From an uncultured Gammaproteobacteria bacterium (GTDB lineage Bacteria; Patescibacteriota; Patescibacteriia; Buchananbacterales; UBA6539): 64,000 nt of DNA. The DNA is taken from contig CAZHUO010000002.1 of assembly GCA_964535715.1 (NCBI GenBank), forward strand, positions 16,916-80,915, in the 5' to 3' direction. Positions 1 through 64,000 of the stretch are shown here, piece after piece (the first letter of the stretch is position 1; the number at the start of each line of letters is the position of its first letter). Made by a program: the position numbers and the translations under genes. Below the pieces are notes generated by a model. That model saw only the letters and a list, made by a program, of their open reading frames with translations. It had not been told where the DNA came from and did no database searches.

Positions 1-63
1 GATGAAATTAAAGAAAAAGTGGAGCAGTTAATTAAAAGTCTTGAATTATCTAAATTAAATTGA
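1..63 (+). CDS. 3' end of an upstream CDS (partial, product unknown)
   Basis: Frame 1 is open from the window edge (DEIKEKVEQLIKSLELSKLN) and stops at TGA 61-63. It is too short to assign. Confidence 0.4.
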   Translation, partial: DEIKEKVEQLIKSLELSKLN

Positions 64-218
64 TAACAGGTTTTATGCCGCTGTAAGTTAACAGTTTTAC
101 AGCATCAGCTGGACGTTTTTTGAAGAACTTGGTAAGATAAATATAACAATTTAACTAATCAACATAGCGCCGTTTTTGGCGTGTTTTTTAAAACTGCATA
201 ATCACCTTTACGTCATCT

Positions 219-255
219 TTGACGTCTTGACATAAAAAACCCTATAATATAAGAT
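219..255 (+). promoter_or_regulatory. Candidate sigma70-type promoter with an abutting palindrome, upstream of the peptide/radical-SAM cassette
   Basis: TTGACG (219-224), 18 nt, TATAAT (243-248). An alternative is TTGACA (227-232), 17 nt, TAAGAT (250-255). The perfect palindrome ACGTCA-tctt-TGACGT (210-225) overlaps the -35. Pattern only. Confidence 0.4.
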
Positions 256-436
256 AAAGCGTTAAATTGGTGGCAAAGACGATTATTTTAGTGGTTAATT
301 TTTGTTGATTTTACCCCTTAAACCTATTATTTTGAGGGAAGTCTAAAAGTATAAACCAACAGAAACTAGCCACTTGCTAGATTGTCCTTTGTCATAAGCG
401 AACAGAATGTGAATGGTCGAAAGGAGGTGACAGGTC

Positions 437-520
437 ATGTTGAAAGAGTTCACGCTCGAGAAGCGGTCAAAGGTATCCAGCCGCACGTTGAAGGACGCGG
501 TGGACATGGACCAGGACTAG
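437..520 (+). CDS. 27-aa candidate RiPP precursor peptide (MLKEFTLEKRSKVSSRTLKDAVDMDQD)
   Basis: ATG 437 follows a consensus SD AAGGAGGTGA (421-430) with a 6-nt spacer. TAG 518-520 lies just upstream of the PqqD-like/rSAM/SPASM gene. The ORF is too short for the supplied track and has no homology support. Confidence 0.5.
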   Translation: MLKEFTLEKRSKVSSRTLKDAVDMDQD

Positions 521-530
521 GCCGAGAAGC

Positions 531-2018
531 GTGGGGAGGATGGTGGCTTTGCTAAAGGCAAGGTGCCATCCTCCCCCAACATTCATTCAGGAAAGGAAAA
601 AAGTGATGTATCCAATACTGGTTGATTGCCGAGTAAGGGGGGCTGAAGGTGACTATTACCTTCATCGTTACCGTACGGGTGATGAGTTTGTTCTTGACTC
701 GTTACAAGCACAAATTCTGCAAGCCTGCACAGGAGAGCATGATGTTGAATGGTTGTCCGGAGAGTTCAATCAGCCAGCCGCAGATATCATGATTTTCCTT
801 GACACGCTCCAAGAGGCTGGTCTGGTGATGAAAAGCGAGGGGGCAACAAAGATTGAGTTCGCAGCGCTCACCAAGCCGCCTTACCTCCGCGAAGTTCATA
901 TTGACGCCACAGGCTGGTGCAATCTCTTTGGAAAGTGTAAGCATTGTTACGGCCGACGAACATTCGAAGAAGCTACTAATGACCAGCTAACAACGGAAGA
1001 GATGATACAGCTCATCGAACAGCTTGGCCAGATGAATGTGGCAAACTGCGTAATGTCCGGTGGGGAAGTGTTCATGAGAAAAGATTTACCCCAACTGATC
1101 TCTTGTCTGGCCCAGCAGCACATCCATCTCACCGGTATCTTCACGAATGGAACGATTTATCGCGATGACGTTGTCGATGCGCTTCAAAAGGAAAAGATGA
1201 GGACTCGTTTTCTTGTCAGCCTTGATGGCCACACTCCCGAGATTCATGACTTTATGCGGGGTCACGGTAACTTTCAAAAGACGGTCGATTTCATCGGTCG
1301 GATTCACGCCGCAGGATTTCCGGTAACAATCAATACCGTGGTCATCAAGCAGAACGTTGCGCACCTAATGGCGATGGCTCGTTTCCTGGAAATCCTTGGA
1401 ACGGTTTACCTCTGGCGCATATCGGTACCTCGCGAACAGGGAGAGACGATTGTCAACAAGGAGCTTATTCTGCCAGACTGGAATGACGTTTTTGCAGCCT
1501 ATGAGCAATTGATCAGGTATGCAATCGCTTCCACTGGCGGGATGCAGTACCAGATCAGCTCAATCTTCAAGTCAGCGTTGCTTGAAGAGCCAATCTACTA
1601 CCTGTTCCGCCCGGAAAGTAGTTGCTGCGAATACAAGCGCAACTCCATTACGGTTAAGCCGAATGGCAAGGTTACTCCTTGTACCGCCTTTGACAATTTC
1701 GTCTTGGGTGATGTCAGGCAAAGCTCGTTGGCCGACATCTGGTACAGTGATCTGACGCAGTCATTCAAGGTTCTTCCAGTTCAAGCAACGGCCTGCAGAG
1801 GCTGCGAACTGTTGCCGTATTGTGGAGGTGGTTGTCGCAAAGTGGCATGGGAGATGCACGGCAGCGCTTTGGCTCTGGACGACAGCGCTTGCCCACTTTA
1901 CCGGTTTGCCCGGGATGTTGTCGGGCCCCTTCTGGAGGAACAGGGCGTAACGGCAGAACTGCTTGAGCGCCCCAGTACCTATCGGTTCGATCCACGCATC
2001 ATCGATCACGCGATATGA
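531..2018 (+). CDS. Radical SAM/SPASM peptide-modifying enzyme with a fused N-terminal PqqD-like RRE domain
   Basis: RRE-like segment FVLDSLQAQILQACTGEHDVEWLSGEF...IMIFLDTLQEAGLV. rSAM core GWCNLFGKCKHCYG, SGGEVF, SLDG. 7-Cys SPASM region CCEYKRNSITVKPNGKVTPC...CRGCELLPYCGGGC...ACPLY. The start is ambiguous: GTG 531, ATG 540, TTG 549, or ATG 606 (AGGA 8 nt upstream). Confidence 0.9.
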   Translation: MGRMVALLKARCHPPPTFIQERKKVMYPILVDCRVRGAEGDYYLHRYRTGDEFVLDSLQAQILQACTGEHDVEWLSGEFNQPAADIMIFLDTLQEAGLVMKSEGATKIEFAALTKPPYLREVHIDATGWCNLFGKCKHCYGRRTFEEATNDQLTTEEMIQLIEQLGQMNVANCVMSGGEVFMRKDLPQLISCLAQQHIHLTGIFTNGTIYRDDVVDALQKEKMRTRFLVSLDGHTPEIHDFMRGHGNFQKTVDFIGRIHAAGFPVTINTVVIKQNVAHLMAMARFLEILGTVYLWRISVPREQGETIVNKELILPDWNDVFAAYEQLIRYAIASTGGMQYQISSIFKSALLEEPIYYLFRPESSCCEYKRNSITVKPNGKVTPCTAFDNFVLGDVRQSSLADIWYSDLTQSFKVLPVQATACRGCELLPYCGGGCRKVAWEMHGSALALDDSACPLYRFARDVVGPLLEEQGVTAELLERPSTYRFDPRIIDHAI

Positions 2019-2032
2019 GCTAATTAAGTTAT

Positions 2033-2075
2033 GGAGGGGAGGAGTGAAAACCACGTCTTCCCTCCAATATTTTTA
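2033..2075 (+). terminator. Intrinsic terminator closing the GC-rich cassette
   Basis: GGAGGGGAGGA (2033-2043) pairs imperfectly with TCTTCCCTCC (2056-2065), followed by aatattttt. Confidence 0.55.
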
Positions 2076-2884
2076 TGAAAATGAAAAAAAATAAAACTAG
2101 GAAAGAGTGGTGGCAAAAAATTTTTGATCAGGATTATATTAAAACTTACATTGATATCACACCACAAGAGCTTACGGACAAGCAAGTCTCTTTTTTAATA
2201 AATAAATTAAAGCCGATTTCCAAAAAGAAAATTTTAGATTTGGGATGTGGTTATGGCCGTCATACTCTAAAGCTTGCTAAGCTCGGTTGTTCGATTATTG
2301 GTCTTGATTATTCCAAATTATTTTTGAATATTGCCAAAAGACAAGCCGCAAAAGAAGGCATTAAAGCAAATTTTGTTACAGGCGATATGAGGAAGCTTGG
2401 ATTTAAAAATAAGTTTGACGCGGTTATTTGTATGTTTACATCCTTTGGCTATTTTAATGAATACACAGATCATGAGGATACAATTAGGGGTGTTGCCAAA
2501 GCCCTTAAGTCAAAGGGAATATTTTTATTAGATTTGAATAACCCAGCTCGTCGGTTAGCAGGGATAATCAAGAATGGTAAGCTGGACAAAAAAAGGAAAA
2601 TTTTAATCACTAAAAAGATTTTTAAATTATCGAACGGTTTGAAAGTTACGATAACGCAAGAATTTGATTTGATTAAAATGCGTTGGAAATTAATTAGGCA
2701 GTGGAAGGAAGGTAAGAGGAATAAAAAGTATTCTTCAGATATTTATTTATTTACCTTGCCGGAAATTAAACACTTACTGGAACACAATGGATTTAAAGTT
2801 GAGAAAACATGGGGCGATTTTGACGGTTCACTGTTTAATCTTGAGAGTCGAAGGTTGATTATTTTAGCAAGAAAAAAATTGTAA
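2075..2884 (+). CDS. Class I SAM-dependent methyltransferase
   Basis: Motif I ILDLGCGYGRH, followed by FDAVICMFTSFGYF. Confidence 0.85.
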   Translation: MKMKKNKTRKEWWQKIFDQDYIKTYIDITPQELTDKQVSFLINKLKPISKKKILDLGCGYGRHTLKLAKLGCSIIGLDYSKLFLNIAKRQAAKEGIKANFVTGDMRKLGFKNKFDAVICMFTSFGYFNEYTDHEDTIRGVAKALKSKGIFLLDLNNPARRLAGIIKNGKLDKKRKILITKKIFKLSNGLKVTITQEFDLIKMRWKLIRQWKEGKRNKKYSSDIYLFTLPEIKHLLEHNGFKVEKTWGDFDGSLFNLESRRLIILARKKL

Positions 2885-2895
2885 TATTTTGCATT

Positions 2896-3312
2896 ATGAA
2901 AATTCGTTGGGCTAAAACCAATAAAGATTTTACCTATATTGCTTCTTTATTTAACCCAAAAAATAACCGATATGTTTGGCCGAAAACTCAAACCGCTAAG
3001 CAAGTTAAACAAAACTGCAGTGAAACCAGACGTTATTATATTTTATTAGTTAAGAATAAACCAGTTGGCTGGTTTAACACTCGTTTGTCCGACAGTAAAG
3101 AAGCAACCATTGGAATAATTATTGACTATCCCTACCAAGGTCAAGGTTTTGGCAAACAAGCTATGGCTTTAATTAAAAAGGAAGCAAAAAAATTAGGAAT
3201 GAGAAGATTGCGGCTGGAAGTTTTTTTGGATAATAAATCAGCTATCAATCTTTATAAGAAAACCGGCTTTCGAACAGCAGCTAAAGTGGTGGTAATGGAA
3301 AAGAAAATTTAG
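2896..3312 (+). CDS. GNAT family N-acetyltransferase
   Basis: Acetyl-CoA motif QGQGFGKQAM and C-terminal NKSAINLYKKTGF. Confidence 0.8.
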   Translation: MKIRWAKTNKDFTYIASLFNPKNNRYVWPKTQTAKQVKQNCSETRRYYILLVKNKPVGWFNTRLSDSKEATIGIIIDYPYQGQGFGKQAMALIKKEAKKLGMRRLRLEVFLDNKSAINLYKKTGFRTAAKVVVMEKKI

Positions 3313-3346
3313 ATATCTAAACTTATTTTGTTAAAAATTATTAACC

Positions 3347-3760
3347 ATGCGAGTACGAGCGATTATAATTAAGGACAATAAAATAATCCTGATTAAAAGA
3401 GTAAGACCTAATGAAACATATTGGGTTTTTCCCGGTGGCGGTGTTGATTCTGGCGAAACAAAAGAAAATGCCCTAGCTAGAGAAATTAAGGAAGAATTGG
3501 GTTTGGATATTGAAGTAAAAGAATTATTTCTAAAAAGGCAATCAGATAAACCGGGAATGGAAGGTATAATGGAATACTTTTTTTCGGCAGATATTATCGG
3601 TGGTGAGCTCGGCAGTGGCGATGGTCCGGAATACCAGAGTGGTACTAATTATGAAGGTAATTACAAAATTGATTTAATTGACATTGGTGATTTAGACCAA
3701 ATCAATTTAAAACCAAAAGAAGCTAAGGATTTGGTTCTAAAATTATCTAGTCAAAAATGA
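3347..3760 (+). CDS. NUDIX hydrolase
   Basis: Nudix box GGGVDSGETKENALAREIKEELGL. Confidence 0.85.
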   Translation: MRVRAIIIKDNKIILIKRVRPNETYWVFPGGGVDSGETKENALAREIKEELGLDIEVKELFLKRQSDKPGMEGIMEYFFSADIIGGELGSGDGPEYQSGTNYEGNYKIDLIDIGDLDQINLKPKEAKDLVLKLSSQK

Positions 3761-4386
3761 AAAGAATTATTTTAACATCCCACGGATTCGAAAAAAATAA
3801 GAAATTAAAGCAGCAACTTCTTGGATTACTGCCATCTTTGACTAAAAATTTATCCGTTGTTATTATAACAACCGCTTCAGCCGAATGGAAGGAAAAAAAT
3901 AAACATGCCGTTTCCGCTAAACAAGCGTTGGAAAATATGGGATTTAAAAAGGTAGCTTTTCTGGACGTAGAATTTGAAAGTCCAAATAAGCTAAAGGATT
4001 TTAATTTAATTTATATTTGTGGTGGAAATCCATTTTATCTTTTATATCACCTTAAGAAAAGCGGAGCTGACAAAGTAATTCAGAAGCTAGCAGACAAGGG
4101 AGTTATCTTAGTTGGTGTTAGCGCTGGTGCTGTAGTATTAGGCCCAAGTATCAAAGTCGCTCAATATTTTGATGATGAGAAAAATATTGTTAAGTTAAAA
4201 AATTTTTCTGCCTTGAAACTAACTGACATTATAATTTTACCTCATTATAAAATAGAATACGAAAATAAAGTAAAAGATTTTGAAAAAGAAAATCATTGTC
4301 AGGTTACTCGTCTAAAAGATAGCCAAGGCGTTACGGTAATTGAAGATAAAATTAAGCCCATTGATTTCGGCGGCCGCAAACCGTAA
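3757..4386 (+). CDS. Peptidase S51 (dipeptidase E-like)
   Basis: ICGGNPFYLLYHL and VGVSAGAVVLG, the S51 nucleophile context. ATGA start/stop overlap with the preceding gene. Confidence 0.75.
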   Translation: MKRIILTSHGFEKNKKLKQQLLGLLPSLTKNLSVVIITTASAEWKEKNKHAVSAKQALENMGFKKVAFLDVEFESPNKLKDFNLIYICGGNPFYLLYHLKKSGADKVIQKLADKGVILVGVSAGAVVLGPSIKVAQYFDDEKNIVKLKNFSALKLTDIIILPHYKIEYENKVKDFEKENHCQVTRLKDSQGVTVIEDKIKPIDFGGRKP

Positions 4387-4419
4387 TTTGCGGTACAAGT
4401 AGCCTACTTTCAGTATCAG

Positions 4420-4738
4420 AATAATGGAATTGGATCAAATACTAATTACTCAGACTTAAAAACAGGACACACCAGTGTCCGATTTTTGGGACAGCACAAT
4501 ATCCCTGTCCCGTGTCCGATTTGTCCAATTTTGTAGAATTAGGCCTGACCGAGATGCCTCAAACTCGCCTCTAGTAAATACTCTAAATAACCCTTATAAT
4601 GCTTGTAAAGTTTCGGTTCTAGACCGAGGTACACTGCCAGAAAATCGCCGAAGAGGCGTTTTTTTGCCTGTCCGCCTCTCTGGCTCGCCATTCGGTGGCT
4701 TGCGGGGTATAATGTAACTAATAATTAATTCCATTATT
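4420..4738. repeat. IR-bounded GC-rich non-coding island (candidate ncRNA, regulatory array or MITE-like insert)
   Basis: A perfect 12-bp inverted repeat, AATAATGGAATT (4420-4431) / AATTCCATTATT (4727-4738), encloses palindromes GGACAC-acca-GTGTCC (4465-4480) and GGGACAG-N10-CTGTCCC (4488-4511), direct repeats GTGTCCGATTT (4475-4485, 4512-4522) and a terminator. Confidence 0.45.
4641..4665 (+). terminator. Intrinsic terminator inside the non-coding island
   Basis: aaaatCGCC-gaaga-GGCG followed by seven T (4659-4665). The stem is short (4 GC pairs). Confidence 0.45.
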
Positions 4739-4754
4739 TTTAACCAATATCATT

Positions 4755-5090
4755 ATGCAATTTCTAATCAATTGGCTAATCTATACTTTAGCCATTATCA
4801 TTACCGCCTATTTGCTGCCGGGCGCAACGATTGAAAGCCTTTTTGCCGCATTTGTTTTGGCTTTGGTTTTGGGGTTGATTAACGCGGTTTTAAAGCCGAT
4901 AATAATTATTTTGACTTTGCCGATTAATATTTTAACCCTGGGACTTTTGACATTGGTGATTAACGCCTTACTGGTGATGCTGGCCGATTTTATTGTGCCG
5001 GGTTTTTCCGTTGGCAGTTTTTGGTGGGCGCTTTTATTCAGCATCATTTTGTCAATTATCAATCTGGTGTTAAGCCGGATTAAAGAGTAA
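4755..5090 (+). CDS. Phage holin family IV / DUF360 (YvlD-like) membrane protein
   Basis: 111 aa, about four TM segments, LGLINAVLKPIIIILTLPINILTLGLLTLVINAL pattern typical of this family. Confidence 0.7.
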   Translation: MQFLINWLIYTLAIIITAYLLPGATIESLFAAFVLALVLGLINAVLKPIIIILTLPINILTLGLLTLVINALLVMLADFIVPGFSVGSFWWALLFSIILSIINLVLSRIKE

Positions 5091-5185
5091 ATAATCGAAT
5101 ATAAGTTTTCGTCGTAAAATGTTGTGTGAATTTTTGTCGTAGTCTATCCGCCAAAAGATACCATTTAGTTGTTGATATTTTTTGT

Positions 5186-5214
5186 TTGACTGAGTTTTGA
5201 GGCGGGTATATAAT
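5186..5214 (+). promoter_or_regulatory. Near-consensus sigma70 promoter
   Basis: TTGACT (5186-5191), 17 nt, TATAAT (5209-5214), about 120 nt upstream of ATG 5337. Confidence 0.5.
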
Positions 5215-5267
5215 ACCAAAGCTAATTATTTAATCGAGATTGTTATGGTAAAAACCGTAAATAATCA

Positions 5268-5366
5268 ACCCCGCACTAATTTTATAATCAATTTTATAAA
5301 TATATCTTTTAATTATAATTATTTAATAATAAATGTATGACTCAAAACACTAAATTAGTGCGGGGT
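5268..5366. repeat. 15-bp perfect GC-rich inverted repeat bracketing the start codon of ORF 5337
   Basis: ACCCCGCACTAATTT (5268-5282) / AAATTAGTGCGGGGT (5352-5366), 69-nt AT-rich spacer. It shares the 12-mer CCCCGCACTAAT with 15634-15645. Confidence 0.8.
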
Positions 5367-5663
5367 CAACATAGCGCAACAATTGATGACGTTTTAGAGG
5401 CAGTCAATATTTTTGCCGACGAAACTCATCAGGAGTTTAGTCATGTCAAAGGCGAGATATCGGAGATTAATAGTAACATAACAAGAATGGTTACCAAAGA
5501 TTACCTGGATGACAAGATGTCGGATTTAAGAGGCGATTTAGTAGTGATGATGAGAAAAGAAGATAATAAGCTAAAAACTCTGGTCGGTGTATTAAAAGAA
5601 AAGTCAGTTTTAGATAGCAGTGATGTCAGCCGGATATATTCAATGGAGCCTTTTGCTCAATAA
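5337..5663 (+). CDS. Hypothetical protein (coiled-coil-like)
   Basis: 108-aa ORF with a promoter upstream and a terminator downstream. No family recognised. Confidence 0.55.
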   Translation: MTQNTKLVRGQHSATIDDVLEAVNIFADETHQEFSHVKGEISEINSNITRMVTKDYLDDKMSDLRGDLVVMMRKEDNKLKTLVGVLKEKSVLDSSDVSRIYSMEPFAQ

Positions 5664-5682
5664 TCTGAATTAATTAAATTAA

Positions 5683-5706
5683 AGCCCGCCATTGGCGGCT
5701 TTTTTG
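5683..5706 (+). terminator. Intrinsic terminator
   Basis: AGCCCGCC-att-GGCGGCT followed by a T-run (5700-5705). Confidence 0.7.
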
Positions 5707-5822
5707 ATTTTTTTAAGTCTCTTTTTTTATAGCTAAGAATTCTATTTCTGCTGTTTTCTCCCAAGCTTGTAAGTAATTATAACCTTATCTATAATGTAAG
5801 ACAGGGAAGTAATTTTATAATT

Positions 5823-6845
5823 ATGGATTTAGATAGAATAAATGAAATACTAAAATCATATCAGTTTTTTCGGCGCAAGCAGGTTGATGAAGCGATTTTT
5901 AATCGCTTGGCTTCTAATTGGTCTGAAGTTTCCAACTTGCCCAAAGATCTGATTGAAATTCTTCAAAATGAATGCCCTTTGGAAATCAAAGCGAAAACCT
6001 TTGAAACCAAAGACAAAAAAACCGTAAAAGCTGCAATTATATTGTCAGACAATAAGGAAATCGAAACTGTTTTAATGCGTCATAAAGACAATCGCAATAC
6101 GGTCTGCGTATCTTGCCAGGTCGGCTGCGCTTTAAACTGCGCTTTTTGCGCAACCGGCCAGCAGGGCTTTTGCCGAGATCTGACATCTTCGGAAATTATT
6201 TTGCAGGTTTTATATTTTGCCCGCTTTTTAAAAAAAGAAAACGCCAAAATTACCAATGTTGTTTTTATGGGCATGGGCGAGCCGTTTTTGAATTATGATA
6301 ATGTAATGAAGGCGATTTATTGGCTGAATGACAAAGATAAATTTAATTTAGGAAGCCGCCAAATTTCCATTTCAACTTCAGGAATTATTGAAGGCATAAA
6401 TAAGCTTGCCAAAGAGCCATTGCAGGTAAATTTGGCTTTTTCATTTCATGCTGTTGATAACGATTTACGAACCAAGCTTATGCCGATTAACCAAACTAAT
6501 TCCTTGAGTAAAGTATTGGAGGCAATCGGCAATTATATTGAGAAAACAAATCGGCGGGTAATGATTGAATATCTAATGCTTGAAAATATTAATGATTCAG
6601 AAAATTCGGCTCTTGACTTGGCCAAGCTTTTAAAGAAAAAACTGCATCGACTTTTTTTTGTCAATTTGATCAGTTACAATGCGACTGAAAAATTTCAGCC
6701 TTCAAACCCGGAAACAATAAAAAAATTCAAAAGCATTTTGGAAAAAGAGGGAATTGTTGTGGTTCAAAGATATCGCTTCGGAACAGATATTAAAGCCGCC
6801 TGCGGCCAGCTGGCTTTAAATAGAGTAAAATTAAAAGACAAATAA
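5823..6845 (+). CDS. rlmN: 23S rRNA/tRNA (adenine-C2)-methyltransferase RlmN (radical SAM)
   Basis: CQVGCALNCAFCATGQQGF, GMGEPFLNYDNV, C-terminal ACGQL. Confidence 0.9.
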   Translation: MDLDRINEILKSYQFFRRKQVDEAIFNRLASNWSEVSNLPKDLIEILQNECPLEIKAKTFETKDKKTVKAAIILSDNKEIETVLMRHKDNRNTVCVSCQVGCALNCAFCATGQQGFCRDLTSSEIILQVLYFARFLKKENAKITNVVFMGMGEPFLNYDNVMKAIYWLNDKDKFNLGSRQISISTSGIIEGINKLAKEPLQVNLAFSFHAVDNDLRTKLMPINQTNSLSKVLEAIGNYIEKTNRRVMIEYLMLENINDSENSALDLAKLLKKKLHRLFFVNLISYNATEKFQPSNPETIKKFKSILEKEGIVVVQRYRFGTDIKAACGQLALNRVKLKDK

Positions 6846-6846
6846 T

Positions 6847-7674
6847 GTGAAAAAACTTTTTTATTTATTTTTATTAATATTTTTTTTCTTTTCATTTTAT
6901 TTAGGCTTAAAATTTTTTTACATTCAGAAAGAAAATAAAAGCCAAATCAATAGAGAAAAATTAGAAGAAACCGAAATCAAAGAGCAAAAAATAATTCCAG
7001 AACACGCCAAGGTGCCGATTCTAGTTTATCATCATATCAGGGATTTTTTGCCAAAAGACAGCGCAAATAGCCGGACTTTTATTGTTCCCGCTTCTGATTT
7101 TGCCAATCAGCTTAAATATTTGAAAGATAATGGCTTTGAAGCAATTTCCTTTAAAAATTTACTTGATTATTTTACCGGTGATTTTTCTATGCCAAACAAG
7201 CCGATAATCATTTCATTTGACGACGGGTTGATTAATCAATACCAAAATGCATTTCCGCTGCTCAAAGAATACGGTTTTTCCGCAACATTTTTTATTTTTA
7301 CAAACCCCATAGGAAAAAGCGAAAATTATATGAGCTGGGAAAATGTCAAAGAATTGAATGATGCGGGAATGGAATTTGGCATTCACGGCCATTACCATCT
7401 TTATTTTGACAAAATCAGCCCTGATGAGCTTGATAAAGAAATTGTTTTCAGCAAACAAGTACTAGAGGAAAAGATTAATAGCATGATCGATGTTATTGCC
7501 TATCCTTTTGGCAGTTATAACGATGAAGCATTGAATAAAATAAAAAAAGCTGGCTTTTTTGCTGCGAGAGGGATTACTAATGGCGTAATACATTATAAAG
7601 ATGATTTTTATGATTTAAATAGTTATTTTATAACGGATGATTTTTCGCGTTTTAAAAATATTGTTGAACAATAA
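6847..7674 (+). CDS. Polysaccharide deacetylase (NodB-type), membrane-anchored
   Basis: N-terminal TM segment, PILVYHHI, IISFDDG, HGHYH. GTG start adjoining the rlmN stop. Confidence 0.8.
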   Translation: MKKLFYLFLLIFFFFSFYLGLKFFYIQKENKSQINREKLEETEIKEQKIIPEHAKVPILVYHHIRDFLPKDSANSRTFIVPASDFANQLKYLKDNGFEAISFKNLLDYFTGDFSMPNKPIIISFDDGLINQYQNAFPLLKEYGFSATFFIFTNPIGKSENYMSWENVKELNDAGMEFGIHGHYHLYFDKISPDELDKEIVFSKQVLEEKINSMIDVIAYPFGSYNDEALNKIKKAGFFAARGITNGVIHYKDDFYDLNSYFITDDFSRFKNIVEQ

Positions 7675-7772
7675 AATCCGCCTTAAATTGTAATAATATA
7701 TCGGCAAATTACGCCCTTGTCTAATATTTTATACTTAATGATTAAATCAGTCTTAAAAAACAAATGATTTTC

Positions 7773-7801
7773 TTGGCAAAAATATTGAAATACGCTATAA
7801 T
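7773..7801 (+). promoter_or_regulatory. Candidate promoter of the HU gene
   Basis: TTGGCA (7773-7778), 17 nt, TATAAT (7796-7801). Confidence 0.5.
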
Positions 7802-7832
7802 AAATATATAATTAATAATTTTCTTAAAAAAA

Positions 7833-8114
7833 ATGGCTAAAATGACCAAATCTCAAACGCTTGCAGCATTGTCTGAAAGCACTGAGTTAAGCAAAAAAGA
7901 CGTAGCTAATCTACTTGATAAGCTAGTCGAGTTAGCTTATTCAGAAGTCAAGAAAAGCGGCGAATTTGCCATCCCTGGTGTTGGTAAATTAGTAAAAATG
8001 AACAGAAAAGCCAGAATGGGAAGAAATCCTGCCACCGGCGAAGAAATCAAAATCCCGGCAAAAACTGTTGTTAAATTCAGAGTTGCCAAAGCCGCAAAAG
8101 AAGCTGTTTTATAA
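7833..8114 (+). CDS. hup: HU family DNA-binding protein
   Basis: 93 aa, GEFAIPGVGKLVKMNRKARMGRNPATGEEIKIPAKTVVKFR. Confidence 0.9.
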   Translation: MAKMTKSQTLAALSESTELSKKDVANLLDKLVELAYSEVKKSGEFAIPGVGKLVKMNRKARMGRNPATGEEIKIPAKTVVKFRVAKAAKEAVL

Positions 8115-8133
8115 AAGCTTTATAAAAATAAAG

Positions 8134-8158
8134 GAGCCTGAAATTTTAGGCTCTTTTA
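8134..8158 (+). terminator. Intrinsic terminator after the HU gene
   Basis: GAGCCT (8134-8139) / AGGCTC (8148-8153) followed by TTTT. Confidence 0.7.
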
Positions 8159-8230
8159 TTATTCTAAGCAAGTTAGCATTTTTTCATTAACCTTTTTTCA
8201 AAAATAATGTATAATTAAAATAATGATTTT

Positions 8231-9583
8231 ATGACAAAAAAATGCGATAAAAAAACAAAAGCCTGGATAGTTTCTGTTGATATGGGTTATGGCCATCAGC
8301 GGCCCGCTCATGCTTTAAGGCACTTGGCAAATAAAGGCAGAGTCATCACCGCAAATAATTATCCCGGCATTCCTTCTTTTGATCGAAAAATTTGGTATGA
8401 AAGCCGGAGATTTTATGAATTTATGTCGCGTTTTAAGAATGTGCCTATTATCGGGGATAAGGCTTGGAAGATATATGATAACATGCAGGAAATTCCGGAA
8501 TTTTATCCAAAACGCGATTTGTCGAAGCTTAGCCTTCAGATCAGGCAGATTTATTCAATTATTGAGTCTAAAAAATGGGGCAGCCATTTAATAAATAAAT
8601 TGTCAAAAAATCCTTTGCCTTTAGTCTCAACTTTTTTTATCTCGGCATTTATGGCCGAAACTTTTAAATATCCGGGAGAAATATATTGTTTGGCTACCGA
8701 TACCGATATTAATCGGGCCTGGGCGCCAAAACAGCCGGCTTCTTCCAAGATAAAATATTTTGCTCCAAGTTATCGAGTGGTGGAAAGGCTTAAGCTATAC
8801 GGCGTTCCGGCCGAAAAGATTTTTTTAACCGGTTTTCCTTTGCCTTTGGAAAACACCGGCAACCTGAATCTTAATATTTTAAAAAAAGATTTAAAAAACA
8901 GGTTGGCTAATTTGGATCCAAATGGCAATTATTGGAAAACGTACCATGATGTTGCCGAAAAACATGCAGGTATTAAAAAATTGCCGGCTAAATCTGATCA
9001 TATACTGACCTTAATGTTTGCCGTCGGCGGCGCCGGTGCTCAAAGAGAAATCGGAGTGCAAATAATTAAAAGTTTGAAAAATAAGATTATTAAAAAGAAA
9101 ATAAGGGTAATTCTGGTGGCTGGAATTCATAATAGCCTAAATCAATTTTTCCGCAAATCAGTTGTGGATAACGGCTTGAAAAAGGAATTGGAAAATGGAG
9201 TAAAGATTATTTTTTCTGCCGGAAAATATGATTATTTTAAAAAATTTAATAAAGCATTGCGTACAACTGATGTTTTATGGACTAAGCCGTCCGAGCTGAG
9301 TTTTTATTGCGCTTTGGGAATACCGATTATTATTGCACCGCCAATAGGTTCTCAGGAAGAATTCAACCGGCGCTGGCTTAGGACTATTGGATCAGCTTCA
9401 AGTCAATTTGATCCAAAATATTGTAACGAATGGTTTTTTGATTGGGTTAATTCCGGCTGGCTGGCTGAAGCGGCAATGCAGGGTTTTGTTGAAGCGCCGA
9501 AATTCGGGACTTATAATATTGAAAAGATAATTTGCCATGAGTTTGAAAAGGCTAAAAAGCCCAAGATGGTTTTGCAGTATTAA
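8231..9583 (+). CDS. GT-B glycosyltransferase-like protein (MGDG synthase / GT28-like)
   Basis: N-terminal MGYGHQRPAHAL and C-terminal TKPSELSFYCALGIPIIIAPPIGSQEEFN resemble the UgtP/MurG-type donor-binding region. Motif-level call only. Confidence 0.5.
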   Translation: MTKKCDKKTKAWIVSVDMGYGHQRPAHALRHLANKGRVITANNYPGIPSFDRKIWYESRRFYEFMSRFKNVPIIGDKAWKIYDNMQEIPEFYPKRDLSKLSLQIRQIYSIIESKKWGSHLINKLSKNPLPLVSTFFISAFMAETFKYPGEIYCLATDTDINRAWAPKQPASSKIKYFAPSYRVVERLKLYGVPAEKIFLTGFPLPLENTGNLNLNILKKDLKNRLANLDPNGNYWKTYHDVAEKHAGIKKLPAKSDHILTLMFAVGGAGAQREIGVQIIKSLKNKIIKKKIRVILVAGIHNSLNQFFRKSVVDNGLKKELENGVKIIFSAGKYDYFKKFNKALRTTDVLWTKPSELSFYCALGIPIIIAPPIGSQEEFNRRWLRTIGSASSQFDPKYCNEWFFDWVNSGWLAEAAMQGFVEAPKFGTYNIEKIICHEFEKAKKPKMVLQY

Positions 9584-9585
9584 GT

Positions 9586-9660
9586 CATGGAACAGAGAAC
9601 ATAAAACATGGAACAAAAGCTTAATATTGCATGTTCTGTGGTATGTGTTTTATGTTCCAT
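9586..9660. repeat. Long imperfect AT-rich word hairpin (ATGGAACA/GAACATAAAACA words)
   Basis: Left arm ATGGAACAGAGAACATAAAACATGGAACA and right arm TGTTCTGTGGTATGTGTTTTATGTTCCAT pair in blocks of 8, 7 and 5 bp. Confidence 0.6.
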
Positions 9661-9693
9661 AAATCATGAATTTGTGTTATATTAAAATTACAT

Positions 9694-11442
9694 ATGAAAA
9701 ACAGCCAAAATACTAAAAATAACATTTTCACCTGGAAAATCGGCGGAATTGCCGGCGGGGGACAGCAAGCAGCTGGCCTGATTTTTACTAAAGCTTGTGT
9801 TCGCGGTGGCCTGTATACTTTTGACAGCTCCGAATATCCCTCGCGAATTCGCGGCGGGTTGGTAACTTACCGAGTCAGCATTTCCGAAAAACCGGTAATG
9901 GCAATTTACCAAAAAACTCAGCTATTAATTGCTTTGAATCGTGAAGCTTTTGACTACTGTCTACTGGATATGACCAAAGATGGTGTAATTTTATATGATA
10001 GCGATAATTTTGAAATAAAACCCAGTGAAGCCAAAGGAATTAAAGTTTATCCAATGCCTTTGGAAAAATTAGCTAAAGAAGCCGGCATTAAGCCGATTGC
10101 CGTAAATATTATCATTACCGGCGCTTGTGCGGCTTTGCTTGATTATGACTTAGGCATTCTGGATGAGGTTATTAAAGATTCATTTGCCGACAAGGGTCAA
10201 GAAGTTGTAGACATGAATATTACGGCTTCTAAGTTTGGTTATGACTATGCGGTCAAAAATTTTGATACCAAAAATTTTCCTTATAAATTAAAGCCTTTAA
10301 AGAAAAATAATGATTCGATGATTGTCACTTCCAACGATACGCTTTCTTTGGGAGCGGTTGCCTGCGGCTGTAAATTTTTAGCAGCTTACCCGATGACTCC
10401 AGCTTCTTCGATTATGCACAATTTGGCCGCCTGGGCGGAAAAACATGGCATGGTAGTCAAACATGCCGAAGACGAGATTTCCGCCATGCATATGGCAATT
10501 GGTGCGGGTTATGCCGGAGTTAGGTCAATGACTTGCACATCCGGGGGTGGTTTTGCTTTGATGTCTGAAGCCTTGGCTTTAGCCGGAATTACTGAAACGC
10601 CTGTTGTAATTGCTGAGGCGCAAAGGCCCGGCCCGGCCACCGGCTTGCCGACTTGGACTGAGCAAGGAGATTTGGATTTTCTGCGCCATGCCGGCCACGG
10701 CGAATTTATTCGGGTAATCTTGGCGCCGGGTGATCCTAAAGAAGCTTTTAATTTAACTGTTTTGGCTTTTAACTTGGCTGAAGTCTGGCAAATTCCGGTT
10801 TTTGTTTTGGTTGATAAATATATTGCCGAGGGTCATCAATCAATTGAAGATTTAAGCATTAATAAGATAAAAATTGATCGTGGAGAGCTTCTAAGTGAAG
10901 AACAGCTGGCAAAAATTAAAGACTTTAAGCGATATGAATATTCTAAATCAGGAGTTTCGCCTCGTTCTATTCCAGGCCAAAAAGGCGGAGTCTATTTGGC
11001 AAACAGCGATGAGCATGAAGAACACGGCTATACAATCGAAGGGTACGATGCAAAAACTCGGAAGCTGATGGTTGAAAAAAGAGCTTCTAAATTATCTGGT
11101 ATATTAAAAGATTTGCCCAAGCCGGAGTTATTTGGATCTAAATCAGCCAAGTTAACTTTAATCGGCTGGGGTTCAGTCAAAGGTCCGGTTTTGGAAGCAT
11201 TGAAAGTTTTAGATCAAGTAAATTATGTTCATATAGCCGCTCCTTGGCCTCTTAATGCTGATGAAGTCAGAAAAGTTCTAAAAGGAACCAAGAAATTGGT
11301 TGCTATTGAAAATAATCATACCGGCCAACTGGCTAATATTTTGGAACAAAACGGAATTAAAATTGATGAAAGATTAAACAAGTTCGATGGCGCCCAGTTT
11401 TTTCCGGAAGAAGTCATTGAGTCAGTTAGTAAGTTAAAATAA
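9694..11442 (+). CDS. 2-oxoacid:ferredoxin oxidoreductase, fused gamma/alpha subunit
   Basis: 582 aa, YPMTPASSIMHNLA, AEDEISAMHMAIGAGYAG. Followed by the TPP-binding beta subunit gene. Confidence 0.85.
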   Translation: MKNSQNTKNNIFTWKIGGIAGGGQQAAGLIFTKACVRGGLYTFDSSEYPSRIRGGLVTYRVSISEKPVMAIYQKTQLLIALNREAFDYCLLDMTKDGVILYDSDNFEIKPSEAKGIKVYPMPLEKLAKEAGIKPIAVNIIITGACAALLDYDLGILDEVIKDSFADKGQEVVDMNITASKFGYDYAVKNFDTKNFPYKLKPLKKNNDSMIVTSNDTLSLGAVACGCKFLAAYPMTPASSIMHNLAAWAEKHGMVVKHAEDEISAMHMAIGAGYAGVRSMTCTSGGGFALMSEALALAGITETPVVIAEAQRPGPATGLPTWTEQGDLDFLRHAGHGEFIRVILAPGDPKEAFNLTVLAFNLAEVWQIPVFVLVDKYIAEGHQSIEDLSINKIKIDRGELLSEEQLAKIKDFKRYEYSKSGVSPRSIPGQKGGVYLANSDEHEEHGYTIEGYDAKTRKLMVEKRASKLSGILKDLPKPELFGSKSAKLTLIGWGSVKGPVLEALKVLDQVNYVHIAAPWPLNADEVRKVLKGTKKLVAIENNHTGQLANILEQNGIKIDERLNKFDGAQFFPEEVIESVSKLK

Positions 11443-11489
11443 GTCTAGATAAGTCCAGACAAGAATCTTATCTTGACTTATCTCGACTT
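11441..11489. repeat. 23-bp-stem hairpin between the oxidoreductase subunit genes
   Basis: AAGTCTAGATAAGTCCAGACAAG-aat-CTTATCTTGACTTATCTCGACTT, 20 of 23 positions paired. Confidence 0.75.
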
Positions 11490-11506
11490 AATCCTTATTT
11501 CTATTT

Positions 11507-12361
11507 ATGTCTACCGAAAAAGATTTTATAACTCCCATAAAGCCCACTTGGTGTGTCGGATGCGGCAATTTTGGCATTTGGACGGCTTTAAGGCAGGCCT
11601 TGGCTGAATTAGGGTTGGAGCCCCATCAGGTTGCAATGGTTTTTGATATAGGTTGCTGCGGCAATGGCGCCAATTGGCATAACCTGTACGGCTTTCACAG
11701 TCTTCACGGCCGGCCTTTGCCGGTTGCATATGCCGTTAAGCTGGCAAATCATGATTTGAAAGTGATTGCCATTTCCGGCGATGGCGGCGGCTATGGCGAG
11801 GGTGGAAATCATTTTATTCATACTTGCCGAGGAAATATTGATATAACTTATATCATTCATAATAACCACCGCTATAGCTTAACCACCGGCCAATCTTCGC
11901 CGACTTCCGAGCAGGGAGCAAAAACCAAGTCAACTCCGGCCGGACTGATTGAAAAGCCTTTCAACGGCCTTCAGGTGGCAATAACTTGTGGCGCCACCTT
12001 TGTCGCCCAAGGCTATTCTGACGAGGTTGTCCATCTAAAAGAAATATTTAAAAAAGCCATCAGTCACAAGGGATTTTCTTTAGTTGATGTTTTACAGCCA
12101 TGCGTGATATTCAATGACAAAGATATCCGCCAGCAATACCGCGAAAAGACATACAAGCTTGAAGAATCCGGTTACAAGCCAAGCGATAAGCTTGAGGCTT
12201 ATAAAAAAGCAGGGGAGACTGAAAAATTGCCGATCGGCATATTATATCAGGAAGTCCGCCCTAGTTATGAAAGCCAGCTTTCCCAGCTTTTCAAGCAGCC
12301 TTTAGTAAAGCAGAAGGTGGAAAAAGTTGAAATTGCCGAGTTATTAAAAGAATTTAAATAA
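11507..12361 (+). CDS. 2-oxoacid:ferredoxin oxidoreductase, beta (TPP-binding) subunit
   Basis: WCVGCGNFGI and GDGGGYGEGGNHFIH. Confidence 0.85.
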   Translation: MSTEKDFITPIKPTWCVGCGNFGIWTALRQALAELGLEPHQVAMVFDIGCCGNGANWHNLYGFHSLHGRPLPVAYAVKLANHDLKVIAISGDGGGYGEGGNHFIHTCRGNIDITYIIHNNHRYSLTTGQSSPTSEQGAKTKSTPAGLIEKPFNGLQVAITCGATFVAQGYSDEVVHLKEIFKKAISHKGFSLVDVLQPCVIFNDKDIRQQYREKTYKLEESGYKPSDKLEAYKKAGETEKLPIGILYQEVRPSYESQLSQLFKQPLVKQKVEKVEIAELLKEFK

Positions 12362-12378
12362 TTTTTGAATAAAAAAGT

Positions 12379-13962
12379 ATGAAAAAATTTTTTATTTTAG
12401 TTGTCCTTTCTTTTTTAGTTATTCCAATATTCTCAGCCAAAGCAGCAGAAACTCTTGCTCAGCGTCTGAAGGGCTATATCCTTCTTCAGGTTGAAGAGCG
12501 CGGGGAAGCCTGGTATGTAAACCCCGATGATTCAAAAAGATATTACATGAAAGACGGGGTAGTCGCCTATGAAATGCTAAGAGAGTTTGGATTGGGTATT
12601 GCTGATGCAGATTTGGCTAAAATTCCAGTAGGCATTGAAGAAAGGTTTGAAGATACTGATACCGACAAAGACGGCTTAGCCGACAGGCTTGAAGAAGGTT
12701 TGGAAACCAATTTAAATTTAGCAGATACTGACAAAGACGGAGTTTCAGACGGCCAAGAAGTAAAAAGCGGCAATAATCCCTTAGGCGCAGGCAAAATGGC
12801 AGTTGACACCAACTTGGTAGGCAGGCTGAAAGGAAAAATTCTCCTTCAGGTTCAAAAAGCCGGCCAGGCCTGGTATATCAACCCAAAAGACGGCAAGCGT
12901 TACTACATGAAAAACGGCGATGCCGCCTACCAAATCATGAGATTTTTAAGCCTGGGTATTACTAATTCCGATTTGGAGAAGATTACAAAGAGTGATTGGT
13001 CTGTTCCTAATATAAGCCAGTCGAAGTCAGATCATTTTTTTGTTAAAAAAATTACAGATAATTTTTTTTCGCCTAAAATTGATAGTAATAACGGCATATA
13101 CTATTTATCAAGAGGTTCGGAAAATAGTTCAGAACTTAGAAAATTTACATTATCAGCCGATTTAATTATTGCAGAAAAAGGATTATGGAACATATATGTT
13201 GATAATAAAAATAATATCTGGGGCTACAATTCTTATGATGATACTGATGACGGGCTTTATTTTTTGGATAATACAAAATTAACAAAGTTTACTGCTGGTG
13301 ATTATTATTTGAAGTGGGTAAAAGTTGCTTCTGAAAATGATTTTTTACCAAGCAGTTCAATATATGATATAGCTTCAAATTCGGAAGGCTTGTGGATTGC
13401 GACAGATAAAGGTTTGGTGTTTTATAATTATAATACCTGGAAAACATTTACTTATAACGATTGGAAACCGGATGATTATTTCAAAGATAATAGAATAGAC
13501 CAGGTTGAAGCAAATGATTCATATGTGGTATTCAGGTCAGTATTTGATACTTATGTTTATAAGGATGGAAAATTTATTGAAATCAGCGATATGGTTGATG
13601 GTATGTCTGATCTTTATTTGGATGGGAATTTTTTATGGCAATATACTAATAATAGTTATATAACTAAAGGCGTATATAGATATAACATCAATACAAAAGA
13701 ACAAAAATTATTTGGTAATGAAGAAGGATTGGATAATCTTAAAATCGACTCTGTTTCAAAAGATTCTCAAGGAAATCTTTGGTTTGCGGCTAATGCAGAT
13801 AAAGATGAATTTGGTGGATTATACAAATATGACGGCAGCAATTTTACTAAATATTTTAGAGACGAAGGCTCAACTAGTTTCAATTTTTATGATTTATTAA
13901 TTGATTCTAATGATAATATTTATGCATGTGGGTTAGGTGATTTATACAAATTGGAATTTTAA
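12379..13962 (+). CDS. Secreted repeat protein (duplicated RLKGxILLQV...AWY.NP.D.KRYYM domain, TSP3-like DTDKDG repeats, C-terminal propeller-like region)
   Basis: Signal peptide MKKFFILVVLSFLVIPIFSAKA. Two roughly 60-aa repeats. DTDTDKDGLAD and DTDKDGVSDGQE. Confidence 0.7.
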   Translation: MKKFFILVVLSFLVIPIFSAKAAETLAQRLKGYILLQVEERGEAWYVNPDDSKRYYMKDGVVAYEMLREFGLGIADADLAKIPVGIEERFEDTDTDKDGLADRLEEGLETNLNLADTDKDGVSDGQEVKSGNNPLGAGKMAVDTNLVGRLKGKILLQVQKAGQAWYINPKDGKRYYMKNGDAAYQIMRFLSLGITNSDLEKITKSDWSVPNISQSKSDHFFVKKITDNFFSPKIDSNNGIYYLSRGSENSSELRKFTLSADLIIAEKGLWNIYVDNKNNIWGYNSYDDTDDGLYFLDNTKLTKFTAGDYYLKWVKVASENDFLPSSSIYDIASNSEGLWIATDKGLVFYNYNTWKTFTYNDWKPDDYFKDNRIDQVEANDSYVVFRSVFDTYVYKDGKFIEISDMVDGMSDLYLDGNFLWQYTNNSYITKGVYRYNINTKEQKLFGNEEGLDNLKIDSVSKDSQGNLWFAANADKDEFGGLYKYDGSNFTKYFRDEGSTSFNFYDLLIDSNDNIYACGLGDLYKLEF

Positions 13963-13975
13963 TTTAAATTAATTT

Positions 13976-14008
13976 AAAAATAGCACCTTCATTACGGAGG
14001 TGCTTTTT
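13976..14008. terminator. Bidirectional intrinsic terminator
   Basis: aaaaa-GCACCTTC-attac-GGAGGTGC-ttttt, between convergent ORFs. Confidence 0.7.
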
Positions 14009-14210
14009 AATGGTTTTTTTTGCCACCTATGGGCAAAATTTCGCCACAGCGAGAGCATGGCTCGCAGCCTTTTATTTTGTGTCCGACCCATGAACACCAA
14101 AGAGCATACCAAATCCATTTTTTTAGAATAATTTTCCTTTCCTCTGAAATTGAACTCTTGCCGTTTTTTTTTGCGATTTCTTTTGCGCCGTTTCTGTGAT
14201 TTTTTTTCAT
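14007..14210 (-). CDS. Small Lys-rich hypothetical protein with C-terminal CX2CX2C
   Basis: 67-aa ORF with GGGTGAG upstream of the ATG. WCSWVGHKIKGCEPCSRCGE. The Cys-coding part coincides with a GC hairpin, so it may be non-coding. Confidence 0.3.
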   Translation of the reverse strand: MKKNHRNGAKEIAKKNGKSSISEERKIILKKWIWYALWCSWVGHKIKGCEPCSRCGEILPIGGKKNH

Positions 14211-14286
14211 TTTCTCACCCTTTTAAGTTAGTATGGATTAGTCCTAAACAGCAAAGGATGATACTTTTATATTACTTCAATTTAAT

Positions 14287-14308
14287 AAAAAAAGCCATCT
14301 ATGATGGC
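14287..14308 (-). terminator. Intrinsic terminator (minus strand), about 175 nt downstream of the L,D-transpeptidase stop
   Basis: On the minus strand: GCCATC-ata-GATGGC followed by TTTTTTT. Confidence 0.55.
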
Positions 14309-14484
14309 GTAGTATTAATATGTAAATTATTATTAAATCCTAAACTCTAAATCCTAAATCCTAAATTCCAATTCTCCAAACGTTTGGAATTTATAATTTG
14401 TTATTTAGAATTTATTCGCCGAAGGCGAATCGCCGCCATTGGCGGGCAAGCGCCTACGGCGGAGATATTAGGATTTAAAATTTC

Positions 14485-15216
14485 TTATCGGCCTTCTTTT
14501 TTATCAAACTCTTTATTTTGGATTTCAACCAGTGTCGCTTTCGGCACAGTATCAAATAATTCAATGACGTCTTTATTTATCATCCGAATACAGCCATGGG
14601 AAGCCGGCTCGCCGATAAGGCCTTCCTCGTTAGTTCCATGAATAAATATGCCCCTTTGAGCGGAATTATCATTTATTCCTTTTTCCAAACCCTCAAGCGC
14701 TAAAAGCCTGGTAGTCATTAAATCACTAGGTGCTTGGACGTGCTCGGTATATATTGTAGTTTTGCCTTTTTTGCTTTGTTTTTCAAAAACAGTCCCTAAC
14801 TCTGCATTGTCGCCGATTTTAGCAGATATGCGGTGAGTTCCAAAAGGCGTTTTATTGCTATTATTTTTATTGCTAATACCTTTGGCAGCGGTTGAAATAT
14901 TATATGATTTGACAATTTGGTTATCTTTTACAAGAAGCATTTCCTGACGTTCAGGGTTAATGACTATGGCGAATTCTTCGGGTTTTAAATTGAAGTTGCT
15001 GGTTAATTTTTCTACGCTTTCCTTGATTTCTTCCCAGATTTGCTCCGGCGTTCTTTCTTGCTCTTTTTGTTCTGCGTCAGCTGATTTTAAAGAAAGCAGT
15101 TCTTTGGCAGCTAAAGCGCCAAAAAAGGCCTGTTTTAAAAATTCACGACGAGTTGGCTTGTTATTTTTTTCAGTTTTAGATTCTTCCGTTTCCGGATTAA
15201 ATGTTTCTTTTTCCAT
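14485..15216 (-). CDS. L,D-transpeptidase (YkuD family) with a Tat-like signal
   Basis: [15 protein letters not shown]. Catalytic [23 protein letters not shown]. Confidence 0.85.
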
Positions 15217-15236
15217 AAGAAATAATGTAATTTATT

Positions 15237-15585
15237 GGCGACGTAGGGCGAGAGTCCCGCACCTATTTTACTCATCAATCATTTTCAAGATTAATTTTTT
15301 CTACAGTATAAAATAAATTATTTAACCTAAACAGTGATCAGTAAAATAGGTGCGGGATCTAGTTAAGCCGCTACGACGCAGGTTTAATTAATGAATCTTA
15401 TCGTGAAAAGGGAGCCATCAAAGGGTGAAATACCCGAAAGCGCTCCGTCGCCAAAGCGGTACTTATCCAGTTTTGACGCGTCAACGACTTGTCCCGATTA
15501 ATCCTTCGCCTTTGGCGGAGTGAAAAATCTTAGATCCCGTCTTATTCATATCTAATTATAAAGCGGGACTCCGTGGTTAATACCC
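15237..15585. mobile_element. 349-bp GC-rich structured non-coding insertion with a 6-bp TTTATT target duplication (MITE-like / mobile ncRNA candidate)
   Basis: The string ATAATGTAATTTATTAAATATATT-TGG is contiguous at 16122-16148. Here it is split after TTTATT (15231-15236) and resumes with TTTATT (15586-15591). Subterminal IR GAGTCCCGC / GCGGGACTC. An 18-bp stem at 15255-15272 / 15340-15357. Confidence 0.5.
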
Positions 15586-15600
15586 TTTATTAAATATATT

Positions 15601-15765
15601 TGGTCGGGCTGGGGAGATTCGAACTCCCGACCTCCCCGCACTAATGTCCGCGAATTGGCATTTTTGAAATTTAAAGTTAGATTAGCGCGAACACCGCCTG
15701 CGGCTGGTATTTCAAGAGATGAGACAAGATAATAGACATGGTGCGGGGCAGGCATCATCCCGAAC
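15601..15765 (-). pseudogene. Disrupted tRNA-Pro remnant (3' part only, interrupted by a 119-bp insert)
   Basis: 15601-15633 is identical to the CCA, acceptor, T arm and variable loop of the intact tRNA. 15753-15765 (catcatcccgaac) is a mutated anticodon stem/loop. No 5' half is present. Confidence 0.7.
15634..15752. repeat. 119-bp IR-flanked insert at the variable-loop/anticodon-stem junction of the tRNA remnant
   Basis: CCCCGCAC (15634-15641) and GTGCGGGG (15741-15748). The same CCCCGCACTAAT word occurs at 5270-5281. Confidence 0.55.
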
Positions 15766-15790
15766 TTAAGTAAAGCAATTTTTAATTCTC

Positions 15791-15847
15791 TCGGGCTGGG
15801 GAGATTCGAACTCCCGACCTCATCGTCCCGAACGATGCGCGCTAGCC
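15791..15847 (-). pseudogene. tRNA-Pro 3' fragment (D-loop to acceptor, no CCA)
   Basis: 57 of 57 identical to 16149-16205 of the intact tRNA. It diverges on both sides. Confidence 0.8.
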
Positions 15848-16123
15848 CCCGCCAGAGGCGGGTCGGCCTTTGGCGGAAGCTGCTCTAATAATTATATTAC
15901 GAACTTGTCTTCCAAATCCACTTTTGTAAAATTTTTCTCTCATAATAGCATCCTGTTCGCATAAGTATTTTTCAAAATATAATAATATTAGATGACCATT
16001 CTCACGTGTCCATTTGTTCGATTTCTGATTATGTTGTTTTAATCTGTCTTCTGGATTAATTTTTGAGTAACCGACGTATATCTTTCCATTTTTTATACTT
16101 TTTAAAAAATATACATAAAACAT
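15842..16123 (-). CDS. GIY-YIG nuclease family protein
   Basis: MFYVYFLKSIKNGKIYVGYS...RLKQHN...REKFYKS. The stop TAG (15842-15844) lies inside the tRNA fragment. The GC-hairpin-encoded tail is AASAKGRPASGGG. Confidence 0.75.
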   Translation of the reverse strand: MFYVYFLKSIKNGKIYVGYSKINPEDRLKQHNQKSNKWTRENGHLILLYFEKYLCEQDAIMREKFYKSGFGRQVRNIIIRAASAKGRPASGGG

Positions 16124-16145
16124 AATGTAATTTATTAAATATATT

Positions 16146-16222
16146 TGGTCGGGCTGGGGAGATTCGAACTCCCGACCTCATCGTCCCGAACGATGCGCGC
16201 TAGCCAGCTGCGCTACAGCCCG
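16146..16222 (-). tRNA. tRNA-Pro (anticodon CGG), CCA encoded
   Basis: CGGGCTG-TA-GCGC-AGCTGGCTA-GCGC-G-CATCG-TTCGGGA-CGATG-AGGTC-GGGAG-TTCGAAT-CTCCC-CAGCCCG-A-CCA folds as a canonical 77-nt cloverleaf. Confidence 0.9.
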
Positions 16223-16311
16223 ATAAATAGCGATTAACCAATAACGGTTAACAGTCAATTATTATAGTTTATATTCTTTTTAGTATAAAATCAAGTTTAA
16301 GCCAAAAAGAT

Positions 16312-16347
16312 AAGGCCGCGTCATTTTGCAATAACGCGGCCTTTTTT
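16312..16347. terminator. Bidirectional hairpin terminator
   Basis: AAGGCCGCG (16312-16320) / CGCGGCCTT (16335-16343), T-run on plus, ATCTTTTT on minus. It lies downstream of the minus-strand gene at 16364. Confidence 0.6.
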
Positions 16348-16363
16348 GCGGGTTTTGGGGGAA

Positions 16364-16786
16364 TTATTTTTTCATAGAATCCCTTACTCTTTTTCTAGCC
16401 ATTACAAGCCAGAACATCTCGCAGGCGCTTATGTTAAGCGCAATGCCGAGAATCATGAGTAATAATCCAAATATTCCCTTTTGGGATGTCAGTAATGGAA
16501 TCGCAACAAGTGCAATTCCTAAACTTATCTGACATGCCCACCAGTACGGGTATTTGCGTGCGATTCTGCGGTGCGTCTTATTGGTAGCATCGCAAAAAAC
16601 CAAGCTTGCATAGGATATGAAGACGCCTAACCAAATGATTAACGTCCATATCATGCAAAGCATAGCCATCTCGGAAATTTTGCTGTAACGATCCGGATAA
16701 AACCTGTAGACCCAGCCAAACAGCACCATTATGCCGAGCAGCGCACAACACAGCTTTCCCATTCCATTCTTGTAATACCTGGTCAC
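16364..16786 (-). CDS. Hypothetical four-TM membrane protein, compositionally atypical
   Basis: 140 aa. GTG start with AGGAG 7 nt upstream. Sampled 60-nt lines give 22-30 G+C per 60, against about 17-20 per 60 in neighbouring genes. Confidence 0.6.
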   Translation of the reverse strand: MTRYYKNGMGKLCCALLGIMVLFGWVYRFYPDRYSKISEMAMLCMIWTLIIWLGVFISYASLVFCDATNKTHRRIARKYPYWWACQISLGIALVAIPLLTSQKGIFGLLLMILGIALNISACEMFWLVMARKRVRDSMKK

Positions 16787-16973
16787 CTTTTTTCTCCTTT
16801 TTTTTCTGTACAGCCCTGTACAATTTCCTTATCCTGATGCCCAAGAATGGAACTTATAACTATATCATATTTTTAATATTTTGTCAATATTTGAGGTAAA
16901 AATTGGTATTTTGACCGATTTTTGATTTAGAGGTAGAATGAAATAGCTTTAATTTGTTAAAATTTAGCGTTTT

Positions 16974-17666
16974 ATGACCAAAAAACACAATTTAAGCCAT
17001 ATTGGTATTATTATGGACGGCAACAGGCGCTGGGCCAAAAATAAGGGCTTACCGACTTTGGAAGGCCACCAAAAAGGCTACCAAAAGATGAAAAAAGTCG
17101 CCAAATGGTGTATTGACCGAGGCGTTAAGATATTAACAGTTTATGCTTTTTCAACGGAAAACTGGCATCGCCAAAAAAACGAAGTTAATTATCTAATGAA
17201 TCTGTTACGTGATGTTTTTAAAAAAGATTTTGACGAGCTTTCCAAACAAGGAATTAAAATCAAAGTCATTGGCCAAAAAGAGCGCCTGGCTTCTGATATT
17301 CAGCAAATAGTTGAAGAAGTTGAATTGAAAACTAAAAATAATAAAAAATTGCTGTTTCAAATCGCTATTTCTTATGGCGGCAGACCCGATATTGTCCAGT
17401 CGGTTAAAAAAATTGTTTCTCAAAATATCCCCGTTGAAAGAATTACCGAAGATCTGATTTCCAAAAACCTTTGGACTGCGGGAGTTTATGATCCCGATTT
17501 GATTGTTCGGACTTCCGGCGAACATCGTCTGTCTAATTTTTTAACTTGGCAGTCTGCCTATTCGGAGCTGATTTTTATTAAAAAACACTGGCCGGAGTTT
17601 TCTGAAAAAGATTTAGACAAGATTATCGCAGAATATAACAAAAGAAGTCGAAGATTCGGCAAATAA
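16974..17666 (+). CDS. uppS: Undecaprenyl-diphosphate synthase (isoprenyl transferase)
   Basis: HIGIIMDGNRRWAK, YAFSTENWHR, IRTSGEHRLSNFLTWQSAYSEL. Confidence 0.9.
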   Translation: MTKKHNLSHIGIIMDGNRRWAKNKGLPTLEGHQKGYQKMKKVAKWCIDRGVKILTVYAFSTENWHRQKNEVNYLMNLLRDVFKKDFDELSKQGIKIKVIGQKERLASDIQQIVEEVELKTKNNKKLLFQIAISYGGRPDIVQSVKKIVSQNIPVERITEDLISKNLWTAGVYDPDLIVRTSGEHRLSNFLTWQSAYSELIFIKKHWPEFSEKDLDKIIAEYNKRSRRFGK

Positions 17667-17671
17667 TAAAT

Positions 17672-17762
17672 ATCTAATATCTTAAATCTAACATCTAATA
17701 TCTACAAATTAAAAGATAAAATTCTTCATATTTTTTAGATTTAAGATCTAAGATTTAAGATT
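17672..17762. repeat. Word hairpin (ATCTTAAATCT / AGATTTAAGAT)
   Basis: ATCTTAAATCTA (17679-17690) is complementary to TAGATTTAAGAT (17736-17747) and to AGATTTAAGAT (17751-17761). Confidence 0.65.
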
Positions 17763-17773
17763 GAGCGAAGCGA

Positions 17774-19021
17774 ATGGATTTATTCGACGAAAAACTTAAA
17801 AATGACCTAAAAGCCAATGCACCCCTGGCTGACCGAATGCGGCCGGAAACACTGGCTGATTTTGCCGGCCAAAAAGAAGTTGTCGGGGAAGGCAAGCTTT
17901 TGCGCCAGGCGATTGAAAGCGACCAGATACCTTCAATGATTTTTTGGGGCCCGCCGGGAACAGGCAAAAGCACTTTGGCAAGAATTATTGCAAAAATGAC
18001 CAAATCGGTTTTTGTCCAGCTTTCGGCAGTGAGTTCAGGAGTTAAAGAATTTCGGGAAATTATTAAAGTGGCTCAAGATCAGAGGAAATTCAATGGCCAA
18101 AGGACAATCCTTTTTATTGACGAAATCCATCGCTGGAATAAAGCCCAGCAGGATGGCCTTTTGCCGTATGTTGAACAGGGAATAATTACGTTAATTGGCG
18201 CGACAACGGAAAATCCGAGCTTTGAAGTGGTTTCAGCTTTGCTTTCGCGTTGCCGGGTTTTTGTTTTAAACCAGCTAAGCGACCATGATATAGAAAAAAT
18301 AATTGCCCGAGGTTTAAAAATCGGTTTTCCCGGCTTAAAAATCGGTCTGGATGACGAAACCAGCCGTTACTTAGCGGGCTTGTCAAACGGCGATGCTAGA
18401 GTCGCTTTAAATGCTTTGGAATTTGCCGTTAATTCAACCAGGCCTAATTCAGTCGGCAAAATTATTTTAAATAAAGATACAATTAAAGAATCGCTGCAAA
18501 AGTCAAGCTTTTTGTATGATAAAGGCGGGGATCAACATTATAATATCATTTCCGCCCTGCATAAATCAGTTCGCGGAGGCAATGCCGATGCCGCTTTATA
18601 TTGGCTTGGCCGTATGCTTGAAGCGGGCGAGGATCCGCTTTATATTGCCAGGCGCTTGGTTCGAATGTCTGTTGAAGATATTGGTTTGGCTAATTCCCAG
18701 GCTCTTGAACAAGCTGTCGCCTGTTACCAAGGCTGCCATTTTTTGGGAATGCCTGAATGTAATATAATTTTAGCGCAATGCGTGGTTTACTTGGCAAAAT
18801 CAAAAAAATCGGTTGAAATTTACCAAGCTTATGGTAAGGTTAAGGAAGATGTTAAAGCCACAATGGATGAACCGGTACCGCTTCATTTGCGCAATGCACC
18901 AACCAAGCTGATGAAAGACTTAAATTATGGCAAAGATTACAAGTATTCTCCGGATTATGATTGGCAGGAAGACCAGGAGTATTTACCCGCCAAAATTAAA
19001 GGTAATAGATATCTAAAATAG
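17774..19021 (+). CDS. rarA: Replication-associated recombination protein A (AAA+ ATPase)
   Basis: [77 protein letters not shown]. Confidence 0.9.
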
Positions 19022-19124
19022 CTTATATCTGGCATGAAATATTGTAAATTAATCCCTTATGACTTTATAATGACGGCGGGTTTGCCGGAAAAGTTGAAGG
19101 GGAGAAAGTATCTTAAGTAAGCAC

Positions 19125-19266
19125 CAAATTCCAAATTACAAATAATAAACAAATCTCAAATTATAAATTCAAAATTCCAACGGGTAAGCTTAAGGGTTTG
19201 TGATTTGTGATTTTAAACATTGTAATTTGTTTGAAATTTGAGATTTGGAATTTGTAATTTATTATT
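19125..19266. repeat. Composite AT-rich word hairpin (AAATTCCAAAT / AAATTACAAAT / AAATCTCAAAT words)
   Basis: AAATCTCAAATT (left) / AATTTGAGATTT (right) and AAATTACAAAT / ATTTGTAATTT are complementary. It overlaps the track's extended N-terminus of the Nudix ORF. Confidence 0.6.
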
Positions 19267-19268
19267 CT

Positions 19269-19715
19269 ATGCTTCGCCAAAAAACAATCGGCATAATCAC
19301 TTTTAAGTTCGAAGGGCGGGGAATCCGCTATCTGCTTTTGCATCACGGCGGAGAATATTGGAATTTTTCCAAAGGCAGGCAGGAAGGGCTTGAAACCGAG
19401 ATAGATTCGGCTTTGCGCGAGCTCAAAGAAGAAACCGGAATTGAAAAAATTAATATTATTGAAGGCTTTAAGGATGAATATGACTATGATTTTGATACTC
19501 AAATTAAGGATGGATTAAGAAAAAAGGTCTGCAAAAAAGCGATATTTTTTTTAGGAGAAGTAATGCAGGATAAAGTAAAAATTTCCGATGAACATATTGA
19601 TTTTGGCTGGTTTGATTTTGAAACTGCTTTAGAAAGGCTATTTTATCAGGAAGGCCGTGATTCTTTGAAAAAAGCTCATCAGTTTATTTTAAAACGGCAG
19701 GATTTTGTGCTATAA
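19269..19715 (+). CDS. NUDIX hydrolase (Ap4A-hydrolase-like)
   Basis: Nudix box KGRQEGLETEIDSALRELKEETGI. I prefer ATG 19269 because 19245-19268 lies in the hairpin. Confidence 0.8.
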   Translation: MLRQKTIGIITFKFEGRGIRYLLLHHGGEYWNFSKGRQEGLETEIDSALRELKEETGIEKINIIEGFKDEYDYDFDTQIKDGLRKKVCKKAIFFLGEVMQDKVKISDEHIDFGWFDFETALERLFYQEGRDSLKKAHQFILKRQDFVL

Positions 19716-19800
19716 TTACGAGCGAGGGACAAATGAAAATTTATTTTCATTTGGAACGAGTGAAGTAATTTCATGGCTGCCGAAGGCAGACATGTAATAA

Positions 19801-19879
19801 CTACGAATACGAATTCTTACGAATATACGAATCACCATTCTAAGCTATTTGTATATTCGTATTTATTCGTATTTCGTAG
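19801..19879. repeat. Word hairpin (ACGAAT / ATTCGT)
   Basis: CTACGAATACGAATTCTTACGAATATAC versus GTATATTCGTATTTATTCGTATTTCGTAG, directly before the pilT ATG. Confidence 0.7.
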
Positions 19880-19880
19880 A

Positions 19881-20927
19881 ATGATGGATATAAATAAATA
19901 TTTTGATTTAGCAATAAAGAAAGGCGCTTCCGATCTTCATTTGGTTGCCGGCTGTAAATCGACTTTGAGAGTTGAGGGGAATTTACAGGTTATTGATGAT
20001 GGAATTTTAGACCAAAAAGAATTAGAAACAGCGGTTTTTTCTTTAATGAAAGAAGAAGATATTGATTTTTTTAAAAAAAACAAAGAGCTTGATTTTGCCC
20101 TGGATATTTCCGGCGGTAATTTTAGAGTTAATCTGCATCAACAGGAAGGTAAAATCGGAATTGCAGCCAGAGTCATTCCTGACAGAATTCCCGAACCTCA
20201 GGATATTATGTTTAGCGAAACAATGTATAATTTAAGCCATTTAAATCACGGCTTAATCCTGATTACCGGACCGTCAGGTTGCGGCAAATCAACGACGCTT
20301 GCAGTTCTGATAAATTTAATAAATAAAGAGCGTCGGGCGCACATCATTACGATTGAAGATCCAGTAGAGTTTATTTTTAATGAAAATCAAAGCATTATTG
20401 AGCAAAGAGAAATCGGCCGTGATACCAAATCCTTTAGCGAAGCTTTAAAAAGAGCATTGCGCCAAGACCCCAATGTCATAATGGTTGGCGAAATGCGCGA
20501 TTTGGAAACAATCTCAGCGACTTTGACTGCCGCTGAAACCGGCCATTTGGTTCTTTCCACTTTGCATACAAGCACAGCTAATGAGACCATTGAAAGGATT
20601 GTCGATATTTTTCCGGCTCACCGGCAAAAGCAGATTTTGCTTCAGCTGGGATCAACTTTGCGGGCAGTAGTCTGCCAGCAGATTTTACCCAAGAAAGGCG
20701 GCGGTTTGATTGTTGCCAGAGAAATAATGATAAATACTCCGGCTATTTCCAGCTTGATTCGGGAAGGAAAAATTGCCCATATCAACTCGGCAATTCAGAC
20801 CGGAAAAAGCGAAGGCATGATTACAATGGATACATCATTGAAAAGTTTGTATAAAGAAGGGTTGATTGAAAAGCAGGTTTATTTAAACAGGACCAGTAAA
20901 AGTGATACTTTAAATACTTATTATTAA
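19881..20927 (+). CDS. pilT: Type IV pilus retraction ATPase PilT
   Basis: GASDLHL, Walker A GPSGCGKSTT, DPNVIMVGEMRD, TGHLVLSTLHT. Start moved to ATG 19881, downstream of the hairpins. Confidence 0.85.
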   Translation: MMDINKYFDLAIKKGASDLHLVAGCKSTLRVEGNLQVIDDGILDQKELETAVFSLMKEEDIDFFKKNKELDFALDISGGNFRVNLHQQEGKIGIAARVIPDRIPEPQDIMFSETMYNLSHLNHGLILITGPSGCGKSTTLAVLINLINKERRAHIITIEDPVEFIFNENQSIIEQREIGRDTKSFSEALKRALRQDPNVIMVGEMRDLETISATLTAAETGHLVLSTLHTSTANETIERIVDIFPAHRQKQILLQLGSTLRAVVCQQILPKKGGGLIVAREIMINTPAISSLIREGKIAHINSAIQTGKSEGMITMDTSLKSLYKEGLIEKQVYLNRTSKSDTLNTYY

Positions 20928-20937
20928 TTTAAAGGCT

Positions 20938-21276
20938 ATGACCGATGAAAAATGGAATGATATAATTTCTAAAATAAAAGACAATTTTGAGTTGATAAGC
21001 CATAAAAATGAAGATCTTGATGAGGAAATTGGTCCGGGAACGATAGAAATTGTTGAATTTATCGGCCCTTTGGGCAAAATGAAGCTTGAACGCACAACCA
21101 AACCTCTGATGATTGATAAAAAAACAATCGGTTCAAAGCGGATTGGAAGCAATACTACGGTTGAATATCTTTATTCAGACACTGAAAAGGTTCATAAATT
21201 TAAAGCATATCGGTACAATGATAAAGATGAAATCTGGAATGAAATGGAAATGCAGAAAAGCGGAATGTTTTTTTAA
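20938..21276 (+). CDS. Hypothetical protein
   Basis: 112-aa ORF with host-like composition. No motif recognised. Confidence 0.5.
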   Translation: MTDEKWNDIISKIKDNFELISHKNEDLDEEIGPGTIEIVEFIGPLGKMKLERTTKPLMIDKKTIGSKRIGSNTTVEYLYSDTEKVHKFKAYRYNDKDEIWNEMEMQKSGMFF

Positions 21277-21318
21277 TCGTTAAGAGTTAATTTTATTTTA
21301 TTTATTCTAATTTAATTT

Positions 21319-21699
21319 ATGAAAAAAAATATAAAAATCTTAGTTTTTCTTTCTTTAATAGTAATCTTATCTGCCTGTACATTGAAAAAAAATGAAGTTA
21401 ATGATCCGGCCGTGAAAAGCGATGCTGAAAAAAAAGAAAATATAATAAAAGTTGAAAAAGAATATAAGTCGGCGCTTGTTGAGATTCTAAAGCCTTACTG
21501 GGAAAGCCAGCAAATTGCCGGGATTAAAGATAAAATTTTGGAATTGCGGGCTCCGGCGGAGGATTTTAATTTGCATTTTAACCTGGTGGTCGCTTTTGAG
21601 CTTTTGGAACAGGGCCAGGCTGAATCCGATCAGTCTAAGATTGAAGAGGGAATGGAAAAAATCAAAAAACTTCAAGAAGAATATTCATGGATTAAATAA
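21319..21699 (+). CDS. Putative lipoprotein
   Basis: Signal peptide with lipobox LILSAC. Confidence 0.6.
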   Translation: MKKNIKILVFLSLIVILSACTLKKNEVNDPAVKSDAEKKENIIKVEKEYKSALVEILKPYWESQQIAGIKDKILELRAPAEDFNLHFNLVVAFELLEQGQAESDQSKIEEGMEKIKKLQEEYSWIK

Positions 21700-21704
21700 A
21701 GCAT

Positions 21705-22202
21705 ATGCATACAAAATTAAACAAATGCCAAAAAGGCGTCACTTTAATAGAGTTAATGGTAAGTGTCTTGATTATCATATTGCTTGCAACCATTGGTATG
21801 ATTGCCATAAAGAATTCCCGGGCAAAGGCCAGAGACGCCAAAAGAGTTTATGATTTGCAGCAATACGCAAAAGCAATAAGGCTTTATGCCCAGTCAAGCC
21901 CCTCCGGCACCTATCCGCCAACCGCCGGTTTTCTGGGTAAAAATCATTTATCAGAAGATATTAATGACCAGCTGAAGCTATATATTCCGGATTTGCCAAG
22001 CGATCCGCTGGATTTAGGAGGAGATGTTGGAAATTATTTTTATTATTACATACCTGATAACAGCTGCTATGGCGGTGTTTATCCAACAGTGCATGTTTTA
22101 AACATAGAAACTTCAAATCCTGAATATAAAAAAAATGATTGTACTGACGGAAGTTCTGACAGGGGAGCGAATGCTGCAGACTATCTAATTATTATTCGCT
22201 AA
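21705..22202 (+). CDS. Type IV pilin-like protein (prepilin N-terminal cleavage/methylation domain)
   Basis: KG|VTLIELMVSVLIIILLATIGMIAI with Glu at +5. Confidence 0.8.
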   Translation: MHTKLNKCQKGVTLIELMVSVLIIILLATIGMIAIKNSRAKARDAKRVYDLQQYAKAIRLYAQSSPSGTYPPTAGFLGKNHLSEDINDQLKLYIPDLPSDPLDLGGDVGNYFYYYIPDNSCYGGVYPTVHVLNIETSNPEYKKNDCTDGSSDRGANAADYLIIIR

Positions 22203-22204
22203 AT

Positions 22205-23008
22205 ATGGAAAAAATCAAAAGGCTTAAAGAAAAATTAAGTAATAAAATTGCAAGAAAAAAGAGCATTAAAACTGGCAAAAATGTGAAATCAAGCTGTTTG
22301 ATGTTTGCGATTATTTTTTTAATGGTTTTTATTTTTATTTTTGTCTTATTGGTTGTTAAAACCGGCGCCGCAAGAGTGCCTATTTTATCGAAGGCTTTTT
22401 ACCAAAAACCTCAGCCAACAAGAGTCATCAGCATAGAGCCGGGCTATAAGGAGGAAGGTGGCGTTTTTTCGGACAAGACCACATTTATTTTAAAAATACC
22501 CGAGAAGAGCTTAACATTTACTTTGAGAGAAGAATTTATTAATAAAAGTCCGAACGCTTTTTTCAGGCCCGATATACAGATAGTTATTACTCCGAATGAA
22601 TTGGAATTTTATTCTTCACTTGTTAAGCCTTCCGATATGGCAATTATTTTTGGCATTAAGCCGGAAATTTCCAATGAAAAAATAGATTTCAAAATTACAA
22701 AGTTAAGAATCGGAAGTTTAAATATCCATCCCAATATTGCGGATTTTGTTATCCGCAAAATTATTGGGCGCAAAGTTACGCCAAATCTTCAAAAAAATAT
22801 AATGGAAAAATTAAACATGCTGGCCGATATAAATAGTTTTGAAATGTCTGAAGGAATGATAAATTTTTCTTTGGTGATGAAAATCAAACCCAACACAGAT
22901 GGTTCTGACTTAACGGAAGAACAGCTAAAATCGCTGGAAAATATCGATCTGACCGAAGAAAAAATAAACATTTTGAAAGAACAGCTCAAATCTAAAAATT
23001 TGCAATGA
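22205..23008 (+). CDS. Hypothetical single-pass membrane protein
   Basis: One N-terminal TM segment. Start 3 nt after the pilin gene stop. Confidence 0.55.
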   Translation: MEKIKRLKEKLSNKIARKKSIKTGKNVKSSCLMFAIIFLMVFIFIFVLLVVKTGAARVPILSKAFYQKPQPTRVISIEPGYKEEGGVFSDKTTFILKIPEKSLTFTLREEFINKSPNAFFRPDIQIVITPNELEFYSSLVKPSDMAIIFGIKPEISNEKIDFKITKLRIGSLNIHPNIADFVIRKIIGRKVTPNLQKNIMEKLNMLADINSFEMSEGMINFSLVMKIKPNTDGSDLTEEQLKSLENIDLTEEKINILKEQLKSKNLQ

Positions 23009-23772
23009 AATTACTTAATAAAATAATCCCGTTTTTGACCTCTTTTTCAATTATCGTTTTGCTTGAAATTCTGATAAAATATCCAAAAAGCATTTATTTG
23101 GTTGTAATTATTTCCTCATTATTAATTGTTTTCAGCGTTTATCAGATTACCGGCAGGATTTTATTTAAAAACGGCAATTTTTTAAATTTAGTCACAACCC
23201 CGTTATTTTTATTTGCCGGCAGTTTTATATTCATGATTTTTTTGGAAAATGTAATAGCCAGGCAATTTGTCATTATTTTGCTTTCGGTATTGATATTTGC
23301 GGTTTTACAGTCAACTACATTGAAGTTTAATTTTAGGCCGAAATATCAGCCCCACTCACTGGAAAACATCATTGACCATGCCAATTTGCTTAGCCTGTTT
23401 TTGATTTCTTGCAGCCTTTTCAGCCTGTCGATTTTCTTGGCGGTTCCCTTGTATATTTTGATAATTTCTTTTGTCGTTTTTATTATTTTAATCGCTTCTC
23501 AGCTTTTGTGGTTTAGTGAAACTTCGATCAGATCCAGCTGGCCGTATTTATTTGTAATAATAATTTTGATGCTTGAAACTTTTATTGTTGTCAGTTTTCT
23601 GCCGACCAGTATTTATGTCAACGGTATGATTTTGACTTTGTCTTATTATCTGCTCGGCGGGATATTAAAAAATTGGCTTTTAGGGATACGAGAAAACAAG
23701 GTAATTAAGCGCTATTTATTTGCAAGCGCAATAAGCTTAATAATAATTTTAGCCACCGCCAAGTGGTTTTAA
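23005..23772 (+). CDS. Hypothetical polytopic membrane protein
   Basis: About 7 hydrophobic segments. ATGA overlap with the upstream gene. Confidence 0.55.
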   Translation: MKLLNKIIPFLTSFSIIVLLEILIKYPKSIYLVVIISSLLIVFSVYQITGRILFKNGNFLNLVTTPLFLFAGSFIFMIFLENVIARQFVIILLSVLIFAVLQSTTLKFNFRPKYQPHSLENIIDHANLLSLFLISCSLFSLSIFLAVPLYILIISFVVFIILIASQLLWFSETSIRSSWPYLFVIIILMLETFIVVSFLPTSIYVNGMILTLSYYLLGGILKNWLLGIRENKVIKRYLFASAISLIIILATAKWF

Positions 23773-23776
23773 AAAT

Positions 23777-24955
23777 ATGAATTTGTTTAAAATAAAAAAT
23801 GACCAGAAATTTATTTCTCAAGTTGTTGTCTTATCGATAATTTTCGGCTTTGCCGCCGGAGTGGTGGGGCAAATAGTATCAAACGTCTATTTTGATCCGT
23901 GGCAAAATAATTATATTTATCAAGACACATTGGCGTCTAATGCCAACCCGCTGAACAATGTCGAGCAGATCCCGGAGCTTAGGAGGATAGAGAGGTTTTT
24001 GGGCATTCAGCAGGATTTTGAAGTTAATAATTCAATCCAAAAAGCAAAACCGACAATGGTTGGAATTTATTTTAAAAAATCGCAGGCAACAAAGCCGATT
24101 GACCAGCTTTATTTGTCATCAGGCCTTAAAGCCAATGGCTTTATCTTAACAAATGACGGCTGGGTTATAACCTATGGCGATGTTTTCAAAAATGCAAAAA
24201 ATGAAGATTTTGTCGTAGCTTACGGTGAAAAAATATTTTCGGTTGAAAATATTGTCATTGATTCTGTTACCGGCGTTGTTTTCGTAAAAATTTCGGCCAC
24301 CAATCTGCCGGTGGTAATTTTAGGGGATTCAAAAGACATGACAAACGGCCAGCTTGGCATTGCTTTGAATTTTTTAGATGAAGTTTCTGTCACTAGTATT
24401 AAAAGCGTCAATTATTGGCCGGTATATTCCAAAGATGATTATATTTTATCATCGGAAGCATATAATAAATTATTTTTACTGGCAGATAATCTAGACGGCA
24501 ATTATGTCGGCGGTCCGTTAATTAATTTAGGCGGGGAATTAATAGGCATTATTAAGGAATTTGATTCTAAAAAAGGAGTTTCTACCGTTTTGCCGATAAA
24601 TCAATTTCGTTCGATAATTTTAGATGTGTTGAAAGATAATAAAATTACGAGACCTTATCTTGGGATTAAATATATTGATTTGTCACAATCTGTCGGCTTA
24701 AGCAACGAGTTAAGCCAAAATTTAAATAAGGGAGCGTTGGTTTATCAAAAGCCCGATTTAAATTCACCGGCAGCGGAAATTGGCATTGAACAGTATGACA
24801 TAATAGTTAGCGTTTATGGACAGCAGGTAAGCGAGGAAAATAATTTGGCTGAATTGCTTCAGCAGTATAAAGCTGGCGATAAAATCGAGCTGGAAATACT
24901 TCGCGGCAAAGAAACTATGGTTAAAAGTTTAGCTTTAAGCGCTTTGTCTGATTAG
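23777..24955 (+). CDS. HtrA/S1C-like protein with PDZ domain, catalytic triad apparently lost
   Basis: Positions aligning to TNxHV, DIAVLK and GNSGGPL read TYGDV, TGVVFVK and GNYVGGPL. The C-terminal PDZ-like region contains GDKIELEILRG. Confidence 0.65.
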   Translation: MNLFKIKNDQKFISQVVVLSIIFGFAAGVVGQIVSNVYFDPWQNNYIYQDTLASNANPLNNVEQIPELRRIERFLGIQQDFEVNNSIQKAKPTMVGIYFKKSQATKPIDQLYLSSGLKANGFILTNDGWVITYGDVFKNAKNEDFVVAYGEKIFSVENIVIDSVTGVVFVKISATNLPVVILGDSKDMTNGQLGIALNFLDEVSVTSIKSVNYWPVYSKDDYILSSEAYNKLFLLADNLDGNYVGGPLINLGGELIGIIKEFDSKKGVSTVLPINQFRSIILDVLKDNKITRPYLGIKYIDLSQSVGLSNELSQNLNKGALVYQKPDLNSPAAEIGIEQYDIIVSVYGQQVSEENNLAELLQQYKAGDKIELEILRGKETMVKSLALSALSD

Positions 24956-24968
24956 TTAAATAATTAAT

Positions 24969-24997
24969 TAAAAGACGCGGAAATTATTCCGCGCTTT
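24969..24997. terminator. Bidirectional intrinsic terminator
   Basis: aaaa-ga-CGCGGAA-atta-TTCCGCG-c-tttt, between convergent genes. Confidence 0.7.
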
Positions 24998-25025
24998 TGT
25001 TTATATAAGTTTTTTTTGTTGATAA

Positions 25026-25307
25026 TTAATTTTTGTTTTTTTCCGCAAGCAGCGGGTTAGGGGAATAAAGCTTATTTTTTATTTTCCACTTATCCACATA
25101 CTGGCCAATTCCGCTATTTGCCAATTTATTTTTTGCGGCGGTCTTTTTTTGTGACCACTCCAGAAGGCTAGAAAAATTGATTTTGTATCTCCCTTGAACT
25201 ACGATGTATTTTACTTCTTCGGATTTGATTATTCGTCTTATTGTTTTTTGATCAACTCCAAAAAGCCTTGAAGCTTCTGAAACCGATACTCTTATAACGT
25301 TTGGCAT
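25026..25307 (-). CDS. Excisionase-family helix-turn-helix DNA-binding protein
   Basis: VSVSEASRLFGVDQKTIRRIIKSEEVKYIVVQGRYKI. Confidence 0.65.
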   Translation of the reverse strand: MPNVIRVSVSEASRLFGVDQKTIRRIIKSEEVKYIVVQGRYKINFSSLLEWSQKKTAAKNKLANSGIGQYVDKWKIKNKLYSPNPLLAEKNKN

Positions 25308-25530
25308 AATTATATGTTAATTTTTTTAAATATGAAGGTGGTAGATATATAAATTTGGTATTTTGTCTAGAATAGTCTGGACAAAATTTATCATTTTAAT
25401 AATATAACATTATAAATAGATTGTCAACATTTAATTTGTTTAATATTTAACTTTATTACTTTATTTACAATATTACTATAATATTTATCGCTATAATGCC
25501 CATTATTCACATATTATTAACTTATTTCTC

Positions 25531-25559
25531 TTGACTTAAAAATGGAAAATCGTTATATT
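25531..25559 (+). promoter_or_regulatory. Candidate promoter of the ECF sigma operon
   Basis: TTGACT (25531-25536), 17 nt, TATATT (25554-25559). Confidence 0.45.
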
Positions 25560-25614
25560 AGAATCTATTGTTGTAACAATTATTAACTTTTTGCGTCATA
25601 ATTATTGTAACCTA

Positions 25615-26178
25615 ATGAAACCTTTGAAATTCAATGAAAAACTGATTTTACTGAAGCTGAAAAAAAAGGATCCGGAAGCATTTTCTCAAATATATGATCT
25701 GTATGTGACTCCGATATATAGGTTCATTTATTTTAAGGTTGCTACTCGTCAGGATGCGGAGGATTTGACATCGGAAGCTTTTTTAAAAGTTTGGCAATAT
25801 ATTGCTGAAACAGAAAATGAAGTTGAAAATTTAAGAGCTTTTCTTTACAAGACCGCACGCAATTTGGTGATAGATTTTTATCGCCGCAATGCCAAAAGAG
25901 ATATTACCCAGGACATTGAAGTATTGAGCTCCGTACAAGATGAAAGGCAGCAAGATCTTTTATCCAGGATTGAAACCAAGATTGATATGGAAAATATGGA
26001 AACGATTTTGCGCAAGATGAAAGATGAATATCGGGAAATTATAATTTTACGCTACATTGAAGAACTTTCAATCAATGAAATTGCAAAAGTTCTGGAACGT
26101 TCAAAAGGTTCAGCCAGAGTTTTGCTTCATCGGGCATTGAAAGTCGCCAGAGAATTGCTTAAAAAAAATGGAAAATAA
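25615..26178 (+). CDS. ECF-type RNA polymerase sigma-70 family factor
   Basis: Region 2 DAEDLTSEAFLKVW and region 4 ELSINEIAKVLERSKGSARVLLHRA. I prefer ATG 25615 over the track's TTG 25591. Confidence 0.85.
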   Translation: MKPLKFNEKLILLKLKKKDPEAFSQIYDLYVTPIYRFIYFKVATRQDAEDLTSEAFLKVWQYIAETENEVENLRAFLYKTARNLVIDFYRRNAKRDITQDIEVLSSVQDERQQDLLSRIETKIDMENMETILRKMKDEYREIIILRYIEELSINEIAKVLERSKGSARVLLHRALKVARELLKKNGK

Positions 26179-27052
26179 AATACTCATCAAAGAGATTAAA
26201 AAATTAAGAAAAGAAATTACCCCATCTGAAACATGGGTTAATTTTAGTAAGAGCAGTTTATTAAAGCAAATCAATCCGCAAAATCAATATCATGAAGAAA
26301 AAATCGGTTTGGGGGGATATCTTTATTTATTTACCAATACGTTCCGCCAAACGCTTTTGCAGCCGGCAATAATGATGCTTATGGTTTTAGTTACATTTTT
26401 AGGAAGCAGTCTGTCAATCAATGCCGCTTTTTACAGTCTGCCTGGCGAGTACTTATATAATGTTAAGCTGGCGCTTGAGAAAACTCATATGGCTTTGACT
26501 CCGCAAGAGCAAAAAGCTCAGCTTCAGGTTGAATTTGTCCAAAAGCGGGTTTTGGAGTTTGAAAAGATTGTTTCTCAGCCAGACATTGAGCCTCAGGAGA
26601 TGAAAAGAAGAATTCAAACCGTTGCCAAAGAATTTAAAAATAATATTTCCAATGTAAATAATCAGCTGGCGATAATCAGCCAGAATATGAATAGTACCGA
26701 AATCGGAGATGATGTTTTGGCTCAGGATAAGGAAAAAACTTTGCAAATGGCGGTATCGGTAAGCGAAAAAACGAAAGAATTAGTTAAAACATTCGGTGAT
26801 AAAGTAAATTCGCTTCCGCAAGAGGATTTGACTGAGCTTGAAAATATAGTTATTGATGTCGCTCAGACTGTCGAGGATGTAAATAATTCAGCCGAACAAT
26901 TATCCGGTGATAAAGATAATCCGGCAGATGAAAGCGCTGCCCAGCAGGGAGAAGTTAAAGGAGCTGAAAACACTGATGAAAATAAAATAGAAAATACCGC
27001 AAATACTGAAGCGGAAAAAACCAATGATCAGGATTTAGAAGCTAGTAATTAA
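26168..27052 (+). CDS. Putative anti-sigma / DUF5667-like membrane protein
   Basis: Overlaps the sigma gene stop. One TM segment (PAIMMLMVLVTFLGSSL) and an acidic coiled C-terminus. Confidence 0.5.
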   Translation: MENKILIKEIKKLRKEITPSETWVNFSKSSLLKQINPQNQYHEEKIGLGGYLYLFTNTFRQTLLQPAIMMLMVLVTFLGSSLSINAAFYSLPGEYLYNVKLALEKTHMALTPQEQKAQLQVEFVQKRVLEFEKIVSQPDIEPQEMKRRIQTVAKEFKNNISNVNNQLAIISQNMNSTEIGDDVLAQDKEKTLQMAVSVSEKTKELVKTFGDKVNSLPQEDLTELENIVIDVAQTVEDVNNSAEQLSGDKDNPADESAAQQGEVKGAENTDENKIENTANTEAEKTNDQDLEASN

Positions 27053-27311
27053 TTTATTTTAAACCCAACCAAGTTTTAATATAAAGTTGGGAGTTAATTA
27101 GTTCATTAATACTTTTTTGGAGAATTAGGGTCTGAGTTCCCTTGAATTTTTTAGGCAAAGGCCGACTCAATGAGTTGAGGTCTAAAAAACTAAAGGCGAT
27201 CAGGACTTAGGCAGCTTTAAAAAGCTCAGTGATATTGTTAGGTTCGCCTAGGCGTAGCAAGATCACTTGCCTAACCAGAAAAACTAATGAATTAAGAAAG
27301 GAAAATTAAAC

Positions 27312-30300
27312 ATGAAAAAATTATTAACCTACAGCCTGGTAATCACTACCATTGTATGGTCTGTCGGTTTAATCGCAATGCCTTTGGGAGTTGCGGCTGT
27401 TTCTTCTGGAAGCCTTATTAAAAAGGCTGACAGTCCAGCTGTCTACTACTTGGGTGCAGATGGAAAGAGATATGCTTTCCCGCGATCTGAAATCTACATG
27501 ACCTGGTATAGCAACTATTCCGGCGTAGAAGTTGTAAGCGATGAAGTTTTCAACTCTTATGCTTATGGTGGCAGTGTATTCCCGAAACCGGGCGTTAAAT
27601 TGGTTCAATTCGTCGATGGTGAAACACCATGGCACGTTTTGGATCCAAAAGTATATGCAGTTGCCGGTGATGGCGTCTTAAGACACATTACCACTGCTGA
27701 AGCTGCTGTAAGTATATTTGGTGCAAACTGGGAAACAATGATCATCCCGATTATTGAATTGCTTGCTTCTGAATACACTTTCGGCGCAGACATTGTTTCT
27801 GCTTCTGATTTCGACAAAGCTGCAGAAACTGCCGAATCTTCCACAATTAATGAAAATCAGAATTTAGGTGGAGTAGTTTCCGGCGGAACAAGCTTGACCG
27901 TTTCTTTAGCTGCTGACACCCCGGCTTCCGGGATTGTCGTTGCCAATGCCGGCCGAGTTCCATACACCAAAGTTAATCTAACCGCTTCAGCCGATGGTGA
28001 CATCACTATTGACAGTTGGGTAGTTTTAAGAGCCGGTTTAGCCCAGGATGCCGCTTTTTCAAGCGTTGACATCTTAGACGGCGCAACCATGCTTCCGATT
28101 AACGAAACCGGAAAAACCTTCAATTCAACCCACAAAGCTAACTTTACTGAAGATTTTGTTATTCCAGCCGGAACAACCAGATCGATTTATTTAGCCGGTA
28201 ATATGGGTGCCACAGGATCATATGCTGGTGAGACTCCGGCTTTAGCTTTGGAATCAGTTGTCTTAAAGAGCGGTGGTGCAGTTATTGGTTCATTGCCGAT
28301 TACCGGTAATTACCAGACTGTAAACGGTACCATTACTATTGGTACTGCCACTGTCAGCAGAGGTGCATACACCAATGCCACTGACACAACCTTGGAAGTT
28401 GGAAAAACCGCTTACACCTTTTTCTCTTTCAAGATTGAAAATGGTTCTGCTGAAAAAGTATCTTTCAGCAATATAAAAGTTTATCAAAAAGGCAGCGCTT
28501 CTTTGAGCACTGACTTGGATAACTTGGCTTTGTACCAGGATGGCACAAAGGTTGCTGACGGAACAGTTTCCGGCAATTATATCACATTTGTTTTCACCCC
28601 GATTGCTTTTGAAAAGGGTGCAACCAAACAGTATCAGGTAAAAGGCGATATAATTTCCGGCTCTGCCAGGGTTATTGAGCTTGGTATTTACCGCTCAACC
28701 GACCTTTTGGTAAAAGGTGAAACTTACGGTTATAACATTACTCCTACATATAGCGGAACCGGATCTTCTTCAAGCAACCCGGTTTTACAGGACAATGAAT
28801 TTACTGTTTCTCAAGGAACATTTAGAGTCGGTCGATCAAGCACTGTTGGTTCTGAAAACATCGCTGTTGGCGACAATCAGACTTTAGGAGCCTTTGAATT
28901 AGAAGCCAAAGGCGAACCGATTATCGTTTCTGCTTTAACTTTGACTATTGTGTCTTCAACTGTTGGTGCAACCATTCTTGAAGATGCTTTGCAGTCAGTT
29001 AAATTAGTTGATGCTTCCGGAGCTACTGTTGCCGGTCCAACTGATGTTACAAACAACGCTTTAACAGTTGCTTTCACTGATTCATTTACTGTTCCTGTTG
29101 GAGTAAATCATTATAAAGTAGTTGGTAATATTGCTACTAATGGCGGCTGGATCTCAAATAATACTATTTATGCAAAGATTTCCACCCCGGCCACAGCCAT
29201 TACTGCTAAAGGAGAAAATACCGGTTTAAGCATTACCCCAACACCGGCTGCAGACATTACTACTGCCACTCAAACAGTTAAAGCCGCAAATGTAACAGTC
29301 AGCAAGAATTCAACTCCAACCAATAAATCTGTTATTACTAACAGTACCGGAGTTTTAATCGGCAGCTGGTCATTTGATGCAAGTAATTCAGGTGAAGACA
29401 TCAGAATTACCTCAATTGCAATCAAGGCTTCAAGTACCGGCAAGTTGAATAATCTAACCTTAAAAGATGGCTCAACTGCTTTAGATCCGACAAACGATGC
29501 TGTCACTGCAACAACTATTGCTGCTCCGACAACTTCTACCTTTGCTTTATCAGAACCGATTATAATCACTAAAGGCACTTCAAAGACAATTAACCTTTAC
29601 GCTGATATTGGTTCAGATGCATTACAAGGTGAAGTGGATGCTTGGGGCATTACCTCAGGCGCCGCAGTAACTGCTTATGGCGTCACTACTGGTAATTCCG
29701 CCAATGTTTCTGTCACTGCAAGCGATGGTGCATTAGTTACAATTGCAACAGCCGGTACTATTGAATTTCTTGAACATGCAGACTCATTAACACAACGCTT
29801 AGTTGTTGATGGCTCTACTGCCCAGGCCTTGACTGATATGAAAGTTAAAGCTACCAATGAAGATGTAGATATTACTAGTTTAACTATCTATGTCCAAGAT
29901 GGTGGTTTAACCGGTACCGGAGCTGGCAGCTATACCCAGTTATCAAAGGTATATCTTAAATTGGATGGTACAATTGTCGGCAACGTTGATGGTTATAACA
30001 TGGCCGACGCTTCAAAATTAATCAATCTTGAAAGAGGCCAATTAACCATTCCAAAAGGCGATGCTGGTAAAAAATTAAGCATTTTAGGCGATATAGTTGA
30101 AATCGGAACCGGTGAGCCGGGAACTGAAGCTGTTGATATCAAAGTCGGCATTTCTGATCCTGCCACCACTGTTGGTGCAGGTTCTAATGCCAGTGCAGCA
30201 AGGACTTATACAGACGCTTCCGGTTCAGCCGTCATCATTCATGAAGCTGTACCGCAAGTTGCAATCGTTCCGGTAGCAACATTTGGTGGTAGTTTGGCTT

Positions 30301-30881
30301 CCGGGCATCTTCACAGAACCAATATCACAGCAGTCGGCGGTCCTATTGGCATCTGGAGAATGTCTTATGAAGTAACTACCAATACCGCAACTCTTGATGC
30401 TAATACTGCCTATTTGTATTGTGCTTCAGGTTGCAGCGGTATACCAAATGGTACTCAATTATCCGCTACTTCTGATGGTGCCGACGTTGAAGCCCAATCC
30501 CGTGAAAACTTTTTCCTAGAAGTCGATTCCTCTTTTGCTAACAGCAAATCATACGTTCAGATTGCTGAGAACGCAACTGCGGTAATTGACCTTTATGCAA
30601 CTATTTCCGGCCAAAGTACTACTCAAGTTGATAGTGCTGTTGTCAGATTGTTGGGCGACCAAGCTACAACTACAGCTGACAATTTAACCGGTAATGCCGC
30701 TACTACATCAGTCTGGGGTGAAACCGATCAAGTTCATAATAACTTCATCTGGTCATCTCTGTACTCAGACAGCAGTAATTCCGCAGCTGCTTTAGCTGCT
30801 GAACAATGGTTTAATGGTTATTTGGTGAGCGGTATGGGAACAGCAGTCAGTACTACACCTATTAGTATCCCGGAATCATAA
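27312..30881 (+). CDS. Large secreted surface (S-layer-like) protein, Thr/Ser/Ala/Gly-rich with repeated beta-rich modules
   Basis: 1189 aa. Signal peptide MKKLLTYSLVITTIVWSVGLIAMPLGVAA. N-terminal SPAVYYLGADGKRYAFP module. SD-like AAAGGA upstream. About 260-nt leader. Confidence 0.75.
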   Translation: MKKLLTYSLVITTIVWSVGLIAMPLGVAAVSSGSLIKKADSPAVYYLGADGKRYAFPRSEIYMTWYSNYSGVEVVSDEVFNSYAYGGSVFPKPGVKLVQFVDGETPWHVLDPKVYAVAGDGVLRHITTAEAAVSIFGANWETMIIPIIELLASEYTFGADIVSASDFDKAAETAESSTINENQNLGGVVSGGTSLTVSLAADTPASGIVVANAGRVPYTKVNLTASADGDITIDSWVVLRAGLAQDAAFSSVDILDGATMLPINETGKTFNSTHKANFTEDFVIPAGTTRSIYLAGNMGATGSYAGETPALALESVVLKSGGAVIGSLPITGNYQTVNGTITIGTATVSRGAYTNATDTTLEVGKTAYTFFSFKIENGSAEKVSFSNIKVYQKGSASLSTDLDNLALYQDGTKVADGTVSGNYITFVFTPIAFEKGATKQYQVKGDIISGSARVIELGIYRSTDLLVKGETYGYNITPTYSGTGSSSSNPVLQDNEFTVSQGTFRVGRSSTVGSENIAVGDNQTLGAFELEAKGEPIIVSALTLTIVSSTVGATILEDALQSVKLVDASGATVAGPTDVTNNALTVAFTDSFTVPVGVNHYKVVGNIATNGGWISNNTIYAKISTPATAITAKGENTGLSITPTPAADITTATQTVKAANVTVSKNSTPTNKSVITNSTGVLIGSWSFDASNSGEDIRITSIAIKASSTGKLNNLTLKDGSTALDPTNDAVTATTIAAPTTSTFALSEPIIITKGTSKTINLYADIGSDALQGEVDAWGITSGAAVTAYGVTTGNSANVSVTASDGALVTIATAGTIEFLEHADSLTQRLVVDGSTAQALTDMKVKATNEDVDITSLTIYVQDGGLTGTGAGSYTQLSKVYLKLDGTIVGNVDGYNMADASKLINLERGQLTIPKGDAGKKLSILGDIVEIGTGEPGTEAVDIKVGISDPATTVGAGSNASAARTYTDASGSAVIIHEAVPQVAIVPVATFGGSLASGHLHRTNITAVGGPIGIWRMSYEVTTNTATLDANTAYLYCASGCSGIPNGTQLSATSDGADVEAQSRENFFLEVDSSFANSKSYVQIAENATAVIDLYATISGQSTTQVDSAVVRLLGDQATTTADNLTGNAATTSVWGETDQVHNNFIWSSLYSDSSNSAAALAAEQWFNGYLVSGMGTAVSTTPISIPES

Positions 30882-30934
30882 TAAGATTTTCGCGATCCGA
30901 TATAGATTCTTATAGATAAAATTTCTATAGGATG

Positions 30935-30988
30935 AATAAAATCAAGAAGCCCTGCCAAAAGCGGGGCTCTTGATTTTATTGGGTTTTT
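30935..30988 (+). terminator. Strong intrinsic terminator after the surface-protein gene
   Basis: AATAAAATCAAGAAGCCCTGC-caaaa-GCGGGGCTCTTGATTTTATT, followed by gggttttt. Confidence 0.8.
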
Positions 30989-31007
30989 GGGTTAAAATGA
31001 GGACATA

Positions 31008-31210
31008 TTGTCATTCTGAATTTATTACTGCTTTGTCATCCTGAATTCATTTCAGGATCCAGTAAAGCCTAGAGTGACAAGTCTAGAAAAAAAGCACCCC
31101 CTTTGTCATCCTGAAATTGGTTCAGGATCTGGAAAAGTCTAGAAAGCACCTCCTTGTCATTTCGAGCGACTCACCGAAGCCTAAAAGGCGGAGGTGAGGA
31201 GTCGAGAAAT
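31008..31210 (+). repeat. Array of four TTGTCAT(C/T)(C/T)(C/T)GA(A/G) hairpin repeats upstream of the GIY-YIG gene
   Basis: Copies at 31008, 31033, 31103 and 31154. Hairpins ATCCTGAA-n5-TTCAGGAT occur twice. TTTCGAGCGACTCACC...GGTGAGGAGTCGAGAAA also forms a hairpin. Confidence 0.75.
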
Positions 31211-31224
31211 CCCACACGTAAATT

Positions 31225-31521
31225 ATGCAAGAAAAAGAATACTATACATATATCATGATGAACAGGTGGAACACGGTTTCTTATGTCGGAATAAGCGGCG
31301 ATCTTTCCTTTAGGGTTTGGCAGCACAAAGAAAAGGTAAATGAAGGTTTTACTAAAAAATACAACATCAATAAGTTAGTTTATTATGAAACCTATGATAA
31401 TCCCGATGACGCCATTGTCAGAGAAAAACAGTTGAAACGGTGGAACAGAAAGAAAAAGGTTGATTTAATAAAAAAAGAAAATCCTGAATTTAAGGACTTA
31501 TCGGATGGTTGGGAGGTGTGA
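31225..31521 (+). CDS. GIY-YIG nuclease family protein
   Basis: YYTYIMMNRWNTVSYVGISGDLSFRVWQHK...AIVREKQLKRWNRKKK. Confidence 0.8.
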   Translation: MQEKEYYTYIMMNRWNTVSYVGISGDLSFRVWQHKEKVNEGFTKKYNINKLVYYETYDNPDDAIVREKQLKRWNRKKKVDLIKKENPEFKDLSDGWEV

Positions 31522-31558
31522 GATCTCTCCACTCCTCTTTTAAATAAAACAAAGTCGT

Positions 31559-31632
31559 CGGTCGAGATGACTAAGCGAGAGATTTTTTTCAGCCCTAGCT
31601 AATGGGATTCTTAAACTAGTTCAGAGTGGCAA
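31559..31632 (-). repeat. Inverted copies of the TTGTCAT-type repeat downstream of the GIY-YIG gene
   Basis: The reverse complement of 31559-31573 (TAGTCATCTCGACCG) matches TTGTCATTTCGAGCG at 12 of 15. The reverse complement of 31620-31632 (TTGCCACTCTGAA) matches TTGTCATCCTGAA at 10 of 13. Confidence 0.55.
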
Positions 31633-31677
31633 TAAAGAAAATAAAGCCTCTAAATTTAATCCTTAATCCTTACAAAA

Positions 31678-32421
31678 ATGTCTGAGAAAAAAAGAAAAAT
31701 AATTATATCTTTAGCTGTTGCTTTTGGCATTATTTTAATTATCGCCGGTCTGCTTTTTTATTATCAGAAGCAGGGAATGATAAAAATATTTCCAACCAAA
31801 GAAGAAAAAGAAATTGCCAAAATTTTGGAAATTGACAGAGAAAAGCTTCGTCCGGCTCAGGATTTATCGCAAGAAGATTTTGAAAAGATAATTAAAGAGC
31901 TTGAAAAAGAGAAAGAAAATGTTTTGTCAGATCCAAAAAGCGCAACCGCCTGGCATGAATTTGCAATCCTTAAAAATTTTTTAAACGATCACCAAGGCGC
32001 TGTTGAAGCCTGGGAAATGTCTTTTGAGATTCAGCCAAATAATTTTAGAACGGCGTTGAATTTGGCAAATACTTGTCAGTATTTTGTAAAAGATTATCCA
32101 AAAGCCGAGTACTATTACAGAAAAGTTTTAGAATTACAGCCCCAATTAACCTCGGCATTTGACGGACTAATGGATCTTTATCGCTATAATTATAAAGAAA
32201 AGCAAAGTGAATACGAGCCATTGGTTTTGCAGGGAATTGAAAATGATCAGGCTAATGCCGCGGCTTATTATTCGAGCCTGATTGGGTTTTTTATGTCAGA
32301 AGAGACATCAAATGAAGAAAAGGCCGTCAAGTATTGGGAAAAGCTTAATAGTATTGATTCAGTCAAAGCTGAAGCGGCTTTTGATTCTTATCCAAAACTT
32401 AAAGAACTAGTAGAAAAATAG
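31678..32421 (+). CDS. Membrane-anchored TPR repeat protein
   Basis: N-terminal TM segment. TPR-like AWHEFAILKNFLNDHQGAVEAWEMSFEIQPNN and AEYYYRKVLELQP. Confidence 0.65.
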   Translation: MSEKKRKIIISLAVAFGIILIIAGLLFYYQKQGMIKIFPTKEEKEIAKILEIDREKLRPAQDLSQEDFEKIIKELEKEKENVLSDPKSATAWHEFAILKNFLNDHQGAVEAWEMSFEIQPNNFRTALNLANTCQYFVKDYPKAEYYYRKVLELQPQLTSAFDGLMDLYRYNYKEKQSEYEPLVLQGIENDQANAAAYYSSLIGFFMSEETSNEEKAVKYWEKLNSIDSVKAEAAFDSYPKLKELVEK

Positions 32422-32422
32422 T

Positions 32423-34759
32423 ATGGGTTATAAAAATATTTTAGAAAAAATCAGCATTGGCGCGATTTTTTTTGGAATCGGCGTCACTTTATTTGTTCCG
32501 TTAATTACCAATAGTAATTTTGTTTTTCCTTTTATATTTCCAAAAGTAATTATTTTTCGCGTTGCAGTTTCCTTGATCTTTTTATTTTATTTACTTTTGG
32601 TTTATCTTGATAAAAAATATCTGCCCAGATTGAATTTAATTTTTTGGTTGATCTTTGGTTTTATCTTTATTGCTTTTGTTTCATCATTTTTCGGCCTTGA
32701 TTTTTATTTAAGTTTTTGGGGTGATATTGAAAGAAGTGAAGGTCTAATTTTATGGCTTCATTTGATGGCTTATTTCATAGTCTTATCCGGGGTTTTAAAT
32801 AATGAGAAGATTTGGCTGATTTTTTTTGATGTGTCATTATTTTCCAGTCTCCTTCTTTGTCTTTTTGCTTTAGCCCAGATTTTTAAGGTTGAATCGGTAT
32901 TAAATACAACCGGTGAAAGAGTCTCATCAACTATCGGTAATCCGGCATTTTTAGCGGTATATTTGATGTTTCAGCTGGCATTTTGCGCTTATTTGTTTAT
33001 AAAAAGGCCGATTTATTTAAAGTTTTATTATGTCGCATTGTTTTTATTTTTTTCCTATATCATTATTGAAACCGAGACTAGGGGAGCAGCAGTTGGATTA
33101 GCTGTTGCCTTTTTAGTTTCCGGCGGCTTATTTTTGCTGACAACAAAAAATAAAATAGTCAGGGTAGTATCCTTAATTTTAATTTCTTTTGTTATTTTAA
33201 GCAGCACCTTGATATATATTGGCCGAGATACCGATTTTATTAAAAATGATCCGACTTTGCGCCGCCTAGCTTCCATATCATTAAACAGCCCGACGGTTAA
33301 AACCCGTTTAGTCGCCTGGCAAGCTGCATGGAATGGCTGGCAGGATAGTTTTATTTTGGGTTATGGATTGGAAAATTTTAATAAAATTTTTGACAAAAAT
33401 TTTCCGCCTTCAATTTATGAAGAAGAAGGCTCGCAAGTTTGGTTTGACCGGGCGCATAATTTTATTTTTGACCGAGGTTTAACAAGCGGTATTTTGGGGC
33501 TTTCTCTGTATTTGGCTTTTATTTTATTGCCATCAGTAATATTTTTAAAAAAGATCTTTTTGAAGCCTGATGAGGAGGATGAAAAAGATGAGGCAGATTA
33601 TTATTTGTACATAATCTTTATCAGCTTTACCGTCGGTTTTTTAATTCAAAATTTATTTGTCTTTGAAACAGTCACAACTTATATTATTTTATTTTTCTGC
33701 TGGGCTTTTATTTCTTCTAAAATTGATTTGTTCAGATTAAAATTGGAAATAAACAATAAGATATGGTTTTCAGCATTTGTTTTATTTTTGATTTTATTAA
33801 CCCCTTTAATTTGGTTTTCTGATATTAAGCCGGCTTTGGCAAATGCCGAAGTGGCCAAGGCTTTGCATTTAGAAAAAAATTTAAGCGACCCAAAAGCCAA
33901 GTATGATTTTTTTGATGTGGTTGATGAATTTAAAAAAGGGCTAAAGATTCAAACATATGGCCTGCCGGAATACAGAATTCAATTTATTGAGTTTTTATAT
34001 AATCAGCTGGCGAATGTTGGATCGGTATCAGAAAAAGTCAAGCCCGAACTTTTATATGGCCAGGAAATTATTAATGATCATCTATTGCAAAGGCCCAACG
34101 ATGCCAAAAGCTATCTTTTGGCCATGAGATTTTATAATTACACTTTTAATTCTTTACCAGGCCAAGAAATTGAACGTTTGGACACTTCACTTGTTTTTTT
34201 CCCAAAGCTTAAAGAATTAAGCCCGACTCGGCCGCATGTTTATCAGGAAGCCGGATTTTCTGAGCTTTATAAATTTAGAATATATCAACAAAATAATGAT
34301 TTAGATTTAGCTGAAAAGTCCAAAGAAAAGGCTGAAGAATATTTTAAGCAAGCAGTAAAATTAAATCCGAAGGTTGTTGAGTCGCATATTAATTTAATAA
34401 TGCTTTATTTAAATTCCGGACAAGATGAAAAAATTCAGGAGGTCATAAATAATATGGAAGAAAACGAGGCTGATTTTAGAGATGCTGATTATCTCAGTCG
34501 TTTAATCAGTCTTTCCGTTGGCAATAAAAATTATAAATGGTCAGTTTGGTTTGCCGAAGAATTCATTAAAATAGATCAGAAAAATCTCGGCGCATGGAAT
34601 AATTTGGCCATATCTTATGCATATCTTGGCCAAGATGAAAAAGCAATAGAAATTGCAGAAAAAATGAAAGAAATTTTTTCCGGAACTTATGGTTTGAATA
34701 ACGACATTAATTTGTTTATTCAATCGATTAAAGCCGGAAAATACAAGGAAAAAGATTGA
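32423..34759 (+). CDS. O-antigen ligase-like (Wzy_C) polytopic membrane protein with C-terminal TPR domain
   Basis: More than 10 TM segments. ETETRGAAVGLAV loop typical of O-antigen ligase family. C-terminal TPR-like repeats. Confidence 0.7.
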   Translation: MGYKNILEKISIGAIFFGIGVTLFVPLITNSNFVFPFIFPKVIIFRVAVSLIFLFYLLLVYLDKKYLPRLNLIFWLIFGFIFIAFVSSFFGLDFYLSFWGDIERSEGLILWLHLMAYFIVLSGVLNNEKIWLIFFDVSLFSSLLLCLFALAQIFKVESVLNTTGERVSSTIGNPAFLAVYLMFQLAFCAYLFIKRPIYLKFYYVALFLFFSYIIIETETRGAAVGLAVAFLVSGGLFLLTTKNKIVRVVSLILISFVILSSTLIYIGRDTDFIKNDPTLRRLASISLNSPTVKTRLVAWQAAWNGWQDSFILGYGLENFNKIFDKNFPPSIYEEEGSQVWFDRAHNFIFDRGLTSGILGLSLYLAFILLPSVIFLKKIFLKPDEEDEKDEADYYLYIIFISFTVGFLIQNLFVFETVTTYIILFFCWAFISSKIDLFRLKLEINNKIWFSAFVLFLILLTPLIWFSDIKPALANAEVAKALHLEKNLSDPKAKYDFFDVVDEFKKGLKIQTYGLPEYRIQFIEFLYNQLANVGSVSEKVKPELLYGQEIINDHLLQRPNDAKSYLLAMRFYNYTFNSLPGQEIERLDTSLVFFPKLKELSPTRPHVYQEAGFSELYKFRIYQQNNDLDLAEKSKEKAEEYFKQAVKLNPKVVESHINLIMLYLNSGQDEKIQEVINNMEENEADFRDADYLSRLISLSVGNKNYKWSVWFAEEFIKIDQKNLGAWNNLAISYAYLGQDEKAIEIAEKMKEIFSGTYGLNNDINLFIQSIKAGKYKEKD

Positions 34760-34761
34760 TT

Positions 34762-37617
34762 ATGTTTTTTAAATTATATTATCGCATAATAAAATCAAAA
34801 AGGATAAAAATTTTTTCAATTTTTTTGGCCATTTTGATTTTAGCTGGTTTGTTTTTTTTGTCTTTTGCAAAAACCAGCTTTGTATCAGTTGAAAGCCGAG
34901 CTGAATTTTTGCGCAGCCATCCGACTATACAGAAGCTTCTGCCGCTTTATTGGAAAATCAGGAAAATTGGTGATATTACATATTTTCCGTATGTTTTTAA
35001 AAAAAATGAATTGCCGACTTATCGACTTGTAATAAAGCCGGAAAACTTAAAGATTTTAAATGATAATCTGCCTGATGAATTCATGTCGGTAATCTATGGC
35101 GATAAAACCTATGTGCCGGCTAAATTTTATTATCAGGAAAAAGAATATGATGTAAAAGTCCGCTATCGCGGTGATACTGCTATTCATTGGAATGCCCCGA
35201 AAAAATCTTATCATGTTAAATTTGACAAAGACCAGCCGTTTAACGGTTTTAGGGAGCTTGCTTTTGTTATTGCGGATGATCGAAAATTTGTTTTAGAATA
35301 TTTTAACAATTATCGCGCAGATAAGTTTGGCTTATTTCACCCGCCAAGCTTTTTTGCTAATTTAAATTTAAATGGCAATAAACAAGGCTTGTATTTTGTG
35401 ATCGAGGGCTGGTCGCAGGAAATGCTGACTAAATGGGAAGTACCCGATGAAGCCAATCTTTATGGCGATGATAATTTTGGCGTCGTGTGGGACAGCCCTT
35501 TTGGCTGGCGCTTGGTGACAAAAGACAGCCAGGATCGGTTTGCCTTTGATAATTTTTCGGCCATGAACTATTTATTGGATCTATTCAGTAATTCAACCGA
35601 TGAGGAATTTTTTTCTCAAATATTCAATTTGCTGGATGAAGAAAATTTTTATAATTGGCAGATTCAAAATCAACTTATTAATTCGTCGCATCAAAACTTG
35701 GGGAATATCCAATTTTATTTTGATGATTCAAGAGGAAAATTTTATATTATTCCCTGGGATGTTATGGGTGATTCGGTCGATACCGATAATTTCACTAACT
35801 ACGGCCCGATTGCCAGGCGGATTTTTACCAATCCGGAATTTTTTCACAAAAAAAATCTAATGCTTTATCAGTATGTATCTGATGAAAAAAATCTTGAAGA
35901 TGATTTAAAGTTTTATGACCAATCCTATAATAGTATTAAGCCGGCTTTATATAAAGATCGGGAAAAAATTTATACAAACGCTTGGGCTGACAGTATTTAC
36001 AAAGAAAACCGGGAAAAAATTATTACGGTTTTTAATCGGCTAAAAGAACATTTAAAATCAGGTTCTATTTTTGCCGAAATTGCCGTTAATGACGATGATA
36101 ATATAAAAATTAATTCAGTAAATTTATTAGCTGAAATCAATCTGACCGCTAAAAGCGTGCCGGAATTTTATTTAATCTCGGTTAAGCCGGAGTTAATTGA
36201 TAATTTGGCAGAAGCTGACTATCAATTATATTATGATTCTAATTCTAATAATGAATTTGATTTAAAAGACCAGAAGCTAGAAGATCCAAAAAAGGTTATG
36301 ATTTATAGCAGGCAAGCAATCAATCCAGTAAACAGCAGGCTTGAGCCGCAATCGACAAAATATAAGTTTTTTCTAGTCAGCAATAATGTTTCGCCGCAGG
36401 AATTTGCAGGCAAGGTAAAGTCTTTTGAGCTTGAATTGGAAAATGCAATCACCGCCGAAATTCTTGAAAAAGAAAATATTGACCTGAAAATAGTCGGTCG
36501 AAATGTTTTTAAATATTTTTCAGCAATAAATGATATAAGCGGTTTTATAAAAAAATACCCGATTTTTAAAGTCGATGAATCAAGCAAGGAAATATTGCTT
36601 GATTCAGGCTTTTATCAAATCAATCAGACAGTTATTGTTCCAAAAGGCTTTACCTTAAAAATTATGGCGGGCGCTAATTTAATTTTCGGCCCAAAAACTT
36701 CATTAGTCAGCTATAGTCCGGTTTTGGCTTTGGGCACAAAAGAAAAGCCAATTATAATTTCCGGGCAATCTGGCAGCCAACCTTGGGGTGTTTTTGCAGT
36801 TTTAGACCAGGGTAAACAAGAAAGCAAATTTAGCTACGTCCAATTTTTAGGCGGAAAAGATGATTATATCAACGGCGCATATTTTTCCGGCCAGCTTTCG
36901 GTTTATTTTTCCGATGTGCTAATTGATAATTGCCAATTTTCCGATGCCAATGCGGATGATTCTTTAAACGTTAAAAAATCAAAAGTTATAATTTCCAACA
37001 GCCTGTTTTTCAACAACAGCGCTGATGCGATAGATTTTGATTTTATTAAAGACGGTGAAATAAACAATAGCCGATTTTTCAATAATGGCAACGATGGAAT
37101 TGATATAAGCGGTTCGGAGGTTTTGCTTAAAGGTAATTATATTGAGAAATCCGGAGATAAGTGCATCAGTATCGGTGAATATTCGCGAGGTTCAAAAATT
37201 TATAATAATGTTTTAAACGGCTGTAATATCGGCATTGAAGTAAAAGACGGTTCTAATCCTTTTATTATTAATAATGTGATAGTAAATAATAATATTGGTA
37301 TAAATGCCTACGTTAAAAAACCGGTCTTTTCCGGAGATCTGATTACGGTTTATAACAGCATCATATGGAATAATAAGGAGCCGATAAAAACCGCAGACAA
37401 CATGTCAATTGAAATTTATTCAAGTGATCTTCCCGTCTACTCTGATAAAAATAATAATTTTGATATTGAGCCAATTTTTAGCAATCCGGATGAAAAAGAC
37501 TTTACAATAAATAAGGATAATGTTAAAATGTCATTTATTGATAAAGGCAATTCAGCTATTTTAGAAAGTGTTTTGAATATTAAAATAAAAAAAGCTCCCA
37601 TTGGTTTAATCAGATAA
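34762..37617 (+). CDS. CotH kinase family protein fused to a right-handed beta-helix domain
   Basis: CotH pattern VKVRYRGDTAIHWNAPKKSYHVKF...LNLNGNKQGLYFVIEG. C-terminal NNSADAIDF / NNGNDGIDISGS beta-helix repeats. ATG 34762 preferred over TTG 34756. Confidence 0.75.
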   Translation: MFFKLYYRIIKSKRIKIFSIFLAILILAGLFFLSFAKTSFVSVESRAEFLRSHPTIQKLLPLYWKIRKIGDITYFPYVFKKNELPTYRLVIKPENLKILNDNLPDEFMSVIYGDKTYVPAKFYYQEKEYDVKVRYRGDTAIHWNAPKKSYHVKFDKDQPFNGFRELAFVIADDRKFVLEYFNNYRADKFGLFHPPSFFANLNLNGNKQGLYFVIEGWSQEMLTKWEVPDEANLYGDDNFGVVWDSPFGWRLVTKDSQDRFAFDNFSAMNYLLDLFSNSTDEEFFSQIFNLLDEENFYNWQIQNQLINSSHQNLGNIQFYFDDSRGKFYIIPWDVMGDSVDTDNFTNYGPIARRIFTNPEFFHKKNLMLYQYVSDEKNLEDDLKFYDQSYNSIKPALYKDREKIYTNAWADSIYKENREKIITVFNRLKEHLKSGSIFAEIAVNDDDNIKINSVNLLAEINLTAKSVPEFYLISVKPELIDNLAEADYQLYYDSNSNNEFDLKDQKLEDPKKVMIYSRQAINPVNSRLEPQSTKYKFFLVSNNVSPQEFAGKVKSFELELENAITAEILEKENIDLKIVGRNVFKYFSAINDISGFIKKYPIFKVDESSKEILLDSGFYQINQTVIVPKGFTLKIMAGANLIFGPKTSLVSYSPVLALGTKEKPIIISGQSGSQPWGVFAVLDQGKQESKFSYVQFLGGKDDYINGAYFSGQLSVYFSDVLIDNCQFSDANADDSLNVKKSKVIISNSLFFNNSADAIDFDFIKDGEINNSRFFNNGNDGIDISGSEVLLKGNYIEKSGDKCISIGEYSRGSKIYNNVLNGCNIGIEVKDGSNPFIINNVIVNNNIGINAYVKKPVFSGDLITVYNSIIWNNKEPIKTADNMSIEIYSSDLPVYSDKNNNFDIEPIFSNPDEKDFTINKDNVKMSFIDKGNSAILESVLNIKIKKAPIGLIR

Positions 37618-37620
37618 TTT

Positions 37621-38376
37621 ATGCCGAAATTGAATTTACATTTTCAGAGATTTGAATTTAAATATTATCTGCCGAAAAATAAAGCAGATAAAATAATTCC
37701 GGCTTTTTTGGCTCATATGGAATGGGATCCCTATATTCAGGGAACCGGCCGGGATTTTTATGAAGTAAACAGCCTTTATTTTGACAGTTCTAATTTTGGT
37801 TGTTTTTGGGACAAGGAAAGCGGAATTGCTGACCGAAAAAAATTGAGACTCAGGTTTTATGGTCAGGAAATTAATGATAAAACGCCTGTATTTGTCGAAA
37901 TAAAGAGAAAAAAAGATGCTTTGGTAATTAAGGATAGAATCAAACTGGAAGCGGCTGATTGTTTTAATAATGTTTTTGATGAAAAATTACTTGGATTGTT
38001 AAGTAAAGATCAGGAAAATAATTTTTTGCAGGAGTTAGTTTGGTTTAAAAAAAGAAATGTAATGAGGCCAAAGCTTTTTGTATCTTATAATCGCAAAGCA
38101 TTAATCAGCAAAATGGATAAAAGATTCAGGGTGACATTTGATTATAATATTAAAACCAAACTTCTTAATGATTTTAAGGATTACAGCTGCAACAATTTAA
38201 AAGAAGTATATCCTAACGGTTTGATTTTGGAGCTTAAATATAATAATATTTTGCCGGCTTGGTTTCAGCAAATCATCCAAAAATATCAGCTTCAGAGAAT
38301 AGCTTTTTCCAAATACTGCAATTCATTGAGAAAAGTTGTTCCGAACCTTGATGATAATAATTATTCAATAAATTAA
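37621..38376 (+). CDS. VTC (polyphosphate polymerase-type) domain protein
   Basis: RFEFKYYL, SLYFDS, KLRLRFY, VFVEIKRK. Confidence 0.7.
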   Translation: MPKLNLHFQRFEFKYYLPKNKADKIIPAFLAHMEWDPYIQGTGRDFYEVNSLYFDSSNFGCFWDKESGIADRKKLRLRFYGQEINDKTPVFVEIKRKKDALVIKDRIKLEAADCFNNVFDEKLLGLLSKDQENNFLQELVWFKKRNVMRPKLFVSYNRKALISKMDKRFRVTFDYNIKTKLLNDFKDYSCNNLKEVYPNGLILELKYNNILPAWFQQIIQKYQLQRIAFSKYCNSLRKVVPNLDDNNYSIN

Positions 38377-38389
38377 ATTAATAAAAATT

Positions 38390-39076
38390 ATGCCGCAAAA
38401 TTTGTTTAACATCACGCCGATTGGCGAGCCTTTAACTTTATTGACAATAATAATCACTATTTTGTTAGCATTTATATTGTCTTTGGCTGTTGCTTGGGTT
38501 TATAAAATTACCCACAAAGGCCTTTCGTATTCACAATCATTTACTTTTACTTTAATTTTAATCGGCTTATTGCTGTCGGTTATTATGATGGTAATCGGCA
38601 ACAGCTTAGCGATTGCATTCGGAGCATTCGGCGCATTTTCTTTGATTCGTTTTCGCACAGCAATAAAAGATACAAAAGACGTGGCCTTCATTTTACTTGC
38701 TGTGACAATTGGCTTGGCAATGGGGACAAGGAATTTCTTAATTGCCATTATAATTACTGTTTTTACCTTGTTGGTTATTTATATATTGACAAAGATCAAT
38801 TTTGGCTCGATAAAAAAGTATGATTATATTTTGAATTTTTCCGCCAATAGTAATATTTTTTCTAATGAAAAAATGCGCAAGCTTTTTAGCGAATTTTTTA
38901 AATATGATAATTTGTTAAATGTTGTTTCCAAAGAAAATGGCAGGATTCTAGATTATACTTTTAATATTAAATTCATTAAATCCGAAGAATTGGAAGCGTT
39001 TATCAAGAAATTCAGTCAGCTTGAGGGAGTTACCAATATTGACATTATCAGTGCAAAAAACGACATCGAATATTAA
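38390..39076 (+). CDS. DUF4956 domain membrane protein
   Basis: AFILSLAVAWVYKITHKGLSYSQSF...GAFSLIRFRTAIKDTKDVAFILLAVTIGLAMG. Confidence 0.65.
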   Translation: MPQNLFNITPIGEPLTLLTIIITILLAFILSLAVAWVYKITHKGLSYSQSFTFTLILIGLLLSVIMMVIGNSLAIAFGAFGAFSLIRFRTAIKDTKDVAFILLAVTIGLAMGTRNFLIAIIITVFTLLVIYILTKINFGSIKKYDYILNFSANSNIFSNEKMRKLFSEFFKYDNLLNVVSKENGRILDYTFNIKFIKSEELEAFIKKFSQLEGVTNIDIISAKNDIEY

Positions 39077-39083
39077 ATTCATT

Positions 39084-39116
39084 AAAAAAACACTTTGTGA
39101 AAGCAAAGTGTTTTTA
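39084..39116. terminator. Bidirectional intrinsic terminator
   Basis: aaaaaa-ACACTTTG-tgaaag-CAAAGTGT-tttt, between convergent genes. Confidence 0.75.
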
Positions 39117-39142
39117 TATTGGTTGTAATTATTTGTAAACTC

Positions 39143-40264
39143 TTATTCGCTATAAATTTTTTTTGTTCTTTCAACCATTTTTTCTAAGCTAAAATAATTT
39201 TCTACATCAATTTTTGCTTGCCTGCCAATTTTTACTGCTAAAACATTATCTTTTAGCAGGCGAGTGATTTTTGTTGCCAAATCAGACGGGCTGAATGGTT
39301 CAACCAGCAAGCCGTTGGTTTCGTTTTTTAACATTTCCGGAATTCCGCCTACTTTTGTGGCAACAATTGGCAAGCCGGCGCGCATCGCTTCCAAAATGGC
39401 ATATGGAAAGCCTTCTTTTATTGAAGGCAAAACGAAAATGTCAAAGGCGTTAAGGTATTTTTTTGCATCCAGTACTTTTGACAAAAAAAAGTTATTTTGC
39501 AAATTAAGACCTCTAATTTTCAATTTTAATTCCTTTTCCAGCTGGCCAAAGCCGATTAATCTGAAAATTATATCAGGAAATTGTTTTGTAATTTCTTTGG
39601 CTGCAGAAATTAAATATGTTAAGCCTTTAGTTTCATAAAAGTTTGCAATAGTTCCAATAACAATTTTATCTGGTGGTAAATCAAGTTTTTGCCTGGCAAT
39701 TACTTTATTTAGAAAATCTATCGGTTCAATGCCGTTATTTATCGTAATAAGCTTATTTTCAGGGGCAATTTTATTTTTTATTCCGGCTTGCCGGTCAAAT
39801 TCCGAAACGCAAATCAGCTTGTCTTTGTATCTGGCGGAAAATTTTTCGGCAAAAGTGTAAATATTTTTTTGCAAGTTGCTCATTGGTTCGTTGAAAACAA
39901 AGCCGTGGACCGTATAGATAATTTTTTTTACTTTAGCATGCTTTCCGGCTATTGCTCCAATTACTCCGGCTTTGCTGCTGTTGAGGTGTAAAACATCGGG
40001 TTTTAATTCATTAATCAATTTTTTTATTTCAAAATATGCCTTTATGTCTTCAAGCGGACTGATTTCTCGAATTAAATGTTTTAATTTATAATTTTTTATG
40101 CCATGTTTGTTCAGTTTACTATAGAGTTCCTCATTTCCGCCGGCCGCTACCATTACTTCATATTTTTCTTGTGGCAAATTTGTCGCTAAATCAAAAATAT
40201 AGTGCTGAGCTCCGCCCCATTCCGATTGAGTAACAATATATAAAATTTTGCTGATTTTAGCCAT
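39143..40264 (-). CDS. Glycosyltransferase family 4
   Basis: SIKEGFPYAILEAMRAGLPIVATKVGGIPEML. Confidence 0.85.
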   Translation of the reverse strand: MAKISKILYIVTQSEWGGAQHYIFDLATNLPQEKYEVMVAAGGNEELYSKLNKHGIKNYKLKHLIREISPLEDIKAYFEIKKLINELKPDVLHLNSSKAGVIGAIAGKHAKVKKIIYTVHGFVFNEPMSNLQKNIYTFAEKFSARYKDKLICVSEFDRQAGIKNKIAPENKLITINNGIEPIDFLNKVIARQKLDLPPDKIVIGTIANFYETKGLTYLISAAKEITKQFPDIIFRLIGFGQLEKELKLKIRGLNLQNNFFLSKVLDAKKYLNAFDIFVLPSIKEGFPYAILEAMRAGLPIVATKVGGIPEMLKNETNGLLVEPFSPSDLATKITRLLKDNVLAVKIGRQAKIDVENYFSLEKMVERTKKIYSE

Positions 40265-40278
40265 TTTTTTAGAGTAAA

Positions 40279-40310
40279 GTTAACTGTTAACTGTTAAATG
40301 TTAACTGTTG
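40279..40310. repeat. Tandem GTTAACT heptamers in a divergent promoter region
   Basis: GTTAACT GTTAACT GTTAAAT GTTAACT GTTG. Three GTTAAC palindromes. Confidence 0.7.
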
Positions 40311-40449
40311 AATTAGTGTTGACCAAAAGTTTAATTTATATAATAATGATAAGGTATAATTGTTTAATAATCAAGCTTAATTTTTACTAAATTTACTTAA
40401 TTTAGCAAAACCCTTTTTGGGGGTTTTATTAAATTTTATAATTCAAACT

Positions 40450-41700
40450 ATGGAAACAAAAATTTGTGTTGTAGGGCTTGGATATGTTGGCTTGCCTTTG
40501 GCCTGCCTTTTTTCAAAAGAATATAAAGTCTATGGTTTTGATGTTAATCAAAAAAAGATTGATGAATTAAAAAATGGCTTTGACCGAACCAATGAAGTTG
40601 AAAATCTGAAAAATTACAAGCTGGAATATTCAAGCGATCCGTCAATAATCAAGAAGGCTAACTTTATTATTGTTGCTGTGCCAACACCGATTTTGTACGA
40701 TAAGCGGCCGGATTTAAGCTTAGTTATCAGCGCCTCAGAGATTGTCGGCAAAAATTTGCAGCCTGGCTCAATCGTGGTTTATGAAAGTACGGTCTATCCT
40801 GGTTGTACTGAAGAAAAATGTTTGCCAATTTTGGAAATGGAGTCAGGGCTAGTCTTGGGTAACGGTTTTAAAATAGGTTATTCGCCGGAACGGGTTAATC
40901 CCGGCGATAAAATTCATACGATTGATAAGATTTTCAAAATTGTTTCTGGAAGCGACAAAGAAGCTTTGGAAAAAATCGCTGAAGTCTATGGATCAATTAC
41001 AAAAATTCATAAAGCTCAAAGCATCAAAGTCGCAGAAGCAGCTAAAGTGATTGAAAATGTCCAGCGCGATTTGAATATAGCTTTGATGAATGAGCTGGCT
41101 TTAATTTTTGATCGTTTGGGAATCAACACCCGCGAAGTAATAGAAGCGGCCGGTACGAAATGGAATTTTCATAAATACTATCCGGGATTAGTTGGCGGAC
41201 ATTGCATCGGTGTTGATCCGTATTATCTGACTTACAAGGCGATGCAAGTCGGTTATAATCCGCAGGTAATTTTGGCCGGTCGGGGTATTAATGAATTTAT
41301 GACAGAATTTGTTGCTTCAAAATTAGTAGATTGCCGAAAAATTTTGGTAATGGGCTTAACCTTTAAAGAAAATGTGACGGATGTCAGAAACAGCAAAGCC
41401 AATGATCTGATAAGTAAACTGCGGGGCCAGGGCTCGGAAGTTTACGGATATGATCCGTTGCTGGAAAATTTTAAAGATGCCTTGTCCCGATTTGGCTATA
41501 CTTTGATTGAAGATTTTCCTCCTGATAAAAAATTTGATGCAATTATATTGTTTAGCCCTCATGATATTTTCAAATCGAAAAAATATTCACTTGATAATCT
41601 AAAAAATATTTGTAATGAAAATCCAATTTTATTTGATATGAAAGGTTTTTATAATAAAATTGATGCGGAAAATTCCGGTTTTAAATATTTAACGCTCTAA
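40450..41700 (+). CDS. Nucleotide-sugar (UDP-N-acetyl-hexosamine type) dehydrogenase
   Basis: KICVVGLGYVGLPLA and GGHCIGVDPYYL. Start at ATG 40450 (METKICVVG). Confidence 0.8.
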   Translation: METKICVVGLGYVGLPLACLFSKEYKVYGFDVNQKKIDELKNGFDRTNEVENLKNYKLEYSSDPSIIKKANFIIVAVPTPILYDKRPDLSLVISASEIVGKNLQPGSIVVYESTVYPGCTEEKCLPILEMESGLVLGNGFKIGYSPERVNPGDKIHTIDKIFKIVSGSDKEALEKIAEVYGSITKIHKAQSIKVAEAAKVIENVQRDLNIALMNELALIFDRLGINTREVIEAAGTKWNFHKYYPGLVGGHCIGVDPYYLTYKAMQVGYNPQVILAGRGINEFMTEFVASKLVDCRKILVMGLTFKENVTDVRNSKANDLISKLRGQGSEVYGYDPLLENFKDALSRFGYTLIEDFPPDKKFDAIILFSPHDIFKSKKYSLDNLKNICNENPILFDMKGFYNKIDAENSGFKYLTL

Positions 41701-41704
41701 TTTG

Positions 41705-42823
41705 ATGAAAGTATTGATAATTTCATTAGCTTACCCGCCGTTTGTCGGCGGTGCTGAGCTGGCAGTAAAAGAAATCACCGATAGGATTTCCAGTTTAAGT
41801 TTTGACATGATTACAGCAAACCTAGATGGAAGACAAAAAGAGTCTGAAAAAATCGGCAACATAAATATATATCGAGTAGGCAAGGGTGTAGTTTCAAAAT
41901 ATTTGTTTCCATTTATCGGCTTTAAAAAAGCTGAAGAATTACATAAAAAAAATAAATACGATGTTGTTTGGGCAATTATGGCAAATCAGGCCGGTTTAGC
42001 GGCTTTAAAATTTAAAAAGAAATTTCCCAATGTCAAATACATTCTGACTTTGCAGGAAGGGGATTCACTTTTAAGAATTTGGTCTCGAACTTGGTTTATG
42101 CGCTCTCGTTATAAAAAAATTTATCTGAAAGCTGATTTAATCCAGGCAATAAGCAATTTTTTGGCCAATCGGGCGAAAAAATACGGCTATAAGGGAAAAA
42201 TGGAAATTGTGCCAAACGGCGTTGACCTTTCCAGTTTTAGCAGGGAATTTGATTTGCAGGAGTTGCTAGATTTTAAAAAAAGTTTGGGTTTGGCTAAAGA
42301 AGATAAAGTTGTAACCACTATATCTCGTTTAGTCCATAAAAACGGAATAGATACTTTGATAAAATCAGCCAGAAATTTATCGGTAAAAGTTTTGATTATC
42401 GGATCAGGCAAGCTTGAAAACAGGCTTAAGTCATTGGCCCAGGAAACAGGGGTTAGGGATAAAGTTTTGTTTTTGGGCTATATTTCTTCTGAAAAGCTCT
42501 CAAAATATTTAAAAATTTCAGATGTGTTTGTTCGGACTTCCCGTTCTGAAGGCCTGGGCTCGGCGTTTTTAGAGGCAATGGCCGCGGAAGTTCCGGTAAT
42601 TGGCACATGCGTCGGTGGTATTCCTGATTTTTTAAAGCCCGAAGAAACAGGCTTATTTTGCGAGGTCGGAAATCCGACTGACTTGGCAAGTAAAATTTCT
42701 GTTTTACTTTCAAACGAGGAATTAAAAAATAAGTTGGTAAAAAACAGCAAAAAGCTAGTTTTGGAAAATTATGACTGGCAGGCAATTTCCCAAAAAATGG
42801 AAAGCGTTTTTAAATCATTATGA
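41705..42823 (+). CDS. Glycosyltransferase family 4
   Basis: SRSEGLGSAFLEAMAAEVPVIGTCVGGIPDFL. Confidence 0.85.
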   Translation: MKVLIISLAYPPFVGGAELAVKEITDRISSLSFDMITANLDGRQKESEKIGNINIYRVGKGVVSKYLFPFIGFKKAEELHKKNKYDVVWAIMANQAGLAALKFKKKFPNVKYILTLQEGDSLLRIWSRTWFMRSRYKKIYLKADLIQAISNFLANRAKKYGYKGKMEIVPNGVDLSSFSREFDLQELLDFKKSLGLAKEDKVVTTISRLVHKNGIDTLIKSARNLSVKVLIIGSGKLENRLKSLAQETGVRDKVLFLGYISSEKLSKYLKISDVFVRTSRSEGLGSAFLEAMAAEVPVIGTCVGGIPDFLKPEETGLFCEVGNPTDLASKISVLLSNEELKNKLVKNSKKLVLENYDWQAISQKMESVFKSL

Positions 42824-42962
42824 ATCCCGTCAGAAGTCGCGGTTATGTTAATTACAAAAACTATCAAAATGTTTAATAAACTTATAAATAATTTAATTTG
42901 GCCAAGCGGTATTGATTTATTTTCTTTAGAGATAAGACAGGCCGCCACCTACTTTTAACGGG

Positions 42963-44135
42963 ATGAAATTATTAATTGCCACAGGCATCTACCCGCCTGA
43001 TATTGGCGGTCCGGCGACAATTTTAAAAGCTTTGGCTGACTCTTTAATCGGTTTGGGTATTAGCGTGAAAATAATTACTTACTCAGAGAAAACAGAAGTT
43101 GTTAAAGATAATGAGATTAAAATTTATAAAATAAACAAGAAAAGATTTTTTCTAAGGCGTTATTTTAGATATTTATATAGATTCTCAAAACTAGCCAAGT
43201 GGGCAGATCTAGTTTATGTAACGGATACTTATAGTGTTGGTTATTTTGCTTATTTGTTAAAAAAATTTTTAAATATAAAATATATTGTTCGCTTTGCCGG
43301 CGATAGCGCCTGGGAAATGTCTGTAGCAAACGGCTGGACTAACGATTATATCGTTGATTTTCAAAAGAAAATTTATAGCAAAAAAATTGAAAAATTAAAA
43401 AATCGTCGAAAGAAAATTTTGTTAAATGCCAACAAAGTAATTGCGGTTAGCAATTTTTTAGCCGATATTGCTGAAGCAATCGGTGTTGCCAAAGATAAAA
43501 TAGAAGTTATATATAATTCAATTGACTTTTTGGAAGATCCAATAAATTTAGTCCGAAAAACAGAAAATATTAAATTTAAGTATGGCAGAAATGCAAAAAT
43601 AATCGTTACTGCTTGCCGACTCACCCCTTGGAAGGGAGTGGCCGGAATTATAAAAATTTTGCCGGAATTAAAAAATAGAATTGGCAACGTAAATTTGCTT
43701 GTTTTAGGAGACGGACAAGAATTGGAAAATTTGAAAAGTTCGGCATTTAATTCTGGAGTTAAAGACGAAGTTATTTTTCTCGGTAAAATTAAACATCAAG
43801 ATATTATTAGTTATTTTAAAGCCGCCGATTTATTTATTCTCAATACAAACTATGAAGGTTTATCCCATACTATATTGGAAGCAATGAAATCCGAAGTGCC
43901 AATCATTACAACCAATATTGGCGGTAATCCGGAGGTAATTACCGACGGCAAAGAAGGTATGTTGATTAATTATGATGATCAGAAAGGCATGTTTGATTCA
44001 GCAGTAAAAATTTTATCCGATAAACAGTTTAGTGAAAGTTTAACTAATCAAGCGAAAGAAAAGTTGAAAGTTTTTAATTGGAAAGATGGCATGGAAAAAA
44101 CACTAGAATTATTAAAAAAAGTCAGCAATGAATAA
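42963..44135 (+). CDS. Glycosyltransferase family 4
   Basis: TNYEGLSHTILEAMKSEVPIITTNIGGNPEVI. Confidence 0.85.
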   Translation: MKLLIATGIYPPDIGGPATILKALADSLIGLGISVKIITYSEKTEVVKDNEIKIYKINKKRFFLRRYFRYLYRFSKLAKWADLVYVTDTYSVGYFAYLLKKFLNIKYIVRFAGDSAWEMSVANGWTNDYIVDFQKKIYSKKIEKLKNRRKKILLNANKVIAVSNFLADIAEAIGVAKDKIEVIYNSIDFLEDPINLVRKTENIKFKYGRNAKIIVTACRLTPWKGVAGIIKILPELKNRIGNVNLLVLGDGQELENLKSSAFNSGVKDEVIFLGKIKHQDIISYFKAADLFILNTNYEGLSHTILEAMKSEVPIITTNIGGNPEVITDGKEGMLINYDDQKGMFDSAVKILSDKQFSESLTNQAKEKLKVFNWKDGMEKTLELLKKVSNE

Positions 44136-45573
44136 GATATTATTAATAAATCCGGCTTTTAATATTGCCAAAGACAACTACGACAGTTCGATTTCAGTCG
44201 GATTATTAAGTATTGCCACATACTTAGATAGTCAAGGAGTAGGGGTGGAAATAGTTGATGGAGCAAGACAAAATAATTATTTGGATTTAATCAAAGCTAA
44301 AGCCTCAGGTTATAATTTTTTCGGCTTGTCGGTAATGACCACTCAAATCCCTGGTGCTTTAAAAATAAGCCAATTAATAAAAGATTTAAATCCAAACTGT
44401 AAAATTATTTGGGGTGGAACCCATCCAACCTTTTTTCCAAAAGAAACAATCGCACATCCTTTAGTTGATATTGTTTGTATTGGCGAAGGGGAATCTACCG
44501 TTTTGGATATAGCTAGCGGTAAAAGTTTAGAAGGAATTGACGGCATTGTCTATAAAAGGAATGATGAAATTATTACTAATCATCCGCGCAAATTGCACAA
44601 TCCCGCCGATATGCCTATTTTTAAATGGAGCCTGATACCGGAAGTGATTTTAAAAAAGTTGGAATTAGTTCCGTCTTTGACTTCGCGTGGTTGTCCGCAC
44701 CGTTGCACTTTTTGTATAAATGCTATTTTGAAAAATAAGTGGCGTGGTCGTACTGTTGATCAAGTTTTGAGTGATTTGGAAACTATAAAAAATAATATAT
44801 ATTTTAAGGGGAAAAATGTAAGATTTTGGGATGAAAATTTTTTTGTTGATATTAATAGATCTAAAGAAATTATCAACGGTATGATTGAAAGAAGTTTAGA
44901 AATACCGTGGGAAACAACAATCAGGGTTGATTATATTAAGGATGGGCAAGTTGATGATAATTTTTTGGCGAAAATTAAAAAGTCCGGCTGTTATCTTCTT
45001 TCTTTCGGAGCGGAATCGGGGTCATCGGAAATTTTAGCCAAGATAAAAAAGGATATTACTGCTGAAGAAATTTTGAATTCGGCAAGAATGTGTTTAAAAC
45101 ATAATATTATTCCTCAATATTCTTTTATGATCGGGTTGCCGGGTGAAAGCAAAAAGGATATGAAGATGACCCTGAAGGTTATTGATCGACTAGTTAAACT
45201 AAGCGATAAAGTTCAAATTCTTGGTCCTCAGGCTTTTAGGCCATATCCGGGATCCACTTTGTATGAAGAATGTATTACTGCTGGCTGGCAGGCTCCTAAA
45301 ACTTTGGAGGATTGGTCTCATTTGATAGAAAATGAATTAAGTTATCTAACTGTTCAAAATTTTCCCTGGGTTAAATATAAAAATTTTGTTGAATCAATGG
45401 AAGCCTATGTCCGTTTTGGCGCCCATAACATTAAAAGTGCAATGGGTTCAACTGTTAAGGCTAAAAAGCTGGTAAAATTAATTTTTGTTTTAATTTGTAA
45501 ATTAAGATGGAAGTTGAAATTTTTTGCCTGGCCAATAGAATTTAAATTAGCTAAAAGGTTTGTTACCAAGTAA
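44128..45573 (+). CDS. B12-binding domain radical SAM protein (class B-like)
   Basis: N-terminal B12-domain-like region (GLSVMTTQ, IIWGGTHPT) followed by TSRGCPHRCTFC (CX3CX2C). Confidence 0.8.
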   Translation: MNKILLINPAFNIAKDNYDSSISVGLLSIATYLDSQGVGVEIVDGARQNNYLDLIKAKASGYNFFGLSVMTTQIPGALKISQLIKDLNPNCKIIWGGTHPTFFPKETIAHPLVDIVCIGEGESTVLDIASGKSLEGIDGIVYKRNDEIITNHPRKLHNPADMPIFKWSLIPEVILKKLELVPSLTSRGCPHRCTFCINAILKNKWRGRTVDQVLSDLETIKNNIYFKGKNVRFWDENFFVDINRSKEIINGMIERSLEIPWETTIRVDYIKDGQVDDNFLAKIKKSGCYLLSFGAESGSSEILAKIKKDITAEEILNSARMCLKHNIIPQYSFMIGLPGESKKDMKMTLKVIDRLVKLSDKVQILGPQAFRPYPGSTLYEECITAGWQAPKTLEDWSHLIENELSYLTVQNFPWVKYKNFVESMEAYVRFGAHNIKSAMGSTVKAKKLVKLIFVLICKLRWKLKFFAWPIEFKLAKRFVTK

Positions 45574-45576
45574 AAT

Positions 45577-46686
45577 ATGAGAGTTTTAATGATCTCAATT
45601 GATAAAGGACTGCTTGGTCAAGGTCAACTTGGAGATGTAGTTGAGCGTCATATTGAATATGGAAAACAAGTTGAGAGGTTAGATATTATTGTTTTTTCTC
45701 ATAAAGGTTATAGAAATTATAAAATTTCTGAAAAAGTTACTTCTTATCCGACCAATTCAGCAAGTAAGTTTAGATATTTTTCTGATGCTTTAAAAATTGG
45801 AAAATGCTTATTTAAGGATAAACGGTATGACTTAATTGTCACTCAAGAGCCATTTTTAGCAGGTTTAGTTGGTGTTATTTTAAAAAAGAAATTTGGCAGT
45901 AAGTTATTGGTTCATTTTCACGGAGATTTTTGGAAAAATAAAAATTGGTTGAAAGAACATTGGGTTAACTATATATTTTTATTAATTTCAAAATTTGTCG
46001 TGCCAAAAGTCGATGGCATTAGAGTTATGAGTCAAGGACAAAAAGATAAATTAGTTAAAGTGGGAATTGATAAAAATAAAATCAGAGTAATTTCTACGCC
46101 GGTTGATTTGCAAAAATATTTAAATCAAGAATTAAGAATTAAGAGTCAAGAATCAAGAATAGTTTTACATGTTGGTAGGAACGATAAGGTTAAGGACTAT
46201 TCAACTTTAATTAAAGCATTTAAAATAGTCAGCCAAAAATTGCCAAATGCAAAATTTATTCAGGTCGGTGCGGACTCAGAAATTAAGAAAGCAATTGAAG
46301 ATTTTGGACCCATTGAAGTAGATATTTTAGGAAAAGTCAGTTCTGAAAATTTGATTAATATCTATAATCAATCTGACGTCGTTGTTTTAAGTTCAACTTC
46401 TGAAAGTTTTGGCAAGGTCCTAGTTGAAGCCAATGCCTGCGGCAAGCCGGTAGTTTCTACGGCTACGACAGGTGCTAAAGAAATAATCCAAGACGGTTAT
46501 AATGGCTATTTAGTATCGATCGGTGATGCTGAGGACTTGGCTGAGAAAATTTTATATCTTTTAAATAATCCAGAAGATGCCAAAGAGATGGGGAAAAAGG
46601 GCCGTAAACTGGTCAAAGAAAAATTTGGCAACAATATGGAAAGGATAATTAATTTTTGGCAAGAATTAACTTATGGCAAAAAGTAA
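45577..46686 (+). CDS. Glycosyltransferase family 4
   Basis: STSESFGKVLVEANACGKPVVSTATTGAKEII. Confidence 0.8.
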   Translation: MRVLMISIDKGLLGQGQLGDVVERHIEYGKQVERLDIIVFSHKGYRNYKISEKVTSYPTNSASKFRYFSDALKIGKCLFKDKRYDLIVTQEPFLAGLVGVILKKKFGSKLLVHFHGDFWKNKNWLKEHWVNYIFLLISKFVVPKVDGIRVMSQGQKDKLVKVGIDKNKIRVISTPVDLQKYLNQELRIKSQESRIVLHVGRNDKVKDYSTLIKAFKIVSQKLPNAKFIQVGADSEIKKAIEDFGPIEVDILGKVSSENLINIYNQSDVVVLSSTSESFGKVLVEANACGKPVVSTATTGAKEIIQDGYNGYLVSIGDAEDLAEKILYLLNNPEDAKEMGKKGRKLVKEKFGNNMERIINFWQELTYGKK

Positions 46687-47284
46687 ATTGTTTGAAGAAA
46701 AAATAATAAAAATTTTTACTGAAAAAAATAAAATTATTGATATTGGCGGGGGATTAAGAATTAATTCCGAAAAGAATAATCGTTTTGATGAAAATAACAA
46801 ATGGTTAAAGCCTTATTTGGAAAAGGTGAATTACTTGATTTTAGACAAAGTTTCAAGCTATAACCCCGATATTGTTGGCGATATTCACCAGCTCCCTTTG
46901 GCGGATAATTCCGTTGATGCGATTATTTGCATTGCGGTTTTGGAACATGTAGAAAATCCAATTAAGGCTTGTGAAGAAATTTATCGTGTTTTAAAACCCG
47001 GCGGCTATGTTTTTATTTATGTACCGTTTCTTTATTATTATCATCCAATGGAAGGGTATTATCAAGATTTTTATCGTTTTACAATCGATGGTGTAAAATA
47101 TCTGTTGCGCAATTTTAGAAATCTGGAAATAGAAAAAGTCAGAGGACCGCTAGAAACATTAAATAATTTATTGCCGGGAAAGATTTCTCGCCGAACTGCT
47201 TTTATCGCCAGATTTTTTGACCGGTTTATAAAGCGGCCAAGAAACAATGTTGTTAGCGGATTTTATATATTTTGTGTTAAATAG
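46673..47284 (+). CDS. Class I SAM-dependent methyltransferase
   Basis: VDAIICIAVLEHVENP...YRVLKPGGYVFI. Confidence 0.75.
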   Translation: MAKSKLFEEKIIKIFTEKNKIIDIGGGLRINSEKNNRFDENNKWLKPYLEKVNYLILDKVSSYNPDIVGDIHQLPLADNSVDAIICIAVLEHVENPIKACEEIYRVLKPGGYVFIYVPFLYYYHPMEGYYQDFYRFTIDGVKYLLRNFRNLEIEKVRGPLETLNNLLPGKISRRTAFIARFFDRFIKRPRNNVVSGFYIFCVK

Positions 47285-48322
47285 ATGAAATTATTAATGA
47301 TAACCAGAAAAGTTGACAGAAACGAGCATTTAGCCGGGTTCATTTATAATTGGGTTAAAAAAATTGGAGAGCAAGTTGAAGAGCTTAGAGTCATTAGCTG
47401 GCAGGAAGGGGACAGCTCTGGCTTGCTGGAAAATATCAAAGTTTGGCATTTGCCGACTAATGGCAATAAGCTTATAAAGATCATAAAATTTAAATTATTA
47501 GTTTGGAAAAATCTAAATGGTGTTGACGGAATTTTTTGTCATCAAATGCCAATTTATACTATCATCGCCGGATCTTTGGCCCGTTTACGTGGCAAAAAGG
47601 TGGTGAGCTGGTACATGCATCGTCAGATTGACCTTAAGGTAAGGCTGATGGAAAAAATCGCTAATGTAATTTTGTCTGCTTCAAAGGAAAGTTTTAGGCT
47701 CCCCTCTAAAAAATTGGTCACTACTGGCCACGGGATTGATACAAAGCTTTTTAAGCCGGCTGAAAAAATGCCAGAAAATATTTTTAAAATAATCAGTATT
47801 GGACGGATTTCGCCAACCAAAGATTATGAATCAATGATTAAGGCAGTTGATATTTTAGCCGAGCAGGGGATTGATAATATAAAATTAACTATCATCGGCG
47901 ATGCCGGATTGTCTGATCAAAAATCTTATTTTGAAAATTTAAAACAGATGACAGAAAAAATGAATTTGTCCGAAAAAGTTGAGTTTTTAGGGCCAAAACC
48001 CAATCATGAAATTCCCCTTTATTTACAACAGTCGGATTTGTTTATTAATATGAGCAAAACAGGAAGTATTGACAAGGCGGTTTTGGAAGCAATGAGCTGC
48101 GGTTGTTTGGTTTTAACTGCTAATGAATCTTTTCTTGAAATTTTACCACCCGAGATGCAGACTGAAAGGGATAATCCGCAGAAGTTGGCAGAAAAGACCA
48201 AGCGGCTGATAAATTTATCGCCGGAAAAAACCAGACAGTTTTATCAGCAGCTAAGGCAAGAAGTTGTCAATAATCATAATCTGGATAATTTAGTAAAAAA
48301 AATTATTAATCAGTTTTCCTAA
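47285..48322 (+). CDS. Glycosyltransferase family 4-like
   Basis: SKTGSIDKAVLEAMSCGCLVLTAN. GT-B layout. Confidence 0.7.
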   Translation: MKLLMITRKVDRNEHLAGFIYNWVKKIGEQVEELRVISWQEGDSSGLLENIKVWHLPTNGNKLIKIIKFKLLVWKNLNGVDGIFCHQMPIYTIIAGSLARLRGKKVVSWYMHRQIDLKVRLMEKIANVILSASKESFRLPSKKLVTTGHGIDTKLFKPAEKMPENIFKIISIGRISPTKDYESMIKAVDILAEQGIDNIKLTIIGDAGLSDQKSYFENLKQMTEKMNLSEKVEFLGPKPNHEIPLYLQQSDLFINMSKTGSIDKAVLEAMSCGCLVLTANESFLEILPPEMQTERDNPQKLAEKTKRLINLSPEKTRQFYQQLRQEVVNNHNLDNLVKKIINQFS

Positions 48323-48326
48323 AATA

Positions 48327-49238
48327 ATGAATTTAAAAAATATTAAATTGCAATTTTTTTATCTTCGCAAGTCTTTTTTTCAATATAAAAAAGGTTTTGA
48401 ATATGTTTATTATAAACATATTTTAGCTCCAAAAATTTTAAAAATTAATAAAGTTTTAGAAAAGCCAATTAACAATAATGATTTGTCAATTCATATTTTG
48501 ACTTGCCATAAGGATTTAGTAATAACGGTCTGGTCACTGGCAAGTTTTTACAACAATATTGAGTTATCTGGTCAACTATTCATTCATAATGATGGAAGCT
48601 TAAACTCAGCAGATCAAGATATATTGAAAAAATTTTTTCCAAACTCAAAAATAATCAACCCGAATTACTTATTTGAAAAGTATAGTGATAAATTGGATGC
48701 CTATCCGATGATAAAAAAATTTAGGTTGGAATTTAATGGCTATTTTTTGCTAAAAAAATTGATTGATCCCTATTTTATTTCTGACAAAAAAATTCGATTG
48801 GTTATTGATTCAGATTTGTTATGGTTTTTTCCGCCGACGGAAATTATCGACGCCATTAATGGAAATGGAATAGGAAGTCGGTCATTAATGATGAAAAACA
48901 ATAGAAGTTGTTATATCTATTTTAATGACGGCAAGTTAAACGATGATTTAGCTTCTTTTAATTCCGGAATTGTTCTATATAGCAAGGCTGATTTTAATTT
49001 AGATAAATTATCAGATTATTTAAGTAAGATTGATATTGAAAATAAGGAAAATGCCCATTTTATTGAACAGGCTGGTTATGCCTATTGTCTAAATAATCTA
49101 ATTTCGTTGCCTGAAAATTTATATACTATAAAAGATAAAGTTGAAGGTAATACAGTGGTTAAGCATTATACCAGTCCGCGTCGTCCGTTATTTTTTATTG
49201 AGGGTTTGAAAAATTTAAAAAATAAATTATTAAAGTAA
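48327..49238 (+). CDS. Hypothetical protein, possible GT-A-type sugar transferase
   Basis: LVIDSDLLWF (DxD-like), context within a glycan cluster. Weak. Confidence 0.35.
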   Translation: MNLKNIKLQFFYLRKSFFQYKKGFEYVYYKHILAPKILKINKVLEKPINNNDLSIHILTCHKDLVITVWSLASFYNNIELSGQLFIHNDGSLNSADQDILKKFFPNSKIINPNYLFEKYSDKLDAYPMIKKFRLEFNGYFLLKKLIDPYFISDKKIRLVIDSDLLWFFPPTEIIDAINGNGIGSRSLMMKNNRSCYIYFNDGKLNDDLASFNSGIVLYSKADFNLDKLSDYLSKIDIENKENAHFIEQAGYAYCLNNLISLPENLYTIKDKVEGNTVVKHYTSPRRPLFFIEGLKNLKNKLLK

Positions 49239-51083
49239 ATGTGTGGTATAAATGGTTTTAATTGGCAAGACGAAGGATTGATAAAAAAAATGAATCAGCG
49301 AATTAGTCATCGTGGTTTTGATGATAGTGGATTTTTTCTTACTCAAAATGTTTCTCTTGGCCACCAGCGACTATCAATTCTTGATTTGTCAGAAAAAGGC
49401 CACCAGCCGATGAGTTTCAAAAATTTGACCATTATTTATAATGGTGAACTTTATAATTATCAGGAGATTAGAGATGAATTAAAAAAAAGCGGTCATCAAT
49501 TTGAATCTGATACGGACACGGAGGTAATTTTAAAAAGTTACTATGCCTGGGGAACTAAATGTTTAGATAAATTTAATGGGATTTTTGTTTTAGCAATTTT
49601 GGATCAGAAAAAACAGGAGTTATTCTTAGCGCGCGATCAAATTGGAGTTAAGCCTTTATTTTATTATTTAAAGGATAAAACATTTATCTTTTCTTCAGAA
49701 ATTAAGGCAATCTTAGAACATAAGATTGATAAGACTATCTTACCGGAACGAATAAGTTTTGTTTACAAAATGTCTTGCCTGCCCGGGGAATTGACCATGT
49801 TTAAATACATTCATCAATTACCGGCTGCCCATTATGTTGTTTTTAAAAATAATTTTTTGGTTAAAAAATGTTATTGGCAATTGACCGATTTTACGGATAT
49901 AAATAATAAAGATGAAATAGCAACAAAAATAAGGGAAATTTTGAACGATTCAGTAAAAAAGCAAATGATTAGCGATGTGCCATTGGGAGTTTTTTTGTCT
50001 GGTGGTATTGATTCTAGCGTGATAACGATGTTGGCAAGTCGGCATTCCCATCAGCCGGTTAAAACTTTTTCCGTTGGTTTTGATGTCGAGCAAGAATCAG
50101 AGAAGTTCAATGCCGATTTTTATTTAGCGCGCCAGACTGCTCAATATTTTAAAACTGATCATCAAGAATTATTTTTAAAAAAAGGACAAGCTCTCCAATA
50201 TATGGATTTTTTGGCTGATAATTTGGAAATGCCTAACAACATGACGACTTCTATTCCGAGTTTTTGGTTATCAAAATGGGCTAAAAAACAGGTTAGTGTA
50301 GTTTTAGGCGGAGATGGCGGAGATGAACTTTTTGGCGGTTATCAGCGCTATCAGCTTAGCCTAATTATTTCCAATTGGTTAAGAATTCCTTCGTTATTAC
50401 GCAAGGTGGCACCTTACAAATTAATTGAGGTGATTGCAAAAAAGAGAGATTTGATCTCTCGGCTTAGAACTGAGGATGAACTTAAACGCTATCTTAGCTT
50501 TAAGTGCCACCGAGATGAAGATGCACCAGCTATTTTTAAAGAAATTTATAAGCCCGAATTGGTTGATGAATATTTAGCTGAAAATTTTTTTAGGAAGCCT
50601 TTGCCGACTAAAGATTTTGAAAAATATTTTATGCTTGTAGATTTACAAACTTGGCTTGTTGATCATTCATTAATTAGATCAGACAAGGTGACAATGAACT
50701 TTGCCTTAGAAGAACGTGTTCCAATGCTTGATCGTAGATTAGTTGAGCTTTCTGTAAAAATTCCAACAAAATATAAACTAGATTCAAGAAATACAAAAAA
50801 GATTTTCAAAGAAACTTTTAAAAATGATTTGCCAGAATTTTTGTTTAATCAGCCAAAGCGTGGCTGGCTTGCGCCGGCGGCAAAATGGTTAAGATTTGAA
50901 ATGAAAGAATTTGCTTATGATGTTTTATCTGATAATTTTGTTCCGGAATCAAAAAATTATTTTGATTTAAAATTAGCTAGAGATTTGCTAGATAAACACA
51001 TAAAAGGCGAACGGTATAATCTTCATTTGCTTTGGATATTAATAACTTGGCAGCTTTGGTATAAAAAAAATATTTTGAGATAA
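49239..51083 (+). CDS. asnB: Asparagine synthase (glutamine-hydrolysing) family amidotransferase
   Basis: N-terminal MCGI nucleophile. PP-loop FLSGGIDSS. Confidence 0.85.
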   Translation: MCGINGFNWQDEGLIKKMNQRISHRGFDDSGFFLTQNVSLGHQRLSILDLSEKGHQPMSFKNLTIIYNGELYNYQEIRDELKKSGHQFESDTDTEVILKSYYAWGTKCLDKFNGIFVLAILDQKKQELFLARDQIGVKPLFYYLKDKTFIFSSEIKAILEHKIDKTILPERISFVYKMSCLPGELTMFKYIHQLPAAHYVVFKNNFLVKKCYWQLTDFTDINNKDEIATKIREILNDSVKKQMISDVPLGVFLSGGIDSSVITMLASRHSHQPVKTFSVGFDVEQESEKFNADFYLARQTAQYFKTDHQELFLKKGQALQYMDFLADNLEMPNNMTTSIPSFWLSKWAKKQVSVVLGGDGGDELFGGYQRYQLSLIISNWLRIPSLLRKVAPYKLIEVIAKKRDLISRLRTEDELKRYLSFKCHRDEDAPAIFKEIYKPELVDEYLAENFFRKPLPTKDFEKYFMLVDLQTWLVDHSLIRSDKVTMNFALEERVPMLDRRLVELSVKIPTKYKLDSRNTKKIFKETFKNDLPEFLFNQPKRGWLAPAAKWLRFEMKEFAYDVLSDNFVPESKNYFDLKLARDLLDKHIKGERYNLHLLWILITWQLWYKKNILR

Positions 51084-51086
51084 TTT

Positions 51087-51710
51087 ATGTCCGATTCTAA
51101 CATTTTAAACCCGGATGAATATTTAGGAAGATCCTATCTTAATAAAGAAAGATGGGTTAGTTATTCATTGCAGATAAAACTTATCAGCGAGTTTGTTGCT
51201 AAAGGGGAGATTTTAGAAATAGGAGTCGGAAATAAAATTGTAGCTGATTTTTTAAGTAAAAAATATAAGCTAACTACAGTTGATATTAATCCCGACTTAA
51301 AGCCTGATATTATAGCCTCAGTAAATAATTTAATCAGCTTGGTTGATCGTAAATTTGATGCCTCGCTTTGTTTTGAAGTTTTGGAACACTTGCCTTATAG
51401 TGAATTTAAAAATTGCTTGTCAGAGTTAAGACGTGTCAGCCGAAGCTATGTTTTATTGTCTTTGCCGTACTGGGGATATACTTTCGGCTTTAAGATAAAA
51501 ATTCCTGTTTTGGGCGAATGGGTTTTTAAATTTAAAGTTACTTCTTTAAAAAAACATCAGTTCAACGGCCAGCATTACTGGGAGCTAGGAAAGAAAGGTT
51601 ACCAGCTTAGGAGAATAAAAAAAGATATCATTGATTCTGATTTTAAAATAGTTAAATCATTTTGGGATTTGGATGATCCTTATCATTATTATTTTGTATT
51701 AATGAAATAA
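51087..51710 (+). CDS. Class I SAM-dependent methyltransferase
   Basis: ILEIGVGNK and FDASLCFEVLEHL. Confidence 0.65.
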   Translation: MSDSNILNPDEYLGRSYLNKERWVSYSLQIKLISEFVAKGEILEIGVGNKIVADFLSKKYKLTTVDINPDLKPDIIASVNNLISLVDRKFDASLCFEVLEHLPYSEFKNCLSELRRVSRSYVLLSLPYWGYTFGFKIKIPVLGEWVFKFKVTSLKKHQFNGQHYWELGKKGYQLRRIKKDIIDSDFKIVKSFWDLDDPYHYYFVLMK

Positions 51711-51713
51711 AAT

Positions 51714-52889
51714 ATGAAAATTTTATATATTGCTAACGCCCGAATACCGACAGAAAAAGCGCATGGTTATCAGATTATGAAAATGTGTGAATCATTTTCT
51801 AAAATTGGTTTTAAGCTTGAACTGATATTGCCAACCAGAAGGAATAAAGAATTAAGCGGCATAATACTGTTTGATTATTATAGAGTGAAGAATATTTTTA
51901 AAATAACTAAAATTTTTTGTCCTGATCCGTATTTTTTACTTAAATTTCCAAAAGGTGTATTCATTAAATTTCAAACTTTATTTTTTGGCATTAGCTTATT
52001 TTTTTATTTACTTTTGAAAAAAAATAAAAAAGGATATATTTTTTACACCCGTGATGAGCATTTATTACCAATTTTATTTTTATTTTCAAAAAAGGTTGTG
52101 TGGGAGAGTCATAATTTGCCCAGTCATAAATTAAAATATTCAGCCATTTGGAAAAAATGTTTTAGAATTATTGCCATAACACAAGGTTTAAAGGATGATT
52201 TAATTAAATTAGGTATTGGTTCAAAAAAGATTTTAGTTGCGCCTGATGGCGTAGACTTGGCAGATTTTGATAATTTACCTGATAATCAAAATGAACTAAG
52301 ATTGGAATTAAAGCTTCCGTTGGATAAAAAAATAATTCTTTACTCAGGGCATTTGTATGATTGGAAAGGTGCCCTTATTTTTGCTGAATCTGCCAAATTT
52401 TTTTCGGAAAATAGTTTAGCTGTTTTTCTTGGAGGTACAGATGATGATATAAAAAGCTTCAAGACAAAGTATGGAAATTATGGCAATATTTTAATTTTAG
52501 GAAGAGTGGAAAAAAGTCAGGTTGCAAAATATTTAAAAGCAGCGGATATATTGGTTTTGCCTAACTCCGCAAAACTGGAAATCTCAGCCAGATATACCTC
52601 TCCGCTAAAACTTTTTGAATATATGGCATCAGGCAAGCCTATTGTGTCCAGTAATCTCCCGGCCATTAGAGAGATATTGAGTGAAAACAGCGCTTTATTG
52701 GTTGAGCCGGATAGCGCCAAAGACTTGGCTGATGGTATTTTTAAATTGCTTAGTGATGATATTATTTCTCATCATTTGTCAAAACAAGCTTTACTTGGCG
52801 TTCAAAAGTATTCTTGGGAAAAAAGAGCTGACAATATTTTAGACTTCATTAAAGATGGTAATTTGGCAAAAAATCAAGAAAAATTGTAA
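51714..52889 (+). CDS. Glycosyltransferase family 4
   Basis: RYTSPLKLFEYMASGKPIVSSNLPAIREIL. Confidence 0.8.
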   Translation: MKILYIANARIPTEKAHGYQIMKMCESFSKIGFKLELILPTRRNKELSGIILFDYYRVKNIFKITKIFCPDPYFLLKFPKGVFIKFQTLFFGISLFFYLLLKKNKKGYIFYTRDEHLLPILFLFSKKVVWESHNLPSHKLKYSAIWKKCFRIIAITQGLKDDLIKLGIGSKKILVAPDGVDLADFDNLPDNQNELRLELKLPLDKKIILYSGHLYDWKGALIFAESAKFFSENSLAVFLGGTDDDIKSFKTKYGNYGNILILGRVEKSQVAKYLKAADILVLPNSAKLEISARYTSPLKLFEYMASGKPIVSSNLPAIREILSENSALLVEPDSAKDLADGIFKLLSDDIISHHLSKQALLGVQKYSWEKRADNILDFIKDGNLAKNQEKL

Positions 52890-52982
52890 TTTAGCAAATT
52901 AGCCCAATGGCTAAATATTAATTTGTCAGCAGTGGTTTTTTTTGATATAATTAGTATAATTTATTTTTTATTTATTTGAAAA

Positions 52983-53720
52983 ATGCCAGAAAATATTACA
53001 GTCAATAAGTTTTCGATTTCAGTTTTTTTTCCCTGTTATAATGATAAGGGGACTATTGCCACTTTGGTAATAGAAGCAAAAGCGGTATTAGAAAAAATTA
53101 CTGATGATTATGAAATAATCGTTATTGATGACGGCTCAACCGATGGCAGCCGTGATTTGCTTTTGGAATTAAAGGCAAGTGTTCCTCAGCTGCGCATAGT
53201 TTTTCATCAACAAAACGAAGGATATGGTTGCGTATTACAGACCGGTTTTAAGACGGCAACCAAAGAATTAGTTTTTTATACCGATGGCGATGGCCAATAT
53301 GATGTTAAAGAATTGCCAAAATTATTGGAAAAAATGGCTGAAGGCATTGATATAGTTAACGGTTATAAAATTAAGCGTTCCGACCCATTACATAGGATTA
53401 TTATCGGATATACTTATCAGGAAGTGATGCGCTTGGCTTTTTGGCTGCCGATTAAAGATCCTGACTGCGATTTTCGGCTAATGCGGCGAAAAATTTTTGA
53501 TAAAGTAAGTTTGAAAAGCAAAACAGGAACTGTCTGCATCGAGCTTGTTAAAAGGATAGATCGGGCCGGGTTTAAATTTGCTGAAGTCGGAGTGAGCCAT
53601 TATTTCAGAACATATGGTAAATCTCAGTTCTTTAACTTCCCTAGGGTTTTCCGAAGCTTGGTTCAGCTTGGACTTTTATGGCTCGAATTAATGATTTTTA
53701 ATAGGAAAAATATAAAATAA
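52983..53720 (+). CDS. Glycosyltransferase family 2 (polyprenol-phosphate sugar transferase-like)
   Basis: YEIIVIDDGSTDGS and YTDGDGQY. Confidence 0.85.
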   Translation: MPENITVNKFSISVFFPCYNDKGTIATLVIEAKAVLEKITDDYEIIVIDDGSTDGSRDLLLELKASVPQLRIVFHQQNEGYGCVLQTGFKTATKELVFYTDGDGQYDVKELPKLLEKMAEGIDIVNGYKIKRSDPLHRIIIGYTYQEVMRLAFWLPIKDPDCDFRLMRRKIFDKVSLKSKTGTVCIELVKRIDRAGFKFAEVGVSHYFRTYGKSQFFNFPRVFRSLVQLGLLWLELMIFNRKNIK

Positions 53721-54307
53721 TGAAAAATATGCTTAAAAAATTTTTGACAGTTCCTTGGGTTTCAATTTTTTTAAGAAGAATTGTTGAAAATAATTTTAAA
53801 AAGGAAAAAGAGTTAATAAAAAAATATTTTTCAATTATTAATGATCAGATATTGGATTTAGGTTGCGGAACCGGAGAATTCTCAGTTTTTTTTCCCCCAG
53901 AAAAATATATCGGAATTGATATTGATTTGGAAAATATCAAATATGCTTCTTCCCATTATAAAGGAAATTTTTTAGTTGCTGATGCTAAAAATATGCTTTT
54001 TCCAGACAACAGTTTTTCTAATGTTCTGGTTATCGGAGTTTTTCATCATCTATCTGACCAGGATTGCCAACTAGTCTTGGCAGAAATTAAAAGAGTTTTG
54101 AAGCCGCAAGGCAGATTATTGATTATGGAAGATACTATCGATAAAAATATGCTTTCAAAAATTATTAATTATTTTGATCAAGGGAAATACATCAGAAAAA
54201 AGGAAGAATGGAAAAGAATTTTCAGCGAATTGTGGCATATTGAAAAAGAATCTGATTTCAGAGCCGGAATTTGCTTTTACTCCGCCTATTTATTAAAAAA
54301 TAAATAA
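53720..54307 (+). CDS. Class I SAM-dependent methyltransferase
   Basis: ILDLGCGTGEF, VIGVFHHL, LKPQGRLLIME. Confidence 0.8.
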   Translation: MKNMLKKFLTVPWVSIFLRRIVENNFKKEKELIKKYFSIINDQILDLGCGTGEFSVFFPPEKYIGIDIDLENIKYASSHYKGNFLVADAKNMLFPDNSFSNVLVIGVFHHLSDQDCQLVLAEIKRVLKPQGRLLIMEDTIDKNMLSKIINYFDQGKYIRKKEEWKRIFSELWHIEKESDFRAGICFYSAYLLKNK

Positions 54308-54323
54308 ATTTTAACTTAAAATT

Positions 54324-55586
54324 ATGAACGAATTTAATCATGATGTCTCATTGGGAAAATTAGACAGGTGTCAAATAACTGGTTCCAAAAATCTATTCGA
54401 AGCCATTGATTTGGGACATCAGCCGCCTTGTGATGCCTTGTTAAACGAAGAAGATTTAGATAAGCCGGAAACGACTTACCCGTTAAAGCTGATGATTTGT
54501 CCTGATTCCGGTCTTGGTCAGCTGGATTTTGTTGTTGACGGCTCCATTATTTATCCGCCTAATTATCCCTACCGTGCCGGCATATCAAAACCTTTGCGCG
54601 AATACCAGCAATCATTTGCCGATGGTGTAGTTGATAAATATAAAATTGAAAAAGATTCGTTGTGTGTTGATATTGGCAGTAATGACGGAACTTTGCTTAC
54701 CGGCTTTAAAAAACATGGAATGAAAACACTTGGAGTTGAACCGACAAACATGTCAAAATTTGCTGTTTTAGAAAATAATATCGAAACTATACAGGAATTT
54801 TTTACTGAAAAAGTTGCCGCCGAAATAGTTGAAACAAGGGGATACGCCAAGGTTATAACAATGACGAATGTTTTTGCCCATATGGCGCCTCTTGGCGAAG
54901 TTATGCGCGGTATAAACAAGCTAATGGATAAAGATGGTATTTTTATCACTGAAAGCCAATATTTATTGGATGTTTTAGAAAGCAACCAATTTGACGGGAT
55001 TTACCATGAGCATATAAGAACCTATAGTTTTAAATCGCTGGTAACGCTTTTCTCTTATTATGATATGGAAGTTTTTGATGTCCAGCGCGCAAGTCGGTAT
55101 GGTGGTAATATTCGGGCTTATATTGCTCGCAAAGGTGTAAAAAAAATCAGTCCGGAAGTTAAAAAATTACTTGATTTGGAAGAGAAAGTCGGACTGCATA
55201 GGCCTGAAGCTTGGGCCAAGTGGCACAAAAGAGTAATGGATAATCGGATTAAATTTATGGAACATGCCTATAGCGTTAAAAGTAAAGGTCAAAAATTAGT
55301 TGCTGATTCATGCCCTGGCCGTGGAGCGGTTTTAGTTAATTATTATGGTATTGACCACAACTTAATGCCATATATAGCCCAATTGCCCGGATCTGAAAAA
55401 ATTGGAAAATATTTGCCGGGAACCCATATTCCGATTGTTGATAATAAAATTATATTGGAAGAGCAGCCGGATTATATTGTGATTCTTGCCTGGCATTATA
55501 GCGATTATATTATAGATAATTGGCGCAAAAAAGGAGTAAAATCTAAATTTATCTTGCCTTTGCCGGAATTTAAAATTGTTGATTAA
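54324..55586 (+). CDS. NDP-hexose C-methyltransferase-like enzyme (TylCIII-like)
   Basis: N-terminal zinc-ribbon-like CQITGS...HQPPCDAL, a central methyltransferase fold and a C-terminal C-methyltransferase-type domain. Confidence 0.65.
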
Positions 55587-55588
55587 AT

Positions 55589-56686
55589 ATGATTCAATTT
55601 TTGAACTTAAAAAAAATAAATGCCATTCATCGGGAAGAATTAATTGATGTGGTCAAAGGTGTTATCGACTCTGGATCTTATATATTGGGAGAAAAAGTTA
55701 AAGATTTTGAAAAAAAGTTTTCTGAATATTGTGGTGTCAGCCATACCGTTGGTACGGGTAATGGTTTAGACGCATTAACTTTAATTTTTCGATCATATAA
55801 GGAAATGGGAGCATTAAAAGATAATGATGAAGTTTTGGTGCCGGCTAATACCTACATTGCGACTATTTTGGCTATCACAGAAAATAATTTAAAGCCGATT
55901 TTGATTGAACCAGATATTGCTTCCAGTCAGATTAATATTGATTTTTTAAAAAAAAGCATTAATAAAAAAACCAAAGCATTAATTGTTGTACATCTTTATG
56001 GTCAAATTGATTTTTCCGACGATATAATAAGGATTGCAAAAAAGCATAAGCTGATTATTATTGAGGACTGTGCTCAAGCTGCCGGCGCGATTTATCAAGG
56101 AAAAAAAGCTGGATCGCTGGGTGATGCAGCCGGATTTAGCTTTTATCCGTCAAAAAATTTGGGGGCGTTAGGTGACGCCGGTGCGATTACGACAAGCAAT
56201 AAAGAATTAGCTGAAATTGCCAGGGCATTAAGAAATTATGGAAGTCACAAAAAGTATCATAATATATTCAAAGGCGTTAATAGTCGCTTGGATGAAATTC
56301 AGGCGGCTGTTTTGTTGGTTAAGCTTAAATATCTTGATCAAGAAAATAGCAAGCGAAAAGAAATTGCCAAGCTTTATTTAAAAAAAATTAAAAACGATAA
56401 ATTAAAAATGCCGACTTTGAACTCAGAAGAATCGCATGTCTGGCATTTATTCGCTTTAAGGACTGCTAATCGGGATGAGTTTGGCAAATTTTTATTGAAA
56501 AATGGGATTGAATATTATATTCATTATCCCATTCCTCCTCATTTTCAGCCGGCTTTCTCCGAGTGGAAAAATGAAAAATTTCCAGCCAGTGAAGAAATTC
56601 ATAAAACAACTATTAGTTTGCCATTAGACATATCAATGACAGCTGATGAAATAGAAAAAGTTATAGAAGTATGTAATGCTTATTAG
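55589..56686 (+). CDS. DegT/DnrJ/EryC1/StrS family sugar aminotransferase
   Basis: [21 protein letters not shown] (PLP lysine context). Confidence 0.85.
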
Positions 56687-56713
56687 AGGTTTACTTTTAA
56701 CATAAATAAATTT

Positions 56714-57085
56714 ATGAATCCAATAATTTTTTTGCTTATAGCTGACGTTTTAATGGCGGTTTGCGGACAGTTGCTTTTAAAAAAAGGAATGACAATATTA
56801 GGGCCGATTGATTTTAACTTAAATAATATTTGGGTTTTAATAATCAGCGCCTTAAAAAATATTTATATTTGGATTGCAGTGATTTGCTATGTGCTGGGCT
56901 TGGTTTTTTGGCTTTTTATTCTGTCAAAAGTCAAACTTTCAGTGGCCTATCCGATAACAGCATTAGTATACGTTTTAGTCGTATTCAGCTCATGGCTTTT
57001 ATTAAAAGAAGAAATAGGTGTATATCAAATTGTTGGAACAGGCTTAATAGTTTTTGGCTTGTTGTTCATGTTTAAATTTTTATAG
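56714..57085 (+). CDS. EamA/SMR-like small membrane transporter (ArnE/ArnF-like flippase subunit)
   Basis: 123 aa, four TM segments, next to a sugar aminotransferase and a large membrane protein. Confidence 0.55.
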   Translation: MNPIIFLLIADVLMAVCGQLLLKKGMTILGPIDFNLNNIWVLIISALKNIYIWIAVICYVLGLVFWLFILSKVKLSVAYPITALVYVLVVFSSWLLLKEEIGVYQIVGTGLIVFGLLFMFKFL

Positions 57086-57086
57086 A

Positions 57087-58874
57087 ATGAACCAAAAAAT
57101 AAAAATTTTTTTTACACGCCATTATCTAGCAATTTTATTTTCTATTTTAGTCGGCTTGATTTATATTTGGCCGCATGTCTGGTTTATCGCATCAAATAGC
57201 GATATTTATCAAGGAATACCCTTAATGCAGATTGATAATGAGGATTTTTACTTAGCCCGAATGCAAGAAATTTTAGACGGTCATCCATCATTAGGGTCGC
57301 CGGCTTTTTTTGAATATAAAGATCAGCCGCCAATGTCTCCGCCAACAGTTGAGATTTTATATGCATTGCCGACTATCTTTTTAGGTATTCCGTTGATAAT
57401 TACGCTTACCGCAAGTAAATTTATTTTACCGTTAGTTCTTTTTTTACTTATTTATTCGTTTATTTTTTCATTGCTTGGCCGTGAAAATAATTTAGCAAAT
57501 AAAATCAGCTCTATTGCTGGCGCAGCCCTTATTTTATTGGGTTATGATTTAATTGATTATCGTTATATTTTTAATTTATTATCAGGGTCTATAGAGCCGA
57601 GCAGATGGCTGATTTGGACAAGACCAGTAAATCCTATAACCGGCGCTATTTTCCTATTTTCTTTTTTATTATTTCTTAAAGCTGCGGTTTGTAATACTAA
57701 AAAATCACTAATACCAGCTATTGGGGCGGGATTTTTTTTGGCCTTGATGTTTTCCAGTTATTTTTTTAGCTGGGGAATTGCACTTTCGATATTAGCTATG
57801 ATGGGATTCTTTTATATTTTACGGCGTAATTATTATGTTGTTAAACGCATTATATTAATATCAATCCTTGGAATATTTTTATCCCTTCCTTACTGGTATT
57901 CATCATGGCAGGCAAAACAAAATATTTGGTACGATGAGGCTTTATTAAAAAGCGGTTTGTTTTATACCCACTACCCATTATTTAATAAAGTATTGATTGT
58001 ATCCTTTCTAATCTACCTCTTATTTTTACTTTTTAAGTTTTTTAATAATTCTCGTCGTTTCAATTTTGAAGACAATGATTATTTTATTTTGGCTCTTTTG
58101 ACCGGTGGCTTATTTGCCTTTAACCAGCAGGTTATTACCGGAATGACTGTTTGGCCATTTCATTTTGTCCAATATACTATTCCTTTTTCGATTATTGCCG
58201 GAATTATAGTATTACATAATATCACATATAAACACTGCAGGGTTGTTTGGCTAATGGCTATAGGTATTATCATTTTGGCTTCATCGTCTTACGGAATATA
58301 TATTCAATTTGCTACATATTCTAATTATTTGGAATATAATAAGTCGGTTCAAGACTATGCGGCATTATTTAAATGGATTAATAGCCAGGAAAAAGACTGC
58401 GTTGTTTTAGTTGCCGGTGATCGCAGGCAATTTAAAGAGCTGAGTGGCTTGGTTCTTGCTTTTACTCATTGCAATCAATATAGTAATGAATGGGCATATA
58501 CCTTAATGCCTTCGGAAAGAGTTTATCATAACTATTTAGTTAATTTGAGAATGAAAGGAATATCAGCTGATGGGTTTGAAGAATATTTACAAAAAAATTT
58601 CTCAGAAGCAAGATCTTTTTTGTTTTCTAATTGGGCGGGATTATACGGAGTTTCTACATTTCCTGACTTTACAGATGAAAAATTACAAGAAAGAATCAAA
58701 GGGTTGCCTGGTGATTATCATGAGTTTCTAAAAAAAGATTTTAAAACAGAACTAAATAAATATCGTTTGGATTTTATTATATCTTTTGGGCCCTTGTCGG
58801 AGCAGGCTATGAGTCAATTAAGTGATATAAAATTTCTTGAAAAAATAAATAATTTGTTCATTTATGAATATTAA
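57087..58874 (+). CDS. Large polytopic membrane protein, possible GT-C-type glycosyltransferase
   Basis: More than 10 TM segments then a soluble C-terminal domain. The function call rests on context only. Start at ATG 57087. Confidence 0.4.
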   Translation: MNQKIKIFFTRHYLAILFSILVGLIYIWPHVWFIASNSDIYQGIPLMQIDNEDFYLARMQEILDGHPSLGSPAFFEYKDQPPMSPPTVEILYALPTIFLGIPLIITLTASKFILPLVLFLLIYSFIFSLLGRENNLANKISSIAGAALILLGYDLIDYRYIFNLLSGSIEPSRWLIWTRPVNPITGAIFLFSFLLFLKAAVCNTKKSLIPAIGAGFFLALMFSSYFFSWGIALSILAMMGFFYILRRNYYVVKRIILISILGIFLSLPYWYSSWQAKQNIWYDEALLKSGLFYTHYPLFNKVLIVSFLIYLLFLLFKFFNNSRRFNFEDNDYFILALLTGGLFAFNQQVITGMTVWPFHFVQYTIPFSIIAGIIVLHNITYKHCRVVWLMAIGIIILASSSYGIYIQFATYSNYLEYNKSVQDYAALFKWINSQEKDCVVLVAGDRRQFKELSGLVLAFTHCNQYSNEWAYTLMPSERVYHNYLVNLRMKGISADGFEEYLQKNFSEARSFLFSNWAGLYGVSTFPDFTDEKLQERIKGLPGDYHEFLKKDFKTELNKYRLDFIISFGPLSEQAMSQLSDIKFLEKINNLFIYEY

Positions 58875-58953
58875 TTAATTATTTCTCAGTTTCTTAATTT
58901 TTTGGCTTATCTTAGATAAAAAAAGTAATTTATATGATACTTGTTGACACCTA

Positions 58954-58982
58954 TTGACACCATCATAAATTGCAGTTATAAT
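58954..58982 (+). promoter_or_regulatory. Consensus sigma70 promoter with duplicated -35 box
   Basis: TTGACA (58954-58959), 17 nt, TATAAT (58977-58982). TTGACACC is directly repeated (58944-58951 and 58954-58961). Confidence 0.6.
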
Positions 58983-59007
58983 TTAGAGTATTAATCCTAA
59001 TCATTAT

Positions 59008-59256
59008 ATGAATCAAGAAATTAAGCCAAACGCAGTTTATACTACCGAGGAAACTCAAGAATTACTTAAAATCAGCAGGAGTACTATTAAACGAATGCTT
59101 AAGAAAGGCTTGATCCGAGCAAATAAAGTTGGCGCCCAATATCGAATTTTAGGTAAAGAGATTTTAAGATTAGTTTCGCCTGAAATTGAGAAAGAGGCGG
59201 CTAAGCGCTACATGAAGGTTAAGGGTAAGGTAGTTGAAACCATTAATAAATGGTAG
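59008..59256 (+). CDS. Excisionase-family helix-turn-helix DNA-binding protein
   Basis: YTTEETQELLKISRSTIKRMLKKGLIRANKVGAQYRI. Confidence 0.65.
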   Translation: MNQEIKPNAVYTTEETQELLKISRSTIKRMLKKGLIRANKVGAQYRILGKEILRLVSPEIEKEAAKRYMKVKGKVVETINKW

Positions 59257-59272
59257 TTTTTTTTATTTTATT

Positions 59273-61069
59273 ATGACAGCCAAAAATAATCGCGTCGTTA
59301 CAATAATTAAATTATCCAATAAAGCTTTTGGTAAGTATAAAAAGCAGATTTTAATTTTGATTCTTTTAGGATTTGCTGGGGCATTTTTGGAAGGCATTGG
59401 AGTAAATGCCATTATTCCGCTTTTTTCTTTTGTTATTGGCGATACTCAAAATAATAGCGATATGATTTCGCAAGTAATTGAACAGTTTTTTGGATTTATA
59501 AAAATTGATTTCAATGTAAACTATTTGCTGATTTTTATCATAATTATGTTTGTCTTAAGATCATTTATTAAAGTTTATCTTGATTATGTAAGAATAAAGA
59601 TTACTGCAGAGTATGAGAATGAAACCCGTAACTTCATTTTTCAGAAAATATTAAAATCTGATTGGCCACATTTAATAAAACAAAAATTAGGATACCTCGA
59701 AAATATTATGCTAATAGACGTTCCTTATAGTGCCCTTATCCTTCGGGAAATTAGTACTATTATAATGTTAGCTACGAGTTTGATTGTTTATCTTTTGGTG
59801 GCTTTTAATATTAATTTAATAATTACACTTTTAACCTTAGCTTTGGGGTTGATAATTTTTTTGGTTTTAAAGCCCCTAAATTATAAGACAAAAGTCTTAT
59901 CTACTGATTCTGCCAAGCAGAATAAAAACATTACTCACCATATTACGGAAAATATTTTAGGAATTAAAACCGTAAAAAGTATGTGGGTTTCTTCCGGTGT
60001 TGAAGAAAAAGGAAAATATTTTTTTGATAAACTCTATAATATTAAAATAAAAATTTTTGTTATCAAAAGTATTATTAGTTCGTTTATTCAGCCAATAGGT
60101 TTAATTTTTGTTTGTTTGGTTTTTGCTTTTACTTATAAATCCTCGAGTTTTAATCTAGCTTCTTTGGCGGCAATTATTTATTTAATTCAGAAAATTTTTA
60201 CTTATATTCAACAACTTCAGCAAAGTCTAAATATTATGAATGAAAAATTGCCTTATTTAAAAAGTTCTCTTGATTATCAAGAGCAAGCCATTAAAAATGA
60301 AGAAGAAAATTATGGAAATAAGAAGTTTGTCTTTAATGACGAATTAAGATTCAACAATGTTAATTTTAAATATAGTGAAAACGATAATGAAAGAAAAGTG
60401 CTGAATGATATTAGTTTTACTGTTAAAAAAGGAGAGATGGTCGGTATGATTGGTCCTTCTGGCGTGGGTAAAACTACTTTAGTCGATTTAATATTAAGAC
60501 TTTTGAAACCGGATAGCGGCAGTATTACCTTGGATGGTGAAGATATATCAAAAATTGATCTAAAATCTTGGCGTAAGAATATTGGATATATATCTCAAGA
60601 TATGTTTTTAATGAATGACACAATTGCCAATAATATTAAATTTTATGATAATTCTATTACTGATGATAATTTAATTAAAGCGGCTAAGATGGCAAATATT
60701 TACGAATTTATTGAAAATTTACCGGATAAATTTGAAACCAACATCGGCGAACGGGGAGTCAGGCTTTCCGCCGGTCAGCGCCAGAGAGTAGTGATTGCTC
60801 GTATTTTAGCTCATGGTCCGGAGATTTTAATTCTTGATGAAGCTACTAGTGCTCTTGATAATCAATCAGAAATTAAAATACAAAAAGTTTTAGATAATTT
60901 AAAGGGTAATATTACAGTTTTGGCAATTGCCCATCGGTTAACAACGGTCGAAGGATCGGATAAGCTTTTAATTGTAGAAAATGGATGTATCAGCGAACAA
61001 GGGCTTCCTCAGGAGTTATTAAAGAACAGGGAGTCTTATTTTTCTAAAACGTATAATCTAAAAAAATAA
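59273..61069 (+). CDS. ABC transporter, fused permease/ATPase (MsbA-like exporter)
   Basis: Six TM segments. Walker A GPSGVGKTT, signature LSAGQRQR, Walker B ILILDEATS. Start at ATG 59273. Confidence 0.85.
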   Translation: MTAKNNRVVTIIKLSNKAFGKYKKQILILILLGFAGAFLEGIGVNAIIPLFSFVIGDTQNNSDMISQVIEQFFGFIKIDFNVNYLLIFIIIMFVLRSFIKVYLDYVRIKITAEYENETRNFIFQKILKSDWPHLIKQKLGYLENIMLIDVPYSALILREISTIIMLATSLIVYLLVAFNINLIITLLTLALGLIIFLVLKPLNYKTKVLSTDSAKQNKNITHHITENILGIKTVKSMWVSSGVEEKGKYFFDKLYNIKIKIFVIKSIISSFIQPIGLIFVCLVFAFTYKSSSFNLASLAAIIYLIQKIFTYIQQLQQSLNIMNEKLPYLKSSLDYQEQAIKNEEENYGNKKFVFNDELRFNNVNFKYSENDNERKVLNDISFTVKKGEMVGMIGPSGVGKTTLVDLILRLLKPDSGSITLDGEDISKIDLKSWRKNIGYISQDMFLMNDTIANNIKFYDNSITDDNLIKAAKMANIYEFIENLPDKFETNIGERGVRLSAGQRQRVVIARILAHGPEILILDEATSALDNQSEIKIQKVLDNLKGNITVLAIAHRLTTVEGSDKLLIVENGCISEQGLPQELLKNRESYFSKTYNLKK

Positions 61070-61070
61070 T

Positions 61071-62567
61071 ATGAAGGTTTGTTTTTTACTACAAAGAGAA
61101 TTTGCTTATATAGGCCATGATTTAGCTGTTCATTTGAAAAACCGTCATGGAATTGAAGAATTTTGTGCTTATGTATTAAATCGTCCGAGTTACAGGTTTC
61201 TTAAATTTCAAAAAGAAATTAATTATTCCAGTTTACTTTTAGATGAAGATCTTCACCGCAAGGCCGAAAAAGAAAAATTGGATTTGAAGTATGTAAAATT
61301 TTTAGAAGAAGAATATGGTATTCCTAATCTTTGGCCGTATGTTGAAGTCGACAGAATTATCCGTCTTAACCAATTGGTCAGAGAATATCCCATGGAAGCC
61401 AGAAAGTATACTCACGAGCAAATGATGATTCAAATTCAAGTTCGAGCCAAAGCCATTATTGAGATGCTGGAAAAAGAAAAGCCTGATTATTTGTTTTGTA
61501 CTGTTGTCGGCGGCATAGGGGGGCTATTACTTTTTAATATTGCCAAAAAAATGGGAATAAATGTCCGCATGATAATGCCGGGAAAAGTTGGGACAAGATA
61601 TCTAATTTCCGAGGCTTATGACAGTTTTGTAGAAATTGACAAGGAACTTGATTCTCTCATTGCAGACGGCAAAAATGTAGATAACTATGAAGAGGCTAAA
61701 AAAATTCTGATTGATTTTAGAAATCATCCGACTTCATATGCAAAAATGACAAATTTTTATTTAGAACGTGCCAGACAAATCAAACAGTTTGATTTTATTC
61801 TACCATCAAAAGTGGTCAGATATTTAAATTGGCTTTTTGGCAGGGTGTATTATTATTTTTCCCAAGAAGATAAATATGATTATACTTATATAAAAATTTT
61901 ACCAAAAATAAAGGATCAAATAGTTCGTAAATTGCGGGCAGTAAGGGGAATGAATGATCTCTTCGATGATATTGATTTGGATAATGAAGACTTTGTTTTT
62001 TTTCCTCTCCATATGGAACCAGAGACTACCTTGCTTCTTTATGCTTATAGATATACAAATCAGATTGAAGTAATAAAGCAGGTTGCAAAATCTTTGCCAA
62101 TTCATTTTAAACTTTATGTTAAAGAACACCCCCGCATGGTTGGTTTTAGGACTCGTAAATATTATAAGGAATTAAAGAAGATTCCCAACGTTAAATTAGT
62201 AAGACATCAGGCTAGCAGTCTGGAATTAATAAAGAAAGCCAGGCTGGTTACTGTCATTAGCGGTTCGGCTGGCTGGGAAGCTATTCAGCTGAAAATTCCA
62301 GTCATTACTTTTGGCGGAGTATTTTTTAACAAGCTTTCAATGGTCAAAAGTTGTGATAGTTATAATAAATTATCTAACATTGTAAAGCAGCAATTGGAAA
62401 ATTTTGATTATAACGAAGAAGAGATTATTAATTATGTTGGATTAATACTAAAACATAGCGTACTTGTTGATTTAAGACATCTTTGGCATCATGAATCAGA
62501 TAAAAAGAAAAAAAGAGAAGATCTAACAATATTAGCTGATTTAATTGCTGAGTATATAAAAAAATGA
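61071..62567 (+). CDS. Capsule polysaccharide biosynthesis protein family (KpsS/LpsZ-like)
   Basis: FFPLHMEPETTL...LYVKEHPRM pattern and context. Motif-level call. Confidence 0.5.
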   Translation: MKVCFLLQREFAYIGHDLAVHLKNRHGIEEFCAYVLNRPSYRFLKFQKEINYSSLLLDEDLHRKAEKEKLDLKYVKFLEEEYGIPNLWPYVEVDRIIRLNQLVREYPMEARKYTHEQMMIQIQVRAKAIIEMLEKEKPDYLFCTVVGGIGGLLLFNIAKKMGINVRMIMPGKVGTRYLISEAYDSFVEIDKELDSLIADGKNVDNYEEAKKILIDFRNHPTSYAKMTNFYLERARQIKQFDFILPSKVVRYLNWLFGRVYYYFSQEDKYDYTYIKILPKIKDQIVRKLRAVRGMNDLFDDIDLDNEDFVFFPLHMEPETTLLLYAYRYTNQIEVIKQVAKSLPIHFKLYVKEHPRMVGFRTRKYYKELKKIPNVKLVRHQASSLELIKKARLVTVISGSAGWEAIQLKIPVITFGGVFFNKLSMVKSCDSYNKLSNIVKQQLENFDYNEEEIINYVGLILKHSVLVDLRHLWHHESDKKKKREDLTILADLIAEYIKK

Positions 62568-63496
62568 TTACCATAAGTTCAATTTGTTATCATTATATTG
62601 CTAGAGGGGATGAATTTAAAAGGATTTGGGGGCACAGCTTTGAGCTTTTCAAAGAGCATATAGATTTTTTTAAAAAGAATAAAAGAATTATTGACCCGCA
62701 AGATGTTTTGCATGAAAGATTTGAAGAAGGGAATAATTATATTCTTTTGACATTCGATGATGGTCTGAAAGAGCATATTAGGATAGCTGATTATTTAGAT
62801 AGTCTAAAGCTGAAAGGGATTTTTGCTATCCCAACTTGCATATTAAGAGAAGAACCTTCAAATCCCCAGATAATCCATTTTGGCTCGGCCTATTATGGAA
62901 TAAGAAAATTCTATAGCTTCGTTGCCAAAGAAATAGAAAGTAATTTTTCTCAAGATTATTTTTTGCTGGCAGAGAAGCCAAATAGATTAGACATCAATGA
63001 GTTGCACAGAACTACTAAAGATATTTTTAAACGCAGAGTGGCACCGGTAATAGGCAGGAGGATATTATTAAATATTTTTAATAACAAAATTAAAAAGGAT
63101 TTTCCAAATTTTATGGAATTGGTGCATTTAAATAAGAAAGACATTGTTAATTTGGTAAAAAAAGGGCATACTGTTGCGGTTCACTCCGATACCCACCCTG
63201 TTGTTAGGAATATTGAAACAGATAAAGGCTTAATTTCAAAAGAAATTATGAAATCAAAGGCAAGTCTTTCCGGTTTAATTGGCCGGGAAGTGGAAATTTT
63301 TGCTTATCCTTTTGGAGAAAAAAATGATATTATAAATGATACAACAATTTTGACTGAAGCTGGCTATAAACAAATTTTAACCACTTATCAAGCCGGATTA
63401 GATTTTAATCAGTTGAATCTGGGTAGATATTGTTCACAAAGCCAGGATCAAGCTGAAAATTTGGCTAACCAGCTTTGGAAATATAAAGTTAAATAA
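62564..63496 (+). CDS. Polysaccharide deacetylase family protein
   Basis: LLTFDDGLKEH and HSDTHP. Confidence 0.75.
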   Translation: MITISSICYHYIARGDEFKRIWGHSFELFKEHIDFFKKNKRIIDPQDVLHERFEEGNNYILLTFDDGLKEHIRIADYLDSLKLKGIFAIPTCILREEPSNPQIIHFGSAYYGIRKFYSFVAKEIESNFSQDYFLLAEKPNRLDINELHRTTKDIFKRRVAPVIGRRILLNIFNNKIKKDFPNFMELVHLNKKDIVNLVKKGHTVAVHSDTHPVVRNIETDKGLISKEIMKSKASLSGLIGREVEIFAYPFGEKNDIINDTTILTEAGYKQILTTYQAGLDFNQLNLGRYCSQSQDQAENLANQLWKYKVK

Positions 63497-63500
63497 TATT

Positions 63501-64000
63501 ATGAATATAAAAAAAGTAGTATTGCTTAATAAAGTCGGGGATATTATTGATGGAATCGAAAAACCTGTTGATTCCTATAATTCAGGCAATATTTATCCTC
63601 TAGTGATTGAAAATTATGTTTGGAACAAAGAGATGCAAAGAAACAGTGCTGAAATTTATAAGGATAAAATTAAAAGGGTTTATGATATAGATAATATTCC
63701 CGGAGAAACTAAAAAAATGGTTGAAGATGATATATGCAGAATAGATTTAATAAAGACTTTTGACTATGGACCCAAGGTGTTGGAAGTTGGTTGCAGTGAT
63801 GGAACTGTCAGTATCAAACTTGCTGAATTACCGACCACTGAATTAATTTTAGGAATTGATATACGCCAATCTGCTATTGATGATGGACATAATTTGATTG
63901 ACAAGCTAGTTAAGGAAAAAAAATTAACCAATGAAGCGGCAAAAAAAGTCAGGCTGGAAGAATTTAGAATAGAAGATTTACCGGTTAATTATGGTAAATA
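63501..64000 (+). CDS. SAM-dependent methyltransferase (5' partial, runs off the window)
   Basis: ATG 63501, open to the window end. Motif I VLEVGCSDG. Not in the ORF track because no stop is present. Confidence 0.6.
   Translation, partial: MNIKKVVLLNKVGDIIDGIEKPVDSYNSGNIYPLVIENYVWNKEMQRNSAEIYKDKIKRVYDIDNIPGETKKMVEDDICRIDLIKTFDYGPKVLEVGCSDGTVSIKLAELPTTELILGIDIRQSAIDDGHNLIDKLVKEKKLTNEAAKKVRLEEFRIEDLPVNYGK

Follow-up and report, generated by a model that had tools for sequence, protein, structure and literature searches.

Organization of the tRNA-Pro locus

The locus described here lies within a 64,000-nt stretch of DNA that was analysed as a whole (hereafter, the window), and all its features except for the inserted elements are read from the minus strand. 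At its upstream end, there is an intact tRNA-Pro(CGG) gene with an encoded CCA (16146-16222), which had been recognized in a previous reading of the bare sequence (the sequence-only reading) and is predicted concordantly by ARAGORN and Rfam (65.2 bits for the tRNA family); tRNA was the only Rfam match over 14400-17000. About 39 nt upstream of this gene is a promoter-like site, TTTATA-17-TATAAT (16261-16289), detected by a consensus scan only, and no terminator-like site was found in the scan of the minus strand between this site and the L,D-transpeptidase (LDT) gene (ORF 14485-15216). The tRNA is followed by its native 24-nt 3' flank, AATATATTTAATAAATTACATTAT, in a contiguous copy (16122-16145), the final two bases of which are the AT of the start codon of a GIY-YIG ORF of 93 codons (15842-16123; Pfam PF01541, E = 4.8e-15 and 56.1 bits, with the curated cut-off at 22.6). 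This ORF is practically leaderless and lacks its own stop codon: it reads through tRNA pieces and a GC-rich twin hairpin, and terminates at a TAG (15842-15844) that belongs to the D loop of a tRNA remnant.

The remnant consists of tRNA positions 8-17 (15878-15887; TAGAGCAGCT versus TAGCGCAGCT, 9/10, read directly), the 30-nt twin hairpin (15848-15877; TCCGCCAAAGGCCGA plus CCCGCCTCTGGCGGG on the minus strand) and positions 18-73 without CCA (15791-15847). The latter segment is identical to 16149-16205 of the intact gene at 57/57 positions, as previously stated, and the copy also continues on the other side of the hairpin; Rfam identifies 15791-15861 as a weak tRNA (30.6 bits). A 25-nt filler (15766-15790), for which no similarity was found and which may be the last trace of an older cassette, separates this remnant from another one. 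The second remnant comprises tRNA positions 31-43 (15753-15765; 12/13, read directly) and positions 43/44-76 along with 15 nt of the native flank (15586-15634), with 49/49 identities to 16131-16179, so that the perfect repeat previously given as 48/48 holds with a length greater by one base. The two parts of this remnant, apparently the oldest one, are separated at position 43/44 by what had been described as a 119-bp insert preceding a mutated anticodon stem and loop. The mutated stem and loop is indeed there, and the insert itself is a separate MITE-like long-hairpin element (15635-15752; termini CCCCGCAC...GTGCGGGG) that is present in three copies within the window.

The rest of the locus is a GC-rich, strongly structured, non-coding insertion of 349 nt (15237-15585) that is bounded by a 6-bp target duplication, TTTATT (15231-15236 and 15586-15591), and contains a second, nested long-hairpin element (15254-15357). 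This insertion splits the old spacer between the tRNA and the LDT gene, and the leftover native flank (15217-15236) serves as the leader of the latter. Assignment of the 349-nt element to tmRNA, RNase P RNA, group I introns or riboswitches found no support in Rfam, which reported only tRNA; a search of 15237-15790 for a decayed nuclease gene yielded only chance-level matches; and BLAST of the element and of a 156-nt spacer against all fetched loci produced nothing outside the same species.

A 30-mer common to the repeats occurs three times in the window and not once in 100 shuffled sequences. The 15-mer ATAATGTAATTTATT, also reported previously, is found twice, as compared with the expected 0.14, and a count of two was reached in 1 of 100 shuffles; the repeat can be extended to 21/23. 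It becomes meaningful in context because 16122-16145 is a single contiguous tRNA 3' flank, the first 15 nt of which recur at 15586-15600 and the last 15 nt at 15222-15236. The 15-mer is thus the duplicated native flank that was later split by the 349-nt insertion. The repeats are also supported independently by a Logan contig from another sequencing run (L202), which ends at window position 16176, exactly 30 nt beyond the point where unique sequence gives way to the 57-nt repeat; assuming that the Logan assembly was made with k=31, this is where the assembly graph would break at the boundary of this repeat.

In agreement with the sequence-only reading, the 93-aa GIY-YIG ORF was the sole gene, and no integrase was found, in the block of about 560 nt between the tRNA repeats. 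No integrase was detected either among the genes characterized within about 4 kb on each side, based on the ORFs of the window and gene calls in contigs of the same or close strains; these neighbors encode the LDT, a Reg_prop protein, PFOR, UppS and MgsA.

The GIY-YIG protein

The conserved domain of the protein spans approximately codons 1-79, and the remaining 14 residues are a translation of the twin hairpin (tail SAKGRPASGGG). The catalytic residues Y5, Y16, G18, R27, H31 and E63 are invariant in 12 homologs, and we take the respective residues of the window protein to correspond to Y6, Y17, R27 and E75 of I-TevI. The nearest solved structures are those of UPF0213 proteins, aligned over nearly the full length (1ywl, E = 1.1e-7; 1zg2, E = 2.7e-7), followed by SLX1 (E = 7.7e-4). 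With its size in the range of about 80-100 aa and UPF0213 as the closest match, the protein belongs with the minimal, single-domain UPF0213-type enzymes; the best 150 relatives, too, are mostly 70-130 aa long. A DNA-binding domain for a long specific target, of the kind present in SegB and I-TevI, is absent, and nothing is conserved past residue 79 or so. No PHROGs family matched the protein at E ≤ 0.001, the match to TIGR01453 (E = 1.5e-4, 21.8 bits) was below the cut-off of 56, and PADLOC gave only weak matches. An exact look-up of the protein returned no record, and the closest relatives, only about 60-69% identical to it, give no hint of a recent transfer. The family as a whole includes about 3,000 clusters at 50% identity (E ≤ 1e-10).

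The twin hairpin

The 30-nt module consists of two quasi-symmetric 15-nt units. In the window, it is located exactly between tRNA positions 17 and 18, in the D loop, with neither duplication nor loss of tRNA sequence. Hairpins of the CC-NNN-GG form accompany the ORF in 74 of 80 loci that encode relatives of the window protein, with 123 such hairpins within 100 nt upstream of the ORF compared to 0.23 per kb far away, an enrichment of about 65-fold. Of the 28 cases that could be resolved, 26 have an insert of exactly 30 nt without duplication or deletion, and 25 of these 26 are preceded by T; the insertion sites in tRNA are 17/18, 8/9, 12/13, 28-32 and 52/53. In locus L050, hairpins are inserted into the loops of other hairpins, and in locus L209, the hairpin copies are identical. 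Furthermore, alaS, uvrC-like and dnaG-like genes contain twin hairpins in frame, at a distance of more than 1.7 kb from the nuclease gene. Given these occurrences far from the nuclease and in frame in protein-coding genes, the twin hairpins may lead a life of their own.

Related loci at other tRNA genes

The 80 loci were gathered via peptide patterns only. In 56 of these, a tRNA gene on the same strand directly follows or precedes the ORF; in three more, the adjoining tRNA is truncated by the end of the contig, and in another five, it contains an intron, bringing the total to at least 64 of 80. The adjoining tRNAs cover 20 anticodons. On the far side of the ORF, there is usually a fragment of the same tRNA that is split by the twin hairpin. 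Two arrangements are apparent. In most relatives (type A, 46 loci), a remnant extending from tRNA position 1 to about 17-35, along with the hairpin, precedes the ORF, which itself continues into an intact tRNA. In type B (12 loci; two loci with both arrangements are counted in each type), which is also the arrangement of the window, the working tRNA is upstream, followed by the ORF and the remnant (in the window, positions 8-17, hairpin, positions 18-73), with start codons located from -1 to 42 nt past the tRNA 3' end. Duplication of the 5' part of the tRNA is, accordingly, more common across the family than duplication of the 3' part. The coupling of the ORFs with tRNA sequence is tight: the stop codon is the UAG at tRNA positions 8-10 in 16 ORFs and is located in the D loop in eight.

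Several features of these loci suggest mobility. The identity of the tRNA is mixed among related nucleases, both arrangements occur inside one clade, several genomes have a pair of loci located at different tRNAs, and L035, L079, L080 and L015 contain tandem units. The P0007 locus varies among strains by a spacer of about 33-45 nt together with a hairpin-interrupted tRNA copy; this variation does not concern the nuclease gene itself. In L002, L020 and L021, the sequence of the remnant deviates from that of the working tRNA, a signature of a replaced gene part, and mismatches are found in 17 of the 34 fragments that start at tRNA position 1; in the window, the replacement and the native part show no divergence (57/57). 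Contig ends fall right at many of the nuclease loci. The same layout recurs at many tRNA genes of Patescibacteria (ultra-small bacteria) and of some other bacteria. Apparently, it has not been described so far, as literature searches found no account of a tRNA/ORF/tRNA-fragment architecture.

A mobile-ORF cassette as the favored explanation

Taken together, these observations lead us to consider it somewhat probable, with slightly better than even confidence, that a minimal mobile-ORF cassette invaded the tRNA-Pro gene, probably on more than one occasion, in a homing-type process that regenerated the tRNA. The putative cassette of about 240 nt would consist of the GIY-YIG ORF, accompanied by the 30-nt twin hairpin and part of the targeted tRNA, and would enter a tRNA gene at a single site, the one marked by the hairpin, i.e., between positions 17 and 18 in the D loop here and most often elsewhere. 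One junction would be seamless, since the matching tRNA part is brought in by the element itself, so that a working tRNA persists; the other junction would be capped by the hairpin, leaving a dead tRNA remnant. The predicted nuclease is envisaged to break the tRNA gene, after which repair would copy the invaded allele, as in homing, or else would proceed via recombination between the tRNA repeats, producing a segmental duplication as shown for the phage enzyme SegB. If a remnant alone served as the repair template, only the 30-nt hairpin would be copied. The ORF could be expressed by read-through from the tRNA promoter.

Because the regenerated tRNA keeps an intact target, the site would stay open to renewed attack, and nested remnants, such as the supposedly older fragment of positions 31-76 in the window, would accumulate. 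The serial invasion proposed in the sequence-only reading appears sound in its main elements, namely, the link to the GIY-YIG gene, regeneration of the tRNA and the orphan fragments left behind: the same arrangement is found in most of the 80 independent loci, and the nested layout is the one that serial events predict. It differs from the present picture in that the commoner form of the family has the 5' rather than the 3' part duplicated. An empty allele would be recognized by a predicted junction in which the tRNA is directly followed by AATATATTTAATAAATTACATTATTTCTTATG. The search for uninvaded alleles, which had been suggested as a check, yielded none for the species: exact-protein look-up of the LDT and its 90% cluster returned only short Logan contigs ending inside the 349-nt element, that of a membrane protein returned a contig ending in the tRNA, and a metagenome scan with the LDT gave no match. 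A scan with a 31-nt pattern from the tRNA 3' part, a poor query, retrieved 120 high-GC actinobacterial tRNA-Pro loci that are unrelated to this organism.

Some aspects fit the cassette model less readily. Sequence-specific homing is not obvious for a protein without a DNA-binding domain, and self-immunity is not accounted for, given that regeneration of the tRNA would leave the presumed target intact. Moreover, the 57-nt remnant in the window does not differ at all from the working tRNA, so that gene conversion or a duplication of purely local nature may be compatible with the data as well. More tentatively, and with rather low confidence, the nuclease and the quasi-symmetric 30-nt twin hairpin could be considered an unrecognized class of bacterial mobile elements that insert after T, without target duplication, into loop-coding parts of tRNA genes, with the hairpin alone also moving in frame into protein genes. 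Such elements would ensure their retention through a form of tRNA-gene addiction, in which the resident tRNA copy is disabled and the sole functional copy is the one that the element provides.

Alternative explanations

The most serious alternative, although an unlikely one, is that the mobile unit is the twin hairpin itself, moved by the GIY-YIG protein in a manner resembling REP elements and RAYT transposases. The tRNA genes would then be preferred targets (loops, after T), and, since hits would survive only where the tRNA copy is redundant or duplicated, the nuclease gene would come to be ringed by hit remnants. The exact 30-nt inserts at a few defined tRNA positions without target duplication, the nested hairpins of L050, the in-frame copies in the three protein-coding genes distant from the nuclease, the strong enrichment beside the ORF and the presence of the structure-specific nuclease SLX1 among the nearest solved relatives are all compatible with this scenario. 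What it leaves unexplained is the precise fusion of the ORF to tRNA ends and the sequence differences between remnants and working tRNAs. Besides, the identical hairpin copies in L209 are better suited by duplication of a hit copy than by independent hits, and we know of no GIY-YIG transposase.

Substantially less probable is that the nuclease is a non-mobile host gene residing in tRNA operons, with a tRNA-linked or DNA-repair role, such that the tRNA pieces result from local tandem duplication and decay, and the hairpins act as signals for processing, termination or insulation. The constant orientation of the ORF relative to the tRNA, the tight coupling at its start and stop, the breadth and age of a family with conserved catalytic residues, the identity of the window repeats together with their native flank, and the failure to find an empty site would all fit such a gene. 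These features have to be weighed against the 20 anticodons and the location of related proteins at different tRNAs, the two loci in some genomes, the tandem units and strain polymorphism, the many contigs that terminate exactly at these loci, the ORFs lacking their own stop codon or leader and the occurrence of the same hairpins inside unrelated protein genes.

Direct repeats of a tRNA 3' part next to a regenerated tRNA are a hallmark of integrase islands, and orphan 3' halves of this kind were seen among the fetched actinobacterial tRNA-Pro loci. The repeats could, in principle, be attL/attR scars of islands at the 3' end of tRNA-Pro that have since decayed, with the nuclease as a passenger. 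This reading is very improbable and was rejected: the entire block is only about 560 nt long, with no integrase within it or among the genes characterized within about 4 kb on each side; the repeats start at positions 8, 18 and 31, with no common core; the 5' part of the tRNA is duplicated in most related loci; and the hairpin and ORF fusion is seen again in about 70 unrelated loci. Finally, an assembly artefact from mis-joined or duplicated reads at the tRNA, which might be suspected in a metagenome-assembled contig with repeats at which short-read assemblies break, is hardly credible and was also dismissed, given that about 70 loci, obtained in many projects and with many assemblers, have the same architecture, that L202 ends at the point predicted by a real 57-nt repeat boundary, and that there are informative differences between the copies (hairpin, long-hairpin element, 349-nt insertion).

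Implications and comparison with known systems

If the cassette explanation is correct, a large family of ultra-compact selfish cassettes resides in the tRNA genes of Patescibacteria and of some other phyla. These cassettes would generate tRNA pseudogenes, break assemblies and confound the prediction of tRNAs and genes, and predicted proteins would acquire odd SAKGG-type tails and N-terminal extensions from them; an exchange of tRNA alleles between lineages may be a further effect. A nuclease of a structure-specific type would be linked to a defined 30-nt hairpin that is also found in frame in essential proteins, in a system small enough for direct in vitro work. Such cassettes would represent a bacterial chromosomal counterpart of the mitochondrial mobile ORFs and of phage SegB.

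The phage protein SegB has more than twice the length of the window nuclease and includes a C-terminal DNA-binding region. The window protein shows no detectable similarity to it in the PHROGs and TIGR01453 comparisons described above. The two share the GIY-YIG domain, a gene position among tRNA genes and the involvement of many tRNA isotypes. In phages T4 and T6, SegB is a free-standing homing endonuclease that cuts within tRNA genes, colocalizes with tRNAs and drives segmental amplification, the adjacent tRNA DNA being inherited and amplified via homologous recombination (PMC2330249, PMC13096335); for the cassettes, the same course of events is only proposed. In contrast to the window cassette, SegB has no twin hairpin, its ORF is not fused to tRNA ends, and stable tRNA remnants interrupted by a hairpin are lacking.

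The mobile ORFs of fungal mitochondria (for example, atp6 in Allomyces and the atp6, atp9, cox2 and nad3 hybrids in Glomus) bring along a replacement gene end while the native end stays as a remnant (PMC3630166). The cassettes resemble these in the presence of an endonuclease ORF in a gene together with a replacement end, in the native end being a downstream remnant, in ORFs that are sometimes in phase and sometimes lack their own stop, and, at L002, L020 and L021, in a divergence between the replacement and the native part. The order of parts in mobile ORFs, i.e., working gene part, endonuclease ORF and displaced native part, is also the order in the window, where tRNA positions 1-76 and flank precede the ORF and the remnant of positions 8-73. 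The mobile ORFs differ in that they target organelle protein genes, encode much larger nucleases, mostly of the LAGLIDADG family, and replace only the 3' end, whereas the cassettes target tRNA and come in 5' and 3' versions.

Among hairpin elements, the Rickettsia palindromic elements are short multicopy modules present in frame in protein genes, with no transposase known. The double-hairpin elements of fungal mitochondrial DNA and the repetitive hairpin elements of sponge mitochondria are likewise short, GC-rich, two-hairpin multicopy modules in RNA genes for which a transposase is not known (PMC10085805, PMC2800124). The likeness of the window twin hairpin to double-hairpin, Rickettsia palindromic and REP elements is purely structural (short, GC-rich, multicopy, preserving the frame), the sequences being unrelated, and the window module differs from the mitochondrial and Rickettsia elements in being just 30 nt long and tied to one nuclease family and to defined tRNA positions.

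In terms of sequence, the nearest solved proteins are the UPF0213 (YhbQ/YazA-type) family, with a similar single domain of about 90 aa, and SLX1. The literature searched describes no tRNA-embedded gene context or hairpin link for either of these, and, to our knowledge, neither has a tRNA-embedded context or a hairpin association. With the tRNA islands of tyrosine integrases, the cassettes share direct repeats of a tRNA part and a regenerated tRNA; unlike the islands, they have no integrase, carry a cargo of only 0.3 kb, mostly duplicate the 5' part of the tRNA and leave the displaced copy interrupted by the hairpin.

Structure of the tRNA-Pro locus

The locus contains a single intact tRNA-Pro(CGG) gene (positions 1-76; 16222-16146, minus strand; ARAGORN and Rfam), preceded by a promoter-like site (16289-16261, minus strand; consensus scan) and followed on the same strand by a 24-nt 3' flank, AATATATTTAATAAATTACATTAT (16145-16122), whose terminal AT together with a G forms the start codon of a 93-codon GIY-YIG ORF (16123-15842, minus strand; Pfam E = 4.8e-15). 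A remnant of tRNA positions 8-17 (9/10 matches; 15887-15878, minus strand) lies inside the last 14 codons of this ORF and is followed by a 30-nt GC-rich double-hairpin module, hereinafter twin hairpin, that reads TCCGCCAAAGGCCGA + CCCGCCTCTGGCGGG on the minus strand (15877-15848). The stop codon is the D-loop TAG of the next remnant, tRNA positions 18-73 (15847-15791, minus strand), identical to the intact gene at 57/57 positions. Beyond a 25-nt filler (15790-15766, read on the minus strand), there is a piece of tRNA positions 31-43 (15765-15753, minus strand; 12/13 matches by direct reading), a 118-nt long-hairpin element (15752-15635), and tRNA positions 43/44-76 with the first 15 nt of the 24-nt flank (15634-15586, minus strand). 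Finally, a 349-nt insertion (15585-15237) precedes the terminal 15 nt of the flank and a TTCTT (15236-15217, minus strand), which adjoin the start codon, at 15216, of the L,D-transpeptidase (LDT) gene.

The sequence-only reading had recognized the intact tRNA, the 57-nt copy, the altered anticodon-region piece, and the two occurrences of the 15-mer ATAATGTAATTTATT, all of which hold; the 15-mer match extends to 21/23. The outermost repeat (15586-15634) is identical as described, although over 49/49 rather than 48/48 positions, that is, one base longer. The tRNA copies have in common a 30-mer that is found 3 times in the window and in none of 100 shuffles. A scan of the minus strand between the tRNA and LDT yielded no terminator-like sites.

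The two flank pieces surrounding the 349-nt block overlap by AATAAA; the block thus inserted into a formerly short tRNA-to-LDT spacer and duplicated 6 bp of target. The block is GC-rich, and the predicted folding of either strand is much more stable than that of shuffled sequence (z = -5.4 and -5.9), with no Rfam matches and no coding signal; it could be a structured RNA gene, an LDT leader or a non-autonomous mobile element. All six LDT-side contigs, from six sequencing runs, include its first 24-35 nt. The long-hairpin element (~95-118 nt) is MITE-like, with common termini CCCCGCACTAATTTTA ... TAAAATTAGTGCGGGG, and is present in three copies in the window: 5270-5364, 15254-15357 (nested in the 349-nt insertion) and 15635-15752 (in the oldest tRNA remnant). 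The last of these was previously noted as a 119-bp insert; the insert is real but spans 118 nt and is one of three copies. In addition, three tandem GC-rich hairpins ~20-70 nt beyond the LDT stop codon (14416-14465), crossed by an artefactual 85-aa ORF, are similar to the nuclease cassette's 15-nt hairpin units.

A nuclease family coupled to tRNA genes

The catalytic residues are conserved in the window protein. It is closest to UPF0213 proteins and SLX1 and lacks a DNA-binding domain, which favours the possibility that it recognizes DNA structure rather than a long sequence. The family comprises 2,996 clusters at 50% identity (E <= 1e-10). Among the family representatives P0016-P0165, many are extended by 20-55 residues at the N terminus, and a few are two-domain proteins; these are probably gene-calling artefacts, resulting from read-through of upstream tRNA/hairpin remnants and fusion of tandem units, respectively. 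A distant homologue, P0012 (42% identity; loci L212-L221), has no adjacent tRNA; its gene is wedged between those of a type IV secretion-like operon and neighbours small genes of the 23S_rRNA_IVP (four-helix-bundle) type.

The window protein was aligned with 11 homologues, and two peptide patterns retrieved 80 loci from species-representative genomes, mostly Patescibacteria, with some labelled Omnitrophota, Elusimicrobiota, Acidobacteriota or Flavobacteriaceae, where certain third-party bin labels may mislead. A same-strand tRNA detected by ARAGORN adjoins the ORF on the 3' side in 44 loci (tRNA-after form), on the 5' side in 10 (tRNA-before form, as in the window) and on both sides in two; 20 anticodons are represented. 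The remaining 24 loci include three with a tRNA truncated at the contig end and five with a group I intron, the rest including tandem units or intervening extra fragments. In a distinct clade (L072, L076, L078, L081), none of the four loci has an adjacent tRNA, and hairpins are absent in three.

The ORF and the tRNA are tightly interlocked. The stop codon is the tRNA's own U8-A9-G10 in 16 ORFs and a D-loop stop in eight; in tRNA-before loci, the distance from the tRNA 3' end to the start codon is -1 to 42 nt, and one start codon uses the A of CCA. A fragment of the same tRNA is usual on the opposite side of the ORF and, in 34 of the 46 tRNA-after loci (counting the two with tRNAs on both sides), begins at tRNA position 1 and extends to about position 12-37. 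The tRNA that precedes the nuclease ORF in L005 (2414-2499) has, in its D-arm region, an internal duplication of 11 nt (GGCTAGAGCAT), hence the ARAGORN call of tRNA-Cys; this could be either a footprint or an assembly slip.

The five group I introns (L027 2842-3073, L034 748-1102, L052 1406-1648, L062 2760-3027, L064 2761-2995) come immediately after nuclease ORFs and begin about 170-340 nt from the ORF start, and their host is most likely tRNA-Asn. Several tRNA-Asn remnants upstream of nuclease ORFs stop at position 35; in Patescibacteria, tRNA-Asn genes with a group I intron at 35/36 have already been described, and this coincidence suggests a past link between the nucleases and tRNA introns.

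The twin hairpin

Hairpins with a 6-bp stem (CC-NNN-GG) adjoin the ORF in 74 of the 80 loci, with 123 in the 100 nt upstream of the ORFs as against 0.23 per kb at >400 nt, where they are mostly not of the GC-rich type. In 28 cases, the window included, the sequence on each side of the insert could be matched to the neighbouring tRNA; in 26 of them the insert is exactly 30 nt, without duplication or loss, and 25 of these come after T. Inserts lie at 17/18 (13 cases), 8/9 (4), 12/13 (3), 28-32 (5) and 52/53 (1). In two Acidobacteriota loci, one 15-nt hairpin replaces tRNA positions 26-37. The module is quasi-symmetric (loop 1 A-N-A, loop 2 T-N-T), so that both strands read alike.

The SAKGGPASGGG tail conserved in some homologues is the translated twin hairpin. 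Such modules also occur in frame, >1.7 kb from the nuclease gene, in genes for alanyl-tRNA synthetase (alaS; L070 379-450, FLDFF[SAKGGSPPKADGPLAHASGG]KGH), a UvrC-like protein (L049, about 524-553) and a DnaG-like protein (L051, about 748-777), contributing 10-20 residues of SAKGG-type peptide.

Signs of mobility and turnover, and a proposed model of insertion

Kindred nucleases are found at differing tRNAs: one clade includes Val, Pro, Ala and Asp, and a second spans Asn, Ala, Val, Ile, Met, Pro, Phe and Arg. The tRNA-before and tRNA-after forms are found together in one clade, three genomes each carry two loci at differing tRNAs, and tandem units are present in L035, L079, L080 and L015. The working tRNA does not match its remnant in sequence in L002, L020 and L021, even in the acceptor stem. 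Many loci reach a contig end just past the ORF. At the locus of homologue P0007, contigs from four samples have their flanks in common; two of these contigs (L209 and L210) contain, between the intact tRNA and the native flank, an extra ~33-45-nt spacer and a full-length hairpin-interrupted tRNA, both missing in L211. A single recombination between 58-nt repeats separates these two states.

All these forms fit a single insertion site, the hairpin site. The tRNA-after element would be [hairpin][tRNA 18-n][spacer][ORF][tRNA 1-17], and the element in the window [tRNA 18-76 + flank][ORF][tRNA 8-17][hairpin]; one junction would restore the tRNA and the other would be capped by the hairpin. From this anatomy and its recurrence, which are directly observed, we infer steps of breakage, repair and serial hits. 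If an uninvaded allele were broken and repaired from an invaded one, the entire structure would be copied; with the remnant alone as the template, only the 30 nt would be copied, which would explain why the inserts are exact and why interrupted copies of full length exist. Given that the regenerated tRNA retains the site, it could be hit again and again, with nested remnants as the outcome, and the older 31-76 fragment in the window could be one of these. Judging by geometry, the ORF could be expressed by read-through from the tRNA promoter, with a leaderless start after tRNA 3' processing, and RNase P cleavage could then deprive it of its stop codon. The model leaves self-immunity unexplained. 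The order of events in the window is a reconstruction; LDT and membrane-protein look-ups and metagenome scans found no empty allele for this species, and neither metagenome scan (LDT; tRNA 3' pattern) produced a useful relative.

Alternative explanations

The main alternative is centred on the hairpin, which would then be the mobile entity in a REP/RAYT-like arrangement. The possibility that the nuclease is a non-mobile host gene fits poorly with the mixed tRNA identities, the tandem units, the ORF without its own stop codon or leader, and the hairpins within unrelated genes. Integrase att scars are rejected because the ~560-nt block has no integrase, as initially noted, and because 5' duplications predominate. 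Separately, high-GC actinobacterial contigs (L087, L097, L099, L111, L116, L149 and others) carry orphan tRNA-Pro(GGG) 3' halves with unrelated sequence ahead of them, as is typical of the att-type remnants that integrative elements leave; they have no relation to the organism in the window. An assembly artefact is contradicted by the recurrence of the architecture in ~70 independent loci and by the break point of L202, a Logan contig of another sequencing run. It stops at 16176, and the last unique base ahead of the 57-nt repeat lies 30 nt earlier, as fits a k = 31 graph break at a real repeat boundary.

Comparison with known systems

No description of the nuclease/tRNA/hairpin architecture was found in the literature searched, the coverage of which is incomplete. 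The GIY-YIG homing endonuclease SegB of phages has its cleavage sites within tRNA genes; it colocalizes with tRNAs of many isotypes, and the segmental amplification that it drives depends on recombination (PMC2330249, PMC13096335). With mobile ORFs of fungal mitochondria, insertion brings a replacement gene end and the native end stays behind (PMC3630166), and double-hairpin elements populate the same kind of genome (PMC10085805, PMC2800124).

Follow-up and report, generated by a model that had tools for sequence, protein, structure and literature searches.

The window (the whole stretch of 64,000 nt that was analysed, from an uncultured Patescibacteria-like bacterium) carries on its minus strand, in this order, an intact tRNA-Pro(CGG) gene, a 22-nt spacer, a gene for a GIY-YIG nuclease, a double GC hairpin, an orphan 3' fragment of tRNA-Pro (fragment C), 24 nt, and a second orphan fragment (fragment A). 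Beyond the CCA of fragment A, the same strand continues into a spacer holding the 349-bp block studied here, then 20 nt, and then the gene of a YkuD L,D-transpeptidase (Table 1), whose nearest homologs, in a poorly sampled lineage, are ~50% identical. The double hairpin, GCTTCCGCCAAAGGCCGACCCGCCTCTGGCGGGG (15881-15848), lies at the 3' end of the GIY-YIG gene. The continuation of fragment A, GTTCGGGATGATG (anticodon loop and stem), is found at 15766-15754, beyond a hairpin named H2; H2 is inserted into this tRNA-Pro 3' fragment, with GACCTC on one side and ATCATCCCGAAC on the other, whereas copies B and C and the outgroup tRNA lack it. A GIY-YIG nuclease cassette has left a graveyard of tRNA-Pro fragments at the locus.

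Table 1. Coordinates of the features discussed, in their order along the window
Feature	Position	Strand	Remarks
Hairpin H1, 15-bp arms ACCCCGCACTAATTT, 69-nt AT-rich interior	5268..5366	.	intergenic; z -4.2
YkuD L,D-transpeptidase gene	14485..15216	-	start codon 20 nt from block
Left TTTATT	15231..15236	.	apparent target-site duplication
349-bp block (apparent insertion)	15237..15585	.	no ORF; 41.8% GC; splits a 58-bp sequence
Left end module: GG, 13 nt, GAGTCCCGC, hairpin interior, GCGGGATCTA	15237..15363	+	sequence reading
Hairpin H3, perfect 18-bp arms TCCCGCACCTATTTTACT, 67-nt AT-rich interior	15255..15357	.	DNA z -7.0
Central 169 bp: GGAGC...GCTCC, CGCCAAAG/CTTTGGCG pair, palindrome TTGACGCGTCAA	15362..15530	.	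fold z -1.6 / -1.2
Right end module, inverted: GG, 12 nt, GAGTCCCGC, 23 nt, CGGGATCTA	15529..15585	-	
Right TTTATT	15586..15591	.	
Orphan tRNA-Pro fragment A, T-arm and acceptor 3' strand	15604..15634	-	then CCA and block-bearing flank
Hairpin H2, feet CCCCGCAC / GTGCGGGG, 117 bp	15635..15751	.	
Orphan tRNA-Pro 3' fragment C, 57 nt	15791..15847	-	identical to 16149-16205; no CCA
GIY-YIG nuclease gene, 93 aa	15842..16123	-	start 22 nt after tRNA
Uninterrupted paralog ("empty site")	16122..16179	.	outgroup collinear with empty site
Intact tRNA-Pro(CGG), encoded CCA	16146..16222	-	

Relatives of the GIY-YIG protein are 61-69% identical, and both of those with organism names are Patescibacteria. 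At all four GIY-YIG loci that we fetched, the gene starts 1-6 nt past a complete tRNA (Pro-GGG in three, Val-TAC in one), ends in a conserved double hairpin, TTCCGCCAAAGGCGGA-CCCGCCTCTGGCGGGG, and precedes a second copy of that tRNA's 3' part, often with more small hairpin insertions. The layout of the cassette in the window is the layout of these four other Patescibacteria loci.

Comparison of the block with the four loci by blastn returned no similarity, and the block and the first hairpin of the cassette have only a 12-mer, TCCGCCAAAGGC, in common; the block is no part of the conserved GIY-YIG cassette.

Two other readings of the immediate surroundings were rejected. A tmRNA-like fold at 15601-15766, outside the block, scored 16.7 bits against a threshold of 47 (matched span 15601-15762) and was also called as tmRNA by low-threshold ARAGORN. 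Its supposed 5' acceptor strand is, however, the tRNA-Pro anticodon loop and stem (GTTCGGGATGATG vs GTTCGGGACGATG), and the pair present is G3:C70, not G3:U70. A cis-regulatory leader of the transpeptidase gene was dismissed as well: the locus of the closest homolog has a 30-nt gap with no leader, and two further homolog loci (L142 and L143) showed no similarity.

The insertion site and its empty counterpart

The first-pass annotation had proposed that the block is an insertion flanked by a TTTATT duplication. A check of the coordinates confirmed that the block splits a 58-bp sequence which is found unbroken ~900 bp away: the left flank, ATAATGTAATTTATT (15222-15236), is identical to 16122-16136 (15 nt), the right flank (15586-15634) is identical to 16131-16179 (49 nt), and the two matching flanks overlap by 6 bp, the TTTATT that stands on either side of the block. 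The empty site comprises the T-arm and acceptor end of tRNA-Pro, the CCA and a 24-nt 3' flank with a single TTTATT (16131-16136), and the block entered 15 nt past the CCA of a tRNA-Pro gene copy, within the native 3' spacer of that copy. Since two 25-nt windows in the AT-rich DNA found here have a 19% chance of containing a common 6-mer, the hexamer duplication alone is weak evidence of insertion.

We located an outgroup locus via UppS (75% identical); it has the same gene order on both sides and a tRNA-Pro(CGG). The flank of the outgroup tRNA-Pro aligns with the uninterrupted spacer across the insertion point, a moderate match in AT-rich sequence, and the locus contains no transpeptidase gene, GIY-YIG gene, tRNA fragments, or anything block-like. 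Collinearity with the uninterrupted version indicates that the empty state is ancestral and that the block came in; the block is then an insertion, and the paralog has suffered no deletion. The left end of the block adjoins the transpeptidase gene in six Logan contigs, which stem from three projects. One of these contigs represents a strain in which a 1.6-kb gene is missing and nearby DNA diverges by as much as 6%. Presence of the block beside the same gene in these contigs, a diverged strain included, indicates an inherited insertion and no assembly artefact. Occurrence at this site in all relatives had been named as counter-evidence; the outgroup is without the block, and the only relatives found to carry it were strains of the same species. 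The paralogous empty site and the collinear outgroup flank together bear out the proposed insertion.

End modules, hairpins and fold of the block

The GC content of the block (41.8%) exceeds that of the window (35.0%), and its earlier description as GC-rich holds in this relative sense only. Its longest ORF has 36 aa, a search of 5.8 billion protein sequences with its six-frame translation gave no relative, and ORFs lying within the block or running over its edges had no exact record in public assemblies, in agreement with the annotated lack of a convincing ORF. Perfect GC-containing inverted pairs (at least 8 bp, within 400 nt) number 44 in the 64-kb window, and five of them lie inside the block, a density of inverted repeats far above the background of the window. 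The complementarities that had been listed are all exact: GAGTCCCGC (15252-60 / 15563-71), the 18-bp stem (15255-72 / 15340-57) and CGCCAAAG (15449-56) with CTTTGGCG (15510-17) are reverse complements, the palindrome TTGACGCGTCAA lies at 15473-84, and GGAGC (15411-15) with GCTCC (15441-45) encloses GGGTGAAATACCCGAAAG. One position needed correction, as CGGGATCTA (15353-61) pairs with 15531-39 and not with 15530-38. The five pairs include an additional one, TTGGCGACG (15235-43 / 15446-54).

The two ends of the block are inverted copies of one module, GAGTCCCGC...CGGGATCTA, in which GAGTCCCGC starts 15 nt (left) or 14 nt (right) from tips with the bases GG. The true terminal inverted repeats are only 2 nt long (GG/CC tips), the exact 9-bp repeats being subterminal and followed by a second common 9-mer. 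Read as sequence, the modules have 9+9 nt in common in inverted orientation and only 5+6 nt in direct orientation. The left module is inflated by H3, with its perfect 18-bp stem and 67-nt interior; the right one makes a short imperfect hairpin (15531-15572) that is weak alone as DNA (z -1.2). Such paired inverted end modules are transposon-like. The four TCCCG-containing arms of the block are four copies of one motif in the order -> <- -> <-. Because all four have a common core, the cross-pairings among them (helices a, b and c) are automatic and mutually exclusive.

The block had also been called highly structured. As a whole it folds well below shuffles, with z-scores of -5.3 (plus strand) and -5.7 (minus strand). 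The value drops to -2.2 once H3, the source of most of the fold energy, is removed, and the 169-nt centre folds no better than shuffles (z -1.6 / -1.2). Most of the apparent RNA structure of the block is a by-product of the four alternating motif copies and the 18-bp hairpin. The named helices are purely Watson-Crick and therefore fit both strands equally. Single-stranded stretches and loops are A-rich on the plus strand (GAAA, GAAAG, CAAA, GUGAAAAG), the one feature that hints at an RNA. A consensus scan inside the block found no plus-strand promoter-like site and no terminator-like site, its sole match being a 9/12 promoter match on the minus strand, in the loop of H3.

Rfam at gathering thresholds gave only tRNA matches, none on the block; at E<=10 the block drew only hairpin-type microRNA noise hits, and a lax scan of the hairpin-less part (15358-15600) gave a single hit (E=7.5) and nothing useful. 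The housekeeping RNAs that had been named as possible refutation, RNase P and tmRNA, are thus without a match on the block. These two classes and group I and II introns were rejected on the Rfam result and on a helix layout in which no P2/P3 precedes the P4-like strand. A terminal G, as in a group I intron, is not obtained with any boundary within the TTTATT ambiguity.

The hairpin foot of H3, CCCGCAC/GTGCGGG, recurs in two other hairpins of the window, H1 and H2. CCCGCAC occurs seven times in the window, compared to ~1.2 expected (an estimate from base composition), and six of the seven sites make the three inverted pairs of H1, H2 and H3, 88-106 nt apart. H1 is flanked by TCAA on both sides. 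What the three hairpins have in common is the feet only, YCCCGCACYWAT...ATWRGTGCGGGR; their interiors are unalignable. Common feet around unrelated interiors suggest a protein recognition site over copies of one element, and we consider the feet a candidate site of this kind.

Further copies and contig ends

The annotation had called for extra copies to be sought, and none turned up in the 64-kb window or in the viral, genome and metagenome collections. Viral contigs gave no match to two block patterns or to one H-family pattern, and the right-module pattern met three chance matches there, in GC-rich coding DNA only. The exact 22-mer of the right end was absent from genome_contigs and metagenome_contigs, and a looser two-gap pattern of 23 bases returned at least 120 chance matches from metagenomes (median GC 67.5%), none of them block-like by blastn. 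BLAST against phages and plasmids gave nothing relevant. A scan of 29 ORFs, about half of those in the window, revealed no transposase or recombinase, and nothing like TnpA, TnpB or an omega RNA was matched in the Rfam scans and these 29 ORFs.

Ends of Logan contigs gave an indirect clue. Four contigs break off precisely where the 9-bp arm does, at 15260; two others stop at 15271, a single nucleotide before the 18-bp arm is complete (15272), and one break falls at 5350 in H1, 2 nt off the arm end. A control contig, L002, runs into the known tRNA repeat of 57 nt and stops after exactly 30 nt of it (k-1). In four independent Logan assemblies the 30-mer 15231-15260, whose first base is that of TTTATT, is accordingly an assembly-graph branch point, and the four stops at 15260, taken with the control, indicate that this 30-mer (TTTATT and 24 nt of the block) occurs in two contexts in the samples concerned. 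The second context would be either another copy that also follows TTTATT or an inversion past the 9-bp arm.

Possible origins of the block and known systems

The explanation that we tentatively favour sees in the block a MITE-like insertion, non-autonomous and mobilised in trans, whose family is unknown. Its ends would be bound, at the module, by a transposase or recombinase whose gene lies in another part of the genome or in a co-resident element; the enzyme would bring the ends together, cut the target with a 6-nt stagger and join the element in. Other CCCGCAC-footed hairpins of the window, among which H2 is also an insertion, may be substrates of this enzyme too. The block is short (349 bp) and without a transposase gene (longest ORF, 36 aa), and it has a target duplication and an empty site, with the 19% chance of a common 6-mer in such windows to be kept in mind, which leaves the duplication by itself weak. 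Against this explanation stand the single known copy, none other having been found in the 64-kb window, three public collections or proteins; the tips, inverted repeats of only 2 nt (GG/CC) with the exact 9-bp repeat 15/14 nt inside; the lack of a transposase or recombinase among the 29 ORFs scanned, about half of those in the window; and the likeness of H1, H2 and H3 in their feet only, which is not how copies of one MITE look. GG...CC tips together with a 6-bp duplication are not known from any IS family.

Several other processes at the DNA level were weighed. It is improbable that the block is a non-autonomous IS200/IS605-type element (PATE) moving as single-stranded DNA, which would have inserted 3' of a target TTTATT without duplication, the second TTTATT being its own right tip; TnpA would then recognise the subterminal hairpins, and the centre could contain the scaffold of a TnpB guide RNA. 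The IS200/IS605 family uses AT-rich 4-6-nt targets such as TTTAT, and TTTATT is found on both sides of the block, at one known insertion. The hairpins begin 15-18 nt from the left end and finish 13-14 nt from the right end, distances that we take to resemble those of IS608, and the branch point at the 30-mer from TTTATT in four independent assemblies also fits. However, hairpins of this family are similar and in the same sense on one strand, whereas the end modules here are mutually inverted (9+9 against 5+6 nt); the left hairpin, at 103 nt, is unusually long, and the Rfam scans and the 29 ORFs scanned gave nothing resembling TnpA, TnpB or omega RNA. We likewise doubt that the block is a recombination switch (an inverton or shufflon-like module) before the transpeptidase gene, in which a site-specific recombinase could flip segments of 67, 169 or 302 bp between four alternating sites. 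The -> <- -> <- order of the motif copies agrees with such a switch, as do the conserved feet and variable interiors of H1, H2 and H3, expected of the sites of one invertase, the position of H1 and the block directly upstream of genes, and the four contigs ending exactly at 15260, as expected with coexisting orientations and calibrated by L002. Yet no recombinase gene is nearby or among the other window ORFs scanned, the break points at 15271 and 5350 are off the arm ends by 1 and 2 nt, the 67-bp interior is very short for recombinase synapsis, and an insertion with a duplicated hexamer is left unexplained.

Little likelihood attaches to the block being filler DNA, a one-off scar captured in the repair of a double-strand break made by the neighbouring GIY-YIG nuclease, even though the locus is a repair graveyard in which a GIY-YIG cassette and two orphan fragments accompany an intact tRNA-Pro, the four homologous loci have the same layout with small hairpin insertions in their orphan fragments too, and one copy of the block is known. 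Matching inverted modules at equal distances from both ends would not be expected of a fragment captured at random, the hairpin foot of the block is also present in H1 and H2, and GIY-YIG enzymes leave 2-nt overhangs (I-TevI), not a 6-nt stagger. Slightly less probable still is an ancestral block that the paralog at 16122-16179 lost by replication slippage between two chance TTTATT repeats at the foot of the inverted repeat. Short direct repeats are common (hence the 19% figure), and hairpin-stimulated deletion between flanking repeats is well known, but the outgroup flank aligns with the uninterrupted version, albeit as a moderate match in AT-rich sequence, and the outgroup has nothing block-like. 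An integron cassette was rejected, since the feet CCCGCAC/GTGCGGG and GAGTCCCGC/GCGGGACTC are unlike RYYYAAC...GTTRRRY and TTTATT is unlike TTRRRY; so was a Xer/dif-like site, to which the empty site is only partly similar, with the duplicated hexamer offset from the would-be central region, and a tyrosine-recombinase attP formed from the joined ends, where the bases beside TTTATT are not inverted repeats (5/13 match). An RNA explanation, in which the block would be the gene of a structured non-coding RNA, or a mobile element based on RNA, from a so far undescribed class, seems unlikely to us. The whole-block z-scores, still -2.2 when H3 is left out, speak for it, as does a location among tRNA-derived sequences; the plus strand, with its A-rich unpaired stretches, would be the most likely transcribed strand. 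It is countered by the absence of an Rfam family match, the lax scan of the hairpin-less part included, by a centre indistinguishable from shuffles, by long helices that are perfect Watson-Crick on both strands and, for a, b and c, mutually exclusive through the TCCCG/CGGGA core, by the lack of a plus-strand promoter-like or terminator-like site within the block in the consensus scan, and by the failure to find homologs for covariation. The annotation had left the choice between a mobile element and a mobile structured RNA; the empty site, the collinear outgroup flank, the inverted end modules and the missing ORF uphold the insertion, while for the RNA part the inverted repeats are the sole ground.

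More speculatively, and with small probability, the block, H1 and H2 may represent mobile hairpin modules of Patescibacteria that encode no protein and form a class of their own, so far undescribed; these would insert into tRNA genes and their flanks and be mobilised in trans, perhaps by the minimal ~90-aa GIY-YIG nucleases at the same tRNA loci or by some recombinase, the modules possibly serving as invertible switches for an adjacent gene. If the block is only an orphan MITE-like insertion, it carries little weight, being one more small mobile element in a lineage with streamlined genomes where such elements are believed to be few. A hairpin family with a common mobilising enzyme would, if true, be more important, especially if that enzyme were linked to the tRNA-targeting GIY-YIG cassettes; this link would explain tRNA loci as rearrangement hot spots in tiny genomes and would make a minimal mobile-DNA system accessible to study. 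More promising as leads than the block are the CCCGCAC hairpin family and the GIY-YIG cassette that recurrently targets tRNA genes.

Among known systems, the bacterial MITEs (Correia of Neisseria, RUP of Streptococcus pneumoniae, ERIC/IRU of enterobacteria) resemble the block in their size of 100-400 bp, absence of an ORF, inverted-repeat ends foldable into a long hairpin, target duplication and intergenic position next to genes. In Correia, RUP and ERIC, however, the terminal repeats run without a gap for 20-30 bp, a genome contains many near-identical copies, and the duplication is mostly TA, whereas the block has 2-nt tips with 9-bp subterminal repeats, a single known copy, a 6-bp duplication and no known autonomous partner. 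PATEs and REP/REPIN sequences, mobilised by Y1/HUH enzymes, are similar in having hairpins a fixed short distance inside their ends, a short AT-rich target and a family of conserved-foot hairpins scattered in intergenic DNA; here, in contrast, the end modules are inverted, the target seems to be duplicated, the hairpins enclose long AT-rich interiors without mutual similarity, and no Y1 transposase, RAYT or TnpB was among the ORFs scanned. Invertons and shufflons (fimS, the invertible promoters of Bacteroides, the R64 shufflon) also place inverted copies of a short site before a surface or cell-wall gene, with sites conserved and interiors variable, but the block has no recombinase nearby, its segments are very short, and as a whole it is an insertion with a duplicated target. 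The surrounding locus, with a nuclease gene beside a tRNA and duplicated tRNA 3' parts, is like the free-standing GIY-YIG homing cassettes (T4 SegB, in a tRNA gene cluster), from which the case described here differs in a 349-bp block that lies outside the conserved cassette and has only the 12-mer TCCGCCAAAGGC in common with it.

Variable segments around the transpeptidase gene

The outgroup contig L008, which carries tRNA-Pro(CGG), lacked the entire stretch 14485-16145 (i.e., the YkuD L,D-transpeptidase gene, the 349-bp ORF-less block, the tRNA fragments, and the GIY-YIG gene) and had ~290 nt in its place. Because of this absence, and since the closest homologs of the transpeptidase were just ~50% identical and the few named by organism belonged to other phyla (Chlorobiales, Omnitrophota, Flavobacteriales), sequence comparison suggests that 14485-16145 is an islet gained horizontally at tRNA-Pro. 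We noticed that L142 (1-40) and L143 (1-25), which represent one transpeptidase homolog locus and come from independent assemblies, have an identical first base (GCCCGCTCTAATC...), situated upstream of the homolog gene at a distance of about 90 nt. Illumina adapter sequence was fused to this common start in one of the two, and the start itself may mark a further hairpin or break point.

A 527-aa gene was likewise missing in L008, and also in the near-identical strain L004. This indel has the size of one gene, with similar AT-rich sequences at its borders (GAATTTAAATAATTT... / GAATTTTAATTTAAATTAATTT...).

Hairpins and contig break points

The foot CCCCGCACTAAT...GTGCGGGG was common to hairpins H1, H2, and the big hairpin of the block (15255-15357); their interiors were unrelated to one another. 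H1 overlapped a 108-aa ORF at its annotated start, and no target duplication was present around the H2 insertion. Window positions 15260, 15271, and 5350, which fall within hairpin arms or at an arm edge, were shared end points of seven short-read contigs from three projects (Logan; L001, L003-L007). Given that the control contig L002 ended exactly k-1 = 30 nt inside a known repeat, these shared ends point to a second context for the 30-mers concerned, implying either a further copy or an allele in inverted or variant form.

A tmRNA-like fold of 165 nt at 15601-15766 (minus strand; Rfam, 16.7 bits) was called by ARAGORN at low threshold. We rejected the tmRNA reading: the fold is a chance product of tRNA-Pro parts (anticodon loop, T-arm, and acceptor end) and hairpin H2, and its G3:C70 pair makes it implausible as an alanine acceptor. 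Two other repeats of the window are included in the table.

Coordinates of hairpins, cassettes, and other features
Feature	Sequence	Position	Remarks
Hairpin H1	window	5268-5366	intergenic; TCAA flanking both sides
Hairpin H2	window	15635-15751	117-bp insertion in orphan tRNA-Pro fragment
527-aa gene	window	12379-13962	weak Reg_prop match
Inverted repeat	window	19125-19254	AT-rich; 53-nt arms, 75% complementary; repeat finder
Hairpin-containing 43-mer (CTTTGTCATCCTGAA...TTCAGGATC)	window	31031-31143	two tandem copies 70 nt apart; repeat finder
Cassette	window	15842-16222	
Cassette	locus L137	2924-3340	
Cassette	locus L138	391-1000	
Cassette	loci L139/L140	2924-3420	

A GIY-YIG cassette at tRNA genes

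We observed a recurrent cassette in Patescibacteria, whose parts are, in order, a complete tRNA-Pro or tRNA-Val, a GIY-YIG nuclease gene, a double hairpin, and a tRNA 3' duplicate. The gene, coding for a nuclease of ~90-100 aa, lay 1-22 nt after the tRNA in the window and in four fetched loci with its relatives (L137-L140). Next came the conserved double hairpin TTCCGCCAAAGGCGGA-CCCGCCTCTGGCGGGG, followed by the last part, a copy of the 3' portion of the cassette's own tRNA; small additional CGCC...GGCG hairpin insertions were frequent within the orphan tRNA fragments. A literature search found no published description of a tRNA/GIY-YIG/double-hairpin cassette, and the arrangement looks like a homing cassette targeting tRNA genes.

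Follow-up and report, generated by a model that had tools for sequence, protein, structure and literature searches.

The insert of 119 bp that interrupts a tRNA-Pro remnant in the stretch of DNA analysed here (64 kb in length, referred to as the window throughout) is, in our estimation and with modest confidence, a non-autonomous, palindrome-bounded, MITE-like insertion element, which is mobilised in trans and prefers the loops of tRNA-Pro genes. This insert, which we call W3, belongs to an element family specific to Candidatus Buchananbacteria (Patescibacteria). Members of the family measure 95-120 bp, have an AT-rich interior and carry the termini (C/T)CCCG(C)...(G)CGGG(G/A), the unit of the W3 subfamily being CCCCGCAC...GTGCGGGG+CAGG. 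W3 is precisely inserted relative to the paralogous intact tRNA-Pro gene and to a further remnant of it, fragment B (Table 1), and its assignment as an insertion element is supported by a homolog at the same tRNA site elsewhere and by the insertion signatures of sister modules.

In the mechanism that we propose, an enzyme encoded elsewhere would mobilise the elements at the DNA level. Their attraction to tRNA-Pro may come about through the likeness of GTGCGGGA to GTTCGGGA, through the single-stranded hairpin loops of the tRNA gene, or through both. Inserts would persist only in those tRNA copies that are no longer needed, and W3 would accordingly represent a resident, probably inert copy without cargo, lying in a dead 3′ fragment.

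Table 1. Positions in the window of W3, its sister modules, the tRNA-Pro copies and neighbouring genes
Feature	Position	Strand	Details
W3	15634..15752	.	119-bp unit; overlapping ORF without Pfam match
W3, left terminal repeat	15634-15648		CCCCGCAC(TA)ATGTC
W3, right terminal repeat	15735-15748		GACAT(G)GTGCGGGG
W3, 4-nt linker	15749-15752		CAGG
W1, 97 bp	5269..5365	.	CCCCGCACTAATTT...AAATTAGTGCGGGG, TCAA/TCAA flanks
W2, 103 bp	15255..15357	.	18-bp perfect terminal repeats TCCCGCACCTATTTTACT...AGTAAAATAGGTGCGGGA
Composite insertion, ~312 bp	15255..15566	.	bounded by GAGTCCCGC/GCGGGACTC
Fragment A	15586..15633	-	tRNA-Pro 44/45-77 + CCA (15601-15633) and 15 nt of downstream flank (15586-15600)
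Anticodon-loop + 3′-stem piece, 13 nt	15753..15765	-	GTTCGGGATGATG (tRNA sense)
Fragment B	15791..15887	-	sequence comparison
Fragment B, tRNA-Pro positions 18-74, without CCA	15791-15847	-	57/57 identical to 16149-16205
Fragment B, 30-nt hairpin insertion in D-loop	15848-15877	-
Fragment B, TAGAGCAGCT	15878-15887	-	9/10 match to tRNA positions 8-17
GIY-YIG nuclease ORF, 93 aa	15842..16123	-	PF01541, E=4.8e-15, residues 1-72
Intact tRNA-Pro(CGG), CCA encoded	16146-16222	-	ARAGORN, Rfam
UppS	16974-17666		closest named homologs in Candidatus Buchananbacteria MAGs

The insert and its host tRNA remnant

The only intact tRNA of the window is a tRNA-Pro(CGG), called by both ARAGORN and Rfam, and fragments A and B both lie downstream of it in the sense of the tRNA. 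The window belongs to a genome of Candidatus Buchananbacteria (Patescibacteria/CPR), and Logan contigs of SRR11845634 and SRR11845619 match it at 100%. Fragment A is a perfect copy of the intact gene's end, in that 15586-15634 and 16131-16179 agree in 49/49 positions (the 3′ 34 nt of the tRNA plus 15 nt of downstream flank), and because of this complete identity it is not old, decayed DNA. On the far side of W3, the plus-strand sequence catcatcccgaac (15753-15765) matches tRNA positions 31-43 in 12/13 nucleotides. The order of fragment A, W3 and this match therefore indicates a once-contiguous 3′ part of tRNA-Pro (positions 31-77) that was split at 43|44, for which the intact gene provides the paralogous "empty site". 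The break separates position 43, at the end of the anticodon stem, from position 44, at the start of the variable loop, with an ambiguity of 1 nt that stems from the identical c at 15634 and 15753. With this proviso, the sequence-only reading, according to which 119 bp interrupt the junction CGATG|AGGTC, proved correct. The host fragment has no 5′ half (positions 1-30), so that splicing W3 out could not yield a tRNA. The 13-nt piece is also identical in 11/13 positions to GTGCGGGATGAAG, the right end of an insert (E1) in a related genome, L029, and it may therefore be the end of an element rather than tRNA sequence, the two being almost alike.

W3 begins with CCCCGCACTAAT (15634) and ends with GTGCGGGGcagg (15741-15752). 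The inverted ends proposed earlier were borne out, as W3 is closed by the pair CCCCGCAC/GTGCGGGG, with 8 bp of perfect repeat and an imperfect extension to 13/15 across a bulge of 1-2 nt. The sequence CCCCGCAC occurs 4 times in the 64-kb window as against 0.55 expected, a count reached in 0/100 shuffles, and all of its occurrences belong to two inverted pairs. Folding, which had been suggested as a check, gave a hairpin closed by the terminal stem, with z=-2.6 on the minus and z=-3.8 on the plus strand relative to shuffled sequences; in the minimum free energy fold, the closing helix runs continuously through the junction, with one bulge of 1 nt. A Pfam search with the sole ORF overlapping W3 (68 aa) returned no match, nor did the interior match a tRNA model on either strand. 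The flanks, acct and cagg, contain no direct repeat, and hence there is no target-site duplication. Promoter-like hexamers are present inside W3.

We give almost no credence to the idea that a duplicated tRNA flank decayed at random and acquired the inverted repeat by chance. It can draw on the fact that only 8 bp of the repeat are perfect and on a locus that is visibly rearranged. However, the over-representation of CCCCGCAC and its invariable pairing, the homolog at the same tRNA position in one related genome, the matching junctions in another, and the undecayed state of fragment A all speak against it, and a chance origin was rejected on the strength of the first three of these points.

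The ORF for a small GIY-YIG nuclease begins 22 nt after the intact tRNA-Pro. Its last 21 codons traverse fragment B and the D-loop hairpin, and it terminates within fragment B, at a stop codon in D-loop sequence of the tRNA. The 49-bp direct repeat formed by fragment A and its source (15586-15634/16131-16179) brackets approximately 500 bp that comprise this gene, fragment B and W3. No integrase or recombinase gene is found in the DNA between the repeats, where only the 93-aa GIY-YIG ORF lies.

Several other identities were considered for W3 and discarded. A search against Rfam at permissive thresholds, covering this region of the window and the loci of three relatives (L008, L019 and L029), retrieved only tRNA and a sub-threshold tmRNA match. 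The latter scored 16.7 bits against a gathering threshold of 47, was not called by ARAGORN and is explained by the T-arm and acceptor. The ends CCCCGCAC ... GTGCGGGG do not correspond to RYYYAAC ... GTTRRRY, the consensus of integron attC sites. An invertible promoter was set aside: the end of one Logan contig, L004, falls at 15260, within the W2 arm and not at its inner edge, which is at odds with inversion heterogeneity, and there is no invertase nearby. Finally, an inversion swapping the flanks of W2 and W3, as an explanation for the absent target duplications, is not compatible with the flanks, which do not fit.

Counterparts in related genomes and sister modules

The tRNA-Pro regions of relatives were recovered by synteny (POR alpha/beta, a variable region, then uppS, mgsA and NUDIX); the UppS proteins are 67-76% identical. 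The proposal to look for tRNA-Pro copies without the insert was rewarding, since L011, L012, L018, L021/22 and L032 carry a plain gene without fragments and thus represent empty states. In L005, tRNA-Pro is absent at the syntenic position, and complex tRNA-Pro loci are present in L008, L019 and L029.

A search for other copies had also been advised, with the absence of any copy and an explanation by random decay as the outcome that would count against an element; what was found is a homolog in L029, a second genome of Candidatus Buchananbacteria. This homolog, E29, is 117 nt long and sits at position 43|44 in the remnant of a tRNA-Pro whose sequence type differs from that of the window (GCGTG|...|AGATT), reading ...GGTGCGTG|CCTG-CCCCGCACTAAG...CTTTAGTGCGGGG|AGATTCCGGG...ACCA in tRNA sense. 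E29 and W3 have the CCTG linker, both ends and the interior in common. The interiors align with a score of 56-57 as compared to 25.5+-6.7 for shuffled sequences, which 0/300-500 shuffles reach (z=4.7). Conserved features of the pair are size, the closing stem and a central GCC-N3-GGC hairpin, and the covariation check, for which two sequences are available, showed the closing stem to be kept with 2 compensatory pairs. In L019, the plus strand reads gacct|CCCCGC ... GCGGG|cagg|c around an insert of approximately 170 nt in a tRNA-Pro of the window type. This insert holds an intact tRNA-Pro without CCA, whose acceptor stem is lengthened by the perfect 15-bp inverted repeat on either side of it. 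Like W3, neither E29 nor the L019 insert has a target duplication. The limits of 119 bp, including the "cagg", thereby received independent backing, as the same cagg recurs in the L029 homolog and in the L019 insert, and W3 so delimited is a conserved entity. Placement of a W3-type unit at 43|44 is thus seen in two genomes and two tRNA-Pro sequence types, and that of a larger insert in a third genome. The identical junctions in the three genomes could also descend from a single event.

Further modules with CCCCG termini are found outside of tRNA sequence. The first 12 nt of W1 are identical to those of W3, and its right arm falls in the first codons of an ORF at 5337-5663. The statement that the core of W3 matches the repeat at 5268-5366 did not hold, however, since only the terminal 12-14 nt are common and the interiors are unalignable (z=0.2, with 138/300 shuffles as good). 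W2 has homologs in L008 (9226-9333) and L029 (10076-10178), which occupy different sites (z=5.4-6.3). It is part of a composite of approximately 312 bp, in which W2 is followed by 173 bp and by a 34-nt TCCCG...GCGGGA hairpin, and which splits the leader AATAAAGGGTATTAACC.CGGAGTC ... GTCGCCAATAAATTA ... ATG; this leader is unbroken in L011 (2040-2098). The W2-type copy of L008, which we term L8b, lies upstream of the tRNA in aaaatcaa|gtt with a 4-bp duplication of TCAA, and its site is unbroken, that is, empty, in the window and in L011. A module with the ends CCCCGTTAG...CTAACGGGG, L8c, is inserted at the uppS start codon of L008 with a duplication of TATG, and L029 and L032 harbor a module 2 nt from this position with a duplication of TTTA. 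No module occupies the corresponding site in the window, L005, L018 or L021.

These sister copies have perfect terminal repeats of 11-18 bp. Among the loci compared, modules are present in the window, in L008, L019 and L029 with their complex tRNA-Pro loci, and in L032, which has a simple tRNA-Pro and the module at the uppS start; the loci of L005, L011, L018 and L021 contain none. There are thus multiple related copies as well as filled and empty sites among relatives, as exemplified by W3/E29, the W2 homologs, and the empty sites of L8b and L8c. Target duplications of 4 bp accompany W1, L8b and L8c, whereas W3, E29, W2 and the tRNA-bearing insert of L008 have none, and for this reason two mechanisms may be lumped together here.

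The copies known to us come from the 64-kb window and from the relatives' loci, and scans of genome and metagenome contigs gave few relatives. Profiles of three subfamilies, run with nhmmer against the window and the relatives' sequence, detected no further copies. Scanning viral contigs with CCCGCNCCTATTTTACT and with CCCCGCAC-N85-115-GTGCGGGGCAGG produced only chance matches, in which the inverted partner is missing or which lie in DNA of 66-72% GC. Genome contigs scanned with the YkuD protein yielded one distant locus (L003, 49% identity), and a scan of metagenome contigs with UppS yielded 6 loci, of which only L012 was useful. No contigs encoding the GIY-YIG protein or the ORF 5337-5663 are on record. 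With respect to the driving enzyme, neither the window ORFs that were checked nor any of the relatives' loci examined encode a transposase or recombinase with matching ends, and no long inverted-repeat pair around a transposase was found in those loci.

The conservation between W3 and E29 could in principle reflect use instead of movement. W3 would then be a functional cis-acting hairpin, either a structured RNA in the 3′ trailer of tRNA-Pro and the GIY-YIG gene, for example a processing or stability element, or a pair of DNA operators. We regard this as improbable. The retained size, closing stem and central hairpin with their compensatory pairs would suit such a function, as would a W3 fold that is stabler than those of shuffled sequences, the location of W1, L8c and W2 in leaders or at start codons, and the promoter-like hexamers. 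However, with no more than two sequences the covariation is minimal, the tRNA fragment that hosts W3 is dead, and the element is absent from the relatives with a simple locus (L011, L012, L018 and L021). Furthermore, W3 has no Rfam match, and promoter-like hexamers are to be expected by chance in an AT-rich interior.

Repeated breakage and re-supply of tRNA-Pro

When all inserts in tRNA-Pro sequence are considered together, they are seen to affect several parts of the cloverleaf. Position 43|44 is hit in the window, L029 and L019. Inserts at positions 17-19 in the D-loop are present in fragment B of the window, in L019 and in L008, and inserts in the T-loop in L019, L008 and, twice, in L029. 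The anticodon loop or arm contains nested inserts bounded by inverted repeats in L029 and L008. In L008, this insert (TCCCGCACC...GGTGCGGGA) carries an intact tRNA-Pro. In L029, the outer tRNA-Pro is broken at TTCG|GGT in the anticodon loop or arm by E1 (CCCCGCACCAAATAT...ATATTTGGTGCGGGA+TGAA, 315 bp), and the second tRNA-Pro, which is brought by E1, is broken by an inner cassette that again lies in the anticodon loop or arm and contains an intact gene. By hand counts, there are approximately 13 inserts in about 600 bp of tRNA-derived sequence, compared to approximately 7 in about 100 kb of flanks, and by this measure inserts are enriched in tRNA-Pro sequence. An intact copy of tRNA-Pro is always present at these loci and never carries an insert, which is what one would expect were hits in the sole functional copy lethal; in L019, L008 and L029, this copy lies inside an insert. 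The tRNA-Pro locus is thus repeatedly broken and then re-supplied with new copies of tRNA-Pro.

A hint as to how the target may be chosen comes from the element ends. The end GTGCGGGA differs in one base, over 8 nt, from GTTCGGGA, the anticodon-loop context of tRNA-Pro(CGG). This resemblance suggests that similarity between element end and target attracts the machinery.

The presence of whole tRNA genes within inserts raises the question whether W3 is an independent element at all. It might instead be the conserved end-structure, or recombination site, belonging to a larger cassette that has tRNA-Pro as its target, integrates into the resident gene and supplies a new tRNA-Pro, optionally together with a GIY-YIG gene, the fragment and W3 then being the leftover junction. 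We consider this unlikely, though it is the chief rival reading. The 49-bp direct repeat with its bracketed GIY-YIG gene, fragment B and W3 has the appearance of such an integration, and inserts with an intact tRNA-Pro between inverted repeats exist in L019, L008 and L029. Moreover, the window and L029 show the parts in the same order, a CCA-less type-I 3′ end (...AGCCCGA) and a spacer of 27-29 nt being followed in both by G(T/G)(T/C)CGGGATGA(T/A)G, CCTG, the element and the variable loop. However, the bracketed DNA is devoid of an integrase, and no GIY-YIG gene lies near the locus in L008, L019 or L029. Also, the hosts of W3 and E29 are different tRNA sequence types, a difference more in keeping with independent insertion than with a common junction, and the sister modules insert by themselves at sites outside tRNA.

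A broader conception, to which we assign a somewhat better but still doubtful chance, would treat all hairpin-ended units as parts of a single selfish system, namely gene-replacement cassettes homing into tRNA-Pro(CGG) genes, with ends that mimic the anticodon loop. The full-length forms, as in L019, L008 and L029, would break the resident gene and at the same time deliver a CCA-less tRNA-Pro embedded in a long helix, such that the cell could not lose the invader. W3, being without cargo, would ride on the same machinery, the nested broken genes would record successive take-overs, and the process might be driven by the small GIY-YIG nucleases or by some other enzyme that acts on DNA in single-stranded form.

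Significance and relation to known systems

Candidate Phyla Radiation (CPR) bacteria have tiny genomes and are thought to be poor in mobile DNA. It is against this background that the locus of an essential, single-copy tRNA gene appears as a hot spot, at which mini-elements occupy the loops of the cloverleaf and new tRNA-Pro genes replace the broken ones. MITE-like elements and tRNA-targeted integration are each already known. Our literature search found no description, though, of mini-elements that recur without duplication at the same internal tRNA position across genomes, nor of nested cassettes bounded by inverted repeats through which the resident gene of CPR bacteria receives whole tRNA-Pro genes lacking CCA. 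Should the site preference be real, it would imply a form of targeting that has not been described, by mimicry of the anticodon loop or by recognition of single-stranded hairpins of the tRNA gene, and it would offer selfish DNA a route to become indispensable. On the practical side, nested fragments of this kind interrupt the assemblies of Patescibacteria MAGs and lead tRNA annotation astray.

The proposal of an intron-like sequence, which the sequence-only reading had placed beside that of a small insertion element, fared less well than the latter. While the insertion element is backed by the homolog, the recurring junctions and the signatures of the sister modules, there is very little likelihood that W3 is removed from RNA, be it as a degenerate group I intron or as a bacterial counterpart of the non-canonical tRNA introns of archaea. 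Patescibacteria are rich in group I introns of tRNA genes; these are ribozymes in the anticodon loop (e.g., at 35/36) of functional tRNA-Asn and tRNA-Asp, and all bacterial tRNA group I introns surveyed, including those of Patescibacteria, lie in this loop (PMC13011429). W3 resembles them in coming from the same phylum and in its insertion within the body of a tRNA gene. However, at 119 nt it is too short for a group I core, it is located at 43|44 of a truncated tRNA-Pro and thus outside the anticodon loop, and it has no ribozyme match, as 15300-16400 gave no hit to Rfam Intron_gpI (RF00028) at E<=5. In archaea, small introns occur at many non-canonical positions and spread between tRNAs (PMC4090602, PMC4033280). 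The present inserts are similar insofar as small hairpin-forming sequences recur at several loop positions of one tRNA, and related ones at the same position in different tRNAs. They differ in their bacterial host, in the continuous helix at the junction that takes the place of a bulge-helix-bulge, and in that the interrupted copies cannot be spliced into a tRNA: the 5′ half is missing from the exons in the window, excision at 43|44 rebuilds neither an anticodon arm nor a tRNA in L019, and L029 would need two further inserts removed. In addition, the target duplications of sister elements are signatures of insertion at the level of DNA.

Among mobile sequences, the closest parallel is to MITEs, of which the Correia/NEMIS elements of Neisseria and the Rickettsia palindromic elements are bacterial examples. 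W3, small and non-coding, is within the range of 50-800 bp used to define them, and its family shares with them a length of approximately 100 bp, terminal inverted repeats, an AT-rich interior, subfamilies with common termini, and sister copies with 4-bp target duplications and empty orthologous sites, some of them in leaders or gene starts. In a MITE, the terminal inverted repeats are expected to measure about 10-15 bp or more (PMC11602168); W3 has only 8 perfect bp, or 13/15 with its bulge, and the sister copies have 11-18 bp. Target-site duplications of 2-10 bp served as our further criterion. In contrast, no target duplication accompanies W3 or its homologs, which carry the asymmetric 4-nt linker CAGG. 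Furthermore, the subfamilies share only 5-8 terminal bases, with inner arms that differ and yet are complementary, one tRNA gene is strongly preferred, and no parent IS or transposase was found in the sequence examined.

REP/REPIN sequences and palindromic elements derived from IS200/IS605 are likewise hairpin-forming and non-coding and make no target duplication. A RAYT/TnpA gene was not seen in the sequence examined, and the termini of the W3 family pair with each other, such that the ends are not separate palindromes. Nonetheless, the present inserts agree with these elements in forming hairpins and in being non-coding, W3, W2 and E1 also in their lack of a target duplication, and the link to hairpin loops is compatible with an action on single-stranded DNA.

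Integrative elements that target tRNA genes constitute the last point of comparison. Phages and islands use att sites in the anticodon loop or the T-loop, for which the tyrosine integrase provides the classical model. The window is reminiscent of such events in that two copies of a 3′ segment of the tRNA, in direct orientation, enclose foreign DNA; the breaks, too, lie at the anticodon loop and T-loop, and a functional tRNA is restored by the incoming DNA. The inserts described here, however, are 0.1-0.3 kb in size, have no integrase and are bounded by inverted instead of direct repeats, and what the relatives receive is not the 3′ part of a tRNA gene but whole, CCA-less tRNA genes.

Modules at the starts of reading frames

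Three syntenic loci of relatives (L008, L029 and L032) carry a hairpin-ended module at the start codon of uppS (Table). The duplicated target is TATG or TTTA among the three genomes, at sites 2 nt apart, and each insertion re-created the uppS ATG; translation of uppS in these genomes must therefore start downstream of a 100-nt hairpin. A module also meets a reading frame in the window, where the putative start ATG of a 108-aa ORF lies inside W1, a hairpin-ended module of about 100 bp, whose right arm falls within codons 6-10 of that ORF. The hairpins of an intergenic stretch of the window include GACAC...GTGTC and GGGACAG...CTGTCCC, and an Rfam search of this stretch gave no match at E<=1.

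Table. Coordinates of the features discussed
Feature	Location	Strand	Remarks
CCCCGTTAG...CTAACGGGG module, ~97 bp	L008 9903-9999; L029 5898-5997; L032 5755-5855		at uppS start codon
ORF, 108 aa	window 5337-5663		no Pfam match; overlaps W1 at 5337-5365
Intergenic stretch, ~370 bp	window 4387-4754		higher G+C than surroundings; several short hairpins
Insert-borne intact tRNA-Pro	L019 8439-8541; L008 8943-9060; L029 5120-5240
Promoter/leader-like sequence	window 15214-15254 and 15567-15600; L011 2040-2098
GIY-YIG nuclease ORF, 93 aa	window 15842-16123	-	begins 22 nt past intact tRNA-Pro
Second small GIY-YIG ORF	window 31226-31521	+	30% identity to 93-aa GIY-YIG ORF
Three hairpin repeats	window 31030-31215		upstream of second GIY-YIG ORF; type TTGTCATCCTGAA...TTCAGGAT / TTGTCATTTCGAGCGA...TCGAGAAATCCC
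YkuD and GIY-YIG homologs	L003 2373-2585 and 8050-8565

Insert-borne tRNA-Pro genes and the surrounding sequence

In three relatives the intact tRNA-Pro gene lies within an insert and does not encode CCA, and inverted repeats around it lengthen the acceptor stem, by 15 bp in L019, 6 + 11 bp in L008 and about 14 bp in L029. These repeats are unlike in sequence between the genomes, yet their complementarity is kept. In the window and in L018, the simple-locus tRNA-Pro genes, which encode CCA, have no acceptor-extending inverted repeats. In the relative L005 (8782-10000), synteny is retained from POR-beta to uppS, yet neither tRNA-Pro nor a fragment of it is present at the corresponding place.

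A promoter/leader-like sequence, GGGTATTAACC.CGGAGTC ... GTCGCCAATAAATTA ... ATG, is common to the window and the relative L011, where it stands upstream of different genes, a YkuD L,D-transpeptidase gene in the former versus a radical-SAM gene in the latter. Part of it adjoins a module of the W2 type (W2 being a sister of W1) at L029 10040-10075.

Two short-read Logan contigs of the same organism (L004 and L001) stop within the window, one at 15260, 5-6 nt inside the W2 arm, the other at 16176, within the intact tRNA, and the entire fragment/insert region is therefore absent from those assemblies. The break inside the tRNA is to be expected because of the repeats.

GIY-YIG genes and hairpin repeats

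Because the 93-aa GIY-YIG ORF starts so soon after the intact tRNA-Pro, the two are probably part of one transcript. Its last 21 C-terminal codons come from the partial tRNA copy (fragment B) and the hairpin inserted in the D-loop of that copy, and the reading frame is closed by the TAG within the tRNA D-loop sequence GGCTAGCGC. The sole match of a genome-collection scan, a contig labelled Cloacimonadota (L003, JAQVBK010000091.1), holds homologs of both the YkuD (49%) and the GIY-YIG (40%) proteins of the window. The three repeats preceding the second GIY-YIG ORF suggest that the GIY-YIG genes in the window move together with hairpin repeats.
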